64,000 bases of DNA, taken from assembly GCA_002189035.1 (NCBI GenBank), contig CM007989.1, forward strand, positions 7,812,001 through 7,876,000. Reading direction: 5' to 3'. Shown here piece by piece: positions 1 through 64,000 of this stretch (position 1 is the stretch's first letter; each line of letters begins with the position of its first letter). Both the position numbers and the translations under genes were made by a program. Below the pieces are notes generated by a model. The model was not told the origin of the DNA. It worked only from the letters and a program-made list of their open reading frames with translations, and searched no databases. This stretch comes from Utricularia gibba. Taxonomy: Eukaryota > Plantae > Magnoliophyta.

Positions 1-1510
1 CAGCACAACTCATTGTTCTGTTCACTCCCAAGTGGAGACTTGTTGAGGCCCTAATCCCAACTCTTTGTCGACTCAACTTTCAAGCTCATGTAACCTTGAA
101 TGAAATCCCATAACTACTTCATGTTTAATTTAGGACGGAATTCAGGTCACCCATTGTAAAGCAGAAATGAGTTTTTCTAGGAAACACGGATATCCAAGTA
201 GAAACATCAAGCATACTCTGGCTTACAGTATTCTGCAATAATAGAGACTCGAGATGTTGAAGAAACAAGCTCATCATTATCCCATAAGAATCTGAGAAAA
301 GGAAACAAACAATAGCAGGAAAAACATGTTCCATTACGCAGCAGTAAAAAATTCCAGAATGAAGAGTTTCGAGTCACGTTTTCATGAATCAAGGGAACAC
401 AAATACACACTAAGTCCTGTAAAACGATGTGAAAACGTTGGAAAGCAAGCAAATTTACTTTCAAGGCACCAAAAGGTCCGGATGCAAACAAGGTAGCCTA
501 TTCATTGTTCAAATGACCACATCTTCACCAAATTCAAGGAGAATAACTTACCCAAAAAATCAAGTTTTCCTTTTCTGGAGATGCCGAATGGATAAGCCAG
601 TAAAGAATCCGTTCAAAAGCATAAGACTGAGCACTATACAACAAGAACATGAATAAATTCTCAAAAAAATTGAAAAGAAACGCCAAATACAGTCACACGC
701 ATTTGCAGCAACAATAAGCGCATTAAGATAAGAAGCCCAAAAGGTTTTTCTACAATTTACAATGTCACTAGACAATAGCGTATCAAATATGCAACCTTTG
801 GTATGGAAATACCGCTTGACCTCTAATAAAAATGTCACCTTCATTAAAATCCACCAAGACAACAACCACAAGCTAAGTATCATCCTCCGTTTTTAAATTT
901 TCTCCAACATCTGCACGCCGATGCCCTACGATTCCATTCGGATCCATCTTCCTGCAATCCATGGTGCTCTTTGGCGCATCGCCAAATACCCAAGGCACAT
1001 CCGACATTGAAAAAACCACTATCCCATCATTAAACCGAATGTCCCAAGTCATCCTGCTCACGCCACCTTTCAGCACACTGTCCCCAGACAAAAACTCACC
1101 CCCAACTTGGGTTTCAGCCATACCTCATGCTTCGCATTCGCTGCCAACAGATTCAAACACTGAACAGTGAGATGGAACCCCCGGTTTTCATCAATCTCCC
1201 AATCTGCCTTCCCATACCTCATAACTTATCATTCTTGACATTCCCAGCCCGTTTTTGCGAGTGACACCCAGACAGAGTAAACGCGTCTCTTCTGGAGCCG
1301 CACGCCATCCCCGGAATGGGATCCGGCCCCTCGTGCGACTGGGATTCCAAAACGATGTCCCTGAGATTATTCCCGACGAATGGGGCCCTTCTGGAGCTCG
1401 AAGACGAGGGCCGTCCCGTGCTCGCCCAGAGCCCTCATGGCCGTGCTTCCGAGGATTAGGGCTTCAACGTTTGATGAGATCCATCTTCAGCGTCTTTTGG
1501 GCTTTCGGCC
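1..1510 (-). other. Probable spliced 5' leader/start of a gene running off the left edge (product unidentified)
   Basis: Minus-strand GT donors at 1217 (GAG|GTATGG) and ~553 (TGG|GTAAGT), acceptor-like TATAG near 640 and TACAG near 418, T-rich intron-like spacers, many short ATG ORFs, and an ATG at 13 that runs off the window. No recognisable protein motif. Confidence 0.3.
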
Positions 1511-1735
1511 CACCACTACGACCCAGCCCAATTCGGACTCATCGTTGACTTCTCATAATAATTAATCATTTTCTAATAAAAATAATTAAATTAGAAATGG
1601 AGCTCATCAATGATGTACGACTTGTACAAAAAACCACGCACTTGAAAAAAAAAAGCATTTAGAAATCTTATTCTCATGCTTCTTTTCTTCTGTAAGACAC
1701 GCTCTGTCATCTAGCAGCCGCCACTGCAAAGATTG

Positions 1736-4700
1736 TTACAGGGGCTTGTCTCCCTCCCACGTAGCTTCATTGCCAGCATGAAAATGGGGCTGCCAAAGGG
1801 CTTCTGGGTTTTCCTGTTTAGGAGCTTCAAACTGAGGTGATCCATTGGCATCCCTGCTGTATGAACACTCATTTTCAGCTTCTGTTGCCTGGGAGTCTGC
1901 GGAGCTGTTCATGGACTCGTCCGGCAGTGTCCTCACACGGGCTCGCTTGGGCCGCCGTGACGGCAGGCTTGTTTCGAATTTTGGTCTTCTGTTCACGGTT
2001 AAGTATCCATTCACTAAGGCTTCCATTGCTCGGGATGTCAGAGCCCTGCTCCTTTTGGTGGGAATTCCAGGATTTTGATCTGGGAGTGCTTCAGCTGTTG
2101 AAGACTCGGGCAGGGAGATCATCTCTTCCTGCTTGATTGAAGTGCTTTCTTGCTCTTTAGGGGAAGTCTGGGCCAATTTCAAACTAGGAGGATGAGAGTT
2201 CTCCATGCTCTCCATGGGGCTGCCTCTGCATGATCCCGCAGAAGACAACTTGTCTGCGCAAGTGCTCATCCGGGAAGAAGTGATCTCGGCTTCGTTAGTG
2301 CCTGAGCAGCAGCCCTGCATTTCGGTATCGGCTTTCGAGCCTGTACTGGATCTAAGAAACATGGCATTTGTTTCCTCTTGAGTACAAGCAGGCAATATCC
2401 GGCATCTTTTTGTGGTAGGAACCATATGATTACCAGGACTGCGTTTCAGCTTCTGGGATTTTGAGATCTTTTCCGATGGATGTTTCTTGGAGGGATTCTT
2501 CCTTTTCTTTGATTCTGGAGCAAGTGTAGCGGAGCAGGAATCTTGATATGTGGCCTTAATATTGTCTTCCTTCTTACCAGGAAAACTAGCCTTCTTCCGA
2601 TCAACAGAGCCTACCATGTTCGATTCAGCACTGATCTCATCATCATAAACATGAGCAGGAGATGCAACTGAAATCTCTGAAGGAAGAGCTCTAAGCTCCC
2701 TGATTTCACCGTCGGCCATTGTATCTATCACTGTGAACTTCATGACAGTGATATTTCGTTTAGGCGTTTTAGGTTGCAAAAAACATGGTTTCTGTCGAGC
2801 CGGCTGATCAATGTCTTCTTGTTTCCCATTGTTCCACACATATCCTTCCTTCTTCACGCTGTCATCATCTCCCTCATTCTCAAGACGAATCAGACCAGGT
2901 TCATGTGCAACTTTGCTCAGAACATCAGTCACTGAGTCAAAATAGTGATCACCCTTCACCAGTTTTCGTCTGGAGAACTTTTTAACATCAGGAACGATGA
3001 AAACCAATGAATTCTTAGCACCGGGATAATACCCCTGATCCTTAGGCTGCTCTGAGTGCCACCCTCGAGCCAACAACCGTGGCCAAACCGCTTCCCAGAA
3101 GAGGTCACTTGATCTGGCTTTGCTTAATCTGTAGTCACCACTTAAGAATTTGACAATCTCAGTAGCTGTGAGAGCAGAACATGCTTTTCCCACAGGTATC
3201 TCGGGACGAAGCGGTATCCCTTGGTTGGATCTTGTTGTTTCCATTACCATTGTAGTCAAATCCTGCTTGCCAGTGCCAATACCAACTGCTTCTACCAGAA
3301 TCTGTATACCCACCATTTTCTTCAGAAGAGACACATAATCTGCTAATGACATTAACTCGTCTGAAAATGTCTTGGAGGCCTTGAGAAGAAGCAACATAAA
3401 AGATTCATACTGGTTACAAAAATGACGGATCGAGGTTGAAACTCCCAACTTGAGGGAAGGGAAAAATGAGAGAAGTGGAAGCATGCAAAGTGAGTGTTAT
3501 CAGAAGAAAAGAAAGCCCACAAATGATGCCTATAGCACTAGCAAAAAGTTTATGCAGCTGGGGAAATGAGCATGTACTTGCTTGTAATGTTTTCACAAAC
3601 CAAAATGCCTGGCAAAGTATGCTGCTGTAACTAACAGGAAGGGAAAATGTAAACAATGTGTACCTCAAGAAGTGCAGTTTGATGTTCATCTGAAACTCTT
3701 GGAAGTATACGAGACAACAGTTCTTGCTGCCTCAACCCGGAAAACAGCCTTCTTCCACAAACGCCTTTCCTTCCCTTCACATTTTGGCAGTCACACCATC
3801 TTCGATATTGTTGAGAACCATAGAATTTTCCATAGTAGTAGGACAACAGAGCACCAGTCCCCTTCGTTTCAAGAAATTTCTTAATCTCGACAAAATCTTT
3901 CTCAAATATATACAAGCCTAGAAGGAAACCATCCTTCTCAGATGCACTCCAGTGCACATCAGGCAATCCAGCAACCAAAAGGCAATCGCACATGCATATC
4001 TTCTCAAGATTCTTAGCATTAGCAGAGTCTCCAGAAACTAGTTGTGTACCGTCTTCGTGATGATTGGTACTGGAAACATGGCAGCTACAACAAACCAAGT
4101 TTCTATCCCTTAGATTGACACGCTTCAATGGTACTGCTAGACCAATGAGAAAATCTAGATTGGGGGGGAATGCAGATTCAGACATATATGCAGAATTTCC
4201 AATGAGAGGAGGAAGTTGAACTTGGAATTCATCTCCGATTCTCGGCTGGATCTCTGATTCTCCTTTACTATTACCTGGGAATAGATTTTCATTTTGAATG
4301 CTCACAGACCAAACAGCATCCTCACCAACATCATGAGGATCCATCTACCAAAGAATAAACAAAATGGTTACAAAAAAAGAAGAGGAGCTAACCAATCACT
4401 AAAACAATCTGTAGTGGTGCTTCTCAAATATTAGTCTACGAGATAAGATTTCTGTATTGTAACACTTAAAAAGCAACACCATTGGTAGGAAACAACATAA
4501 GCTCATGATTTATCACAGGATGAAGCCACAACTCACACAGAATCCATCTAGTAGTCAGAAAATAAACTAGTTTTGTAGACAAACTTGACTCTGCGAGTCA
4601 ACATATCATTACATGAAAAAAGAAAGCACTGGGAGAATCCAGGATACGCATAGGGAACTACATTTCAGAACCAAATAAAGAGCAAAGCAAAAGATGGAAT

Positions 4701-4912
4701 GCCGTTTCACAGATCTAGTTCTTATCATTCTAACTCATAACTCTAGTATAAATGTGAAATATAGAACGAAAAAATAAATCCCAGAAATTTAAAATGATAT
4801 AAAAACGAGCAGATCTTAAACACTATTTCAGAAAACAGGAAAACTGATGCAGAGGACCAAACAAAAAGCATCAATCCCCAGAGCAAGGACTCACCTCAAG
4901 TACTAAAGACAT
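1736..4912 (-). CDS. Plant ELM2/SANT-domain uncharacterised nuclear protein (At1g09040/At2g47820-like family)
   Basis: Exons 4912-4895 (MSLVLE, GAG|GTGAG donor), 4344-3664 and 3379-1736, all in phase 0. Motifs PRIGDEFQVQLP (ELM2-like), WSASEKDGFLLGLYIFEKDF (SANT), LSGDYRLSKARSSDLFWEAVWPRLLARGWHSEQP and KFSRRKLVKGDHYFDSVTDVLSKVA are typical of this family. Confidence 0.88.
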
Positions 4913-6983
4913 GTACGAAACACTAGAAAAGTGAGCAATCTCATATTTTCGTAACAACCCTTAAAAGAAACTCACTAAAAAAACAAGCAAAATGATGATA
5001 GCAAAAAATAATAAAATAAAAAACTTCAAGCCGAAGAGAACGAATCAAGCACCCCGAAATCCCAATGCGATCCAAAGAAATTAAAACTCAGCAACCGCTT
5101 CACAACTTCTTCATACCGGACAAGCATAATCTAACATCACCCACAAAGATCAACGGCAACAGACACAAACATACACGCCGAAATCATACGTATACACACC
5201 CACCTATGCATGTCAAACACAGAAGAAGAACTTAAACAGCATGCGGGTAATGGAAGCTGGGTAAATGGGTTGAGATGCGAAGCAAAGAAACCAAAACAGT
5301 GAAAAAAAAAGAATAACAAGTGCTGTAAGCAAACACAAACCATAGAAGAAATATAATATGCATTATGCACACACTTTATTCGTCAACAGATATGCATACT
5401 TGAGTTGTATGTCCACATGAAGGACTAAACCGAACCTGGGTTTCCTCCTCTTCCAGGCCAGAGCTTTTCATGTCGAGAATTGAGAATCGAAGAGAGAGAC
5501 AGAGAGGCCGAAGAGAGAAGGAGAGAGGAAAAATAATTTTTTTTCTTTTTTTCGATGCGGTTTTCTATTTGTCTGCTTCGTTGTGTTATCGTAGAAAAAG
5601 TAAAGAAAATTGCTGTTTCCCCCCCAGTTTATATACGTATTAGCATTATGACCCTTCTTTAATGCCAAACATGGAATAACAAGTATTTAGAGGACTCAAA
5701 CTGCAAATATTACCTCCAAATTGCGGGATTCTTCAATATTACAAAACATCAACATATCAAATATTGCTAATATTATAAATACTATGCTCCAAAAAACAAA
5801 CATAGTAATATTTAAATTATCGAAGAAACCGTAAATTTTTACAGTATTGATTCGTGACCCAAAACGATTCAATTTTATCAAATTTAATCCAACATTTATT
5901 TAAATGGTTTACGTTTCTAAGTGGTTCAATCGTAGTTTTTAAACACTACAAATAATACAAATCTCGTAATATTTAATCATATATATTTATTTATTTATTT
6001 CTCATTTTTACCGAAAATTCACCCGCAGGTAGGGTCTATCGGTTGGAAGAGCATCGCACGTTACGTGGTGTCCAGTGCCTTGAAAATCGGATTTAAGAAA
6101 TGGATCATTTTTTTGAATATTAATTTTTTTAAAAAAATCATCTAAATAGTAGAAAAAACTCCGTTTTTATATTTATATACGGAAATGGAAAGGGAAATTG
6201 ATCTCGAACACCTCTTTAAATGTTCTTACACACGGTCTCATATTAATAAAGAAACAGCTTACTTTGGTCACGACATTCATTAATTATTTTTTCAGAAACT
6301 TTGGTATTTAAGTTTGTTTGGCATTTATTGAGTCATTTCTTGGAATTTTTTTGAGAGTTAATTCAGTTTAATAAGATATACATCTATTTTCTACCAATTT
6401 TGGGGTGATTTTTTCATCATATTCAAAGTAGAAGATATCATATAAGAGAAAAAAGAGAAGTAATAGATAGTATTATGAGTTTAAAAATAGAATAATAAAT
6501 TATAGAGTTCTTTATGGCTAGTTTTAAAATAAGTTTGGAATTACATGAGTTTTTTTTAAAAAAATTCTGTGTACACATGTTTATTTAAAATCACATACTT
6601 TCGTTTATAAATACTTAATCTCATTTTCCTAATAAACAATAATTTTCAAAATTCCAATCCACAAATCAACTAAGATATTCATTTATAATTTAATAGGATT
6701 TGGATATTAGAAAAATTATATTCCATTATTTTGATTTGGATATTTGGAAAACAAAGATTATGAATTTGAATTTCAAATATCCAATACTTGTAAAATCAAG
6801 TAGAAAAGAGATTGTGGGATTTATATATCACATATTATATGATACAATTTTATTTCTTTTTAATAATCACTTTTCTGCATTTTTCTTTTTTGTTTTTTGG
6901 AATTTTATTGGATGGAATGCTCTAGACTAAAAAACATGGATACAATAGTCTTTATACAAAAACAAATTCATAAAAAACATTTA

Positions 6984-7744
6984 GGTAAAAATCGTTTTTT
7001 AAATCACAATATTTTACCTATTTTCATTTTACAATCAAACACTTTAATTTATGCAAAATACAGTCAATAAGTTTATCAATAAATTCAATTTATGGCATAT
7101 CGGTTAAAAACTATTTTAAAATTTTTTAAAATTTTTTAAAATTTGAGATAAATATTTTTAAAGAGAATTAGAATTTAATATACATTTTTAAAAAATATTG
7201 TAAATTTTTAAAAAATTATGAAAAAAATACTAAAAAATTATGAAAAATTATTACAATTTTTTCTAATTTCATTTTTTATAATTTCCTACAAAATAGTATT
7301 ATATAAATAATAATTCTATATACAAAACTTCATTTATCTCTTTGTATTTCAATTTTAATTAAAGACATTTATGCAAATTCAAGTATCAAAATGAAAGTCT
7401 TGTTAGTATATGTGATACATTTGGTGTAATCGAAAAAAAACATACGAGGATGACATAGTAATATTAAGATGTTTTAATTTCAAAAAAATTGGATTATGGA
7501 AGTATAATAGAAGAAATATTAAAAATTGAGAAAATTAATTTTTAAAAATATTTTAAAATTTTAAAAATATATTGAATTTTAGTTCTATTTAAAAATATAT
7601 ATCTCAAATTATAAAATATTTTTTGGTCGAAATGCCATAAATTAAGTTTATTTGTAAACTTGTTACTGAATTTTACACAAATTAAAATATTTGATTGTAA
7701 ATGAAAATGATTGAAACATTATAACTTAAAAAATGATTTTTCCC
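6984..7744. mobile_element. Non-autonomous Mutator-like (MULE) element / long-TIR MITE
   Basis: Imperfect terminal inverted repeats of ~200+ bp (GGTAAAAATCG... versus ...TGATTTTTCCC; internal match AATTTATGGCAT...AATTTGAGATA). Flanked by an identical 9-bp direct repeat AAACATTTA at 6975-6983 and 7745-7753. No coding capacity. Confidence 0.85.
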
Positions 7745-8625
7745 AAACATTTATTATCTAATTTTCAATTTACCATCTAAATACATTTTTTAATTTATCA
7801 ATTTTTCCAAAATCAAACCAATTATCTCCTACAAAACACATTGTTATTACATGTGCAATACACCTGACTTCATCAAGTTGTCAAAAAACAATATAATAAT
7901 TTATTTATTTAGTTATTATGAGCAGTCTAATTCAATCTATGTAATAAAATACTTCATCATCCCATATTTATTATAAGCATCACATGACCCATGACTTCAA
8001 ATCCATTGTACGGATCGAACTAAATATTGATGGGCTTTCAATCCCATTGAAGGCTAGTGGATATCTACACATTAAATAGCACACACCCCCCTAATCCAAA
8101 ATTTTAAAAAATAATATAACTCAAAGTTCTATTAAAAATGTGTCATACTAATTTTAGTATTTGATAAAATTGAATATTCTTAATTAAAATTTTTACTTAA
8201 ATGTGTGAAATAAAATGTACTAATGATCATTTTTCTAAATGGGTCGGGTCGGGATGATTGGAAAAAATCCATATTATGCATGTGTTTTGAATGAAAATGT
8301 GGATTTCAAATAGTTTCTATTTTCAAATTAGTTTTATTATTAAAAAATAATCGAATTTTATTTTAAAAAGTATTTTTTTTTAGTTTTGAAAAATGGGAAA
8401 ACAATTTGAATGGAGGACGCCGACAATAGTGAAGGTCTTTTTCGTAAAAAAGGGGAGGGGGGAAATAATAAAAGAAATAAATAAATAAAAAAGAAGTCCA
8501 CCGGAAAAGAAGGCACAACAAATATCACAGAGACGCACACTGTGTGCGTGTTTATAAGACCGTACGGCGTGTTTAAAGGAGGCACTCGGTCGCAGGGGAA
8601 GGGAGTCTTTGATGAGCTCCCAAAT

Positions 8626-8647
8626 TCTCTCTCTCTCTCTCTCTCTC
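8626..8647. repeat. (TC)11 microsatellite in the 5' region of the CCCH gene
   Basis: Perfect dinucleotide run read directly from the sequence. Confidence 0.9.
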
Positions 8648-8803
8648 AAGTGCAAGAGGCGCTCCGGAAAGGCGTCTTCCTCTCGATCGTGTCGCGGGTT
8701 GCGTTCTGTAAGTATCGTTACATGCTTGTAAAGTGGTAGAGTTGATAATACTGTACGGTGTGAAGAGAGAGAGGGAGAGGAAGCGTTGTGTGTGGGTGTG
8801 GAA

Positions 8804-11775
8804 ATGGAGAGGTACGGTGAGAGCCAGGCAATGGAGGGGGCAGCGCTGGATCCGGTGGAGGAATGGGTAGCTCCGGGTGGTGAAACTGGCCTTGAAGGCG
8901 AGTGTTTTTTCTCTTTTTTTGGTACTTTGATTTCGCCTGAATTTGGGCTTGATTTCGGGTAATGTTGATTATGCCGTCTCTGTATCTGTGAGTGCAGAGC
9001 CTATGTGGCAATTGGGGTTGGGAGATGGTCCTCAGTCGTATCCGGAGAGACCTGGTGAGCCAGATTGTATCTATTATTTGAAGAGTGGAATTTGTGGGTA
9101 TGGGAGCCGATGTCGCTTCAATCACCCCCGTGACCGTAGAATGGTAAACCTATACCATCTTTTGCATGTTTTAGTTGGTTGGATCGTTCACTGAACAACG
9201 AATTGCTGCTGGTGATTTGGGTTGATTTTAATGCTTTTCGTGTCCGTCTGGGGATTTTTATTTGGGGGAGGTATGGCGGGTTATACGGGGGAGGGGTTAC
9301 ATGAATCGGAACGCTTTTATTTCAAATGTTGAGTCGCAGTGTGAATTCTTAGGGAAACGTTTTTTTATTGGATCATTTCATGAGTGTATGATGTTTCTGA
9401 TGAAAAAAGGGGAATTCCAACGAACAGTCCTTTGTCGGCTGCATGAATCAGTTGTTAGTTTCAACAAGTAGATGCGAATCCTTGGAGGAAATTGGCATTT
9501 CTTTGGTAATAATCACAAAGAAAAGATTTCTATCTGATTGAGGGTGTGCGACTCAAGTGGTCAAAATAAAAAAGTAGATCCTCCAAAGATCGCATATTTA
9601 TTAAATAAGCCGGTTCGTTGAAAGGGTGGTATTCTAATGTCTGACTCTAGATAGAAAGGAATATCTTCTAAAACTTTATAGGAATTTTCCATTTGCAGTG
9701 TCTGTAAGACTAAAAGATGAATCGTGTGATTTTCTCTGCTGATTTAGCTCTTACATATCTGAATGCTGCCTACACAGGCAGTGGCTGCTTTCAGATCTGG
9801 AGGAGTTGATTACCCAGAACGTGCTGGACAACCCCTCTGCCAGGTATATTTCATGAAATGCATTCATGTTTGATGCTTTTTCCAATCATTGCATTTTCAA
9901 TTTGCGGCTTTGTTTCCTTTTCTTAGTTTTTTTTTCATTATTGAAGGTATTTATCTATGCTGTCAGGCTGTGATCCGTTTAGTGCCATATATGGAGAACG
10001 CTCTGAAGTTTGCTCTCTCTATGATCACACATAAGAAGATAGAATATGCTTCCTTTTTTAGTGTTTTATGTTATTTGATTTCTGGAATTTATTATCTTTG
10101 TTTGTCTATGATCCTAGGCCATCTGCCTTGTGCGCTGCATAGTTTGGGTTCAAAGTTTGCTTATGCTGGAAAAATTCGGTTCTGTTGGTTGCATCTTAAA
10201 AAAAAATTGCGTTAACTGCTTATGAAATGTACTAACTTTATGAGGGCTTTTCTGTGTTTAGCTAATATATTTATCAGCTAAGAGTCCTAGGAAATAAGAA
10301 TATCGATTTTTTGCATTTTAGGCTCACGGCTTCTGTTGCATTTTAACATGGAGTTTTTGTTTGTTCCACAAAAATCTGCCCTTACTTGAGTGTCTGTTAA
10401 CATGCTTTTCCCATTCTCTTTCTGCAGTACTACATGAAGACTGGAACATGCAAATTTGGCCCCACCTGCAAATATCACCATCCTAAACATGGAGTTGATT
10501 CTACAGCGCCAGTAACAATGAACGTCTGCGGATATCCTTTACGACCGGTCTGCCTCATTTTTCATTTCATTTTATGCAGAAACGTTTACTTGGGCCAGGA
10601 TCGATCAACCGGTTAAATTGATCCTTTGCAGGGGGAAAAGGAATGCTCTTATTATGTAAAGACAGGACATTGTAAATTTGGTGTTACCTGTAAATTTCAT
10701 CACCCACAGCCTTCAAGTATGCAATTGCCTGTTCAAGATGCAGGCCATGGACATCTAGCTAGTCCTGCATCCAAGCCTACACCAGCACTTTATTCTACTC
10801 TCCAGACACCTCCTGTTCAATCGTCTCAACAATATGGATTAATCCAAGGAAATTGGCCTATAGCTCGGCCTGCGATACTCCCTGGTTCTTATGTCCCTGG
10901 AGGTTATGGACCAATGCTCTTTTCTCCTGGTGTTGTTCCGGTTTCTGGTTGGACTCCCTATCCAGTGAGTGTAGCTGAAATTTGGTCATATCTCCTTTTA
11001 CTTTCAACGCCTCTATCTGTGATTAATGCATTGAGTGCACATTATTAGGCACATCTTACCTCAGGTTCCTCTCCTGTTAGTCAGCCCACATTTGGTGTTG
11101 GCCCTATTTATGGCATCACCCCATTGTCTCCTTCGGCTCCTGCATATCCAGGGCCATACATGTCCATTGCTGGTGGTGCCTCAAGCAGCAATCAGAAAGA
11201 ACCTGCCCTTCCGGAGAGGCCTAGCCGACCAGAATGTCAGTATTACTTGAGGACCGGGGAATGTAAATTCGGCCCTACATGTAAATATCATCATCCGCCA
11301 GAGTGCATTTCTTCAAATACCAATGTTATGCTCAGTCCCATGGGGCTGCCACTACGTCCTGTAAGCGTTGTGCTATTCTTTTAAAAAGCTCATGAACCAT
11401 TCAGTCTTTGTTTCTTCCATGAGGCTTACTTTTGCCGGTTCTCAGGGTGCACGGATATGTTCCCACTACTCACAAAATGGAGTATGCAAATTTGGACCTT
11501 CCTGCAAGTATGATCATCCTATGAGAGCTCTGAGTTACAGCTCCTCAACATCTTCTCTCACTGACATGCCGGTGGCACCTTACCCCATGGTCTCGATAAA
11601 TGCAATTCTGACTCCTCCATCCTCATCGGACACGGGGCCTAACAAAGAGCATTTCTCAAGAAGTAGGATGGGCTCTCAGCTAACCATTCAACATTCACTG
11701 CAAGACAGCATTCCTTCGGGCCCTGGTAACAGCAGCAGTACTAGTCAAGGAGGTGAAGCTCAGACATCTCACTGA
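8804..11775 (+). CDS. CCCH-type zinc finger protein with 5 C-x8-C-x5-C-x3-H fingers (ZFN/C3H32-34-58-like)
   Basis: Exons 8804-8897, 8998-9143, 9778-9843, 10428-10547, 10632-10964, 11049-11360, 11446-11775. Motifs [123 protein letters not shown]. Intron 1 is GC-AG. Confidence 0.95.
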
Positions 11776-11986
11776 GAAAAAAAAAGAGAGAAACAGAGCT
11801 TTCTTTCTTTCTTTTTGTGCAACTCTTTCCCTCAAGAAGTCAGCTCGCCACATTTCCATCTTGAATAAGTGGTGAAAGATCCCCTGCAAGGTGCCTTCTT
11901 CTACCAGGACTCGGATTTATACTCTCCCACTTTAGGTAATATATATGCACTTCCTTCCAAAACTCTCGCAGTCCTGCCGCGAGTGG

Positions 11987-12032
11987 CCATGGCTACACAC
12001 CGGTTGTCCATGGCTACACACCGGTTGTCCAT
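11987..12032. repeat. Perfect 21-bp tandem duplication (CCATGGCTACACACCGGTTGT x2 + CCAT)
   Basis: Read directly, just downstream of the CCCH gene 3' end. Confidence 0.9.
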
Positions 12033-13850
12033 CTGTATTTAACATCTTATTTACACCTCTTTTTTTTGGGAGGAAAAATCACATGTTGCTCCCACTCTTG
12101 TCATGGGGGCTGGAGCAGAAGCATTAAACTCACCACTGAACCAATTTGATGCATGTATGGGACTTATCAACCTCCTCCTATGTTTGATCATAAGCTTTTC
12201 AAAACTTGTTCCATGTCTGCACATCATCTTCCTGAATGGTGGAAGTGGCAGAAACTCCAGGTTACAGTGCAAGTAGAATCAATAAAACCAGTATCTACAC
12301 CTGAGGGTAATAATTTCTGCTACCTAAACAGGATTTTGCTAGTAACAGGCACTGATGAAGGAAGAATAATGTCATTGATCTTATAATCAAACTCCAGTCA
12401 TCAAATTAATGACATCCACACCAGCGCAACTCATGCAGTTGGCTGCACTCAAGTAAGAATTAACACAAGATCAATCCCGATATCGTCTTGTCTCAGAAAG
12501 GTGAGGCAAAGAAGACAGTGGCACCAACCAACTCGCCCCCGCCCATTGACCAGATACCCAGCGCCCTTACGACAAAAACCTTCAACATCAAAGCATCCAT
12601 CACCCATGTGAGTCCCCAAAAGTAAGAAAGATGCCTCATGGGGGTTTGACACCCGAGTCCGATACGGCCAGACAATGCAGCTCGCTTGTACCAGAGCAAA
12701 CAACCAGGCCATGGATGAAGAAGCTTGTGGCCGTTTTTAGGCCATCCATGAATCATCCTTAACCCTGTGTCATGAAGAAAACAAGTGTGGGGCGATGACC
12801 AAGTGAAATAAGATATTCACAATGTTGAAGATGATGGGAGGGACCACGGAGATCCCATCCAGGATTTGGAGGATGGTTAGCAGTGCAGCAGCCCAGAGGC
12901 AGCTGATGCTCAGCCTCGCCTCCCACAGAGCTTCAAGATTGTTTGGTTCTTGAGAGATCATGGCTGGCGCCGCTTGGGAGCCCATCTTCACTTCGTTGTG
13001 AAGAATCAATCATCCCCTCGTTGTTCAGAAACTTGAGTCACATATCAAGTGAAGTGCATGCCATTATTGCTGGTTATTATCATCATGTTTTCAGACGAGG
13101 AGGAGGAATGCGGGTCTTGCATTTAGTTCCAAATGCTCGCTCAGCAATGAATGCAGTGTCCCGGCGGACACCACGATTTCCAATGAAATGATACTCCACT
13201 GTCCACAGCCTGGTGTCGTTAACGTACCCTACTGATGGATATTGCGGGTGTCGGCTAGTGGGCCTCCTTTCTACCAGTTACCTCGCCGGAGGGGGGCCCA
13301 TCCGATACAATTGTCTCCTCCTCCTCCTCCGGTGGTTCCCAGAAACTAACTTTTTTACCGTTCCCATTTCGGAGGAACCGTCGCGCCAAAGCAAAAAAAA
13401 GAAGAAAGGTTAAATTTTGGAGATTGCTCCTATAACTGTCATTTGAAGTTGTGCTTGTGGTTGCTGGCTTCTCTCTCGAACTCGGGCTCTCTCTGCGTCC
13501 TCCGTTTTCACTTGGAATCAGTTGGGTTTTTGGGTTCGGTAAGATTGAGAGGAAAAGGGAAAGCGCCTGGGCTCGATCTCCCAGAATTTATGCTGCTTCT
13601 GCGTCGCCATTATTGCGGTTTCTCTCTTGTCGTTGGAGTTGTTCCATCACCACGGGTTCTTCAGGGGTCACGCAGCCGAAAGAACACAACAGAAAAAGCG
13701 AGCTGATCCGATTCGATTGGATTCGGCTGACAACGGAATCGATACACACAACAAGAAGGCAAATCAGAATCGAACTGGGTCGACAAAAGACCTCGCCTTT
13801 ACATATACGACGCTTGACTTGAAGGTTTGAAGGTTTTGTTTTCAAGAACA

Positions 13851-14372
13851 ATGGGGCTCTGTAAACTGCTCAGTCTTGCAATTTGGGTTCTGATTCTCGC
13901 CAATTCTGAGATGGGTTTTGGGTTCGCTCGCGCTGGAGGTTAGTTTCGATTGCCCAACGAGTTCGTTTATCGTTTCGGTGAAGATTTAGAACACCGGCTT
14001 CTTGTTTCTGATCAGATGCGAGAACTCTCCGACAGCACGGCGGCGTTGCTCGCCATTCAAAGGTAAGAGCGATCACGAAGCATGAATTCCTTCACTGTTG
14101 TTGATCTCTGAGTGACAATCTTCTGACATGGTATGTATATCGAAAAGTTGGTGCTGAGGACCCAAATCGGCTCGCGGCCGCCGCGGTGCTACCGGCGGTG
14201 CGCGACATGCGGGCGGTGCCAGGCGGTTCAAGTTCCGACGAACCCACGTTTCAGGAGCAACCTCTCCGCGGCTCCGGCGATGATCGCCTACGCCAGAGGC
14301 GGCGACGACGCTTCGAACTACAAGCCGATGAGCTGGAAATGCAAATGCGGGAACCTCATCTTCAATCCTTGA
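13851..14372 (+). CDS. EPFL2: EPIDERMAL PATTERNING FACTOR-like secreted cysteine-rich peptide (EPFL2-like)
   Basis: Exon 1 13851-13938 encodes a signal peptide (MGLCKLLSLAIWVLILANSEMGFGFARAG). Exon 2 is 14016-14062. Exon 3 (~14148-14372) has IGSRPPRCYRRCATCGRCQAVQVP...SNYKPMSWKCKCGNLIFNP, the EPFL1/2 signature. The exon-3 acceptor is the least certain boundary. Confidence 0.9.
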
Positions 14373-15657
14373 ACACCCTTCATGCAGGGGTGGTGAAGAA
14401 GGGGGTCTGTGTTGGGTCCCGGTGACCATTTACCGTTGTCCGGCCGGCGGGGGCGCCTGGAAGAATCACAGCACACCAACCGCCGGCATTCAAAAACATG
14501 CAAGAATTAGATGAGGAGAGGACACATTAGCGTCGGCCGTGGTGTACTGATTCCCAGATGCTGTACTAAACGCACGTGAATTTCCCAAAACCTTCTTCTC
14601 CGTCTCCCCAAGTCCACTTGCTCAGTATTTTATTACAATAAAAAAAAGAAAAAGAAAATGCACCTGGAATAGTATGTTTCCAAATTGGCCGCCACTTTAA
14701 CTAGTTAATCTATTTTTGGCAATTCACTTTTAATCGATTGTTTGATTATCGATTTTTTATACAAGTTTTTTCAGATTTCAAAATTTAATTTTTAAAAATT
14801 AAAATATAATTAAAAAACTAGAAATTCAAAATTTTATTTATTATATTATTAATATTTACTTTTGATCATTTAATATTTTAATAATATATATTAATTCGGG
14901 TTTGACCAATCGAAACCAGATTTGACTGGTCAAACCGATTTTTGAACCAAATTGGTTTCATACGGACCCAATCTTAAATTCTGAGTTAGAAACACTCCGA
15001 GTAAGTAAAAGAAACATATAAAATTTAAATATTTAGATAAGTTTTTAATTTTAAATTTTAATACATAAAACATATTTCATTAAATAATTTTATTTACATG
15101 TATGCATTCTTATTTTTGGAAGAAATATTGATATCTAATTACCTATAACATTTTTTCAAATCATAATTGAAAAAATACTCATGCAATTGACGATTCTGTT
15201 GACCATTTAATGTAACATTAAATCCGAAAATGGAAATAAAAAGAGCAGAATAGTGTGGAGGTAGGCATTGGATCGAGTAGGTAACTAGAAGCTAAAAATA
15301 GAAATGACTTACCATATGAGGTGTGTTGGGATTTTATTTTTGGTGGGGATGGAGCTTTGGCCGGGGAACCCTCGCAGGTAATTCTGATAACCACTGGTCA
15401 TAAGAAGCCCTGTCGCCTTTATTTAAACAGGGAGGTGCCATTGCTGACCATGTACCTACCTCAAAACAAAACAAAACAAAACAAAACAGACTCCTCTTTT
15501 TTTTTTTTGTTTTTTAGGATCTTCTCATAAGGTGGTGATCTTTTTTGAATGCAACTGCTGCTGCTGTTGTTTAATTGACTGACATTTTGGGTTGATCCTG
15601 CAGGGAGAGGAGTTGGAATAAAGGAAAAGAAAACTATAACAAAAAGAATAAGCAAGT

Positions 15658-16560
15658 ATGTTCAGGCAATCACCTCGTAGGAATGAAAGGCCGAGAGGGA
15701 TGAAGGTGAAGCATGTGGTGCAGGTGATCTTCGCTCTGGGTGCCTCCACATTGCTGCTGTATCAAGTCCAGGACTCACGGAACTATACTCCGAGGGCAAT
15801 GGAGAAGGTTGGGTATGGGAATGGGGATGTGAAGCTGGGGAGGAAGGATCTGCAGGCTCGGGTGGATGTTGTGAAGCGGAGGGATGAGCCGCAGACGGAG
15901 GATTTGGAGTTGGATCAGCTTCAGTTTGCAGGGAAGACGGACAAGGAGGGTGAGATTGAAAAGTTGCTGGGGCTGGAGGAGGATGCCAGAAGCCAGGAGG
16001 AGGTGAAACGGGAGACGGATGATCAGGAGGAGAAGCCAGAGGTGCTGTTTGAAGGCTCCTTCCCTGATTCGGATTCAGTTGAATCAGATGTGCCTCCTGC
16101 TTCATCTCCATCTCTTAGTTTTGACGCCGGTGGCAGAATGCGGCGTGCAGGGTTATTAGAATTAACCTCAGGGTTGAGCCCTGCTTCGTCTCCAATGAGC
16201 CTCGGTGAAGATGGCAATGGCCAAAATGGAAATGCAGGAACATCGCCAGGATTCAAGAACTTGGGTGCAAGTCCTGCTCCATCTCCGGCATACGGGTTTA
16301 TTGAAGCAGCGCTGAAAAGGTTCCTTGGTGAGTTCACTGATGGGATTGAGCCTGTAGTGAAGGCCTCAGGTATATCTGCTCCGAGTGAGAGTAAAGCTGA
16401 TAGGGACACTTACTTGATTGATAACATCGGGGAGGAGGATGATGACGATGATGATGACCATGCCGAAATAGCTGAGTTCTCAGGAGAGGATACGGAAGTT
16501 CCTGCTCATCAATATGGCATCACGGAGGCACCAACCGGAGCACTGGCACCATCTACATAG
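15658..16560 (+). CDS. Plant-specific N-terminally membrane-anchored acidic low-complexity protein (At2g22795/At4g37820-like)
   Basis: Single 300-aa ORF with the family N-terminus MFRQSPRRNERPRGMKVKHVVQVIFALGASTLLLYQV, the LGRKDL motif, and a D/E/S-rich tail. Confidence 0.8.
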   Translation: MFRQSPRRNERPRGMKVKHVVQVIFALGASTLLLYQVQDSRNYTPRAMEKVGYGNGDVKLGRKDLQARVDVVKRRDEPQTEDLELDQLQFAGKTDKEGEIEKLLGLEEDARSQEEVKRETDDQEEKPEVLFEGSFPDSDSVESDVPPASSPSLSFDAGGRMRRAGLLELTSGLSPASSPMSLGEDGNGQNGNAGTSPGFKNLGASPAPSPAYGFIEAALKRFLGEFTDGIEPVVKASGISAPSESKADRDTYLIDNIGEEDDDDDDDHAEIAEFSGEDTEVPAHQYGITEAPTGALAPST

Positions 16561-17901
16561 AATTGATAAGTTCAGAAATGCAACCATTGGCATGGTTGCT
16601 TTTCTTAGAAAAACAGAGTGACTATGTTTAAATAAAGAACTCAATACCGAGAGAGCTCTGGCCTATGTATTGCCAGGGTAAGTGTAAAATAGCTAGTTTG
16701 TTAGCAAATGTACCTCACATTTTGATACGAGTGTGACTATCATAATAATCTCGCTATATCGAGTTGATCAATCTTGTTCTTCATCAAGCCACCTCGAGAA
16801 CACAAGAAGAATAACCACATTGAGAATGAACCCCGAAGCAATTCACTAGTCCGAGGAATCCAAAAGCACCTCTGCTTATCCTTTACACCAACGTGTGTGC
16901 ATGAATCCAACGTGAAGGATAATAGCTTATTTGGAATACCTGGTGGCTACAGTTGATCAATCCCTGAATGCTTTGCAATGGCATTATCAAGGCATCTAAG
17001 CTCTTTACGAGTATGGCAATTCGTTTCCTCGACTTCCAGGAGAGCCTTTGTAAATTCATCCTCTCGTTGGCTTCTTGGATCATGGAATCCATTTGAGATA
17101 ATTCATTTTCCATTGCCTTCTCCGATGTTCTAGACTGAATCCTTGACTCCTACTCAACCAATTCCTTCCCCAGCCGCAAACTAACCATTTTTCTTTTTTG
17201 TGCGCAAGAAGAATGATTACCTGAAGATCGTTAATGACTATCTGGTATTGTACACGAGAGCTACTGTACCTACATCCTTCGGCAATTCAAGGATTTTTTC
17301 ACAGTTACATGGCCTTGAAAGTGTTCTGGTTTCCTCGGAGCCCGAATTTCTAACTCCCAGCATACCTAGTTAACATTCACCTCAAATCTCAATCCTAAGA
17401 TCCTACTCGGAGCTTCCATCACCCGAAATAGAGATAACAGCAACGCAACCAAAAAAATCAATAAAACCAAAAGCAAAACTTCGTCGGAAAAGCGCAATAA
17501 TGTTGAGCATCACTCAAGAAAGAGCACAAGCGGCAGCAGATACCTCTCACAGAAGACGCTTGCAGTTGGAGGTGCCCGTTCAATACCCGAAACGTTAAAC
17601 GAATGATTCACAGTGAAAACCGTTTCGACGCACTCCGTCACCTTCTTCCTTCGCCGTCTTCCCGCTCGAGGCTAATATAGTAACTTCTTTTTCGCAGATT
17701 ATTAGAACATTTTTTAAATTCCAATGAATACCTGAATTTATTCATATTCGAACAAACAAATTCGAACATGTAATGTTATACATTAATGTTGATATAAGGG
17801 TACACAGAACAACGCAGCTCAAAGGATTCACTTCGGGTGCTGGTGGCTCCGGGGGACTAGGCGTCTTGGCCCTCGGGATCCGGTGGCGGGGACGATCATT
17901 T

Positions 17902-20182
17902 CTACCTGCTTAACTTGCGCTTCTTGGCCCGTTCACGCCGTTCCTCCTCTTCGATCATTCGTAGTTGCTCCTCGTCTTCTTGCCGAGCAATTTTCGCGCT
18001 GCAGGGACGCCATGGTGAAACCAGTGTGACAGCCTGGGAAGAGAAGAGAACAGGTAATGCAGATAGTACGAGGAAGTACCTCTTTCGCTCCTCCCGCATG
18101 ATATCATCGAAGTTGGCCTCCATGTCACTGTCGTCGTCGTCGTCCCGGAACCGGTTTGGATTATACCTGTAACGCGGCATACAGGTTATGGGAAAATAAA
18201 GGCGCCCGCGAGCAGCAAGTTATGGAATACTAAGTTTAAAGTGTTATGGAAGGAAAAGGTTGCTCACCCGAACATCTTTCTGATCATGCTTATGGCACGG
18301 CCACCTTCACCATCTGACTCCGCATCATCATCAAGCGGTCTCTTGGGTTTTGGCTTTGGCAGTTTGTCAGGAAAACTATCACGAGCTGAAGGTGGGGGAG
18401 GTCTATTGTGCTGGCAACAAAGATGGACAGCGGCATAAGCAAAAATCAAAGCATAATGGAGGGAGGCTGGAAAATGTAAAGTTTCCAACCTGATGTTTTG
18501 AGGGATGTGGAGCGTGCTTTGTATTGCCGTTTGGAGCGCTGGTCCCATGATATTCCCTTCTCGGCACCAATGGTCTATTTGGGGCGGAAGGTTTACCGTT
18601 GGAAACAGTAGATCTGTTGTTCGACTGTACAGATGCTTGCACTGGTTTCCGGACACCGCTTGGAGGGATATAAGCATTGGGTTTCGGTACAACGCCCAAT
18701 GCTTTTTTGTTGTTGAAGGTGCAAGTTTTCCTACAGGAGAATCAGCATGCTTTGTCGCAAAGCCATCCTTACTTCTTCCAGGCAGGACATGCCCAGTGGC
18801 ATGATTGCTGCCAAGCTGCTTGCGGGCTCCTACTGATGAATTAGAAATCTTGTCCAACACAGCTTTGGGCCTGCTGTTGATGCTTCCTGGCACCAGATTT
18901 TGTCCGTGTGAAGAATTTGTGATTCCTCTCCCGCTACCACTGACTGAAGTTGGAGGTTTTCTCCCAGGCAGCACTTGAGCATATCGGGCATCTTCATTGT
19001 GAACACAAAATCACATAAGTTCCCTTTACAGAAGCATCATCGCAATCAGCACATTATTAAAAAACCCAAAAGTTCGAGGAAGGGTGTCATACCAGCCTTT
19101 GTGGGAAGTGAGTTTGTTGATAAAGGGTTTTTAGCCGTGTGCGAAAACTTAGCATCACTAGACTGAAGAAAGGAATAGTCCCTCGTTTGCTTGAGAATTT
19201 CAGCTTTCTTTCTCAACTACAGGATTATCAGAGGGCACAATAAAAAAAACTGCCACACCAGTAAACGATAACCTCCAAAATCAATATAACGTCACTTTGT
19301 GGTACCCCGTTAACAGGAGGTGCAGGATGCTTGTGATGAGGCTTTGGCTTGAATTGGGCAGGAGCATTGCTCTTATTATTCTGTCAGGAAATGTGCATCT
19401 TCATTATAACAGAAATCCCGCTTTAATATACCATGAGGGAAACAGAACACTAGGGATGCTTACAAATGCAGGACAAATCAAAAGAAAAAGGAAAAATGTA
19501 CTGCATGCATCCCAGCCCAAACACATGCAACATTCTTTGACATATTTGCAAACATTTGTGCAATTCACCACAATTAAAAAATCCCAAAACTTACAAAAAA
19601 TTAAGCAATCAAACGTACAGTGGTGCTCTTAGGTCGAAAAATCTTGGCTGCTAACTGTGGGTTCTCCAACAATGTCTTACTTTCTTCGATCACTCTCTGA
19701 GCTATAACCGGCTGAGAAGGTCCAAAGAAGGAGCCGTAACTACAAATAAGTGCACTCAAATTGAGAAGCGGCCTTAAATATCCATAGCAGAAAATTAACA
19801 AAAAAAAAGAAAATTACAGCTAATCAAATTCAAAAATTTCCCCAAGAACTTTGAAAGTCCACCTATCCTTACGAAACCCACTGGTTTTATTTACAGGGCC
19901 AGAACCACCGAGCTCTTTCTTCAACTTCCTCCGAATTCTATCTTTTAGCTTCTGCCGTAATTCAAGATAGTCCAACTCCTCCTTTGTTGGCTTCTGAGGT
20001 TCCTCATACCCGTCTTCACTACCTCCTTCCTCATCATGCTCCTCAGCATCGTCCTCATACTCATCCCAGTTTTCATACCGCTGCATTCAACATTACTTAG
20101 TTTCAATCAACCCTCTGGAGAAAACTTTCAAAAAAAAAAAAAAATCTGATTAGTTGCTCACATCTCTTTCGTAAACTTGCAT
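17902..20182 (-). CDS. SPT2: SPT2 chromatin protein (histone H3/H4 chaperone), with an apparent 1-bp frameshift at 18703-18708
   Basis: Exons 20182-20162, 20080-19863, 19739-19619, 19380-19306, 19216-19093, 18991-18490, 18410-18268, 18166-18080, 17998-17902. Motifs EELDYLELRQKLKDRIR, YGSFFGPSQPVIAQRVIEESK, LKQTRDYSFL, AISMIRKMFGYNP and MEANFDDIMREERKSAKIARQEDEEQL (SPT2 domain). Confidence 0.9.
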
Positions 20183-21927
20183 GCTTTTGATCAATAAAGA
20201 GAATAGCTTCGATGTCCCTGAAGATACAAGGAAATTGATTGCTATTAGCACCAGACAAAATGAATTTCGGTGGGACGAGATCGGATTTTTCCCGAGAAGT
20301 ATCTGCATTTCAAAATATACATCAGTAGACAAGCCTAGATTTCGAAAAACTCGATCAATCAAAAAGAGGCGCGAAGAAGCAGAAAAAGGACTAATTTCAT
20401 CGGAAATCGGGAAAACCCTAAGATAGATCAAATGGAACGATTCTAAAGGAAATTCGAAAAAAATCTTGGATAGATCGAATAGATTCATTCGAAAAAATAA
20501 GTAATCATAACCCAAAAAGAACTCAAAATCACAAGAACAATGTATAGCACCAATTACCGTAAAAACAAACGAAAGCTTCGACAAAATCACCGAAACAAAG
20601 ATTAGAACACCGTGATCCGTCAAGAATCCCCAAAGCACGGATTCGCCAGCAAGCACCCATAAGCGATAGAGAACAGATTCCCTAGCGGCGAAGGAAAGGC
20701 TCGGGACGGAGTTGCGATTAGGGATTCCAGGGACCCAGAAGACGCAGTGGAAGATGCTAACGTACACCTCCCCCATTGACGTTTAAGTACTACCACCAAA
20801 TGGGCTGGGCTCGCTTGAGGGATCAATAGACAATAATTTCCAAATTAAATTCCTCTTCTGTATCTCAGGCCCAGCCGCTTACGAACCCAAGGTCCATGAG
20901 ACTAAGAGCCCAATAATAACGCCTTTTTTTATTCTCCCTTTATTGTGGGTTGTGGAGCCTTTGAATCAATATAGTAATTTAAAACCGAATCCAGCATCCT
21001 ATGATTTCTTTTTCCTTCGTTTTTCATCAATTTGGTATGTTAAACACGAGCATACATGTGCAGTTACTATTAAGTATCTACAGTGAAGTTTCACTTGTGT
21101 AAGTTTTTGTGTATATAATCATTTTACTTTATTTTTTTATATTTAATTCAAGGTTTGATTTTATTTTTTATTTTTTTTTACTGATATGCTTTTTAATATC
21201 ATAAAACCTTAAAATAATGTGTAAGAATCTAGCGTTGTCCTTTCGTACTTAGTGAGAAGGATTTAATCAAATATCATTAATAATATACATTCGACTTAGT
21301 TCAAAGTCACTTTTATTATTATTTATAAAATCCATATTTTATTTTGCTTTTAATTCTTTTCAAATCCTTATTTTTAATAAAATCTAAATAATTGATTTCA
21401 CATGAAAACGATCTTTATTTATTATTTTCATAATCTTATGCATTTATAGAATTAACATCACATGTAATATTCAATTAATATAATTATAAATAAGAACTTA
21501 GGATTAAAAAATGACACCACGTGCCAAGATCATCAATGACCACGGGAACCGCCGACCAAGGCTATACGAACCCTTCAATAACTATTTTTATAAATTATAG
21601 TTTTCCAAATATTTAAAAATAAGAAACGTTTTTATATTTTTTAATTTTTTGTATTAAAAATCGTTCGTATTTAGAATGATTTAGGGAGTGGAAAATACGA
21701 TAGAAACTTCCTTGTAACTGTACATGAAATACTTAGTAACGAACGTGAAATGATATAGTTCAAAAACTTAGTCCATTTTCAGGGTCGTGCTTCAAAGTGG
21801 CGATCTGATCTTATTGACTCCCAAAAGTACCCGTACCCGTACCCGCGTACCAGCTCACATTCTCTCTCGCACTCTAGAGATTCTCCATCAGAACCAGACC
21901 ATGAAGCACACACCACTTGGGTAAGGA

Positions 21928-22534
21928 TCAGTTGGGAGCAGCGTCCTGTTTCCCCATCGGAAAGCTTTTGGATTTGGGGAGCCACGAAACCCATTTCTTC
22001 ACCTTGCTCTTGTTGATCATCTCTGTGGTGTAGGGAGGGTGTCCGTCCTTCTTGCAGAGGCCGAACTTCCACTCCCCGCTCGACTCGATCCGGTCGGCCG
22101 GATCCAGCTCTGCGATTCAACAGCACCCCACACAGTAAATTACTTGGAATCTGGTTATTGACGGGAGGAATATGGGGAATGATAGCATTGATATTACCGC
22201 CGAGGGCAGAAGAATCTGTTGGGTAGAGGGAGAAGGTGTTGGTGTCGGATCCAAGCTGGGGCACACGTTTCTCACGGGCGTAATGCTTGAGAGCCTTCTG
22301 GATCACCTCTTTCACATTCTCGTCTCCGTTGACGACGAATCTGATCGGCCCGGCACTTCCCACGACGTCGATCGTCACCAGGAACCTCCTCCCGCCCCCA
22401 TCCTCGTTCTTCTTCTGCAACGACGCCCCGTCGGAAACAGCTCTGCTCATCCTCTTCTTGGACGCCGCCTCATTGCCCGCGAACACGGCAGGAAGGCTCA
22501 GTCTCTTCTCGAGGAACCCCTTCTTGATCGCCAT
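21928..22534 (-). CDS. Uncharacterised At4g22758-like protein (DUF7054-type)
   Basis: Exons 22534-22198 and 22109-21928 (phase 1). RRFLVTIDVVGSAGPIRFVVNGDENVKEVIQKALKHYAREKRVPQLG is the family core; the C-terminus is ...KFGLCKK...KKWVSWL. Confidence 0.8.
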
Positions 22535-22851
22535 GCTTTCTGCGGAGCGACGGGGGACACAGTGCAGGCGTTTAACTAGAGCGATCCCGGAGGAAGAAGA
22601 GTGGCTCTTGGTCTTGTCTTCCTGGAGGAAGTAGCAGCTTTGAAGCAGGGGTATTTAAAGCTGAATTCCTTGCGAAAATGCATCTGCTCCATTCCCATAG
22701 TCAAAGCCACTTAGAGTAGGGTTCGTCCCCCTCCCCAACTTGGCCACGAATCACCACTGCCGGATCGGAAGAGATATCGTTTTTAAATGCTTCAATTACT
22801 TTGACGGGATGATCTTCACGACAGTGCATTCTGTCGACTCATGGGACGCTG

Positions 22852-22902
22852 ATCCCACATCGGAATTCGAAAAAACAGATAACAAAGATACGGCCTATTT
22901 AA
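22852..22902 (+). promoter_or_regulatory. snRNA-type promoter signature: USE (ATCCCACATCG) plus TATA-like TATTTAA 33 bp downstream; no recognisable snRNA follows
   Basis: Exact match to the plant USE consensus RTCCCACATCG at 22852-22862. Spacing to the TATA-like box fits Pol II snRNA geometry, but the TATA is weak. Confidence 0.35.
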
Positions 22903-23984
22903 CGGCTAATTCCCCACTTACGCATCCCGTCTCTTGTTTAGAAAATATTTAAGTACACAAAAATTCATCTTCTTAGAAGTTTTGAGTTTGTACGGGGAGT
23001 ACATATATTTATGGCATAAAAAAATGGAGAAGGAAAATTGTGGTGTCAAAGTAGAAAATCACTCAAAAATCCGACTCTCTTTTAAAAGTCACGTTGGCAG
23101 TACAACAATAATTATATCTTTAAAGGCACTACAACTAGACCCTTGGAAAATTTCTCGTATTTTAAATATGTTTTTTTGGTATTTTGCCAGTGAGAAGTTT
23201 GACAAGTGTACGGTTCAAAGTTTACTTATGAATTAATATTTGGTCATAATTTTGCAGCTTATTATGGTTTTGTTGGCAAGACTATTGTGAGTGCTATATC
23301 TGCCTATTCACTCATTTTAAACTTGTTTAGTATAAGATTTTAATTTGTTCAAGATTGGATGTAAGCATCATTAATTTGAATAGAAACGAAAAATTTTATA
23401 AAATTTAGATGAGTTTGGCAGAAGATGTTATTTAAAAAATAGAGTAAGTTAGTGAAATCACCCTCTGCAAAATTTTTATTTCTAATTAAATATTAAATAA
23501 ATAGTTATATTTGTATATATTTATTGGTTAAATAGCTTTACTTTTTAGTTATATTATATGATAATATATATTATACATAATAAATATAACTAATTTATAT
23601 TTTTAAGACAATAAATATTGCATATTAAAAATGAGTATATGTCTATATGTATATTTTTTTGTATATCGCATTTATAATTACCTATTTTGTTATATTTCAT
23701 TATATTTTTGGGATGTTTAATAATAAAGATAATTAGGCCCATTAGAGCCTTAAGTTAGTGGGCCTGGTGCGTGCTGGCCAATGAGATCTCTCGTCTCTCT
23801 GGCAAGTTATGGGCCACTGCCAGCCATCACCGGAGGATGGAGATTTCGTTGATCTGTTTGTGGAGAGTGGTGTTCGACAAGGGGAAACGTATATGTTATG
23901 TATGTATGCTGTACGGCTAGGGGCTTTGGAGATTTGGGGGTGATCGTTAGGGGAAGCGGCAGGAGCTCAAGGAAGTGTGGTGTA

Positions 23985-26577
23985 ATGGCGCCTCCCCCTG
24001 TTTTGTCTTTGGCGTTGCCATCGGAGACTGGCCGGGTTCTCAGCATTCAGTCTCACACGGTCCAGGTTTTCATCGAATCTATAGTTGACTTGTTCTTTTG
24101 CTTTCTGTGTCAATGAGAAAATGCGGAATCGGCTTTTGCCTTTTCTTTTGTGTGGGATGATGCTAACAGGAAGACGGAATCTATCTTCTATTTTTTTTGT
24201 CGTGGGTGCTGTGTCTTGATCCTCGTCTTGTTGTTTTACTGTAAAAAAGAAGGCCCGTTGCGATCCTGCAATACATAGATGTGACGTTTGGAGTTGATGA
24301 TCGTTTTTTGCGTATCATGTTTCCTTCAACCGGCTTTTGGTAATTGATGGTGCTAATTAATGCTTTAGGGATATGTGGGCAACAAATCGGCTGTCTTTCC
24401 TTTACAATTGCTCGGTTACGACGTTGATCCAATCAATTCAGTGCAGTTTTCTAACCATACTGGTAAGCTGCTTTTATTCCTCTTGCGGCAGCACGAAGAA
24501 AGATGGTGGGGCAAAGAAATATCTGGCATTACTGCATTTTAATTTCATGCAGGATATCCTACTTTTAAGGGTCAAGTTTTGAACGGTGACCAACTATGGG
24601 ATTTGATCGAGGGCCTTGAAGCTAATGGGTTGTTGTACTATACACATTTACTAACAGGTAATGCTACTGTGGGTTTTATTGCTAAATTATATAAGATCTG
24701 GGAATATCTACTTGTATCTTCCAAATGGAACCTCCATCATATTCAGTAGTATCAGTTATTTGACATTATACCGGAGTATGCATTGCATTCCTGTCTAAAC
24801 CGTAGTATTTTGTAATGGATTCAGATGTGTGTGCTTCTGATTAAAATTTTGCTGGCTATGTGCCCTTTTATGTTAGTTGAAATTCATATGATAAGCATCA
24901 ACGGCTAATTGCAGGTTATATCGGCTCAGTTTCCTTTTTGCAAATGGTGCTGAAAGTTGTTGATAAGCTTAGGTCCATCAACCCTCAGCTGACATATGGT
25001 TAGTAAGTATTCTGCTACGGCTGAGATCATTCTGATGCATGTGCAAGCTTGTTTATAGGGTTGAAACTGGCGGCCATGATTTTTCCTTCCATTCAGGACA
25101 TCCATTCTGGATAAATCAGCAATTTAATGGAATGCGGCTTTCATTTACTCTCTAATATTTCCATTTTGTTTTGCAGTCTGTGATCCAGTTCTAGGTGATG
25201 AAGGCAAGCTCTATGTTCCTCAAGACTTAGTTTCTGTATATCGAGACAAGGTGCTTTTCTTTCCTTTCTTTTCTTCTTTTTTCAATGAAGGGTATGCAGT
25301 TAAATACAAACGGTGACTCTTGGTGATCATATATGTAAAGATCTCATATTTATAATTGTCCCCTTCAATGAGTTTCTCCAACTGCAAATTCATTACCCTT
25401 TTTCATCAGGTTGTACCAGTTGCTTCAATGCTGACACCTAACCAGTTTGAAGCTGAATTATTAGTGGGCTTCAGGTACCCTCAGATACACTGGTCTCATG
25501 AATCATTTTTAATCATGAATGATTTCTGTTGGCGATTCATGCCAGAATTGAAACCGAGCAAGATGGAAGAAAGGCTTGTGACATTCTCCATGCTGCTGGC
25601 CCATCAAAGGTCCTTCTGATATGCTTCTCCTGTGAAAGCATCCATATATTCTTCACTGCCTAACACAATGTTGGTTTATATGACATAGCATATATTCCAT
25701 GGTTACCCAGCGTATACATCCCTTGAACAGTTGAGGCGCTGAGAAAGATCCAACCCTTGTACATGATTCATAACACATGAAGATGTCTTCTTTCAGGTGG
25801 TGATAACAAGCTTAAATATGAACGATAGCCTTTTTATAATCGGTAGTCATCAGAAAGAGAAGGTATATTCTATGGATCGCAACTTCATTCTGCTCCTTGT
25901 ATAGCTTACACTAAATACTGATTTCCCTCATAATCCTTTCAAAATAACTTTTTTAATCTTTGTGAATGGTTAATGTCATCCACTCAGAATCAAATAACAG
26001 AACATCCAGATGTACCTTTTTGTGCTATGACAGGATCAGGCTTCTGTTCAGTTTCGGATATCTGTATCAAAAATTCCTGCATATTTTACGGTGCTGATTT
26101 ATTTCATTATTTCATTGTCTTACATAAACAAACTGTGTGTGCTTGGACTTGCATACAGTATCATTGATTTGCTCTGCAGGGCACTGGAGACCTGATGACT
26201 GCGCTTCTGCTTGGATGGAGCAATGTAAGTCCTCACATTTCAGTCTTACACCACACACTGTATCTGATTGCTCTTGCATTTCACCCTTGTTTTCTAAAGA
26301 AATACCCCAACGACCTCAAGAAGGCAGCAGAACTCTCTGTTTCAAGCTTACAGGTACTGTCTTCGTTCACTGATCTCGTACTTCAATGGAATCCTGGATA
26401 ACCGGGGTGGTTTTTTGGTTCATTTGTTGCTTTCAGGCAGTTCTGGTGAGGACGCTAGATGACTACAAGAAGGCTGGGCATGATTGCCAGTCAAGCAGCT
26501 TGGAGATTCGATTGGTGCAGAGCCAAGATGATATTCGTGACCCGGAAATTAAGTACAGTGCCGAGTTATACACCTGA
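23985..26577 (+). CDS. SOS4: Pyridoxal kinase
   Basis: 12 phase-consistent exons: 23985-24065, 24369-24462, 24553-24657, 24915-24998, 25177-25250, 25410-25474, 25546-25609, 25797-25862, 26034-26090, 26180-26224, 26300-26353, 26437-26577. Motifs [58 protein letters not shown]. Confidence 0.97.
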
Positions 26578-26947
26578 GTTCATCACATGTGCTATAGCAG
26601 CAATTTGTTACACCATAAAGCTCAAAATCTGAGAGCAACAATTTATCCCTTCTGTTGAATTATCATTCAGCAAAAAGATTCAATTTTTGATGCCATGGCC
26701 TGCTTATTCCGATCAGTAACAGAGGCCAGGAAGACGACCAGAGCGGTCGAACTACGGGTCAGCAACCAATCCGGCCCAGAGGCGTTGTCTTCGCAATGAA
26801 GCACAAATCCAGATAGTATCGAAAGAGGAAGGCCAACAACACGATAAGATATTCCAAAGACAACTGACTGCGCAAGATAGTCGATGGCATGCCGGCCTAC
26901 CGTGGAGAACAGCCATTGATGCTCGGTTTCTACGTGTAAGATCAAAA

Positions 26948-29113
26948 ATGGCGACTCTCAATAATTTCCAGCTCCTCGCCGCCCATTGCACCGTCTCCGG
27001 AAGCCCTACAAGGAGCCCAGCCACCGGCGCCGTCATCAATCTCCGCGGCGGGAAGACTCTGCGGGTGATATTTCGCGGAGTCCCAACCGCCTCCTCGCCG
27101 GAGGCGACCAAGAAAGTTACAATTTCTCAAGCTTCTGGACTCAAGAGCGACAGCTACAAAATGCAGATCCCGTTCGAGTTGAAGGAAGGGCAATTCCGCC
27201 GCTTCCACAGGCTTTCCTCTGGTTTGAACATGGAATTTATATTCCAGAAGGGCCAGCAAAATGGAAACTTGGAGCAATCCCAGAAATCACCCTTAGTATT
27301 TGTCCATGGGAGTTTTCATGCCGCATGGTGTTGGGCTGAGAACTGGTTGCCCTTCTTTTCTGAAAATGGGTTTGATTGCTACGCCCTAAGCTTGCTTGGA
27401 CAGGTGAGCCGGTATTTCTCTTTCGGTCGCCAAATTGAGATGCTTTTTAGATACAAAACTCAGAAGCCAATACCACCTATTCACGTTCAATTTCGACATC
27501 TGCAGCATTCCCCATTGGAATGAATTGGGGGTTAAGTTATGTAGCAGTAGCTGATTCATTCACATTGTTAAATTTGATAATGGGGAGGTTTTCTGTGTCA
27601 CTGGATTTGGTCGTAATTCTATTCATTTTTGTCTTTCTCAGGGAGAAAGTGATTCTCCAGAGGCTTCAGTTGCGGGCACGCTCCAGGTAATTTTTCTTTA
27701 TGTAATGTTCTAAAAAAATCATTCTTGCATGCACAATGAATCCTGACAACTATAAACATGTGCAGTAGACACATGCAGCTGACGTTGCTAACTTCATTGA
27801 AAAGGAGATTAAGTTTCCACCAGTGTTGTTCGGGCATTCTTTTGGTGGCCTGATTGTTCAGTACTACCTTTCAAATCTCCGGCACAACTATGAAGGTGAG
27901 TAGCTACATAACGCAGGTTCTAATGCATGGTTTTAAAATGGAGAGGTCTTAGTAAATTGGTAGTACAGAACGCATATGGCTCACCCTGCTTTTCTGGTCA
28001 AAGGGAAATTCCTTTTTTTTTTTTTTTTGGTTTTTTGCTTGTTGAGGTCTGAAACATAAAAATAAGTTGCTTAGAGCGGAACAGAACGTCATACCAGTAT
28101 CCCTGGTTAAGCATTCCTTCTTTACTCTGGCTGATGTATACCTCTTCTCATTAACATCATGCTATCGTGCTGAACTTCAGACAAGGGAAGCATTTGCTCA
28201 CACCCACGTCTTGCTGGAGGTGTTCTTGTTTGCTCTGTACCTCCTTCAGGGAATAGGTGACTCCCATTCTATCAGACTGTTTTGTTTCAACTTTTCTTGC
28301 AGAAATTTAACTTGCGTTTTTTCCCCATGTCAAATAGTGGTCTTGTTTGGCGATACTTGTTTTCTAAACCTATTGCTGCATTCAAGGTACTTGCAGTCTA
28401 TCCGAACCAGTAAAGCAGTCAGCTTGTTCTTCTTCATTTAACAGTTTTGAAACAAATGCAAAGCAGGTAACCCGCAGCTTGGCAGCCAAAGCTTTCCAAA
28501 CGTCCCTACCCCTTTGCAAGGAGACCTTTTTCTCATCAGCTATGGAGGATCATCTCGTGGTTCGGTTAGTACACAATTACTTTAGAGGGGTTTTTATATA
28601 TCAATAGTGCTCCTGGCTTCGATGAAAATGTTTGGCTATATTCTTGCATTATGCCTACATGCTTTCAAGGGGAAACAAGAATCCGCTCATAGTTTGTGCA
28701 TAATTGGCATATTTTGGTATAAAGATTGTTATTTTCCTGAGCCAATCAGCTGGGAACTCTGTTCCAGGTACCAAAAGCTCATGACAGAGAGTTCAAGGAT
28801 GCCATTGTTTGACCTTCGGAAGCTCAACACCTCCCTCCCAGTTCCTGCCATGAAAGATCCATGTGTCAAAATCCTTGTAGTGGGGGCGGAAAACGACTTC
28901 ATAGTGGTAAGTGAACTCCTGTTTCATCCTCAATGAACACTCTCAGCAATGGATGTTGTGCAGGACGCGGAGGGTCTCCAGGAAACTGCCAGGTTCTACA
29001 ATGTATCACCTCTCTGCATTGAAGGTGTAGCTCATGACATAATGCTGGACTGCTCGTGGGCGCGAGGGGCAGAAGCGATCCTCTCCTGGCTTCACTCTTT
29101 GAGCACTGAGTAA
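26948..29113 (+). CDS. Alpha/beta-hydrolase fold serine hydrolase with probable organellar transit peptide
   Basis: Exons 26948-27403, 27642-27686, 27769-27895, 28181-28256, 28338-28386, 28467-28564, 28768-28906, 28964-29113. Oxyanion-hole region VFVHGSFHAAWCWAENWLPFF, nucleophile elbow GHSFGG, acid in GAENDFIV and His in GVAHDIMLD. S/T/A/R-rich N-terminus. Confidence 0.92.
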
Positions 29114-30772
29114 ACAAGCCCATCGGAGATTATCTCAGGCAACTTTGAAAAAAAAAATGCTTCTTTTGTTTTTAGGACAACAGAGACGACCCAACTGTGT
29201 AATAAATGGATCGGGCAAACTGGGGCAGTTGCCAGTTATGAGCTCTAGGGTTCCATGGGTTTCAGGGAGCTGTCTTTTTTAGCGCCGCAGCGATCGCCTT
29301 CCACGAAGAAGATGAAGGCGATGTCTGTCTTCTTGATTCCGGCATTGTTTTGTCACAACTCCCAAACCGCAGCATCAGTGACACCAAATCGCAAAAAAAA
29401 GGGGTTTCAGTGAGCAGCAAAAGGATGGGTAGCTTTCTTCACAGTAATTCGCTTTTACCGTGAACGATCCACCTGCCGTTGATGCTGTCTGTCACACCAA
29501 GATTTTACCATTTCCGGTCGACGCTCATTGACTGGCGATGCGCGAAGATGGCGGCAGTGCCATTGCGCCTGGGCCACTCCCAATGCAATGTCACAGCGCT
29601 GTCAAAACTTTGTCTAGTTATTTTTGAGGATGGGTTGTCCGTATTCGTGTCGGAATTCACGTGTGTGGTGTCGTGTCTCTGTTGCAAAACTCAGATCTGT
29701 CGTCGGAGATGACCGGATTCACGTCACTGATGCCTGACGCGCCGTCGGAGTTGAATAATCAACCTGACCGAACAGTGGGGCCCGGGTGGTAAGGCCAGTT
29801 CATTAAAATAGCGTGTATTTAAATTAATGTATATGTATATAATTAAAAATTGTTTAATGTATACATTTTAAAAATATATTGAAAATACTATCATTTTTTA
29901 AAATTAACTACCTATTATTTTTTATATGATATTGTTCTTTTATTACACTTAATTATCACGATTTTATGATATATTTTTTTGAAAAAAAATACTTTATATA
30001 AGATTAATGAAATATCTATTTAATAACATTTACTTATTCATATGTAACTAATGTGGGATACCGTCTAAGGTTTCTTATCTTAAGCACTCAAGGTACTCAC
30101 TGAATGTCCTCATCTTACCATTGGCACGAACATAAATTTTACTCTAATACTAAATGTAATGATTCAAACTTTTTTTGCACAATATTGTTCGTTTCGAAAA
30201 CTCAACTCTCATGTATACGTGAAATAAAAATCTAGTAAATAGTACTCTGAGATATACTATGCAAATACTTCATAAATATTAGAAAACATGTTTATCATGA
30301 TAAGTTTGAACAATTAATATTAGACTTAACTTATGATTTAAAGATTTGGATCATTATGAATTATCAATAATTGAAAAATATCGACTATTATATAAATGGA
30401 TAAATATGGTGATGTGACATGTTAGATGAGAGGGAGAGAATTGGGTATTTATGTGACACCTGATAAGTATCGCAATCACATGTTATTCATGTCAATGAAA
30501 TTTATGTAGACCATCCAATTTCTCTTTGAATTTAAAAATGACATCTACTTATTTGGAAGCATAAATAAATATATTAAATTCGATCTGAATCGATGATACA
30601 TTCTTACTATATATTTTGATATTTTTTTTAAAAAAAAGGCTTATATTTTATGTAATAATTCATTTAATTAGGGATTTATTGTTATTTGGAGCAAAAGGCG
30701 CGTACAATGACTGGCTGGAGTGATATTGGAGGCAACAACAATCAGGGTCATCGGCGTCCGTACAATCGTAAC

Positions 30773-32327
30773 CTAGAGCTTGACGACTTCCGGGATGACG
30801 ACGGGATACTTGTGGATGCAGTCGCTCCAGGGGCCGTCGACGGGGGGTTCGATGACGCGGTTGCATCTCAGGACGGCGCTGTTGCACTTGAAGCCGCCGC
30901 CGAACCCGATTTGCCAGATCCTGTCACCCTTCTTCATCCTCCCTTTCGCCTCGACGTAGGCAAGCGCGTACCAGACGGAGGAGGAGGACGTGTTGCCGAA
31001 CCGGTGGAGCATCATGCGCGACGGCTCCACGTGCTCCGGCGTGAGGCGGAGCTTCTTCTCTATCTCATCGATCACGGCCCGGCCGCCGGCGTGGATCAGG
31101 AAATGGTCGAATGCCTGCTTGAAGTCCGGGATGTACGGTCTCCACTTCGGATTGATTATCTTCCTTCCTATTAATGTCAACACAAACAAGAGCTGCTCCG
31201 ACGCAGGCAGAACCAGCGGCCCCACTGTCGCGATGTTGGTTTTCAATGCTTTCCCTGCAACATGCATCACCTGCCTTGACAGGTTTACCCCAACTTGGCC
31301 TTCTGAGTCCTCCTCCTGAAACAGGCATCTGTAACACGCATCGTCTGCACCTGTTAATCCAACGAAGTTCAATCCATTAGTAGGTATAACGACGATATGG
31401 GCTTGTTTTCTTGATATATGGGGTACCTTTATGGGTTCGGACGATGTGGAGGAGCTGGTATTTGGCACGGTGGCGATCGCGGAGCTTGTTGGAGAGGAGC
31501 ATGGCGGCGCCGCCGACGCGAAATAAGCAGTTGGCGAGAAGCATGGGTCGGAATGTGCCCATGTAGTTATTGGGAGTGACGATTTCCGTACTCACGACCA
31601 GAGCATACGAATTGGGATGCGCTTGAAGGCAGTCACGAGCCAGGTCAAAGGAGATCACGCCGGCGCTACACCCCATCCCTGAAAGGTTGAAGCTTTTGAT
31701 ATTACTCCTGAGCTTGAACTTATTCACGATCATGGCGGAAAGTGACGGCGTCGGGGAAAACAGGCTGCAATTCACCACCAGAATGTCGATGTCCCTGGGC
31801 TTAAGCCCCGTCTTCTTCAACAGATCATCGATGCAGGTGAACATCACCAGTTCGGCCTCCTCTCGGGCATTCTCCATCGTTGGCTTTGGGGGAATGTAAT
31901 GAACCGCCGGCGGCAAAAACGTTTCGTCCCCGAGTCCCGATCTTTCCAGAATCTTCTTCATGAAATCGACGCTCTCCGGGCTATCCTTAAAAGTATAGTG
32001 CGCATGCTCTATGAACGCCGCGAAAGGCGCCCGGAAGCTGATCGGTGGCTTGAAACAAGCGTAATCCACCACATAAATAGACCGCGGCCTGGAAAGGAAA
32101 TACACAGTAGCCACGAAGACAACAGCGAAAACAGAGCACAGAACATGAGTGGACTCGAAGTCCAGAGACTCCCAGACTCCAATTATCTCCGCCGCGCCGA
32201 GGCTGTGGAGCCTCACGCCGGCGGCAGCCACCATCGCCACCAGCGTGAGGACGATGAAGTTATCGACCAGACTCTGGTAACATGCCCTGAGGTACTTATG
32301 CTCCATTATCCCCGAGGCGGGCGGCAT
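30773..32327 (-). CDS. KCS6: 3-ketoacyl-CoA synthase, divergent KCS5/KCS6 (CER6/CUT1)-like
   Basis: Exons 32327-31427 and 31350-30773 (76-nt intron). Catalytic motifs [19 protein letters not shown] and [10 protein letters not shown] are intact; the C-terminus [21 protein letters not shown] matches KCS5/6. Confidence 0.93.
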
Positions 32328-34281
32328 TCTCTTCTCCTCCTTCCTGGCGAGATGCAGCACCGGAGGAGGAAGGAGATTTAAAGACGGAAACTCAGGACAG
32401 CATCCTGGCGCATTGAATGCCGATGGGGCGAGACTTCAAATCCCATCCACACAGCATTCAGCTGGTTTAAAGACTGAAACTCAGAAGCTGAAGCACAACG
32501 CGCGTCCAGACAGCAAGGGCTCCATCGAAGACATTATTACCAAGCCCAATAGAACACAAACAACGACAGAGATTTGGAAATTTCATTATGTTCAAATGTG
32601 AAAAAACTGAACAATTTAATCGCATGAATAATGTAATGAATTAGACATTATTACTATTAACACAAACAATGAAAATATTGAAAAGTAAAGTGATATGATT
32701 AACTATATATGATATTATGAATCATTAGTAATAATTTGAACTTAATACTTTTAAATATAATATATGTTTTTTTATGTACTTAGTATTTATGCACGTACTT
32801 TTGAGACATAATTATATATCTTAATTAATATTTTTAAATCATGACTTCAACTGGGGTTTAGATCTAACTCAATTTAAACTCATTATTAAATAGAAAATTG
32901 AATTCAGTATATTTAAACAATAATTTTTATTGAACATGCTTTAATTCATTATAAAAGGGTTCAATTCAAATCCATGATTAAAATGAAGAGTAGGTTCAAT
33001 CCAACACATTTTTAAAACCTAGACTTGGAAATTTACCCTAAAAAATATGTTTGATATATTTTATCTAAATTTCTACTCAAATACAAATTTGGTATCCAAA
33101 TATGAACATTTACCCCTCAAAAGTTCTTAAATTACACACTCACCCCCCCCCCCCCCCCAAATGTCCATTCAGTAGTGCTGCAACCCCAACTAGAGTATAT
33201 TCAATTTTATATTAATAAACATTATTTTTAAAAAAAATAATAAATGCTGCACTTGGAAAGAATAACAAGACAAAACTCTTTTTATAAAGTTAATAATTAC
33301 TACTCCATTATTTATTTTCAATTATAATTGCAACTTGTACAAGGCTGACATGGCAGAGAAAAGAAAAGAAAAAACTTACTACAAAGCTGCCCACCAATTT
33401 ATACCTATTTTACATTTTAGTCCCTGTACTATAGGTGTACAATAGTACCAAACTCCAAACATGAATCAAATTTAATCAATAGTTTTGGTTCCATTCTTTA
33501 AAATTTGGATCCCGAAACTCTGGTTTTTTATCCGAAAATCTATAAAAGTTACATTCTAAACACATGAATCTAAAAAATATTTTTTTTCATTCCGAATTCT
33601 AAGTCTTATTCTAATATTTTTTTCATTAATGCATTTTTTCTTCACTATTTCAATTAATTTCTTTAATTTTTTTTTTCCTAAGGTTTCAAATTGTTAGAGT
33701 TTGAATGTATTGTATGGAAAACATTCATGCTTCCATTCTTTTATAACATTGATTCATTATATTAAAGAAGATTAGACCTAAAGTGATTAATTGTGATCTA
33801 TAATTTATTACGTATAACCCTAATTCACTTTCAAATTCTCGATTGTTATAATATGTGGGTCGTCTGCTAGGCGCAGGAGCGAGCCAGAGGCGGAAAGGGC
33901 GATGGGACCGGAAAGGCGGGGAGAGTACATGTGCCTCAGTGGGGAGTGCTGCTGCTGCTGCTCATCATGTGAAAACTTTGATCCAGTTAGCATCGTTGTC
34001 ATGGGCCATGGGTTCAATCCAATTTGGAGTTGCTGTTCTACTGTCTGTTCACCACAGGGAGGCGGCTATGGCGATCGGTCTTAATAGGGGCATTCTGTAC
34101 AGGGATTCTCCTGTGCAGCAACTCTTGAGGTTCCCCGACCGACACTTGTCTGCTGCAAGGGGATTGACGTGGATTCCATCTTATAAAGAAGAGAAGCTTG
34201 CTGCATTTTGATACTCCTTCCTCCAACTCAACAACTCTCCCCTCCCCAGCTTCTTCTGTCTACTTGGGAGGAACCACTCCG

Positions 34282-35006
34282 ATGATTCCTTCTTACGGCT
34301 CCGCTGCGGGAACCGGAGCACGCACGTTTTCGCCTGATAGCTCACTATTCCCTGGTATCGGCACTTCCATTCCTTCCTCAAACAGATGCCCCTATTAGTC
34401 TTAACAGATGAACAGTGCTTTACTTTCCTTTTCGCTGTGTGAAGTTTTTGAGTATGGTCTGAGAGAGGAGCAGGGGCGGCGGAGTAGCTGCACAAACAGG
34501 CGGCTGAGCGAGGAGCAGGCCAACCTGCTGGAACGCTACTTCCTCGAGGACCCAACACTGGAGACAGACAGAAAAGAGAGGTACGCACAGGAACTAGGAT
34601 TACACCCCCGCCAGGTGGCAGTTTGGTTCCAGAACCGGAGGGTTCGATGCCGGAACAAGAAACTGGAGGAGGAGTTCGCCAACCTCCGCGTCCGGCATGA
34701 AACCACCGTCGTAGAGAAATGCCGCCTGGAAATGCAGGTTCCCGTAGGAAAAAAAAATACCTTTTTTTTTCTGAAAGAAAAAGAAAACCAGAACTGCAAA
34801 TCATACTGACGACTTCTTTACAACTCCGGGTACAGATCCTAATGCTGAGGGAGCAACTGCGTGAAGCTGAAAATGAGATCCAAAAGCTTTCAGCATGCGC
34901 CCCATCTCCTCCTCCAATGGAGGAGCTTCGTCTTCTTCAAAGGGGATTTGAGTTTGATGACCATGCTACCCCTGCGGTCGCCTGGGATTCACTGTACTGC
35001 TTGTAG
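34282..35006 (+). CDS. HD-Zip class I transcription factor (ATHB21/40/53 clade)
   Basis: Exons 34282-34354, 34445-34737, 34836-35006. Homeodomain RRLSEEQANLLE...LGLHPRQVAVWFQNRR followed by the zipper HETTVVEKCRLEMQILMLREQLREAENEIQKL, typical of the HB40 clade. The start codon is uncertain. Confidence 0.88.
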
Positions 35007-36126
35007 CTTTTGATGTGCAAATTATTCTTTTCAGTTTTGATGAGCAAGGGTTGTGTTTAATTTACCAGCGAAATTTGAATTAAATATATTTGATCTAATT
35101 TTAATACATACAATTAATTAATCATCTAATCATATCAACTTGAATTATTAAAATATATTGATTTTTCGTATTTAAATTCATTGGTAATTTATAAATTATA
35201 CTTTATCTATTGGTTGTAATAATAAATATTCAAATTATTCGAATCATTTATCATTCATTCGATTCAAAATAAATGACATATTTTCGTGTTTTATACATTA
35301 TTTTATAAATATATTACGAGATGTGCGTTTATTTTTAATTTGCATAAAAATAAATGATTAGGTAGAACTTAGATGTATTTGATAAAAAAAATATAATTTA
35401 AAAAACGATTAATTATATATATTTATATAATGTTTTATAATTAAATTATTAACAATATGATGATAACAATAATATTATACACATAAAGCTGGAGAAAAAC
35501 CTTTTTGTATCAATAAAATTAATATTATCTTTATAATTATAAAAATTATATAATAAATAAGTTAGTTTTTTTTACCATAATTATTATGGAATAGGAAAAA
35601 AATTTTATGCAATATAATATTCATTTTTATTATTGAGTATCCGTACATTCACCAGGTACACCGGAGGCCCGAACCGAACCCGGTTTTCGCCGGCAATGTA
35701 CTGGTGTTTGGTCCTTCCAAGAGGCGCTTTTTCAAGAAGTGCGGTTTTCCGGCATACCCCAAAACCCGAACCTTCGGCGTTATCCGTTTGTTGTTTGGGG
35801 GTTAAATGGGAGTTGGGGGTTCATTGATTGCGTTCAAAAACAGATATTTCCAAGTTTGATTGGCAGTTCTCCTCCGGCTCCACCTCATCGTCCGTTCTCA
35901 TCAGGTTAGGTCAGTTTCAGGCCCCCTTCGATTGTACTTTCTCCCCGTTGATTTGGTCCTTGGACCTCTTTTTCATTTACTTTACCTTTTCTTTTTGAGC
36001 AGAGCTTGGGTCTTTTCGTGTTTTGTCAAGTAGCGAGTCTTGTGTATTCACTGTTCTCTGCGAATGAATTCTCCGCTTCTGTGTTTTTACTGGGTTTCAC
36101 TATTTTAGGAACGAGGGTGATTGCGA

Positions 36127-37246
36127 ATGGAAACTGGAAAAACAAGCGTGCCCGCTAAATCATCTAAACCTCCATCATCACCGCCGGTTAGTGTAATTAA
36201 AATCATTTCTCCGGTGAAGTTGAATGTGGTCGGGGTACAATTGTACTTGATGAAAAGAATGTGCATCTGTATTTGCCTCACAGGAGCCGTCGGTGGCGCC
36301 CAAGACAACTGCATTTCCCGATTTGCTGAACTCTTCTCAGGTTATTCGCGTTCTTGTATTTCCTTTCTGTATGTTGCAGTTAGTTTTTTTTAGTCTTCTT
36401 TTTCTTCATGAAAGTATCACACAGTGACACCATTATTACGCACTAGTAGACTTCCAGTGATGCGGAGCCCGGAGGCACAGCAGTTTCCGTTCTGGCTGAA
36501 AACCTTGATCCTGGAATGAACTCGGGGATTCTTCTCTTGGGTCGGAAGATATGGAGGAGCAGGCAAAACCTCCTCAATCTACTGTTGTTCAATCCAGCAC
36601 TCCAACTGTGAATCCGCAGGTATGTTGTGCGGATTGATTTAGCTTCAGTTTCTGATACGCTGTTCAGGCACCTCAGTTTCTCAACGTAAAGAGGGTGTAT
36701 TGAACGCAAGCACGTCCTTGTATATGCGGCATTGCAGGATGATCGTGAACTGAAACGGCAAAGGAGAAAGCAATCTAACCGTGAGTCTGCTCGGAGATCA
36801 AGGCTAAAGAAGCAGGTAACTGAGGATGTTACAGTTAATTACCAATGGTGATGGTTTTTCCATGGTCTGTGCTTGCAAACTTGACTAGTTGCACAGCAAG
36901 CCTAGAATTTTTGCGGAGAATCGATGACCCTCTTGGTCATTTATCTGTTTAACAATTCCAGGCGGAGTGTGAAGAGCTACAGCAAACAGTGGATGCATTA
37001 ACTAACGAGAATTGCATGCTCCAAGATGAGCTGCGGTCGCTGTGGAAAGAGTGCGAGAAACTCGAATCTGAGAACACCTTTTTGAAGGTCAAGCTTAACC
37101 AGATACCTCCGTCTTCTTCTGTTGTGCTCCATAGCCTGATGGCACTGCGTATGAAACAGGAGGAGCTGACAAGGATTTCCCCCCGGGAAGCGGTTTCTGA
37201 TTCAGACAACAGCCGCTCCCCTTCACCAGCCAATGAAAGTAACTGA
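36127..37246 (+). CDS. G-box binding factor-like group G bZIP (GBF1-like), shortened, with an apparent 1-bp frameshift at 36524-36527
   Basis: Exons 36127-36186, 36284-36340, 36450-36619, 36738-36815, 36962-37087, 37160-37246. Basic region DDRELKRQRRKQSNRESARRSRLKKQ plus zipper AECEELQQTVDALTNEN. The N-terminus (METGKTSVPAKSSKPPSSP|EPS...FPD) and ENLDPGM motif are GBF1-like. Exon 3 is 170 nt, one base short of phase. Confidence 0.8.
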
Positions 37247-37511
37247 CTTTGAAGAAGCAACTTGTTAGGAGAGCACGTCCTCTTGATTGTGGAGCAATGT
37301 TTCAAGGAAATTGGCGTTTTCCACAACGAGAGTCTTGAACCGCCTTTTTGGTGCCAAGCAGCAGCGTGAACTAGAGATACATAGCCAACAAGCAGGCATT
37401 TTCCTGAGCTGTAAATGATCCAGGAACTTGAGTAGTATGGTAACAATGTTGTCTTGTTTTGACCGAGAGATGGGTAAAAGTTTGATCTTTTGAACATCTG
37501 GGATCCGATTC

Positions 37512-38189
37512 GGTATCGCCATTGGACATCAAAGCAGCAGGCCTTCCATGACAACAAAGCGGCATTTCAGCTTGGCGTTTCACTACTTTGGAACCCTCTG
37601 ATCTGCACTTCCCTCAGCAAACAGTTAGCCTGAAAATCAGTAAATTCGTTGGGCTCAGCCCCGCCGCCTGACGGCCCCCATCGTCTCCGTGATCTTCGTG
37701 TACAGTTCATATGTTTCTATTCCTCTCACAAGCATATACCGCCTCTCAGCTCCTGGGAGAATCCGCCGGTAGAATGCTGACACGCCGGCGCATAACCATA
37801 TACCTGAAAATCTCAAAGAAGCCCATAATCCACCCCTGGTATCTCAGGAAAGCAGAAAGCCCCCCTGCAAACTCTGGGAGATTAAGTTAATGGTTCTGCG
37901 GATCAGGCTGAAGATTTTGCAAACAGGGGAATCGTCGCCGATCAACCCCCAGGTCACTGATCGAAGAATCCCAGACCTCCAACTGGGGGATTGATAAGTA
38001 CATGATTATTTTCCAGTTGAAAAATCTCACCGGAATTGTTAGCGACAGGGCTAGGACATCTTCTAAGATCAAGAACAGATTTTGGAAGCAAGTTCCCAAC
38101 GGCGGCGGAGCAACCGTGGTGGTAACTGGAGAACTCAAGCTCCCGCTCTATGCCGCTATGATGTATGTTTTACAAATGGGCATTTTCAT
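37512..38189 (-). pseudogene. Collapsed, frameshifted GRAS-family SCL15/HAM4-like pseudogene
   Basis: Manual translation across frames gives ordered fragments MKMPIC..., PKSVLDLRRCPSP, QLENNHVL, LEVWDSSISDLG, RGGLWASL, GGFSQELR, RGIETYELYTKITETMGAVRRRG and EFTDFQANCLLREVQIRGFQSSERQAEMPLCCHGR with a broken SAW motif. These match recalled SCL15 segments. Only ~0.7 kb is left of a gene normally ~1.5 kb, with several stops and shifts. Confidence 0.82.
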
Positions 38190-39703
38190 TTCGACGTGGA
38201 ATTTTAATCTCGGAGAACAGACGCCATTGGAGCAGAGATTCTCTTAGTAAAGCTCTAATCTTTTGACTGCCACGGACACATATTAGAAGCTTGCCGACGA
38301 AGGATCGCAAAGGAGACGACGCTTTTTCCCTTCCGATCGTCTCCATCATTCCCTCTCTATGGGCTGGATTGGATTTACACCCGTGGTCCAATTTGGGGAG
38401 CCCAACAATACTGGCCTCGGCCCAATCCCAAAACAACTCATTTATATAAATAAATGGAGAGTTGACCGTACGATCCAAATACAGAAATATTGACAAAAAC
38501 AGGGTTTGAAAAAAAAAAATCTTTAGACAAACACGGGTTTGACTTGTTCTCCACTAAGACAAGGATGACGTGGATTTGCCACGTGTAATTAATCATGAGT
38601 TTGAAAAATAATCCTTACACAACCCTATTTTTCAAACCGACTTTGATGGAATAGACCCTAAAATAAAAAAAATATTAATTAATGCGTTTTCATATATCAT
38701 TCTAATTTCGGAAGATTCAAACGAGCACATTAAAAGTATATTGTTTTATATTATCAAACGAAATAATTTTACACTTCAAAATTTAAAATTGATTTGATTT
38801 TATATAATTTCAAATTACATGATAGCCCAATATTAAAATAAAAAATATCAAAGATAATTATTTTTATTATTCAAAATATCACATCAATTAGAGGCTTATC
38901 TATTGATTAGACCGCCAAATTGGCTGCATTCGTCTGGTCAAATGATCCTCATCAAATTCCTATTTAATAAATAGGAATAATAATTTAGAAAACGCGGATT
39001 GAAATTGTCTGCTTTAAGCGTTGCCGTCGTGGAGATGATGGTGAGGGTTGCTCGAGTGACTGGGTGTCATTCAAAAGGGACGGCTGGAGTTTCTGCTTTC
39101 TACGCCCTCTGCTACTTGCTTGATGGCCACCCACATCATCGTCGTTTCCCATCAAAAGTAGATTGCTGTGCTCTCAAGTTATTATCCCCACTTGTTCCAT
39201 TCATGACCGTCGTGGATTGCTGGCAACAAAAGAAACGTATTTGCTTCTGAAGTGGGAGCCAAAACTTGCATTTCCTCATCGGAAATACTGTGTTTGTGTT
39301 GTTTCTCTTTGGATGGTTGGACTTGCCGCCTTGATCAGATATATGTTCCCGTTTGTTGGAAACCTCCGGTGAACGACGGAAACTCTTATTGAGTGACAAA
39401 GAGAGGTACCCAGTTTGTTCTTGTTCGTTTGCTATGCTTTTATTGACAGGGTTTGTCTGCCTTATTAGAAAAAGGGGTAAGTAGCCAGAGCTAAATCACT
39501 TGCAGTTCATTTGACCGGCTGTTGATTCTGAACATGTGGTGCAGAATGATCGACCCTGTTCGTTGTGAATATGGTTTATGGATGGTTTGGATAAGAGTTT
39601 GTTTTTTATGTTGTGCTATGAAGTTTAGGATACGACTTAGAAAAAAATTACATGATGTTTTCTCTTGCAGGAAGCACAAAGCTTATAGGAACTCAATTTT
39701 TTC

Positions 39704-42293
39704 ATGGGAAATGATGTTGCAGCTGTAGATGGACTCATATCACATCAAGCTATTAAGGTATCAACACCATTTTTCAACTCCGGATTATCCTCCTCCACTT
39801 TGCATAATGATGTTGCTGCTTCACACTCTTCTTCAATTTCTTGAAACCTTCTCATTCTAATGATTCAGTTCCTTCTTTTCACAATGAATGTTCAGATTAT
39901 GGTTGTAACTATTATGTGAAAAAGTGAATCTTATCTATCTGATTGTGGGTTGGTTAATCAACTGAAGTTCTTTTAGGTATGTTTATTTATGACCGCAGCT
40001 GTGTATACAGGTGCATGCTCAATTGTGTTCAGAGCTTGGGAAATTAATTGACAAAGTTTCAAGAATTTTTTCAAAAGTTGAAGCGGTTCGCCCAGGATGT
40101 GCATCTGGGATAGAGGCACTATGTCTGTTGAACAATGGAATTGTCAAAGCCAAGTCCCTGTTGCAGCAGTGCAGTGATTCAAGCGTGCTCTATCTGGTAG
40201 CTATATTATTTAGTGTATATATTTTTGGGTTTAGACTCGTTATGGAGCTGTTGTCACACTGGATTGTCTTGAAACTTTTTCAGGCACTCACCGGAGATGC
40301 CGTTCTATCCAGATGCAGAAGGTCCAAGAATTTGTGGGAGCAGAGTCTGAGCCAAATTCAGAATATGGTCCCCGCATGCTTGCTACAGAGGTAAGCCACC
40401 AGGGTCCAAGTGAACAGAAAATAGGGAATAAGATGACTAGGAAAACAAACATTTTTTTTTGTTTCCTAATGATACATGGTTTGCCAGATTTGTGGGATTA
40501 TTGCTGATCTAAAGGGTGCCACATTTTGTTTGGATGCCCGAGAGGCAGAAGCTGGCCGGGTTCTTCATGATTTGCTCTGCAGATATGGTTCTTCTGTGGA
40601 TTTTCTTGAGGATTATGCACTCTCCGCCATTAGCACTATTTCCACCATGTTGCAGCTTTCCACGAAGAAGGCTCTTCTCATTGAAAAAAGATCAATCAGA
40701 AAGTTATTGGATAAAGTTGATGAAGGTAATAAAAGTAAGAGGAACATCCTCCTGTTCTTCCTAAATCTTTTAAAAGCCTATGAAAGGACACTATCAAGTG
40801 AGCCAAGGGACAGTGGTGCATCAGGTGATGCTGTTCCTTCAAAATGCAGAAGCCGTATCTGTTCAACTAGTGAGACAGAACTCTCTGAGACGTATAGTTC
40901 ATGTGAAGATCAGAGTAACATGACAACGGAGCCTCTGCAAACCGGTGAATCCATATGCTCTTCCTCTTCAAGGTGTGATCCTGCTCTCATGTCGTCAGAC
41001 CGAGCATGTGAAGGCAAGTGGATCGAAAAGTGGCTGCATAGAGAGGATAACATCTACCTGTCTGAGTTGAATACGGATATGGAGAAACTAATCTTGAAAT
41101 GCTCCTCCCCAGGTTATCTTGCTAATAGAGACCTGAATGTTGAAGATGCATCAGCTAAATCGATGAATCATGCATCAAGTCTTGGCAGTTCCATGAATGA
41201 TCTGATTCTTCCTCTGGATTTGAGTAACACTTCAACAGAATCTGGTCATGGTTTTGGTCTGCCTACTGATAAGATACGCAGCGGTGTAAACTCATCTCAC
41301 AGACTATGCACAGACTTCGTTTTGAGCTTCCATAGGCTTTCTTGGGATTCACGGTGTAGAGCAATCAAAGATGCCAAGATACTTGTTATGGACAACAGCC
41401 AATCCTTGTCTGAGATTCTATTAACAAATTTAGTTGGGGTTGTGATCAGATTCTTGAAGGATGCTTGGATGTTCCTCGACATGGAAGCACAGAAGACAGG
41501 ATGTCTCTTGCTTCTCGAGATTGTGCAGAAATACAACAGGGAGGAGATACCAGCATACATGACAGAAGATGGGTATGGTCTGCTGGCATCGTTCCTGGAT
41601 ACAGATGTCTCTGCACAAGCTCTCACCATACTGGAGGCATTGTCCTCCCGCCAAGAGTGCTGCCCTGACATCGCAAAATCTGGTGCTCTTGCCGGAATCT
41701 CCGCTGTACTTGATGGCAAGATTCAGGATTTGCTCTCACCTTCCTTGAATACACTGATGAATGTGTCTTCCACCATCGATTTTTCTCCTTACATTTCCCT
41801 CCCGGAGCTGACCCAGAAGCTGATCCGCCTTCTGGAAGATACTACCACACTAACAGTTCCATGCATGGCCATTTTGAGTAATCTGTCCAAAACAGCAGAC
41901 GGGCGGAAGTCGATCGCTGAAACGGAGGGGTGCATCGCGTCTGTTACAAACTATCTGGAACAAGAGGATCAGGAGCTCCAGGAACATGCTGTTTCTATAC
42001 TTGTCTCACTGTGCTCAAATGGGGCAGACTACTGCGCCATTGTCATGGAGGAAGGCGTCATCCCAGGGCTCGTCGGCGTCTCCTCCACCGGGAACACCAG
42101 AGCCATAGCCATGGCGGTGGAGCTTCTCAGGATCTTGAAAAATGAATTCAGCCCCACCGGAGAAAGGGTTGCAAGAGACGCCATCATTGAATCAAACAAA
42201 CCATGCAACGTGACCACTCCTTGGAGCAGCCGGGGTGTGTGGAGTAAAATTTTGTGCAGACCAAGCGTCAATAGTGTAAAGAAGAAATGGTAG
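39704..42293 (+). CDS. U-box/ARM-repeat protein, PUB5-like, with a degenerate U-box and an apparent 1-bp frameshift at 40370-40373
   Basis: Exons 39704-39757, 40011-40196, 40284-40390 (107 nt, one short), 40488-42293. N-terminal UND-type motif VHAQLCSELGKLIDKVSRIFSKVEAVRPGCASGIEALCLLN, LLIEKRSIRKLLDKV, and a C-terminal ARM region (EQEHAVSILVSLC, VMEEGVIPGLV). Confidence 0.87.
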
Positions 42294-42337
42294 CTTAAGA
42301 AATGGTTTTTTTTTCTATTTAGCACATCTCCAGACTT

Positions 42338-42354
42338 GCTGGAGTAGCTCAGTT

Positions 42355-42387
<33 letters not shown>

Positions 42388-42411
42388 AAGGTTCAAGCCC
42401 TTCCTCTAGCG
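42338..42411 (+). tRNA. trnN-GUU: tRNA-Asn (anticodon GTT)
   Basis: GCTGGAG/CTCTAGC acceptor stem, A-box TAGCTCAGTTGG, anticodon arm TGTGG-CTGTTAA-CCACA and T-arm GAAGG-TTCAAGC-CCTTC. Matches the plant cytosolic tRNA-Asn pattern. Confidence 0.96.
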
Positions 42412-42419
42412 GGGGCATC

Positions 42420-42424
42420 TTTTT
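42420..42424 (+). terminator. Pol III oligo-T terminator of tRNA-Asn
   Basis: T5 run 8 nt after the tRNA 3' end. Confidence 0.65.
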
Positions 42425-44845
42425 GTGATAATCACAATAATGATTCCTTTTAATGTTATTTTCACTATTTTCAAATATTGGGAAAATTGTTCATCATTAT
42501 TATAAATTGATCACAAATATTTGATTTCCACTTTATTAGTATTCATCAATTTTATATAAATAATACTCATTAGCAAGTTATTTAAAAAATTGGTAAAATT
42601 AGTCCTCAATTAATCATATCTAGTTTTTCAATAATTGTAGATTAATTATACACTTAAAAACAAATTATGCCAAGTACATGGTAAACTTTGAGAATTAATA
42701 ATATAGATACATCAAATTTTAGATGATTGATTTTGTCAATGATGACCAATTACATAAATTATATTAAAAAAATTAGGACTAATTTGTCATCATATTAAAT
42801 ATTGGGGTTTTTTCTGTAATTTTATTATTTATTTATTTATTTATTTATTTATTCATTAAAAAATTGGAATAAATTTATTTAATTGGTCAAAAATTGGGTT
42901 GTTGAAATTGAAAAAAAAAAGGCTATCAGGCAGCGGTTACTTGTCCGAAGGGGCAAGACATTGCCTGCTTCGACTCTTCACATTTAATTTAATGGAATTC
43001 CTTAATTAATTAATGGTTCGAACCCCCGTCACATCCATATTTTAAAATAATATTATTCATAATTTTTCTTGTATAAATGATCTTTTTTTCTAAATCTTAT
43101 CTTCATTTAATTTTTAGCTCATAAGTCGTTTGGTAGTCGATTTTAAATGATTTTAATAAACGATGTTGTTTAGTAGATGATTTTAACAAGATTTTTGCTT
43201 TAATAAATAATTTTATATAAGATGAAAGAAAAATAAGATATGGGATTATTTTATTTAAAGAATGGTGTTATATTTTGTTTTGGACAATAATATTTCTAAA
43301 ATAATTATGTAATTACCTTCAATAGCTTTTTATATTACTTTAATTATAATTTACATTCTAACAAATTTCTTCTCTTTTATCATTAAATATATTTTTAATA
43401 CATATCAATCAAATATATTTTTTTAAATAAATAACACTTAAACATACACTTAATGAAATTTTAGCGTACTTAATCCATCTTTAAATACATTTACTGATTA
43501 CCCGCTTGGGTTATTAAATGGTAAAACACATCCTAAAATATGTTTAAGAAAAGTCGCGGTCAAAACTCCGGGAAATATCTTCCACAAAAAATCCCCCCTA
43601 CAAACCGCCTCAAAATATCTATAAATAAATGCTTCGTGTAATCACGTGCTCATTTGGATTCAATGGATCCGAATAAAGAAATAAATGAACATTAATTTTA
43701 AAAAATATATTTATTATTTTTAATTTTCTTCTTTTGTGGAGTGGCGGGGACGCCAGGGCATTGCTTTACTTTGCACTCACGAAACTTTAAATGCCACTCA
43801 CCGCCTCCACAAGTCAAAGACCCGCCTTTTTCCTTTCAAATATAATATCTCAATAATCAATTTCCCTTTATTTATTTCTTTTTTTTAAACAAAAATAATT
43901 TGAAAATTATTGATATATACATATATATATACAGTGTAATTAAAATAATTATAATAAATGGTAGAAGTTTTTGAAAGAAAAGTCTAATATTATATTTTGC
44001 CATTGTATTATTAATTAAATCGAATTAACATCAATTTTTTATTTTGATTAAGAAATTATTTACATACATAATCTTTATTAATAAATATCAATACTTATTA
44101 AATATGTAAATAATATGATATAATGATATCTTCTAAACCGTGATAATACACAATATTCCTAACATATTATTTTGAAACTCGTTTCAAACCGATTGTGTTG
44201 GTGCATGAAAGGATGATAGTCCGATTTGATCAAGATTCGATTCTATTTTTGAAATTCAGGATTTGATCCGATTTAATTCAAATTTATGATTTTTTAGATT
44301 CGGATACAATACTTTTTTACACAAAATTAAAAAATTTTGAAATTTAGATATTTTTTTTAAAACAATGGTTCAAACTTGAATTAATTGATTATATTAAAAA
44401 AATTAATTGAGGAGGGGAAAAAAGGAATTTGTTGATGGGCCAAAGGAGACTTGTTGGGAAAGAAAACGCAGAAAAGCAAAAAAGGGTAGGTGGAATTTGG
44501 CTTGCCGTAGGCAGCCCACCCCATCGGCGGGGCGCCATCAGCGAAAGATGGGGTTTTTTTGGGGGTCCATGAGGAGGAAACCAACAATCGAGAAACAGCT
44601 CACGCCTCCTCCTCCTCTTCTCGTGCATTCCCGTCGCTTGCTTTCATTGATGTTATCGATTTCCGTGTCAAGCAAGCATCATCGTCACCACCCAATTCCC
44701 CCATTTACTTCCAGTGGGCGATAAAATCTCTTTTGCGATTCGTTTGGTCACTTGATGGACCCATTCCTCCTCGCCTTGTGATTTACCCTTCTCCTTCTCT
44801 CTCCCCTTCATCTCTGTGTTCCCCTTTGTGTTGGTTTTCTTAGAC

Positions 44846-46784
44846 ATGGGGCAAGAGGCTGTGGTGGTGGCGGGTGTCAACATGAGGTTGAAGCCTTCCA
44901 GGCTGGGGGCTCCTCCCCCGACTTCCTTGGCGCCGGGGTTCAGGTTCCATCCCACTGATGAGGAGTTGGTCAGATATTATTTGAGGAGGAAAGCTTGTGG
45001 TAAACCCTTTAGGTTCCAAGCTGTCGCTGAGATTGATGTGTACAAATCTGAGCCTTGGGAGCTTGCCGGTATCTTGATTCATTCATGGATCTCATTCGAA
45101 TGAATTTTTTTTTCTGCAAGATGTGCTTTTGCTTTTTCATGGGTATTGTGGTGTGGTTGGTATGCACGGAAAGCTGTGGCCTTTTCTTGCTTCTTCATGT
45201 GTTTATGTGTTCTGGTCTTAACCCGACTTAGGTTCACATTCTTGTATTCAAGATTGGATTTTTACACCCGAAGAGTTTGAGTAGAATTTTGGGTTCAAAT
45301 TTGAATTGATCTGAATAATTATGTTGACGATGACGAAACCATTGTTGGATAAGATTCGAGAAAGAAGCAAAAAACTAAAATTTGGGGACAGATCTGGAGT
45401 AGCAGAACAATGGCCCTTAATTGGTTGTATTAGTTGACTGATGGGGCGCAGGGGGTCATGAGAGCTTTCACTTTGATTTATGTGATGCTCCTCTATGTCT
45501 GGCTTACCCTTGTGTTTTAAAGCTCCTATTTTTATTTGGTATGCTCTATAACGGTCCCTTCTCTATGTTAATTTGTTCTGTTCTTCTGTGTTTGTCTTTT
45601 GGTTAGACTATTCATCTCTGAAGAGCAGAGATCTGGAGTGGTATTTTTTCAGTCCTGTGGATAGGAAGTATGGTAATGGGTCTCGTCTGAACCGGGCCAC
45701 CGGAAAAGGATACTGGAAAGCAACCGGTAAAGATCGAGCTGTGCGCCATAGGAACCAGAACATAGGGATGAAAAAAACTCTTGTTTTCCACAGTGGACGA
45801 GCACCAGATGGCAAGCGAACCAATTGGGTTATGCATGAGTACAGACTTTGTGATTCTGAGTTGGAAAGGGCAGGAGTAGCACAGGTGAGACTGCAGTTTC
45901 ATCCGCAGTTCAGTGTTTCTTTCTGCTGTTTATAATGAAACCTGAAGAACGTTTTCCCTTTTCTTTTGCGGAAAAGGATGCGTTCGTCCTATGTCGAATT
46001 TTCCAAAAAAGTGGTCTTGGGCCTCCCAATGGAGACAGGTATGCCCCTTTTGTGGAAGAAGAGTGGGATGATGAGGCTCTCATGGTTCCCAATGGTGATG
46101 CTGAGGATGACATGGCTAATGGGGATGATGCCCTGCCCGACGCCCCTGGTGTCGAGCTGGTACGGTTCCCTCTTTCTCTGCAGAGCTTCGTCTAGACTTG
46201 TCTGATATTCATTGAAGCAGAACCAGTTCGGAGAGACCTTTAATCTTTGTTTCTGTAATGTTCACTCGTGTACTGTAGCAGGAGGATCAAGCTCTCACCA
46301 TGGCCCCTCCGGCGATACCCCAACCGCTTCCTCTAATGTGCAAGAGGGAGAAATCAGAAGATTGCCCGGAGTCCAGCTTTGGTCAAACCAAAAGACCAAG
46401 GCAGGAGGATCCAAGCTCCGGCCAAACGAATGGCTCCGAGGACTCAACAACGACGTGCCAGGAGCACGCCGGAAGGATGATGACGACAACCAACAAGTTT
46501 TCCCCCACCCTGCTGGAATTCCCCCTCCTCCAACCAGTAGAAGCCAAAGAGAACCCTCCAACCAGCCACCATTTCACCTTCGACTCTTCCAATCTGGAGA
46601 AGTCCGTCCCCCCGGGTACCTGAAATTCATCAGCAACCTCGAGAACGAGATCCTGAATGTGTCGATGGAGCGGGAGACCCTCAAGATCGAAGTGATGAGA
46701 GCCCAGGCAATGATCAACGTCCTTCAGTCTCGGATCGACTTGCTAGTGAAGGAGAACGACGACCTGCGACGGTGTGGCTCTTAG
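44846..46784 (+). CDS. NAC domain transcription factor (ANAC050/051/052-like), with an apparent 1-bp frameshift at 46608-46613
   Basis: Exons 44846-45068, 45607-45884, 45977-46159, 46282-46784. Motifs [65 protein letters not shown], and the C-terminal coiled coil [27 protein letters not shown]. Confidence 0.92.
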
Positions 46785-47163
46785 GGAAGGTAGCTACCTA
46801 GCTAGGGCTGTTTACCCCTGTTAGATGAGTTGGGTTTTGTGAGTTTGGTAGAAATCCGCAGGAGTTGGTGCCGAGTTCTGCTAAACCCCCCTCTTCCTTT
46901 CATTCAAAACATCAACAAACCAATGGATGCTGCCTTCCTTCTGTCAAAGTAGGGATCTTTTGCCCATTACATGAATCAGAAAACAACCATAACCACAACC
47001 CATCATCAACACCTCAAAATAGTTTTGTATTTGTTTAGCAATGAAACAGTATAGGTAACAGAGACAGTGAGCAGGCTTCCCTCCCTCTAAAGGAGGGATC
47101 TTGAACACAGATCAAGAACCAGCCACAGAAGGAAACGCAAAAAGATGGAGCAATCCACTACAT

Positions 47164-47586
47164 TTAAGAACTGGTAAACTTGGTAACAGCCTTGGTTCCT
47201 TCTGAAACGGCGTGCTTTGCCAACTCTTGAATCTCCACTACAAGCCTCACTGCAGTTTGAATCTCCCGCGAGGTGATTGTAGGCTTCTTGTTGTATCGCG
47301 CCAGTCGCGATGCTTCTTGCGCCAGTTTCTCGAAAATGTCGTTGATGAAGCTGTTCATGATCCCCATCGCCTTGCTCGATATGCCGATATCAGGGTGCAC
47401 CTGTTTCAGCACCTTGAAGATGTAGATCTTGTAGGTTTCCGTAGCTTTCTTCCCGCGCTTCTTCTTCTTATCAGCCGCCGCTGCGGAAACGTCCTTCGGA
47501 AGCTTCTTTCCTGCCGCCTTCACCTTCTTCTCCGCCGGAGCCTTTTCCACCGCCGCGGCGGGCTTCTTCTCTGCCTTGGGCGCCAT
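47164..47586 (-). CDS. H2B: Histone H2B (intronless) with an atypical alpha3-alphaC junction
   Basis: 140-aa ORF: MAPKAEKKP..., [66 protein letters not shown]. Canonical VLPGELAKH is read as [10 protein letters not shown]. Confidence 0.97.
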
Positions 47587-47648
47587 TCAACGATATGAAA
47601 CCTCGGGTGGCAATGCGATCGCGATCGGCAATCGAGGGAAAGGTTTCT

Positions 47649-47710
47649 TATTTATAGGGAACAACAGTGAATTTTGATTGGCTGAATTGGGTTCACATCG
47701 GATCGTCACA
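47649..47710 (-). promoter_or_regulatory. Histone H2B core promoter: TATA box, two CCAAT boxes, octamer-like element
   Basis: Minus-strand TATAAATA at 47656-47649, CCAAT at 47681-47677 and 47690-47686, and TGACGATCCGA resembling the plant histone octamer GATCCGCG. Confidence 0.6.
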
Positions 47711-48454
47711 GCTGTTGAGATGGACGGTCCAGATCAAAGGGCTCGACCTCCATAGCGGGCCCCAGAATCTAATTTGGTATAATTTAATATCATTTTTTAT
47801 TCCGGAAAATCATGCAAAATTGTTTTACTTTTTCAAATTGAGTAAATAACAATAACAAATGAATACAAGTAAATACAATAAATTAGTTTTATTTAAAATA
47901 TAAGTATTTCATTCTGAAATTGCATATAATCGTAAAAATAATAAATAAGATTGTATTTATAAGTAAATAATTATTTTTCAATTTTTTTAAAAAATTATTC
48001 GAATCAAACGATAACAAAACAAAAATATATATGTTAAAAATAATAAAAACAATTAATATTTATCAAGACTCATCATATATAATTTTATTCTTATGTGTAA
48101 ATGTAAATCTCAATAATTGATTCGTTTGTGTAATTTTAAAGAATAATTAAACACATTTAATACGATTATATAAACAAAATACTATTTTTTCATTCGTTTT
48201 GGTTTCAAATAACTTCTCCTTTATTCTCATCCATTTGATGGAAGCCTCTAGTCTTCTGGGAAATGGTTTCAATGAAGCAAATTATTTTTCTAGTATATTG
48301 TGCAGGGAGACGACGCCTGGTCTCTTCTTATGAAGCTATACTACGAAGGAATTGGATTAGGCGGGGAAGTTAGCGACCGGGGAGTTGACAAGTTGGCTGC
48401 CTGAGATGATCTCCGATGGCGGGCTGGCTTCCTATCTGCTTCCAATGTCGGCAG

Positions 48455-51453
48455 CTACAAGACTGTGTAAGCTCTGATGACCTCAACAATGGGCGCCCGG
48501 CACAGGGGGCATTTGCCTCCTCCTCGCATCAGCTCATTCGCGCATCGAGAGCAGGCGCACATGTGCCCGCACCTGTCAAGCCAACAGGGATCATCGTCAT
48601 CATCTGTTGATGGAGGGAACTCGCGTGGCTGTGGTTGCTTACCTGTACATGAGGGCATCGATGTGGCTGTCACAGCACACGCAGCATGTGCCCTTTCTGG
48701 CAATGCACCATTTGGGGTCATCATCTGGTGTTTTGATGCAGTAATAAGAGATCAGCATCTTGGTTTTTCATGGGAACTTGAGGTGGGAGATTGGGTGTAC
48801 CGTGTTCGTTGAAGGAGCGGTGGAGAGCTGCAGAAACTTCTTGTCTGACTGATCTCTGGAGCTCCATTTGCATATCCATGCACGCTTCTAGCATCTTCTG
48901 CATGTGGTTCATTCCTTGATGGAGCTTTAACACGTCTGCCCGGAGATCGTTGATCATCTCCCACTCCTGGAAAGAAGAACGCACAAGCACCTGGTTTCAT
49001 ATCCTTGCTGCAGTAGTTACAAACTGTTCATGGTTTTTTAACTCACAAGTTCACAATTATTCATGCTGTGGCGAGACCAGGAAGGATGGTGCATCTCCCG
49101 GTGCCAAACCGGTTGTATTGGCGGGGGTGGAGGAGTTCGAGATGCCGCCGGTGTTGGGCTATCAACTGCATCAAGATGTTCCTGGCTTTGCATGAGACTC
49201 GACTGGTCTGAAACTGCCTCAGGCGACTGAGCATCATCAAAATGCAAAGGGGGTCTGCTTTGCCTTTCCACATATGACTGAATTAGCTGATCTAAGCTTT
49301 CACGAAAGCCGCTACGCAGAAGATTTGAGACTCGCCTCCTGAAGGAGACCATCACCATCACTTAAGTAACACAGATGAATGAAAAAGGAGTAAAATGGGA
49401 ATCCCACCTGTTCAGTAGTTCCCTTAGTTCCATGCTGTACACATTATCATCATCTGGGGGGTGGAAACGGGTAATCCCTTGAGATGGAAGACTGTGCACC
49501 ATTGTAGGAGTATCTGGAGAAATGTCTAGGTGATTTATTTCATATGACGTCTCAGAGCCTTGAGGTGCAGAAACGTGGCCTTCATTTTGAGATGCAAAGT
49601 CCTCAAATTGTCTGCTGGATACCGCAGAATGACTTCTATCTTCATGGATAGATACATGATCACCATGTGAATATTCTGGGCTCGATCCTTCAGACTCAGT
49701 TACCTGCACCTGCAATTCATCTCTCTCATGAAAAGGGTGTTGATTTTGACTAGAACTGTGGCCTTCTGGATTCCCACTGATTCCAGAGGCCTCTTGAGCT
49801 TCTTGATTCTCAGATCTATTTGCCAGGTTACTTCTAGAGCTACTGTTGTTATCATTTGAGATTTCCCCACGAGTAATAACTTGGCCTCGTACGATTCTTT
49901 CTAATCTGAAACGGAATCCTTCCCTGGAAACAAGTGATTCATTTAGGATGATGAGAAGCAGTCAAGAATGTGATGATTCCTAAACACAGAGCAAAAAAGA
50001 CATACCTCAGGCCAGAAACTGCATGTCTCTGTCTCAGTTGGCTTAGCTCACCAGCCGCAGCAGAAGGTGGTCTCTCTTCTTCAACCGGACTTTCATTTCT
50101 TAAGAATCTGCCTCTAAGCAGTGACTGAAAATCAATGTATACAACATCATGTTCCTGAACTTTTTCATGGAAGTCAGCTACTACACTGCATATACCTGAG
50201 CTATAGAAAAGATTATATTGATGAAAAAAGAAATCTTTTTTGTTCACTAGAAAGGACAAAGAATCTACAGGACTTAAGTTATGTACCTGAATGCGATTAC
50301 GATGAGCAAAATCTGTAACAGGACGTTGTTCCTGCAGATTTTGTATTTCTTGTTGCCTTTCTGCTTCTACTCTGACAAGCATGCTAAGGAGAGCTTGTCT
50401 ACCCCGCAATCTATGCAGGTCCCTTCCAGCATTCTCTGGCTGTGCATCTTCATTACTGGGAAGAGAAACTTCTCTAGAAAGACTATCCTGATATCTAGCA
50501 CCATTTTCTTGATCTCCCCTTTGTCCACCATGCAAACCTCTTGGTTGGCTACTCATTTGCATCCATTCTCTCACAATTCTTACCCTTTCACGCTCAGTCT
50601 CGCCAAGCAAATCTGCTCTAGAACTGTCCAAACTGCCGTTCCTGACAGTTGATGAAGCATCACTTGCACTACTCCCTGTCCATCTTCGAAGAATATGTCT
50701 TACTCTTTCCCGGTCAGTTTCACCAAGATCTGGAGATGTTTCCCGACTGGAATTCTCCTGCTCCCTGTTGCCAACCTGTGGACCTGATTGATCCGGGGGC
50801 CATGCTGAATACTCATTCTCACTCCCACTAGCACCCAGAGAAGTGCTGTGAGCGTCATTCTCCCTACTCTCTGACATACTTGTAGATGAACTTGCATTTG
50901 ATTCAACACTGTTCTGATGCCTTAATCTCCATTGCATTCTCTCACATGCACGGTTAAGTTCATGTTCATCTTCCAACTCCCTCCAACTCTGCAAAATTGA
51001 AGAGGCGCGAGAGCTCAGCCTCTCAACATTCCCCTGACGCCTAGAGGTAGGAGACTGTGATTCTTGCAAAAATGAAGAATCAAGCATGGATACAGTTTGC
51101 AAGCCTGCAAGTGCCATCAACTCCGACTCACGGCTCCTCCTCTCCCTCGTTGTGATCATCTCTTGCGCCTGGCGAGCAGCCCACCGCCCCAAAATCCTTG
51201 ATTGTTGCCGCCTCGCAGCAGAAGATTCAGCCAGGTCATCTCCCTGGAGATCAGATCTCCTTCTCCTTCTGAGAATCTGTTCTCCATCATCCTCCTCGTC
51301 TTCAGTAGTAGATGTTCTCGGTGAGTTGCAGGAACCAAAAGACACACATTCATCATAATGCCCGCAGATTAAATCCTCCAAACCCCTTTCAGATTCAGAG
51401 CGAGAGTCCCTATTCATGCTCTCGGATTTCTGGTTTTGCTGAATACCCGCCAT
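48455..51453 (-). CDS. C-terminal RING-HC (C3HC4) E3 ubiquitin ligase with long disordered/coiled-coil N-terminus
   Basis: Exons 51453-50287, 50124-50006, 49923-49408, 49338-49047, 48966-48801, 48724-48643, 48572-48455, phase-consistent. RING: [50 protein letters not shown]. Family motifs [21 protein letters not shown] and [30 protein letters not shown]. Confidence 0.93.
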
Positions 51454-54266
51454 AGCGGAAAGATATTACACGCTCCAAGCTAATAACAACAGGAAGCTAC
51501 AAAAGTCGGGCTAAAGATCACAAGGTTCGCCCTTTCAAGGACCAAAGCACCCATATTCTAAACACACCAAAAAAACCCAACTTCAATCCAAGTCACCCAA
51601 ATGGCAAATCAGTATATCCCGAAGAGCAGAACTCTCTCCACCCCACGTACCCACTACACGGCGGCATAGCATCGCCTGATTAACTTAACCGAGGGAATCA
51701 ACAACCTAACGTGAAGGATCGGCGTCAAAGGGAATCAGCCCAGAATCTGGAAATCGTAATTAAACAAGGATGAGACGACAGCGAAGGGTCATACCCAACA
51801 AAAAATTCAACGATCCGCACCCCACGAATGCTGCTTGAACTGTCGTAAACGAAACGTTAAGAGGGAGCTCCGACTCTCCAAGTCATAGCGCTTGCACACG
51901 CAAATGGGTGCGAGAGGGCTCGATTCTTTTGGCATAAGCGCGTGTGGTTTATACTCGTCAACGGCGAAGACTTGTGAAGGTGAAGAGAAAAAACTGTCCA
52001 TAAAAGCGACCAGAGGAAGGTAATATATATAACACTCACCGGAAACCCAACTCCCTTGTCCTCTCCCTCCTACTTGACATTCAGTGTAACAGTTCCGATT
52101 GCCCTCCATTATTGATGTGTCATAACCGCGAGGTTTGAGCAGAGTGGGCGTGGTGAATGAATGAAAGAACGACAGGGGCAACAAGAGCATAGAGATAAAT
52201 TCCGGCATGGAGATCTGCGCTACACTGTGGACAGTTGAACAAGGAAGATACCTCCATCACCATCATGACAAAAGAACATGGCTGTCGCCACATCAACTCC
52301 CAAATAACCCATCACACAAATGGAGCCAATCTCTTGCAAAGTTTCAATCTTTTTCGGCAACATATCTCTCATTTACTCAAGCCCCTTTCTATTGACTATT
52401 CTAGTGACGCACCCCGCACGCAGGCACCGCCAGGGGACACGGCCAAAAACTCCATGACAAATCAACCCCATCCAACCATGTTGTCATTGCAGCTAGTCCC
52501 ATGTGGCTCCACGAGTGGCAGGGCAGCAGCATCACCGACATCCGCATGGGATGATGGACGGTGCCCTATGGGCATGGGTAATGTACCACATATGGAGTTG
52601 GTATATGTTTGGAATTTGCCACACACCAAGTATTTCATAAGTGGGGATAAGGACTAAAGATGATGAATCTGGAACTATTTCCAATGTGAATAAATATGAA
52701 TTGAAATCAAGTAATTTCAGCTATCATGTATGTCATTGCTCAAAATTCTGCTTCTATGTTTAACTAAGATGCTATTTGTTGTTTCTTTGAACTCCATGAA
52801 AAATGCATTTTTTTTTCATGTGCAACATATAAGAAAGGATAATTATGTTGCATAAGAACCCAATATCTGAAAGTTTCGAGTTAAATCAATCAAACCAAGC
52901 ACTTAGTATATGAAGAAGACTTCTGCCTAGTCCATATTACAAATTTGATCACTGTATTCTGAGTGTGTGATAAAATTGGCTACACTGTATATGTAAATTT
53001 GTCATCCATTTCCAGAGCTTTGGCAGCAAGCTCATATTATCCTTGAAGTTTTTCTTTTATGGAACCATAACAATTGAGTCTCTTCTTGGCATGGAGTTAA
53101 TCCCATTGTCTGGGCATTTCAATTTTTTTTGAATCTTTTTGCTCTGGAATAGGTTTTGTGGGAAGATCACTTACTCTGTGTGGATTAAATTTGACTTCAA
53201 TTTTTTTTTTGGATTGTATTGTGGATGAGTTGACTTCAACATTGATTATTTTGTACATTGTTTTAACTTTGTTATTGAGAGAAAAATCCAATGTTTTTGT
53301 AGTCAACCTACATTAAATCTTTTCCATACTAATTCAACCATAGACTTTATTGCTCAAAAATTGATTATTGTAGTTGTTGTTGTGATGGTTGAAAGATGGA
53401 CACCAACATTGATGAAGCTATGTAATTTATTAATTTTTTTGTTATTCACAAAAGTTTGTGTCATCCATCTGATATATTTCTTATAGAAAAAAAATGTCTT
53501 ATTGGATGTGATTGAAAAATAATGATTATGCCAAGATGTATCACCTTCACCTTCCAAGAACATGAAGTCAAACAAAAGCAATTCAAAGAAATCTGTTTTG
53601 GTTGGTGTTAAGGATGCTTACATTGTTTATTACAATGAAAACGATGAACTAAACATGATTTGTTATAATTAGTTTAACTTGAGATCTATGGATTATGAAT
53701 GCTATGTTGATTATTAAAAAAATATTTTTTTTATATATATGTTGGTATGTTATTTAGTATTGAAGTCTTGCATTTTTTGGACCACAAATATGTAAAAATA
53801 ACTATAGAAGATTATGCTGTACAATATTATTTTAGTTCAATGTAAGTAAAAAAATGAAAAATATCATCAAGTTGTAAAATGCAAAGAAAAGATGAGACTT
53901 TGCATAAACAACATATTTATCCCAACTAGGAGTCCCCTCATGAATCATGCATTATAATAATAATATTATTAATATTAAAATTTCAGAGAAAACATCTAAT
54001 TATTGATTTAGTCTACCTTAAATTAACTTAATATTTTGAATAAATTCATTAATATTTGATAACAAAATGATTTTTTTCAAATACTTTGATTCATTTGGCG
54101 AAAACTATACTTGTGTTTTGTTCATTGGTATACACTAATATAAAGCGATTTTCGGGTTATGAACCACCCAAAACACATTACTCTTACAGTATGAAATGAA
54201 ACTTGCAACTTTCCCTTCTTTTAGAAGAAGAAAATTGAGTACAATAACAAGGTGTCACACCTAAGT

Positions 54267-56632
54267 TCACACATCCTTTCCACCAAGGCTTTGCACAACA
54301 ATTTTCTTCACATGCTCCAAGTATTTCTGCATGTAGTCGCATAGCTCATGGGGATCCCTTACCAGTTCCTCGTTGGCCGCCATTGAAATCACCATCTTCT
54401 TGTCATAGCTGTGGTAATGCATGATCAAGCCCTGAGACACTCCAAAAACCCACTCAGAAATACGCAGAAGAAACCATTTGGAAAGCAGATAGGGTCCCGG
54501 TGCTCACCAACGGGAAGCCGCGAGCAGTGGGGGAGATGTAGGCGACGGGGTGGCCGAACAGGATGATTTCCTCCGATGGTCCGACGACGTTGGAAACGCC
54601 GACCGTTAGGGAGCTGAACAGCCCCCGGGTGACCCTCGCGGCGGCCTGCTCACCAGCACGGGGTTAGTGAAGGTAAAGCAAAGCATGATGGATATTCAAT
54701 GGGTGTAACCTGAGCTCCAAAGAGCACCATCACCAGCCTCATTATGAAGTTCTGAACTCTGGGACTGTGCGACATCTTCCTCTTGTCCATGGTGGCCTTC
54801 ACATCACGAATGTAGTCCAATGGATCATCGAATTTCCTCAGTGGGATCGTCCAGCTTCCCACAATGTTCCCCCATTTTCCAGGTTCCAAGTCTGCTCCTT
54901 TCTCCAACACATCGGATAATCCCTGCTTGATTCAACAACCCACGAGCCAGTTGATCCTCAACTGCTATATCACTCTCAAAACTTTCAATAGCGTGGCAAA
55001 AAGGTTGAAAGCTTACCGCCACGGTCATGGAGTCCCGGAGATTAACTGCAACAGCGAACCTGATGCGACTCCTTTTCAGGAAATCAGACGACTTTTTGGT
55101 GGTTTCACCACTGCTTTCTGGGTAACAACGAGAGGAGACAATTTGGTCCCATTCAAAAAAAGCCTATATCCTACCCTTTGGACCATGTGATTAATTAACA
55201 TACAATTCTGATCAAATTTGAACTACTTTAGAATAGAAAAAATAGTCATCCATACAATCTTATCTCAACAATGAGTTAAAATTTCTAAATTACGAATACC
55301 CATTTTTATCACACACTGAAAAAGATATGACAAGATTTCTAATAGATCAGGTACACACGTGTATGGCCTAAAACACTCCCCATCAAATCTTGATCACATT
55401 TAAATAAAATGATTGATGAACTTATCATGGTGTATTTTTTTTTATTTTTTTGTTTTAAAAACCTAAATAAAAAAAATAATTTCCAATTGGGTCGAAGGTG
55501 GGAGACCCCCCTGAGTCAGTACTACGGATGAAGGAGGGATGGGTTGGTGTGACGGGTCACCAGGTCTCACCCATCATAGACATTAATGACGATTTAATCG
55601 CAATTGATTTGTTTAATAATTGGACCAAAAAGAAATTACCGTATTGTTGTTTCAGGTACTGGTAAATGGCGAACTCCGTTGCTCCCAGCAAGACATCGTT
55701 GATCGTCTGGTAAGAACATGGGAGGATTAAGGTATCTCGGTAATGGGGTAAAAAGTGAAGTTTTGTCGGGTTAAAAAAAAGCGAAAAAAGTCACCGTGTT
55801 CAAGGCCTCTCTTATCAACTTCAGATCGTCGAGGCTGATGATCCGATGGACGTAGCGGTTGCGAGTATGATCGAGGAGCTTGGGTTGTCTGAGGGGGTTG
55901 TTGGTGTCCTTGAGAAAGAGGAGGGTTGCCAGGTCCCTGTGGCTTTCCACCATCGTGTGGTAAAAGACCAGCATCGAGCTCGAGACACACCGCATGGCTC
56001 TCTGTAGGAGTCTCTTTGGTTTGGGAGCCTCCCTCTTTTTGGTTTGGAGCACCGGGAGGGACTCCGGGTCGGAAGCTTTCTTGCCGCAGGCCAAAAAGAG
56101 CGAGGTCATGGAAACCCCGTCGCCCATCGAATGGTGGATTCTGAAAACGGCGGCGGAGGTTGCATCGGAGAGCTTGAGATTGAGGATGTAGACTTCCCAC
56201 AGGGGCTTGGAGAAGTCGATGGGCTTCGTGGACAGCTCTGCCGTGAAGTCCTCCACGAACTTATCGGGGAACTCCATGTTCGGATCCACGTCGGGGACGA
56301 AGACATGATCGTCAATATTGACTTTGGTTCGCTTCCAAGCGAACTTGTACCTCTTCTTGTCCTTGATGTCCTTAACAACGGCGTGTAGGAAGACTCCCAG
56401 AAATGAGCATATCAGACTGAAAACAAAAATGGAAGCAACGGGGAGGAAGAGAAGGGTTTACCAGAAGACTCGAGAAACGTGGGTGTTTGATGATGGTTTG
56501 CTCCATACATGTCTTGAAATAAGGAACATCGATAGGCGTGGAGAAGCCCATGACCACCAATATGCAGAGATCGAAGCACGGGACATGGAGGATCCTGGAA
56601 GGTGGGCTCACAGGCTCTTCTTGTCGCACCAT
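54267..56632 (-). CDS. Wax ester synthase/diacylglycerol acyltransferase (WSD1-like O-acyltransferase)
   Basis: Exons 56632-56462, 56370-55795, 55706-55640, 55117-55017, 54922-54710, 54645-54508, 54431-54267. Active site IHHSMGDG (HHxxxDG), KPLWEVYILN, TINDVLLG, KWGN and SNVVGP...FGHPVAYI. Confidence 0.92.
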
Positions 56633-59600
56633 GGCCGCCTCCCTTTTCTTGTCTGAGAGAATTGGAATCTCTGCAACTACTAAACCCCTCCACCCCTGTT
56701 ACATATATATAACGAATCAAGCCCCTCAGTGACGAAGTTACTCCCCATGTAAAGGAAAATGACGGTGCTGCTGCTGCAAAGCTGAAACAATTCCCTTTAT
56801 GCATTTTCTGATGTGGCACCTCAGGACACATTTTCTCACCTCACCCACGATCCAAACAACAAATTCACTCCATTTTTAATGAGGTTTTGCTTAAAGAATT
56901 CGAATTTAGACAGACAGATACGTTTGCCCCTTTCTTTTTTATTCACAATCTCATGTGCAACATCCCTTGGCTCGCAGGAAGAGACATGTGGAGCAGCTGA
57001 GCCAGCATACGCGGTGGAGCCTCCTGGAAAAAAACTATTTGGTTCTGGACCCATAGCCATAAATGCATCGATCCAACTTACAACTAACTCCTGTGGATCG
57101 TCATAACACCTTTCTTTCTCCCCCGTTCCCACTCTCAGCCTTTTTAGACTCATCCCCAGCCATTTAATGCCCAGAAAGGAGCTAGCAGTTGGCTCATCCC
57201 CTCCGCCACCGCTTCCCAACGTCAAAACGACGCTCCTCCCACGCCACCATTCCAGGAAACATGACTGAACGCGACAGACTTCCCCTCCGCCACGGAACCC
57301 ACTCCTCCTCACACCCACTCACCATGAAAAACGGGAGAACGCTTTAGTACGAAGCCCTGTTCTAGAAGATTGATGGAACCCATTATTTCACCATATTGTA
57401 ATGAATTTAATTTAGATTAAAAATTTAAAAATATTATTTAAAAATATTTATTTAATCATATATTAAAAATGAATTGTTTAAGTTGAAATCATGATTTAAA
57501 AACATTGGTATGAAGTTAAAGACGTATGCTATGTGGCCACCACCAACTTGATTATCTGATTTTCAGTTTGGAGTGATTTTAAAATAATCTTGTTATTAAT
57601 ATGATTAATGCTAATGCAGTGATTGATGGGATTTGAGTCGGTTTAAAGATATCATTATAAATTATAGAGTAATTACTTTTATATTGATGAGATGAGGAGT
57701 CACTAACGATGAGGTTACTTGTCTATAGATAATATAAGATCGTATATTTTATAATGATATCTCTGATGAAAGAATAGATATGATTAAATAGACTAAATTT
57801 TCTAATCTTATATTACATTTTTTTTCAGAAGAAAAGAATGTAAAAATATGATGATTGAGTGTTCGAAAGATATAATATTATACAAGACGATTTTGGATAA
57901 TGACATTTAATATACATAAGTTTATTTAGAACAATACCCCTTTAATTAATATTACATAATTTCAATTCTAACTAATTAAATACTATCAACTCACTTTTTT
58001 TTTATCTTGCAACCAAACACTATAACATGATTCGTGTAACACTTCCCATTGGTTTTAAGCGAGGATTAAATCTTCCCATTTTTATTGCCCACACACTATT
58101 TTATAATCTTCCCATTGTTTGGTAATGTTTTATAATTTGATAAAATTGATCTTCACACCATATTGAACTCACCGATCCATCCGCCGCCGATTCCGGCAAT
58201 CATCCGCCGTGCTGGGCCATCGGAACCTGCCTGCCCAGCTGACAACGACCCCACCTCAATGACGACGCACCCAACAACGCCTACGCACATAGACAAACGG
58301 CGAGGCGTGGCCGAGCGACGGCAAGTGGTTGGCTTCCAGGTGGAATTCCAGTAATAACTATTGGCATAGTTTCTTTTTTAAAATAATATTTCAGAAATAT
58401 TTGTATTATTAAACATGACTGATTTAAACTTTAAAAAATTAGAATTAATTCTCATTTTTTAAATGTTGAAAAACTTTTATTCTACTTTTTTAGAACCACT
58501 TCTCCAAAATATGTATTAAAAAAAAGTCTAAAACGAATACTATTTGGAAATTGGGGTAAAAATTAAGCTTTGATAATATATATAATAATTTTATCATAAT
58601 AAAAAATATTGAAGATTGACTATATGTGATTTGAACAATGTTTCTTTATAAAATAATTGTACTATTACAAAATTAGCAGGGACCATCTATCTAAGGTTCC
58701 CAATATCATCAATTAGTGTTGTTGAAATTGATTATAAAATATAAAATGAGGCCAATGGTACTTTCTGATATGGATTAAAAAAAATTGTGTGGTTGGGATT
58801 CCACAACTAAAAATTTTAATGTTGTACATAATATTTAGTATTCAGTTTTTATTTTATTATTTGTTTAAATTTTGAAGGGACCACCCAAATTGTTGTCATT
58901 TTTGACCCATCTCTCTGATTTTTTCTGTTTTATATATATTCACGCTCTTATTATACGGATAATTGAATACTTATATAAATTCATGTACAAATATTCAATA
59001 AATATTTATTAAAAATTTAAATTTTAAAAATATCATTCATTACCTCCTCCACTTTTATTTAACCCTAATTAGATTTTACTCCATTACTTGCTATGCAAAT
59101 TAGCTCCCACCAAAACTTGTGCATCATAGGGGGTATGATCGGATTACTGGGTTGGGGTCGGGTCAACCCGTACCCGGGTCACCCGCTCCATTAATCATCA
59201 CGTGTCTCTTTCCATCAATATTTTTTTTTATTTTATCTTTTACCGATACGTAAGGTGAGATGGCAGAGCACATGCACCGGAGACCACCAGATCGGGTCAA
59301 TGCTGCTATTTTATATAATAACGAATATTATATTTTTAATTTTATTGCGGTGGCGAGAAGAGTATTTATTATTTTTATGTACGATGATTAGGGAGTTTAA
59401 ATAGAGGATGTGACATTAATATGTGTCATATGGTATATTTGTGAATTATTAGGTAGGGGGGCCCCGGCCCCCCGGCCCCGTACGGAAGTAAACAGAGGAT
59501 GGTCTATTGGATTGGTCCCGGTGAATGAATGGCTCGACAGGGAGAGGCATTGGGATCCTGAGTCTTGTCTGCATCTCTTGTATTAAACGCGAGATATGAT

Positions 59601-59946
59601 CGAACCGAATCATGCTGCCGCCGCCGCGCGCGTGGAGGAGGCCGATGACAACGGCGACCTCCTATCTGTCTCGACGGCGGAGTAAAGAGAGTGTCGCATG
59701 TGTTGGAAACCATCAAGTTACATCTGGTTATTTTCGGTCACACAAATAACATATAGATAAAATACGAGTAATGGAAATAATTATTTTTCATATGCACAAA
59801 AATGTAAATGATCATTTTTCAAAATCACCTCATTCTAACATTCTAAGGTCACGTTTGATTAGACATTTTAGATGGGTTTTCACTTAGGTTTAAGAATAAA
59901 CTCACATTTGATATAAGGGTTTAAGACAAGTAAAAATAAACCTGTT

Positions 59947-60254
59947 TACTATCTATATATTCGACAATAACCCTCTATTTAGTGTGTAAGAAAAATAATT
60001 ATCATCAACGTATGTATTTTAATTTTATATATAAAAAAAACGTACAAGTCGTTATTTTTCAAAATAAATGGTCGAAAACCATTATTCACACAACATTATT
60101 TTGAAAAAATAGCCAAGGGAGAAATATTGTATCATTTAAAAAATGACCACACGTAGAATTTATCTCATACAATTAAAATTTTTACATTATCGATGATTAT
60201 TTTTCTCACACACTCATGAAGGTATAGTCAATTTTGTAATACATTCAAGGAGTA
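59947..60254. mobile_element. Degenerate Stowaway-like MITE
   Basis: Inverted repeat arms (AGTGTGTAAGAAAAATAATTATC versus the reverse complement of GATGATTATTTTTCTCACACACT). The right end is GGAGTA and the left end is TA-CTATCT, as expected for a TA target site. Confidence 0.5.
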
Positions 60255-60990
60255 CTAGATTAATAGTAATATTGTATTTATTAGTTTTGTTTATATCTCC
60301 CACACATGTATGTGTGTTAATAATTTAGTTTGATTGATAAATGAATTGTTAATATTAGCGTAATTGGAAGATAATTTAGTAACTCTTTTTGAAAAGTTTT
60401 ATTTTCACGTGAATTTGTAATATTATTTTAAATACATATTCGTAACATTTATGTTTAAAAGAATCTTTCAATTTTGATTGCATAATGTATATTTATTAAT
60501 ATACGAATAATTCAAATACAACGTTAATTAAATTACGGTGGTCCATGGGAGATTTGATTCTACGCTTATAATTGAAGTTCTAGCCGCCACAAAAAAGATA
60601 TATTAAGGACGATGTTTATTTCCAAGATTCCTTAGGGTTTAGAGGGTGCACACTACCATTCCATCTTTGCTAGGGCTGCGCATGCCCTAATTCTGAGGGG
60701 TAAAACTGTCCTCACACAACTATTTCGGATTATTTCCCATTGCAAATGAGCCCACCGGATTTGGGTTATGTCCAGGCTTTTTTTGTAATCGGGTATTGGG
60801 CTTATCTGGGCTAGGCTCATGTAAGAAGCCTGGCCTGGGCCGGTGAGTGGTTCCGGGTCAAATATTTAGGGCTAAAGTATTCGGGTAATGTGTTGATTGG
60901 ATTTTTTCAATTACAAAATTCAACACGAGTTCACTGGATCCTCCCAAGGGATCAGCGACTGGTTGCTTTTGATTATCTAAGGACGGGGGA

Positions 60991-62164
60991 CTAGAAATCG
61001 ATGATGGGTTCCCCGATGTTGAGATTGCGCTCCAGGTCCCATTCCAGATCGAACAGCTTCGCTGTGACGAACTTGAAGATCTTGTTCACGTTTATGTTGT
61101 ATGTTGCACTTGAAAAGAACAATGGTGCATTCATGGCCTTCGCATATCCTCTTGCCTGCAATCCCGTCAGCCATCAGGTTCTGTGTGGGTTGAGTCTAGA
61201 ATCACGAAAGTCACCTGGCTCGCGATCGTCCATTGGAGGTCGATTGGCAGTTGAACAAATTCGTCGAACTTGGTTCCTACCAGCACCGGAATTGCATTCT
61301 TCCAAGTTGCAGATGGTGAAAAGTGGTTAGTTCTCCTGGGGAGGATGAATCATGCGGGATGGGTTGATGTTTACTACTTACAGGGTTCCATCTTCTGGCG
61401 TCCTGATACCATCCTATGATGCTGCATTCCAAGTTGAGAACAGACACAGGATGTGAGCTTTTGATTGTTGTGATTAGTGTGCAAGTGTGTGTGGGTATGT
61501 TTACCTGTTTAACGTGCGTCGACTGGTGAGATCGAACATGAACAGTAAGGCGACTGAGTCTTTGCAAGGTTCGGGGATCCGATGATGAGGTGATCCGTTG
61601 TCTGATTCGAAGCAATTGTGTGAGAATCAAGATGGTGCGTTGCCCACAAATTGATTCGAAGCAGCGGTGAAGATGAACGTGATCATACCTCCCACAACCA
61701 AAATGGAGTAAGAAATCCTGGCGCCTCCGACGGATAGTGTTCTGTTCACGTTGTTTTCTCCTGTTACAACGGATTCTCGTTCATCTTCTCCGGCGAATGC
61801 TTTCTGAAATGGGAATAAGGGAGGGAATGGTGAGTACCTGTTAGGGGACATGTGCGTATCTGTGAGAACTTACCAAAAAACTGCTTTTCCCAATGTGGGA
61901 ATCCCCGAAAAGAGTGATCTTCAGGGAGACAAGATCAGAGGAGGAGTCCCTGGCGTGATCAAAGGCGGGAATATCTTGAGGCAGGGGAGGTGGGTGGGGC
62001 ACGGGAAGATGATGGTACATGACGGACGATTTGCTCATCCAGCAAGACAGAAAACGGGCCCACATTGACCTGATACGGCGGCGGAGGGAAGAGGCGCGGT
62101 GTCCTAAATCGGGTTTGGCTTTGCCTTTCGTTTTCGTTTTGGCTCTGATGCAGAGATGATGCAT
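60991..62164 (-). CDS. Septum-promoting GTP-binding protein 1-like small GTPase (plant SGP1/SGP2 family), G3 motif degenerate
   Basis: Exons 62164-61874, 61803-61689, 61601-61505, 61421-61382, 61298-61215, 61155-60991. P-loop GDSHIGKSS, LFMFDLTSR, IPVLVGTKFD (G4), FSSATYNINVNKIFKF and RNLNIGEPIIDF are SGP-family signatures. Confidence 0.92.
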
Positions 62165-63799
62165 AGCTTCTGAGCACGGCCCCCCTGGAAATGGGCCTCC
62201 GGCGAGACCTCCGGTGCCCGCTGCTTCCTATAAAGAGATCGCCAGAAAACGCCGTCGTCGTCGTGAAAAGACGAGAGAATGAGATTCGAATCGCGCGGCG
62301 GTGCGAGGAGGAATTTTCCATTCTTTTCCTTCTCTTAAAACATCGGATTATCAGGACTCCATTTGCTCGGTCAATATTTTCTGCCATCCCCTTCCTGCGC
62401 GTGAAATTACCTATTCGTCCCGTAGGGTTACCACTCCAATCCCCAAATTTATATATTTATTTTGGAAATACGTGAAATAAATCAAGTATCTTTACATAAA
62501 AGATTATAATAATCTATTTATTTAAATATATTTTGTTCAATAATCTTTACATGTTCAACATTTGTTCTAATATCAAATGTTATGATTCGCATTCTCATTG
62601 CACAATGATTAATGAAATTCGATTTGAATTTTCAATACTTATTGTTTTATGTTATTATCTTTTATGAAAATATTATTTATAAATCTTGTTTATAAATATA
62701 TCCAAATAAATGAAATTCTATTCTATCCAAATAGAGTTGAGTAGAGTACTATTTGATAGAAATACTACCACCAACAACCCACCTAATTCCAAGGCTATTC
62801 ATTGATTTTTACATCTCATCCCCTCACCGAACTCACCTCCATCTCAATTATAGCCCCTTATCCAAAATATTAAAAAAAATAAAAAATACCCATTTTTTTT
62901 TACATATCAATGAATATAATGTAATAAGAACATTGGGTACTAAACTAATAAAATGTAGAATCGGTTTGGATATTATATGTATTAAATGAGTTTATTAAAT
63001 AAAATTATATGAACATATTTCATAGAATATGAAATTTTATTTTAGATTAAATAAAAATTATGGTATATTATATTCTTTGATGCAAATAACAAAATTTTTG
63101 CTATAAATATCATTAAAATTATTAATTTAATTTCATTAAAAAATAAAAATTTAATATAAAAATATTCATAAGAAATTGTTAAAAAAAACTATGCTCGTGA
63201 CACATCGTGAGGTCCTCCACGTGCTAGCCCTAGGAGTGCTTATTCTCAATATTCTTATTCTTTTAAGTTTTTAATTTATAGAATATGTATAATGAAAATG
63301 CGAAAAATTAATACCTAAAAATGAAATAAATTGTCACAAAATTTAATATATATTTATTCTGAAAAAGAAAAAAATTAAAAAAAAAAAAAAAACAGCATCA
63401 GGAGAGTGGGGGGTGGATGTAGTGTAGTGTACATTAGCGGGAATGATGATCGCCGGGAAGAAAGGCAATGCGCCACGCGTCATTGGGGGATTGGTTGTCC
63501 CCAACTGCCCTACACCCCCCACACAATCCCGTGAGAGAAATCAATATTATTCCCGTGAGGTCCACCGTAGTTACTGTGCTCCACTTTCCCCACACCCCAG
63601 CCCTCCTCCCTCGCCCTCTTAACCGCTCTCTGTGCTCTGACACAGTCCTTCTCACAACACACACATTACCTACACACAACTCCCCTTTAACATCTGTCAC
63701 ATGCTCCTCACTCACTCCCCTTCTTTATATATCCCATTCTCACCCACAATCTGAGATTTGATCCCCCTCTTTCTGTATCGCAAACGGCGCTCGCCGGAG

Positions 63800-63895
63800 A
63801 TGGGACGGAAGGACGGCGGAAGAAGCGGCGGGTGGTTATCCTCCGTTAAAAAGGTTTTCAAGATCTCTCCCGTTCGCCCCTCGCCGGAAAAGAAG
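63800..63895 (+). CDS. First coding exon of an IQ67-domain (IQD) protein; gene continues beyond the window
   Basis: MGRKDGGRSGGWLSSVKKVFK...PEKK followed by a GT donor. This matches the typical IQD N-terminus MGKK-G-WFSxVKKxF. Confidence 0.7.
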
Positions 63896-64000
63896 GTCCC
63901 CTTCTCTCTATTTCTTATTGCATGCCCTCACGGCGAGGTGCCCCCGCCTCTGTGATTCGTAGGGATGATGAGTGCAGCCCAGTGTGGTTAATTAGTTTCG

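Follow-up and report, generated by a model that had tools for sequence, protein, structure and literature searches.

The hinge and the αC helix of histone H2B are part of the nucleosome acidic patch, carry the lysine that is ubiquitylated and are almost never altered in nature. The hinge is the tripeptide Leu-Pro-Gly (LPG), L102-P103-G104 of the human protein, where the chain turns sharply at the end of helix α3 and the proline caps αC. The bladderwort Utricularia gibba is known for its very small genome. Plant H2Bs that depart from the bulk form have been described. For instance, H2B.S/H2B.8 is presented as having core substitutions that are conserved, C-terminal tails that are slightly extended, greatly expanded N-terminal tails and a seed-specific clade (PMC7410336). 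As for the origin of small sequence changes, polymerase-theta-mediated end joining (TMEJ) in Arabidopsis has as its hallmark deletions with flank-templated filler insertions, and the fillers have been attributed to repeated priming and release (PMC10923293). Here, an H2B gene of U. gibba is reported in which LPG has been replaced by a lineage-specific, in-frame and locally templated change.

The gene lies on the minus strand at positions 47164-47586 of the whole stretch of DNA that was analysed (64 kb, hereafter the window), and its intronless coding sequence of 140 codons plus stop was taken from the list of open reading frames. Residues 7-115 of the 140-aa product matched the core histone family PF00125 of Pfam (E 3.5e-22), the identity to plant H2Bs was 84-91%, and the solved Arabidopsis H2B chains in the PDB were matched with E values of 1e-57 to 1e-58. 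From ATG to stop (47586-47164) the reading frame is intact, with no frameshift, stop or lost start such as would mark a pseudogene. The stretch ETYKIY...TAVRLV, which covers α1-L1-α2-L2-α3 of the histone fold, is the same as in two H2Bs of Genlisea aurea. The glutamates E121 and E129 and the αC lysine K136 are also all kept. On the basis of the PDB-chain alignment and textbook numbering, we take these residues to correspond to human E105, E113 and K120, of which E105 and E113 belong to the acidic patch and K120 is the ubiquitylated lysine. A second H2B gene was absent from the 64-kb window.

Between helix α3 and helix αC, plant and solved H2Bs read RLV-LPG-ELAKHA, whereas the U. gibba copy has V117-E118-I119-Q120 (VEIQ; 47227-47238, minus strand) opposite the Leu-Pro-Gly hinge, which lengthens the junction by one residue. 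This placement was obtained by aligning the protein with H2B chains of Arabidopsis and human, and the DNA with the two Genlisea genes. A sequence-only reading of this DNA had proposed the replacement of LPG by VEIQ, the near-invariance of LPG in other H2Bs and the integrity of the remaining fold, and all three proposals held. The replacement was found both in the sequence and in contigs of public sequencing runs, and 86 of 86 codons of the fold and αC are the same at the protein level as in the Genlisea proteins. The near-invariance was examined by two word searches, one of them focused on residues 98-140, which retrieved 216 H2Bs with 230 instances of the hinge motif; 228 of these 230 were LPG, one was LRG and one LPS, and a VEIQ hinge was found in none of the 216. 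Diverged mammalian germline H2Bs among the matches kept LPG with the following residues changed.

Searches for relatives of the new junction were negative in the collections covered: the back-translated junction pattern had no match in JGI metagenome contigs, and the exact 140-aa protein had none in a 15-billion-protein collection or in a gene-position index. The species seems to be poorly represented in these two collections, and the absence of VEIQ relatives there is therefore weak evidence. In the literature, nothing was found on H2B genes of U. gibba, nor anything useful on H2B αC-helix mutants.

Genome comparison with Genlisea aurea places the change in time; the gene order and the most similar tails are indicative of Lentibulariaceae. 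The Genlisea H2B gene M569_09073 (P0027, locus L002) stands tail-to-tail with a NAM/NAC gene, as in U. gibba, and this gene and its paralog M569_03796 (P0029) share a similar N-terminal tail with the U. gibba copy and encode an identical protein over the 86 codons of the fold and αC. Both Genlisea genes spell LPG as CTC CCC GGN, whereas U. gibba has VEIQ and one codon more. The change is therefore younger than the divergence of the two lineages. Over the same 86 codons, the U. gibba gene differs from the two Genlisea genes by 42-44 synonymous differences (pS 0.74-0.77) and 0 amino-acid changes. Synonymous sites are saturated between them, and 0 of 86 amino-acid changes at such a pS indicates that very strong purifying selection acted for nearly all of the history of the gene. 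Nothing else in the gene has decayed, and the event is therefore young or tolerated.

The source of most of the new letters can be pointed to within the gene. As the sequence-only reading had remarked, the 10-mer GGAGATTCAA is present at 47266-47257 and again, 30 nt away, at 47236-47227 (minus strand). The 64-kb window contains no further copy. The downstream copy (47227-47236) supplies new letters, and the upstream copy (47257-47266), the presumed template, comprises the last base of the R107 codon and the codons of E108-I109-Q110. These EIQ codons are ancestral, as they are present in both Genlisea genes. By chance, about 0.4 copies of GGAGATTCAA would be expected per window, and at least two copies anywhere were seen in 5 of 100 shuffles; two copies 30 nt apart within one gene are much rarer than two anywhere in the window. 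When a random 13-mer filler was placed at the site, a local match of at least 10 nt (within 80 nt, either strand) was found in about 1 of 1,000 trials. The suggestion that the in-frame change was templated locally, from a 10-nt copy 30 nt upstream, is thus upheld with P about 1e-3. A weak candidate for a second template is the 8-mer GTAGTGGA in the H2B 3′ UTR (47154-47161, minus strand), which is identical to the initial 8 nt of the patch (47241-47234), lies 80 nt downstream and overlaps the 10-mer by GGA; taken alone, this match is near chance level. Read from the letters, the 10-mer and GTAGTGGA together could account for every new letter.

The two Genlisea genes have 9 nt (the LPG codons) where 12 unrelated nt stand in U. 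gibba, indicating a deletion and an insertion at one site. Judged from the Genlisea codons, about 9-10 nt encoding Leu-Pro-Gly were probably lost in one event and 12-13 nt filled in at the gap. For ten of these the EIQ codons 30 nt upstream would have served as the template, and the scar would have stayed in frame by chance. A GGAGA microhomology at the junction would need a GGA glycine codon; Genlisea has GGC/GGT, and the U. gibba ancestor may differ. The trace looks like that of TMEJ, or else of a template switch during replication, which would leave the same trace as polymerase-theta end joining.

Public sequencing data bear on whether the junction is real. Of twenty public runs, 19 contain at least part of the stretch, and the contigs of four of them (X1, X2, X5 and X7) were aligned. 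In X1, a DNA-type run of 2013, exact contigs cover 46709-47259 and 47257-47563, the former spanning the new codons and reaching 18 nt past them. The boundary between the two X1 contigs (depth 3-5) falls precisely on the upstream 10-mer copy, at 47257-47259. This break is probably a coverage gap, a branch in the assembly graph of that sample being the alternative. In X2, from a study of 2020, a single transcript-like contig of 600 nt (47007-47606, minus strand) matches with 0 mismatches and 0 gaps and comprises the 5′ UTR, the coding sequence and a 3′ UTR of 157 nt. In X5 and X7, no contig was found over the junction, though more than half of the words are indexed, and the record filter makes such holes uninformative. 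Among the runs examined, whose contigs drop rare variants, no contig carries a canonical allele of this locus.

The limits of the X2 contig agree with the expected span of an mRNA. The TATA box stands 43-50 nt before its 5′ end, and its other end falls 157 nt past the stop codon, just beyond an A-rich stretch. The flanks of 47007-47606 are without cover in X2, whereas X1 covers them. Since the contig is confined to the span from TATA box to 3′ UTR with bare flanks, X2 is taken as RNA; together with the run type guessed by the tool, this makes it very probable that the run is RNA. Expression of the gene, which had been put forward as a possibility from the sequence, is therefore supported by an exact contig over the mRNA span, and the gene appears transcribed. 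A lack of transcription, as a pseudogene might show, is not what X2 indicates, its RNA nature being guessed by the tool and supported by the bare flanks. In addition, three sister runs of X2 contain 0.66-0.74 of the sampled words, in line with 600/801 bases, and in two further RNA-type studies the runs contain 0.34-0.57. Across several studies dated 2013-2024, the share of the sampled 31-mers that the runs contain ranges from one third to four fifths.

Contigs of at least two other H2B copies were also recovered from these runs. Over the last 41-43 nt of the coding sequence (47166-47208) they agree with the VEIQ copy but for 1-2 differences, and beyond it they diverge into at least two distinct 3′ flanks. 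One X2 contig of this type has a word depth of 192 as against 9, though depth is not safe for ranking. Canonical H2B paralogs are present and expressed in U. gibba, and since other H2B copies occur in the same runs, the plant does not depend on the VEIQ copy.

Promoter motifs were located by pattern search. A TATA box (TATAAATA) lies at 47649-47656 on the minus strand, 43-50 nt upstream of the 5′ end of the X2 contig, followed further upstream by two CCAAT boxes (47677-47690, minus strand) and by TGACGATCCG (47699-47708, minus strand), a degenerate Hex/Oct-like element that matches the octamer at 6/8 positions and presumably resembles the type I element of plant histone promoters. Of the TATA/CCAAT/octamer promoter claimed from sequence, the TATA box and both CCAAT boxes stand, whereas the octamer is only degenerate. 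On the other side of the gene, a multi-exon NAC/NAM transcription-factor gene (44816-46948, plus strand) converges on the H2B gene. In X7, the NAC gene shows a poly(A) end at 46948, and X7 is therefore an RNA run; some 60 nt separate this end from the 3′ end of the H2B transcript at 47007. Beyond the H2B promoter, several minus-strand ORFs at 48455-51453 look like the exons of one gene, the first of them a long ORF of 504 aa that is rich in Ser, Glu and Arg (49939-51453), and the gene ending in a RING-type zinc finger (…CPLCRAPI…, 48455-48724).

The effect of the replacement on protein structure was approached by AlphaFold, with a single 36-row alignment serving for both the variant and P0028, a canonical control. 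In the control model, the helix is broken at LPG (helices at residues 108-118 and 122-140). In the variant model, a single helix runs over residues 106-129 through VEIQ, and the last 20 residues have pLDDT of about 40. The mean pLDDT values were 54 and 57, so both models are of low confidence. Low confidence is usual for a lone histone, and AlphaFold is a poor judge of mutations. The models thus give a hint that VEIQ may run the helix straight through the former hinge. The scar removes the helix-breaking Pro-Gly, makes the chain one residue longer and places an extra glutamate just before the acidic-patch E121, and αC would likely be mis-set or fused with α3.

Taken together, the likeliest reading, to which we assign a probability of roughly 0.6, is that of a young, transcribed and tolerated but probably impaired H2B copy with a repair scar. 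The gene is a genuine and apparently transcribed paralog of the replication-type plant H2B, still driven by its intact promoter, and the copy would be a recent, tolerated allele, presumably impaired or neutral in function, rather than a selected new variant. Because canonical H2B paralogs are present and expressed, an impaired or neutral allele is the most likely outcome. Against impairment, the gene carries no frameshift, stop or second damaging change, and its promoter and transcript look normal. The sequence-only reading had also named a local assembly artefact. That the true gene encodes LPG and the change arose in assembly or sequencing is hardly credible, the oddity of the change and the X1 contig break at the upstream repeat copy (47257-47259) notwithstanding: exact contigs over the new codons came from both the 2013 DNA-type run and the 2020 run, one of them spanning the whole gene, and a 9-to-12-nt replacement is atypical of read errors. 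Since X1 and X2 are independent runs, an assembly artefact is practically excluded, and that claim is dropped. Somewhat less remote, though still unlikely, is that a single cultured clone or accession carries the mutation, which would be somatic or a recent germline event and unfixed in the species, with several studies sharing plant material. All runs with the stretch stand under one organism label and may all derive from one laboratory clone, the exact junction was seen in only X1 and X2 of the four runs aligned, and the absence of secondary decay is what a very young event would predict. Nevertheless, the sampled 31-mers recur at one third to four fifths across several studies from 2013-2024, and no contig of a canonical allele was found at the locus, with the reservation that contigs drop rare variants. 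All that sets such a clone mutation apart from the preferred reading of a young, impaired copy is how old and how widespread the event would be.

A working structural H2B variant that pairs with H2A, enters nucleosomes and is kept by selection seems improbable. Its remodelled α3-αC junction and extra glutamate would alter the acidic patch, or else the surface near the lysine that is ubiquitylated. The reading frame, the whole fold and E121, E129 and K136 are kept, as this explanation would have it, the promoter is intact and the contig transcript-like, and, read from the protein sequence, the hydrophobic spacing V116/V117-I119-L122/A123 would permit a regular amphipathic helix. However, VEIQ occurs in no other H2B searched, the ortholog is canonical, and LPG is kept even by the diverged mammalian germline H2Bs among the matches. 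Moreover, the change originated as a random repair scar, the protein is one predicted from sequence, and the model loses confidence in αC. Of the two fates that had been envisaged from the sequence, a young pseudogene seems likelier than a variant with an altered acidic patch.

It is rather doubtful that bladderwort chromatin takes up an expressed H2B that lacks the Pro-Gly helix breaker, with α3 and αC fused or re-registered and an added glutamate by the acidic patch; if true, nucleosomes would have an altered docking surface, and this would be a kind of H2B variant undescribed in any eukaryote. If the protein is inert, the case would be an ordinary young gene lesion, and nothing yet distinguishes it from a recent lesion of the ordinary kind in a multigene family. 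It is nevertheless unusual enough to deserve a check by mass spectrometry or reconstitution. A transcribed natural hinge-replacement allele offers a ready-made test of how far the junction tolerates change, and the locus also provides a clean, inherited and templated repair scar in an ultra-conserved coding sequence.

In comparison with known systems, the U. gibba copy resembles the canonical class I plant H2Bs (Arabidopsis H2B.6/HTB9 and H2B.10; 7ux9, 8j90 and 8kcb) in length class, in the C-terminal ...AVTKFTSS and in its histone-type promoter elements, and differs from H2B.6/HTB9 and H2B.10 in the replaced LPG hinge and the junction that is one residue longer. Like H2B.S/H2B.8 and the short-tail H2Bs, it is an H2B paralog that differs from the bulk form (PMC7410336, PMC12536603). 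Unlike these, it has an ordinary tail, a single indel at the hinge and no known VEIQ relatives. Plant polymerase-theta filler scars likewise combine a short deletion with filler copied from flanking sequence no more than tens of bases away, for which two templates may be used (PMC10923293), whereas the U. gibba event, for which the enzyme is presumed, is natural, inherited, in frame and situated inside a histone coding sequence.
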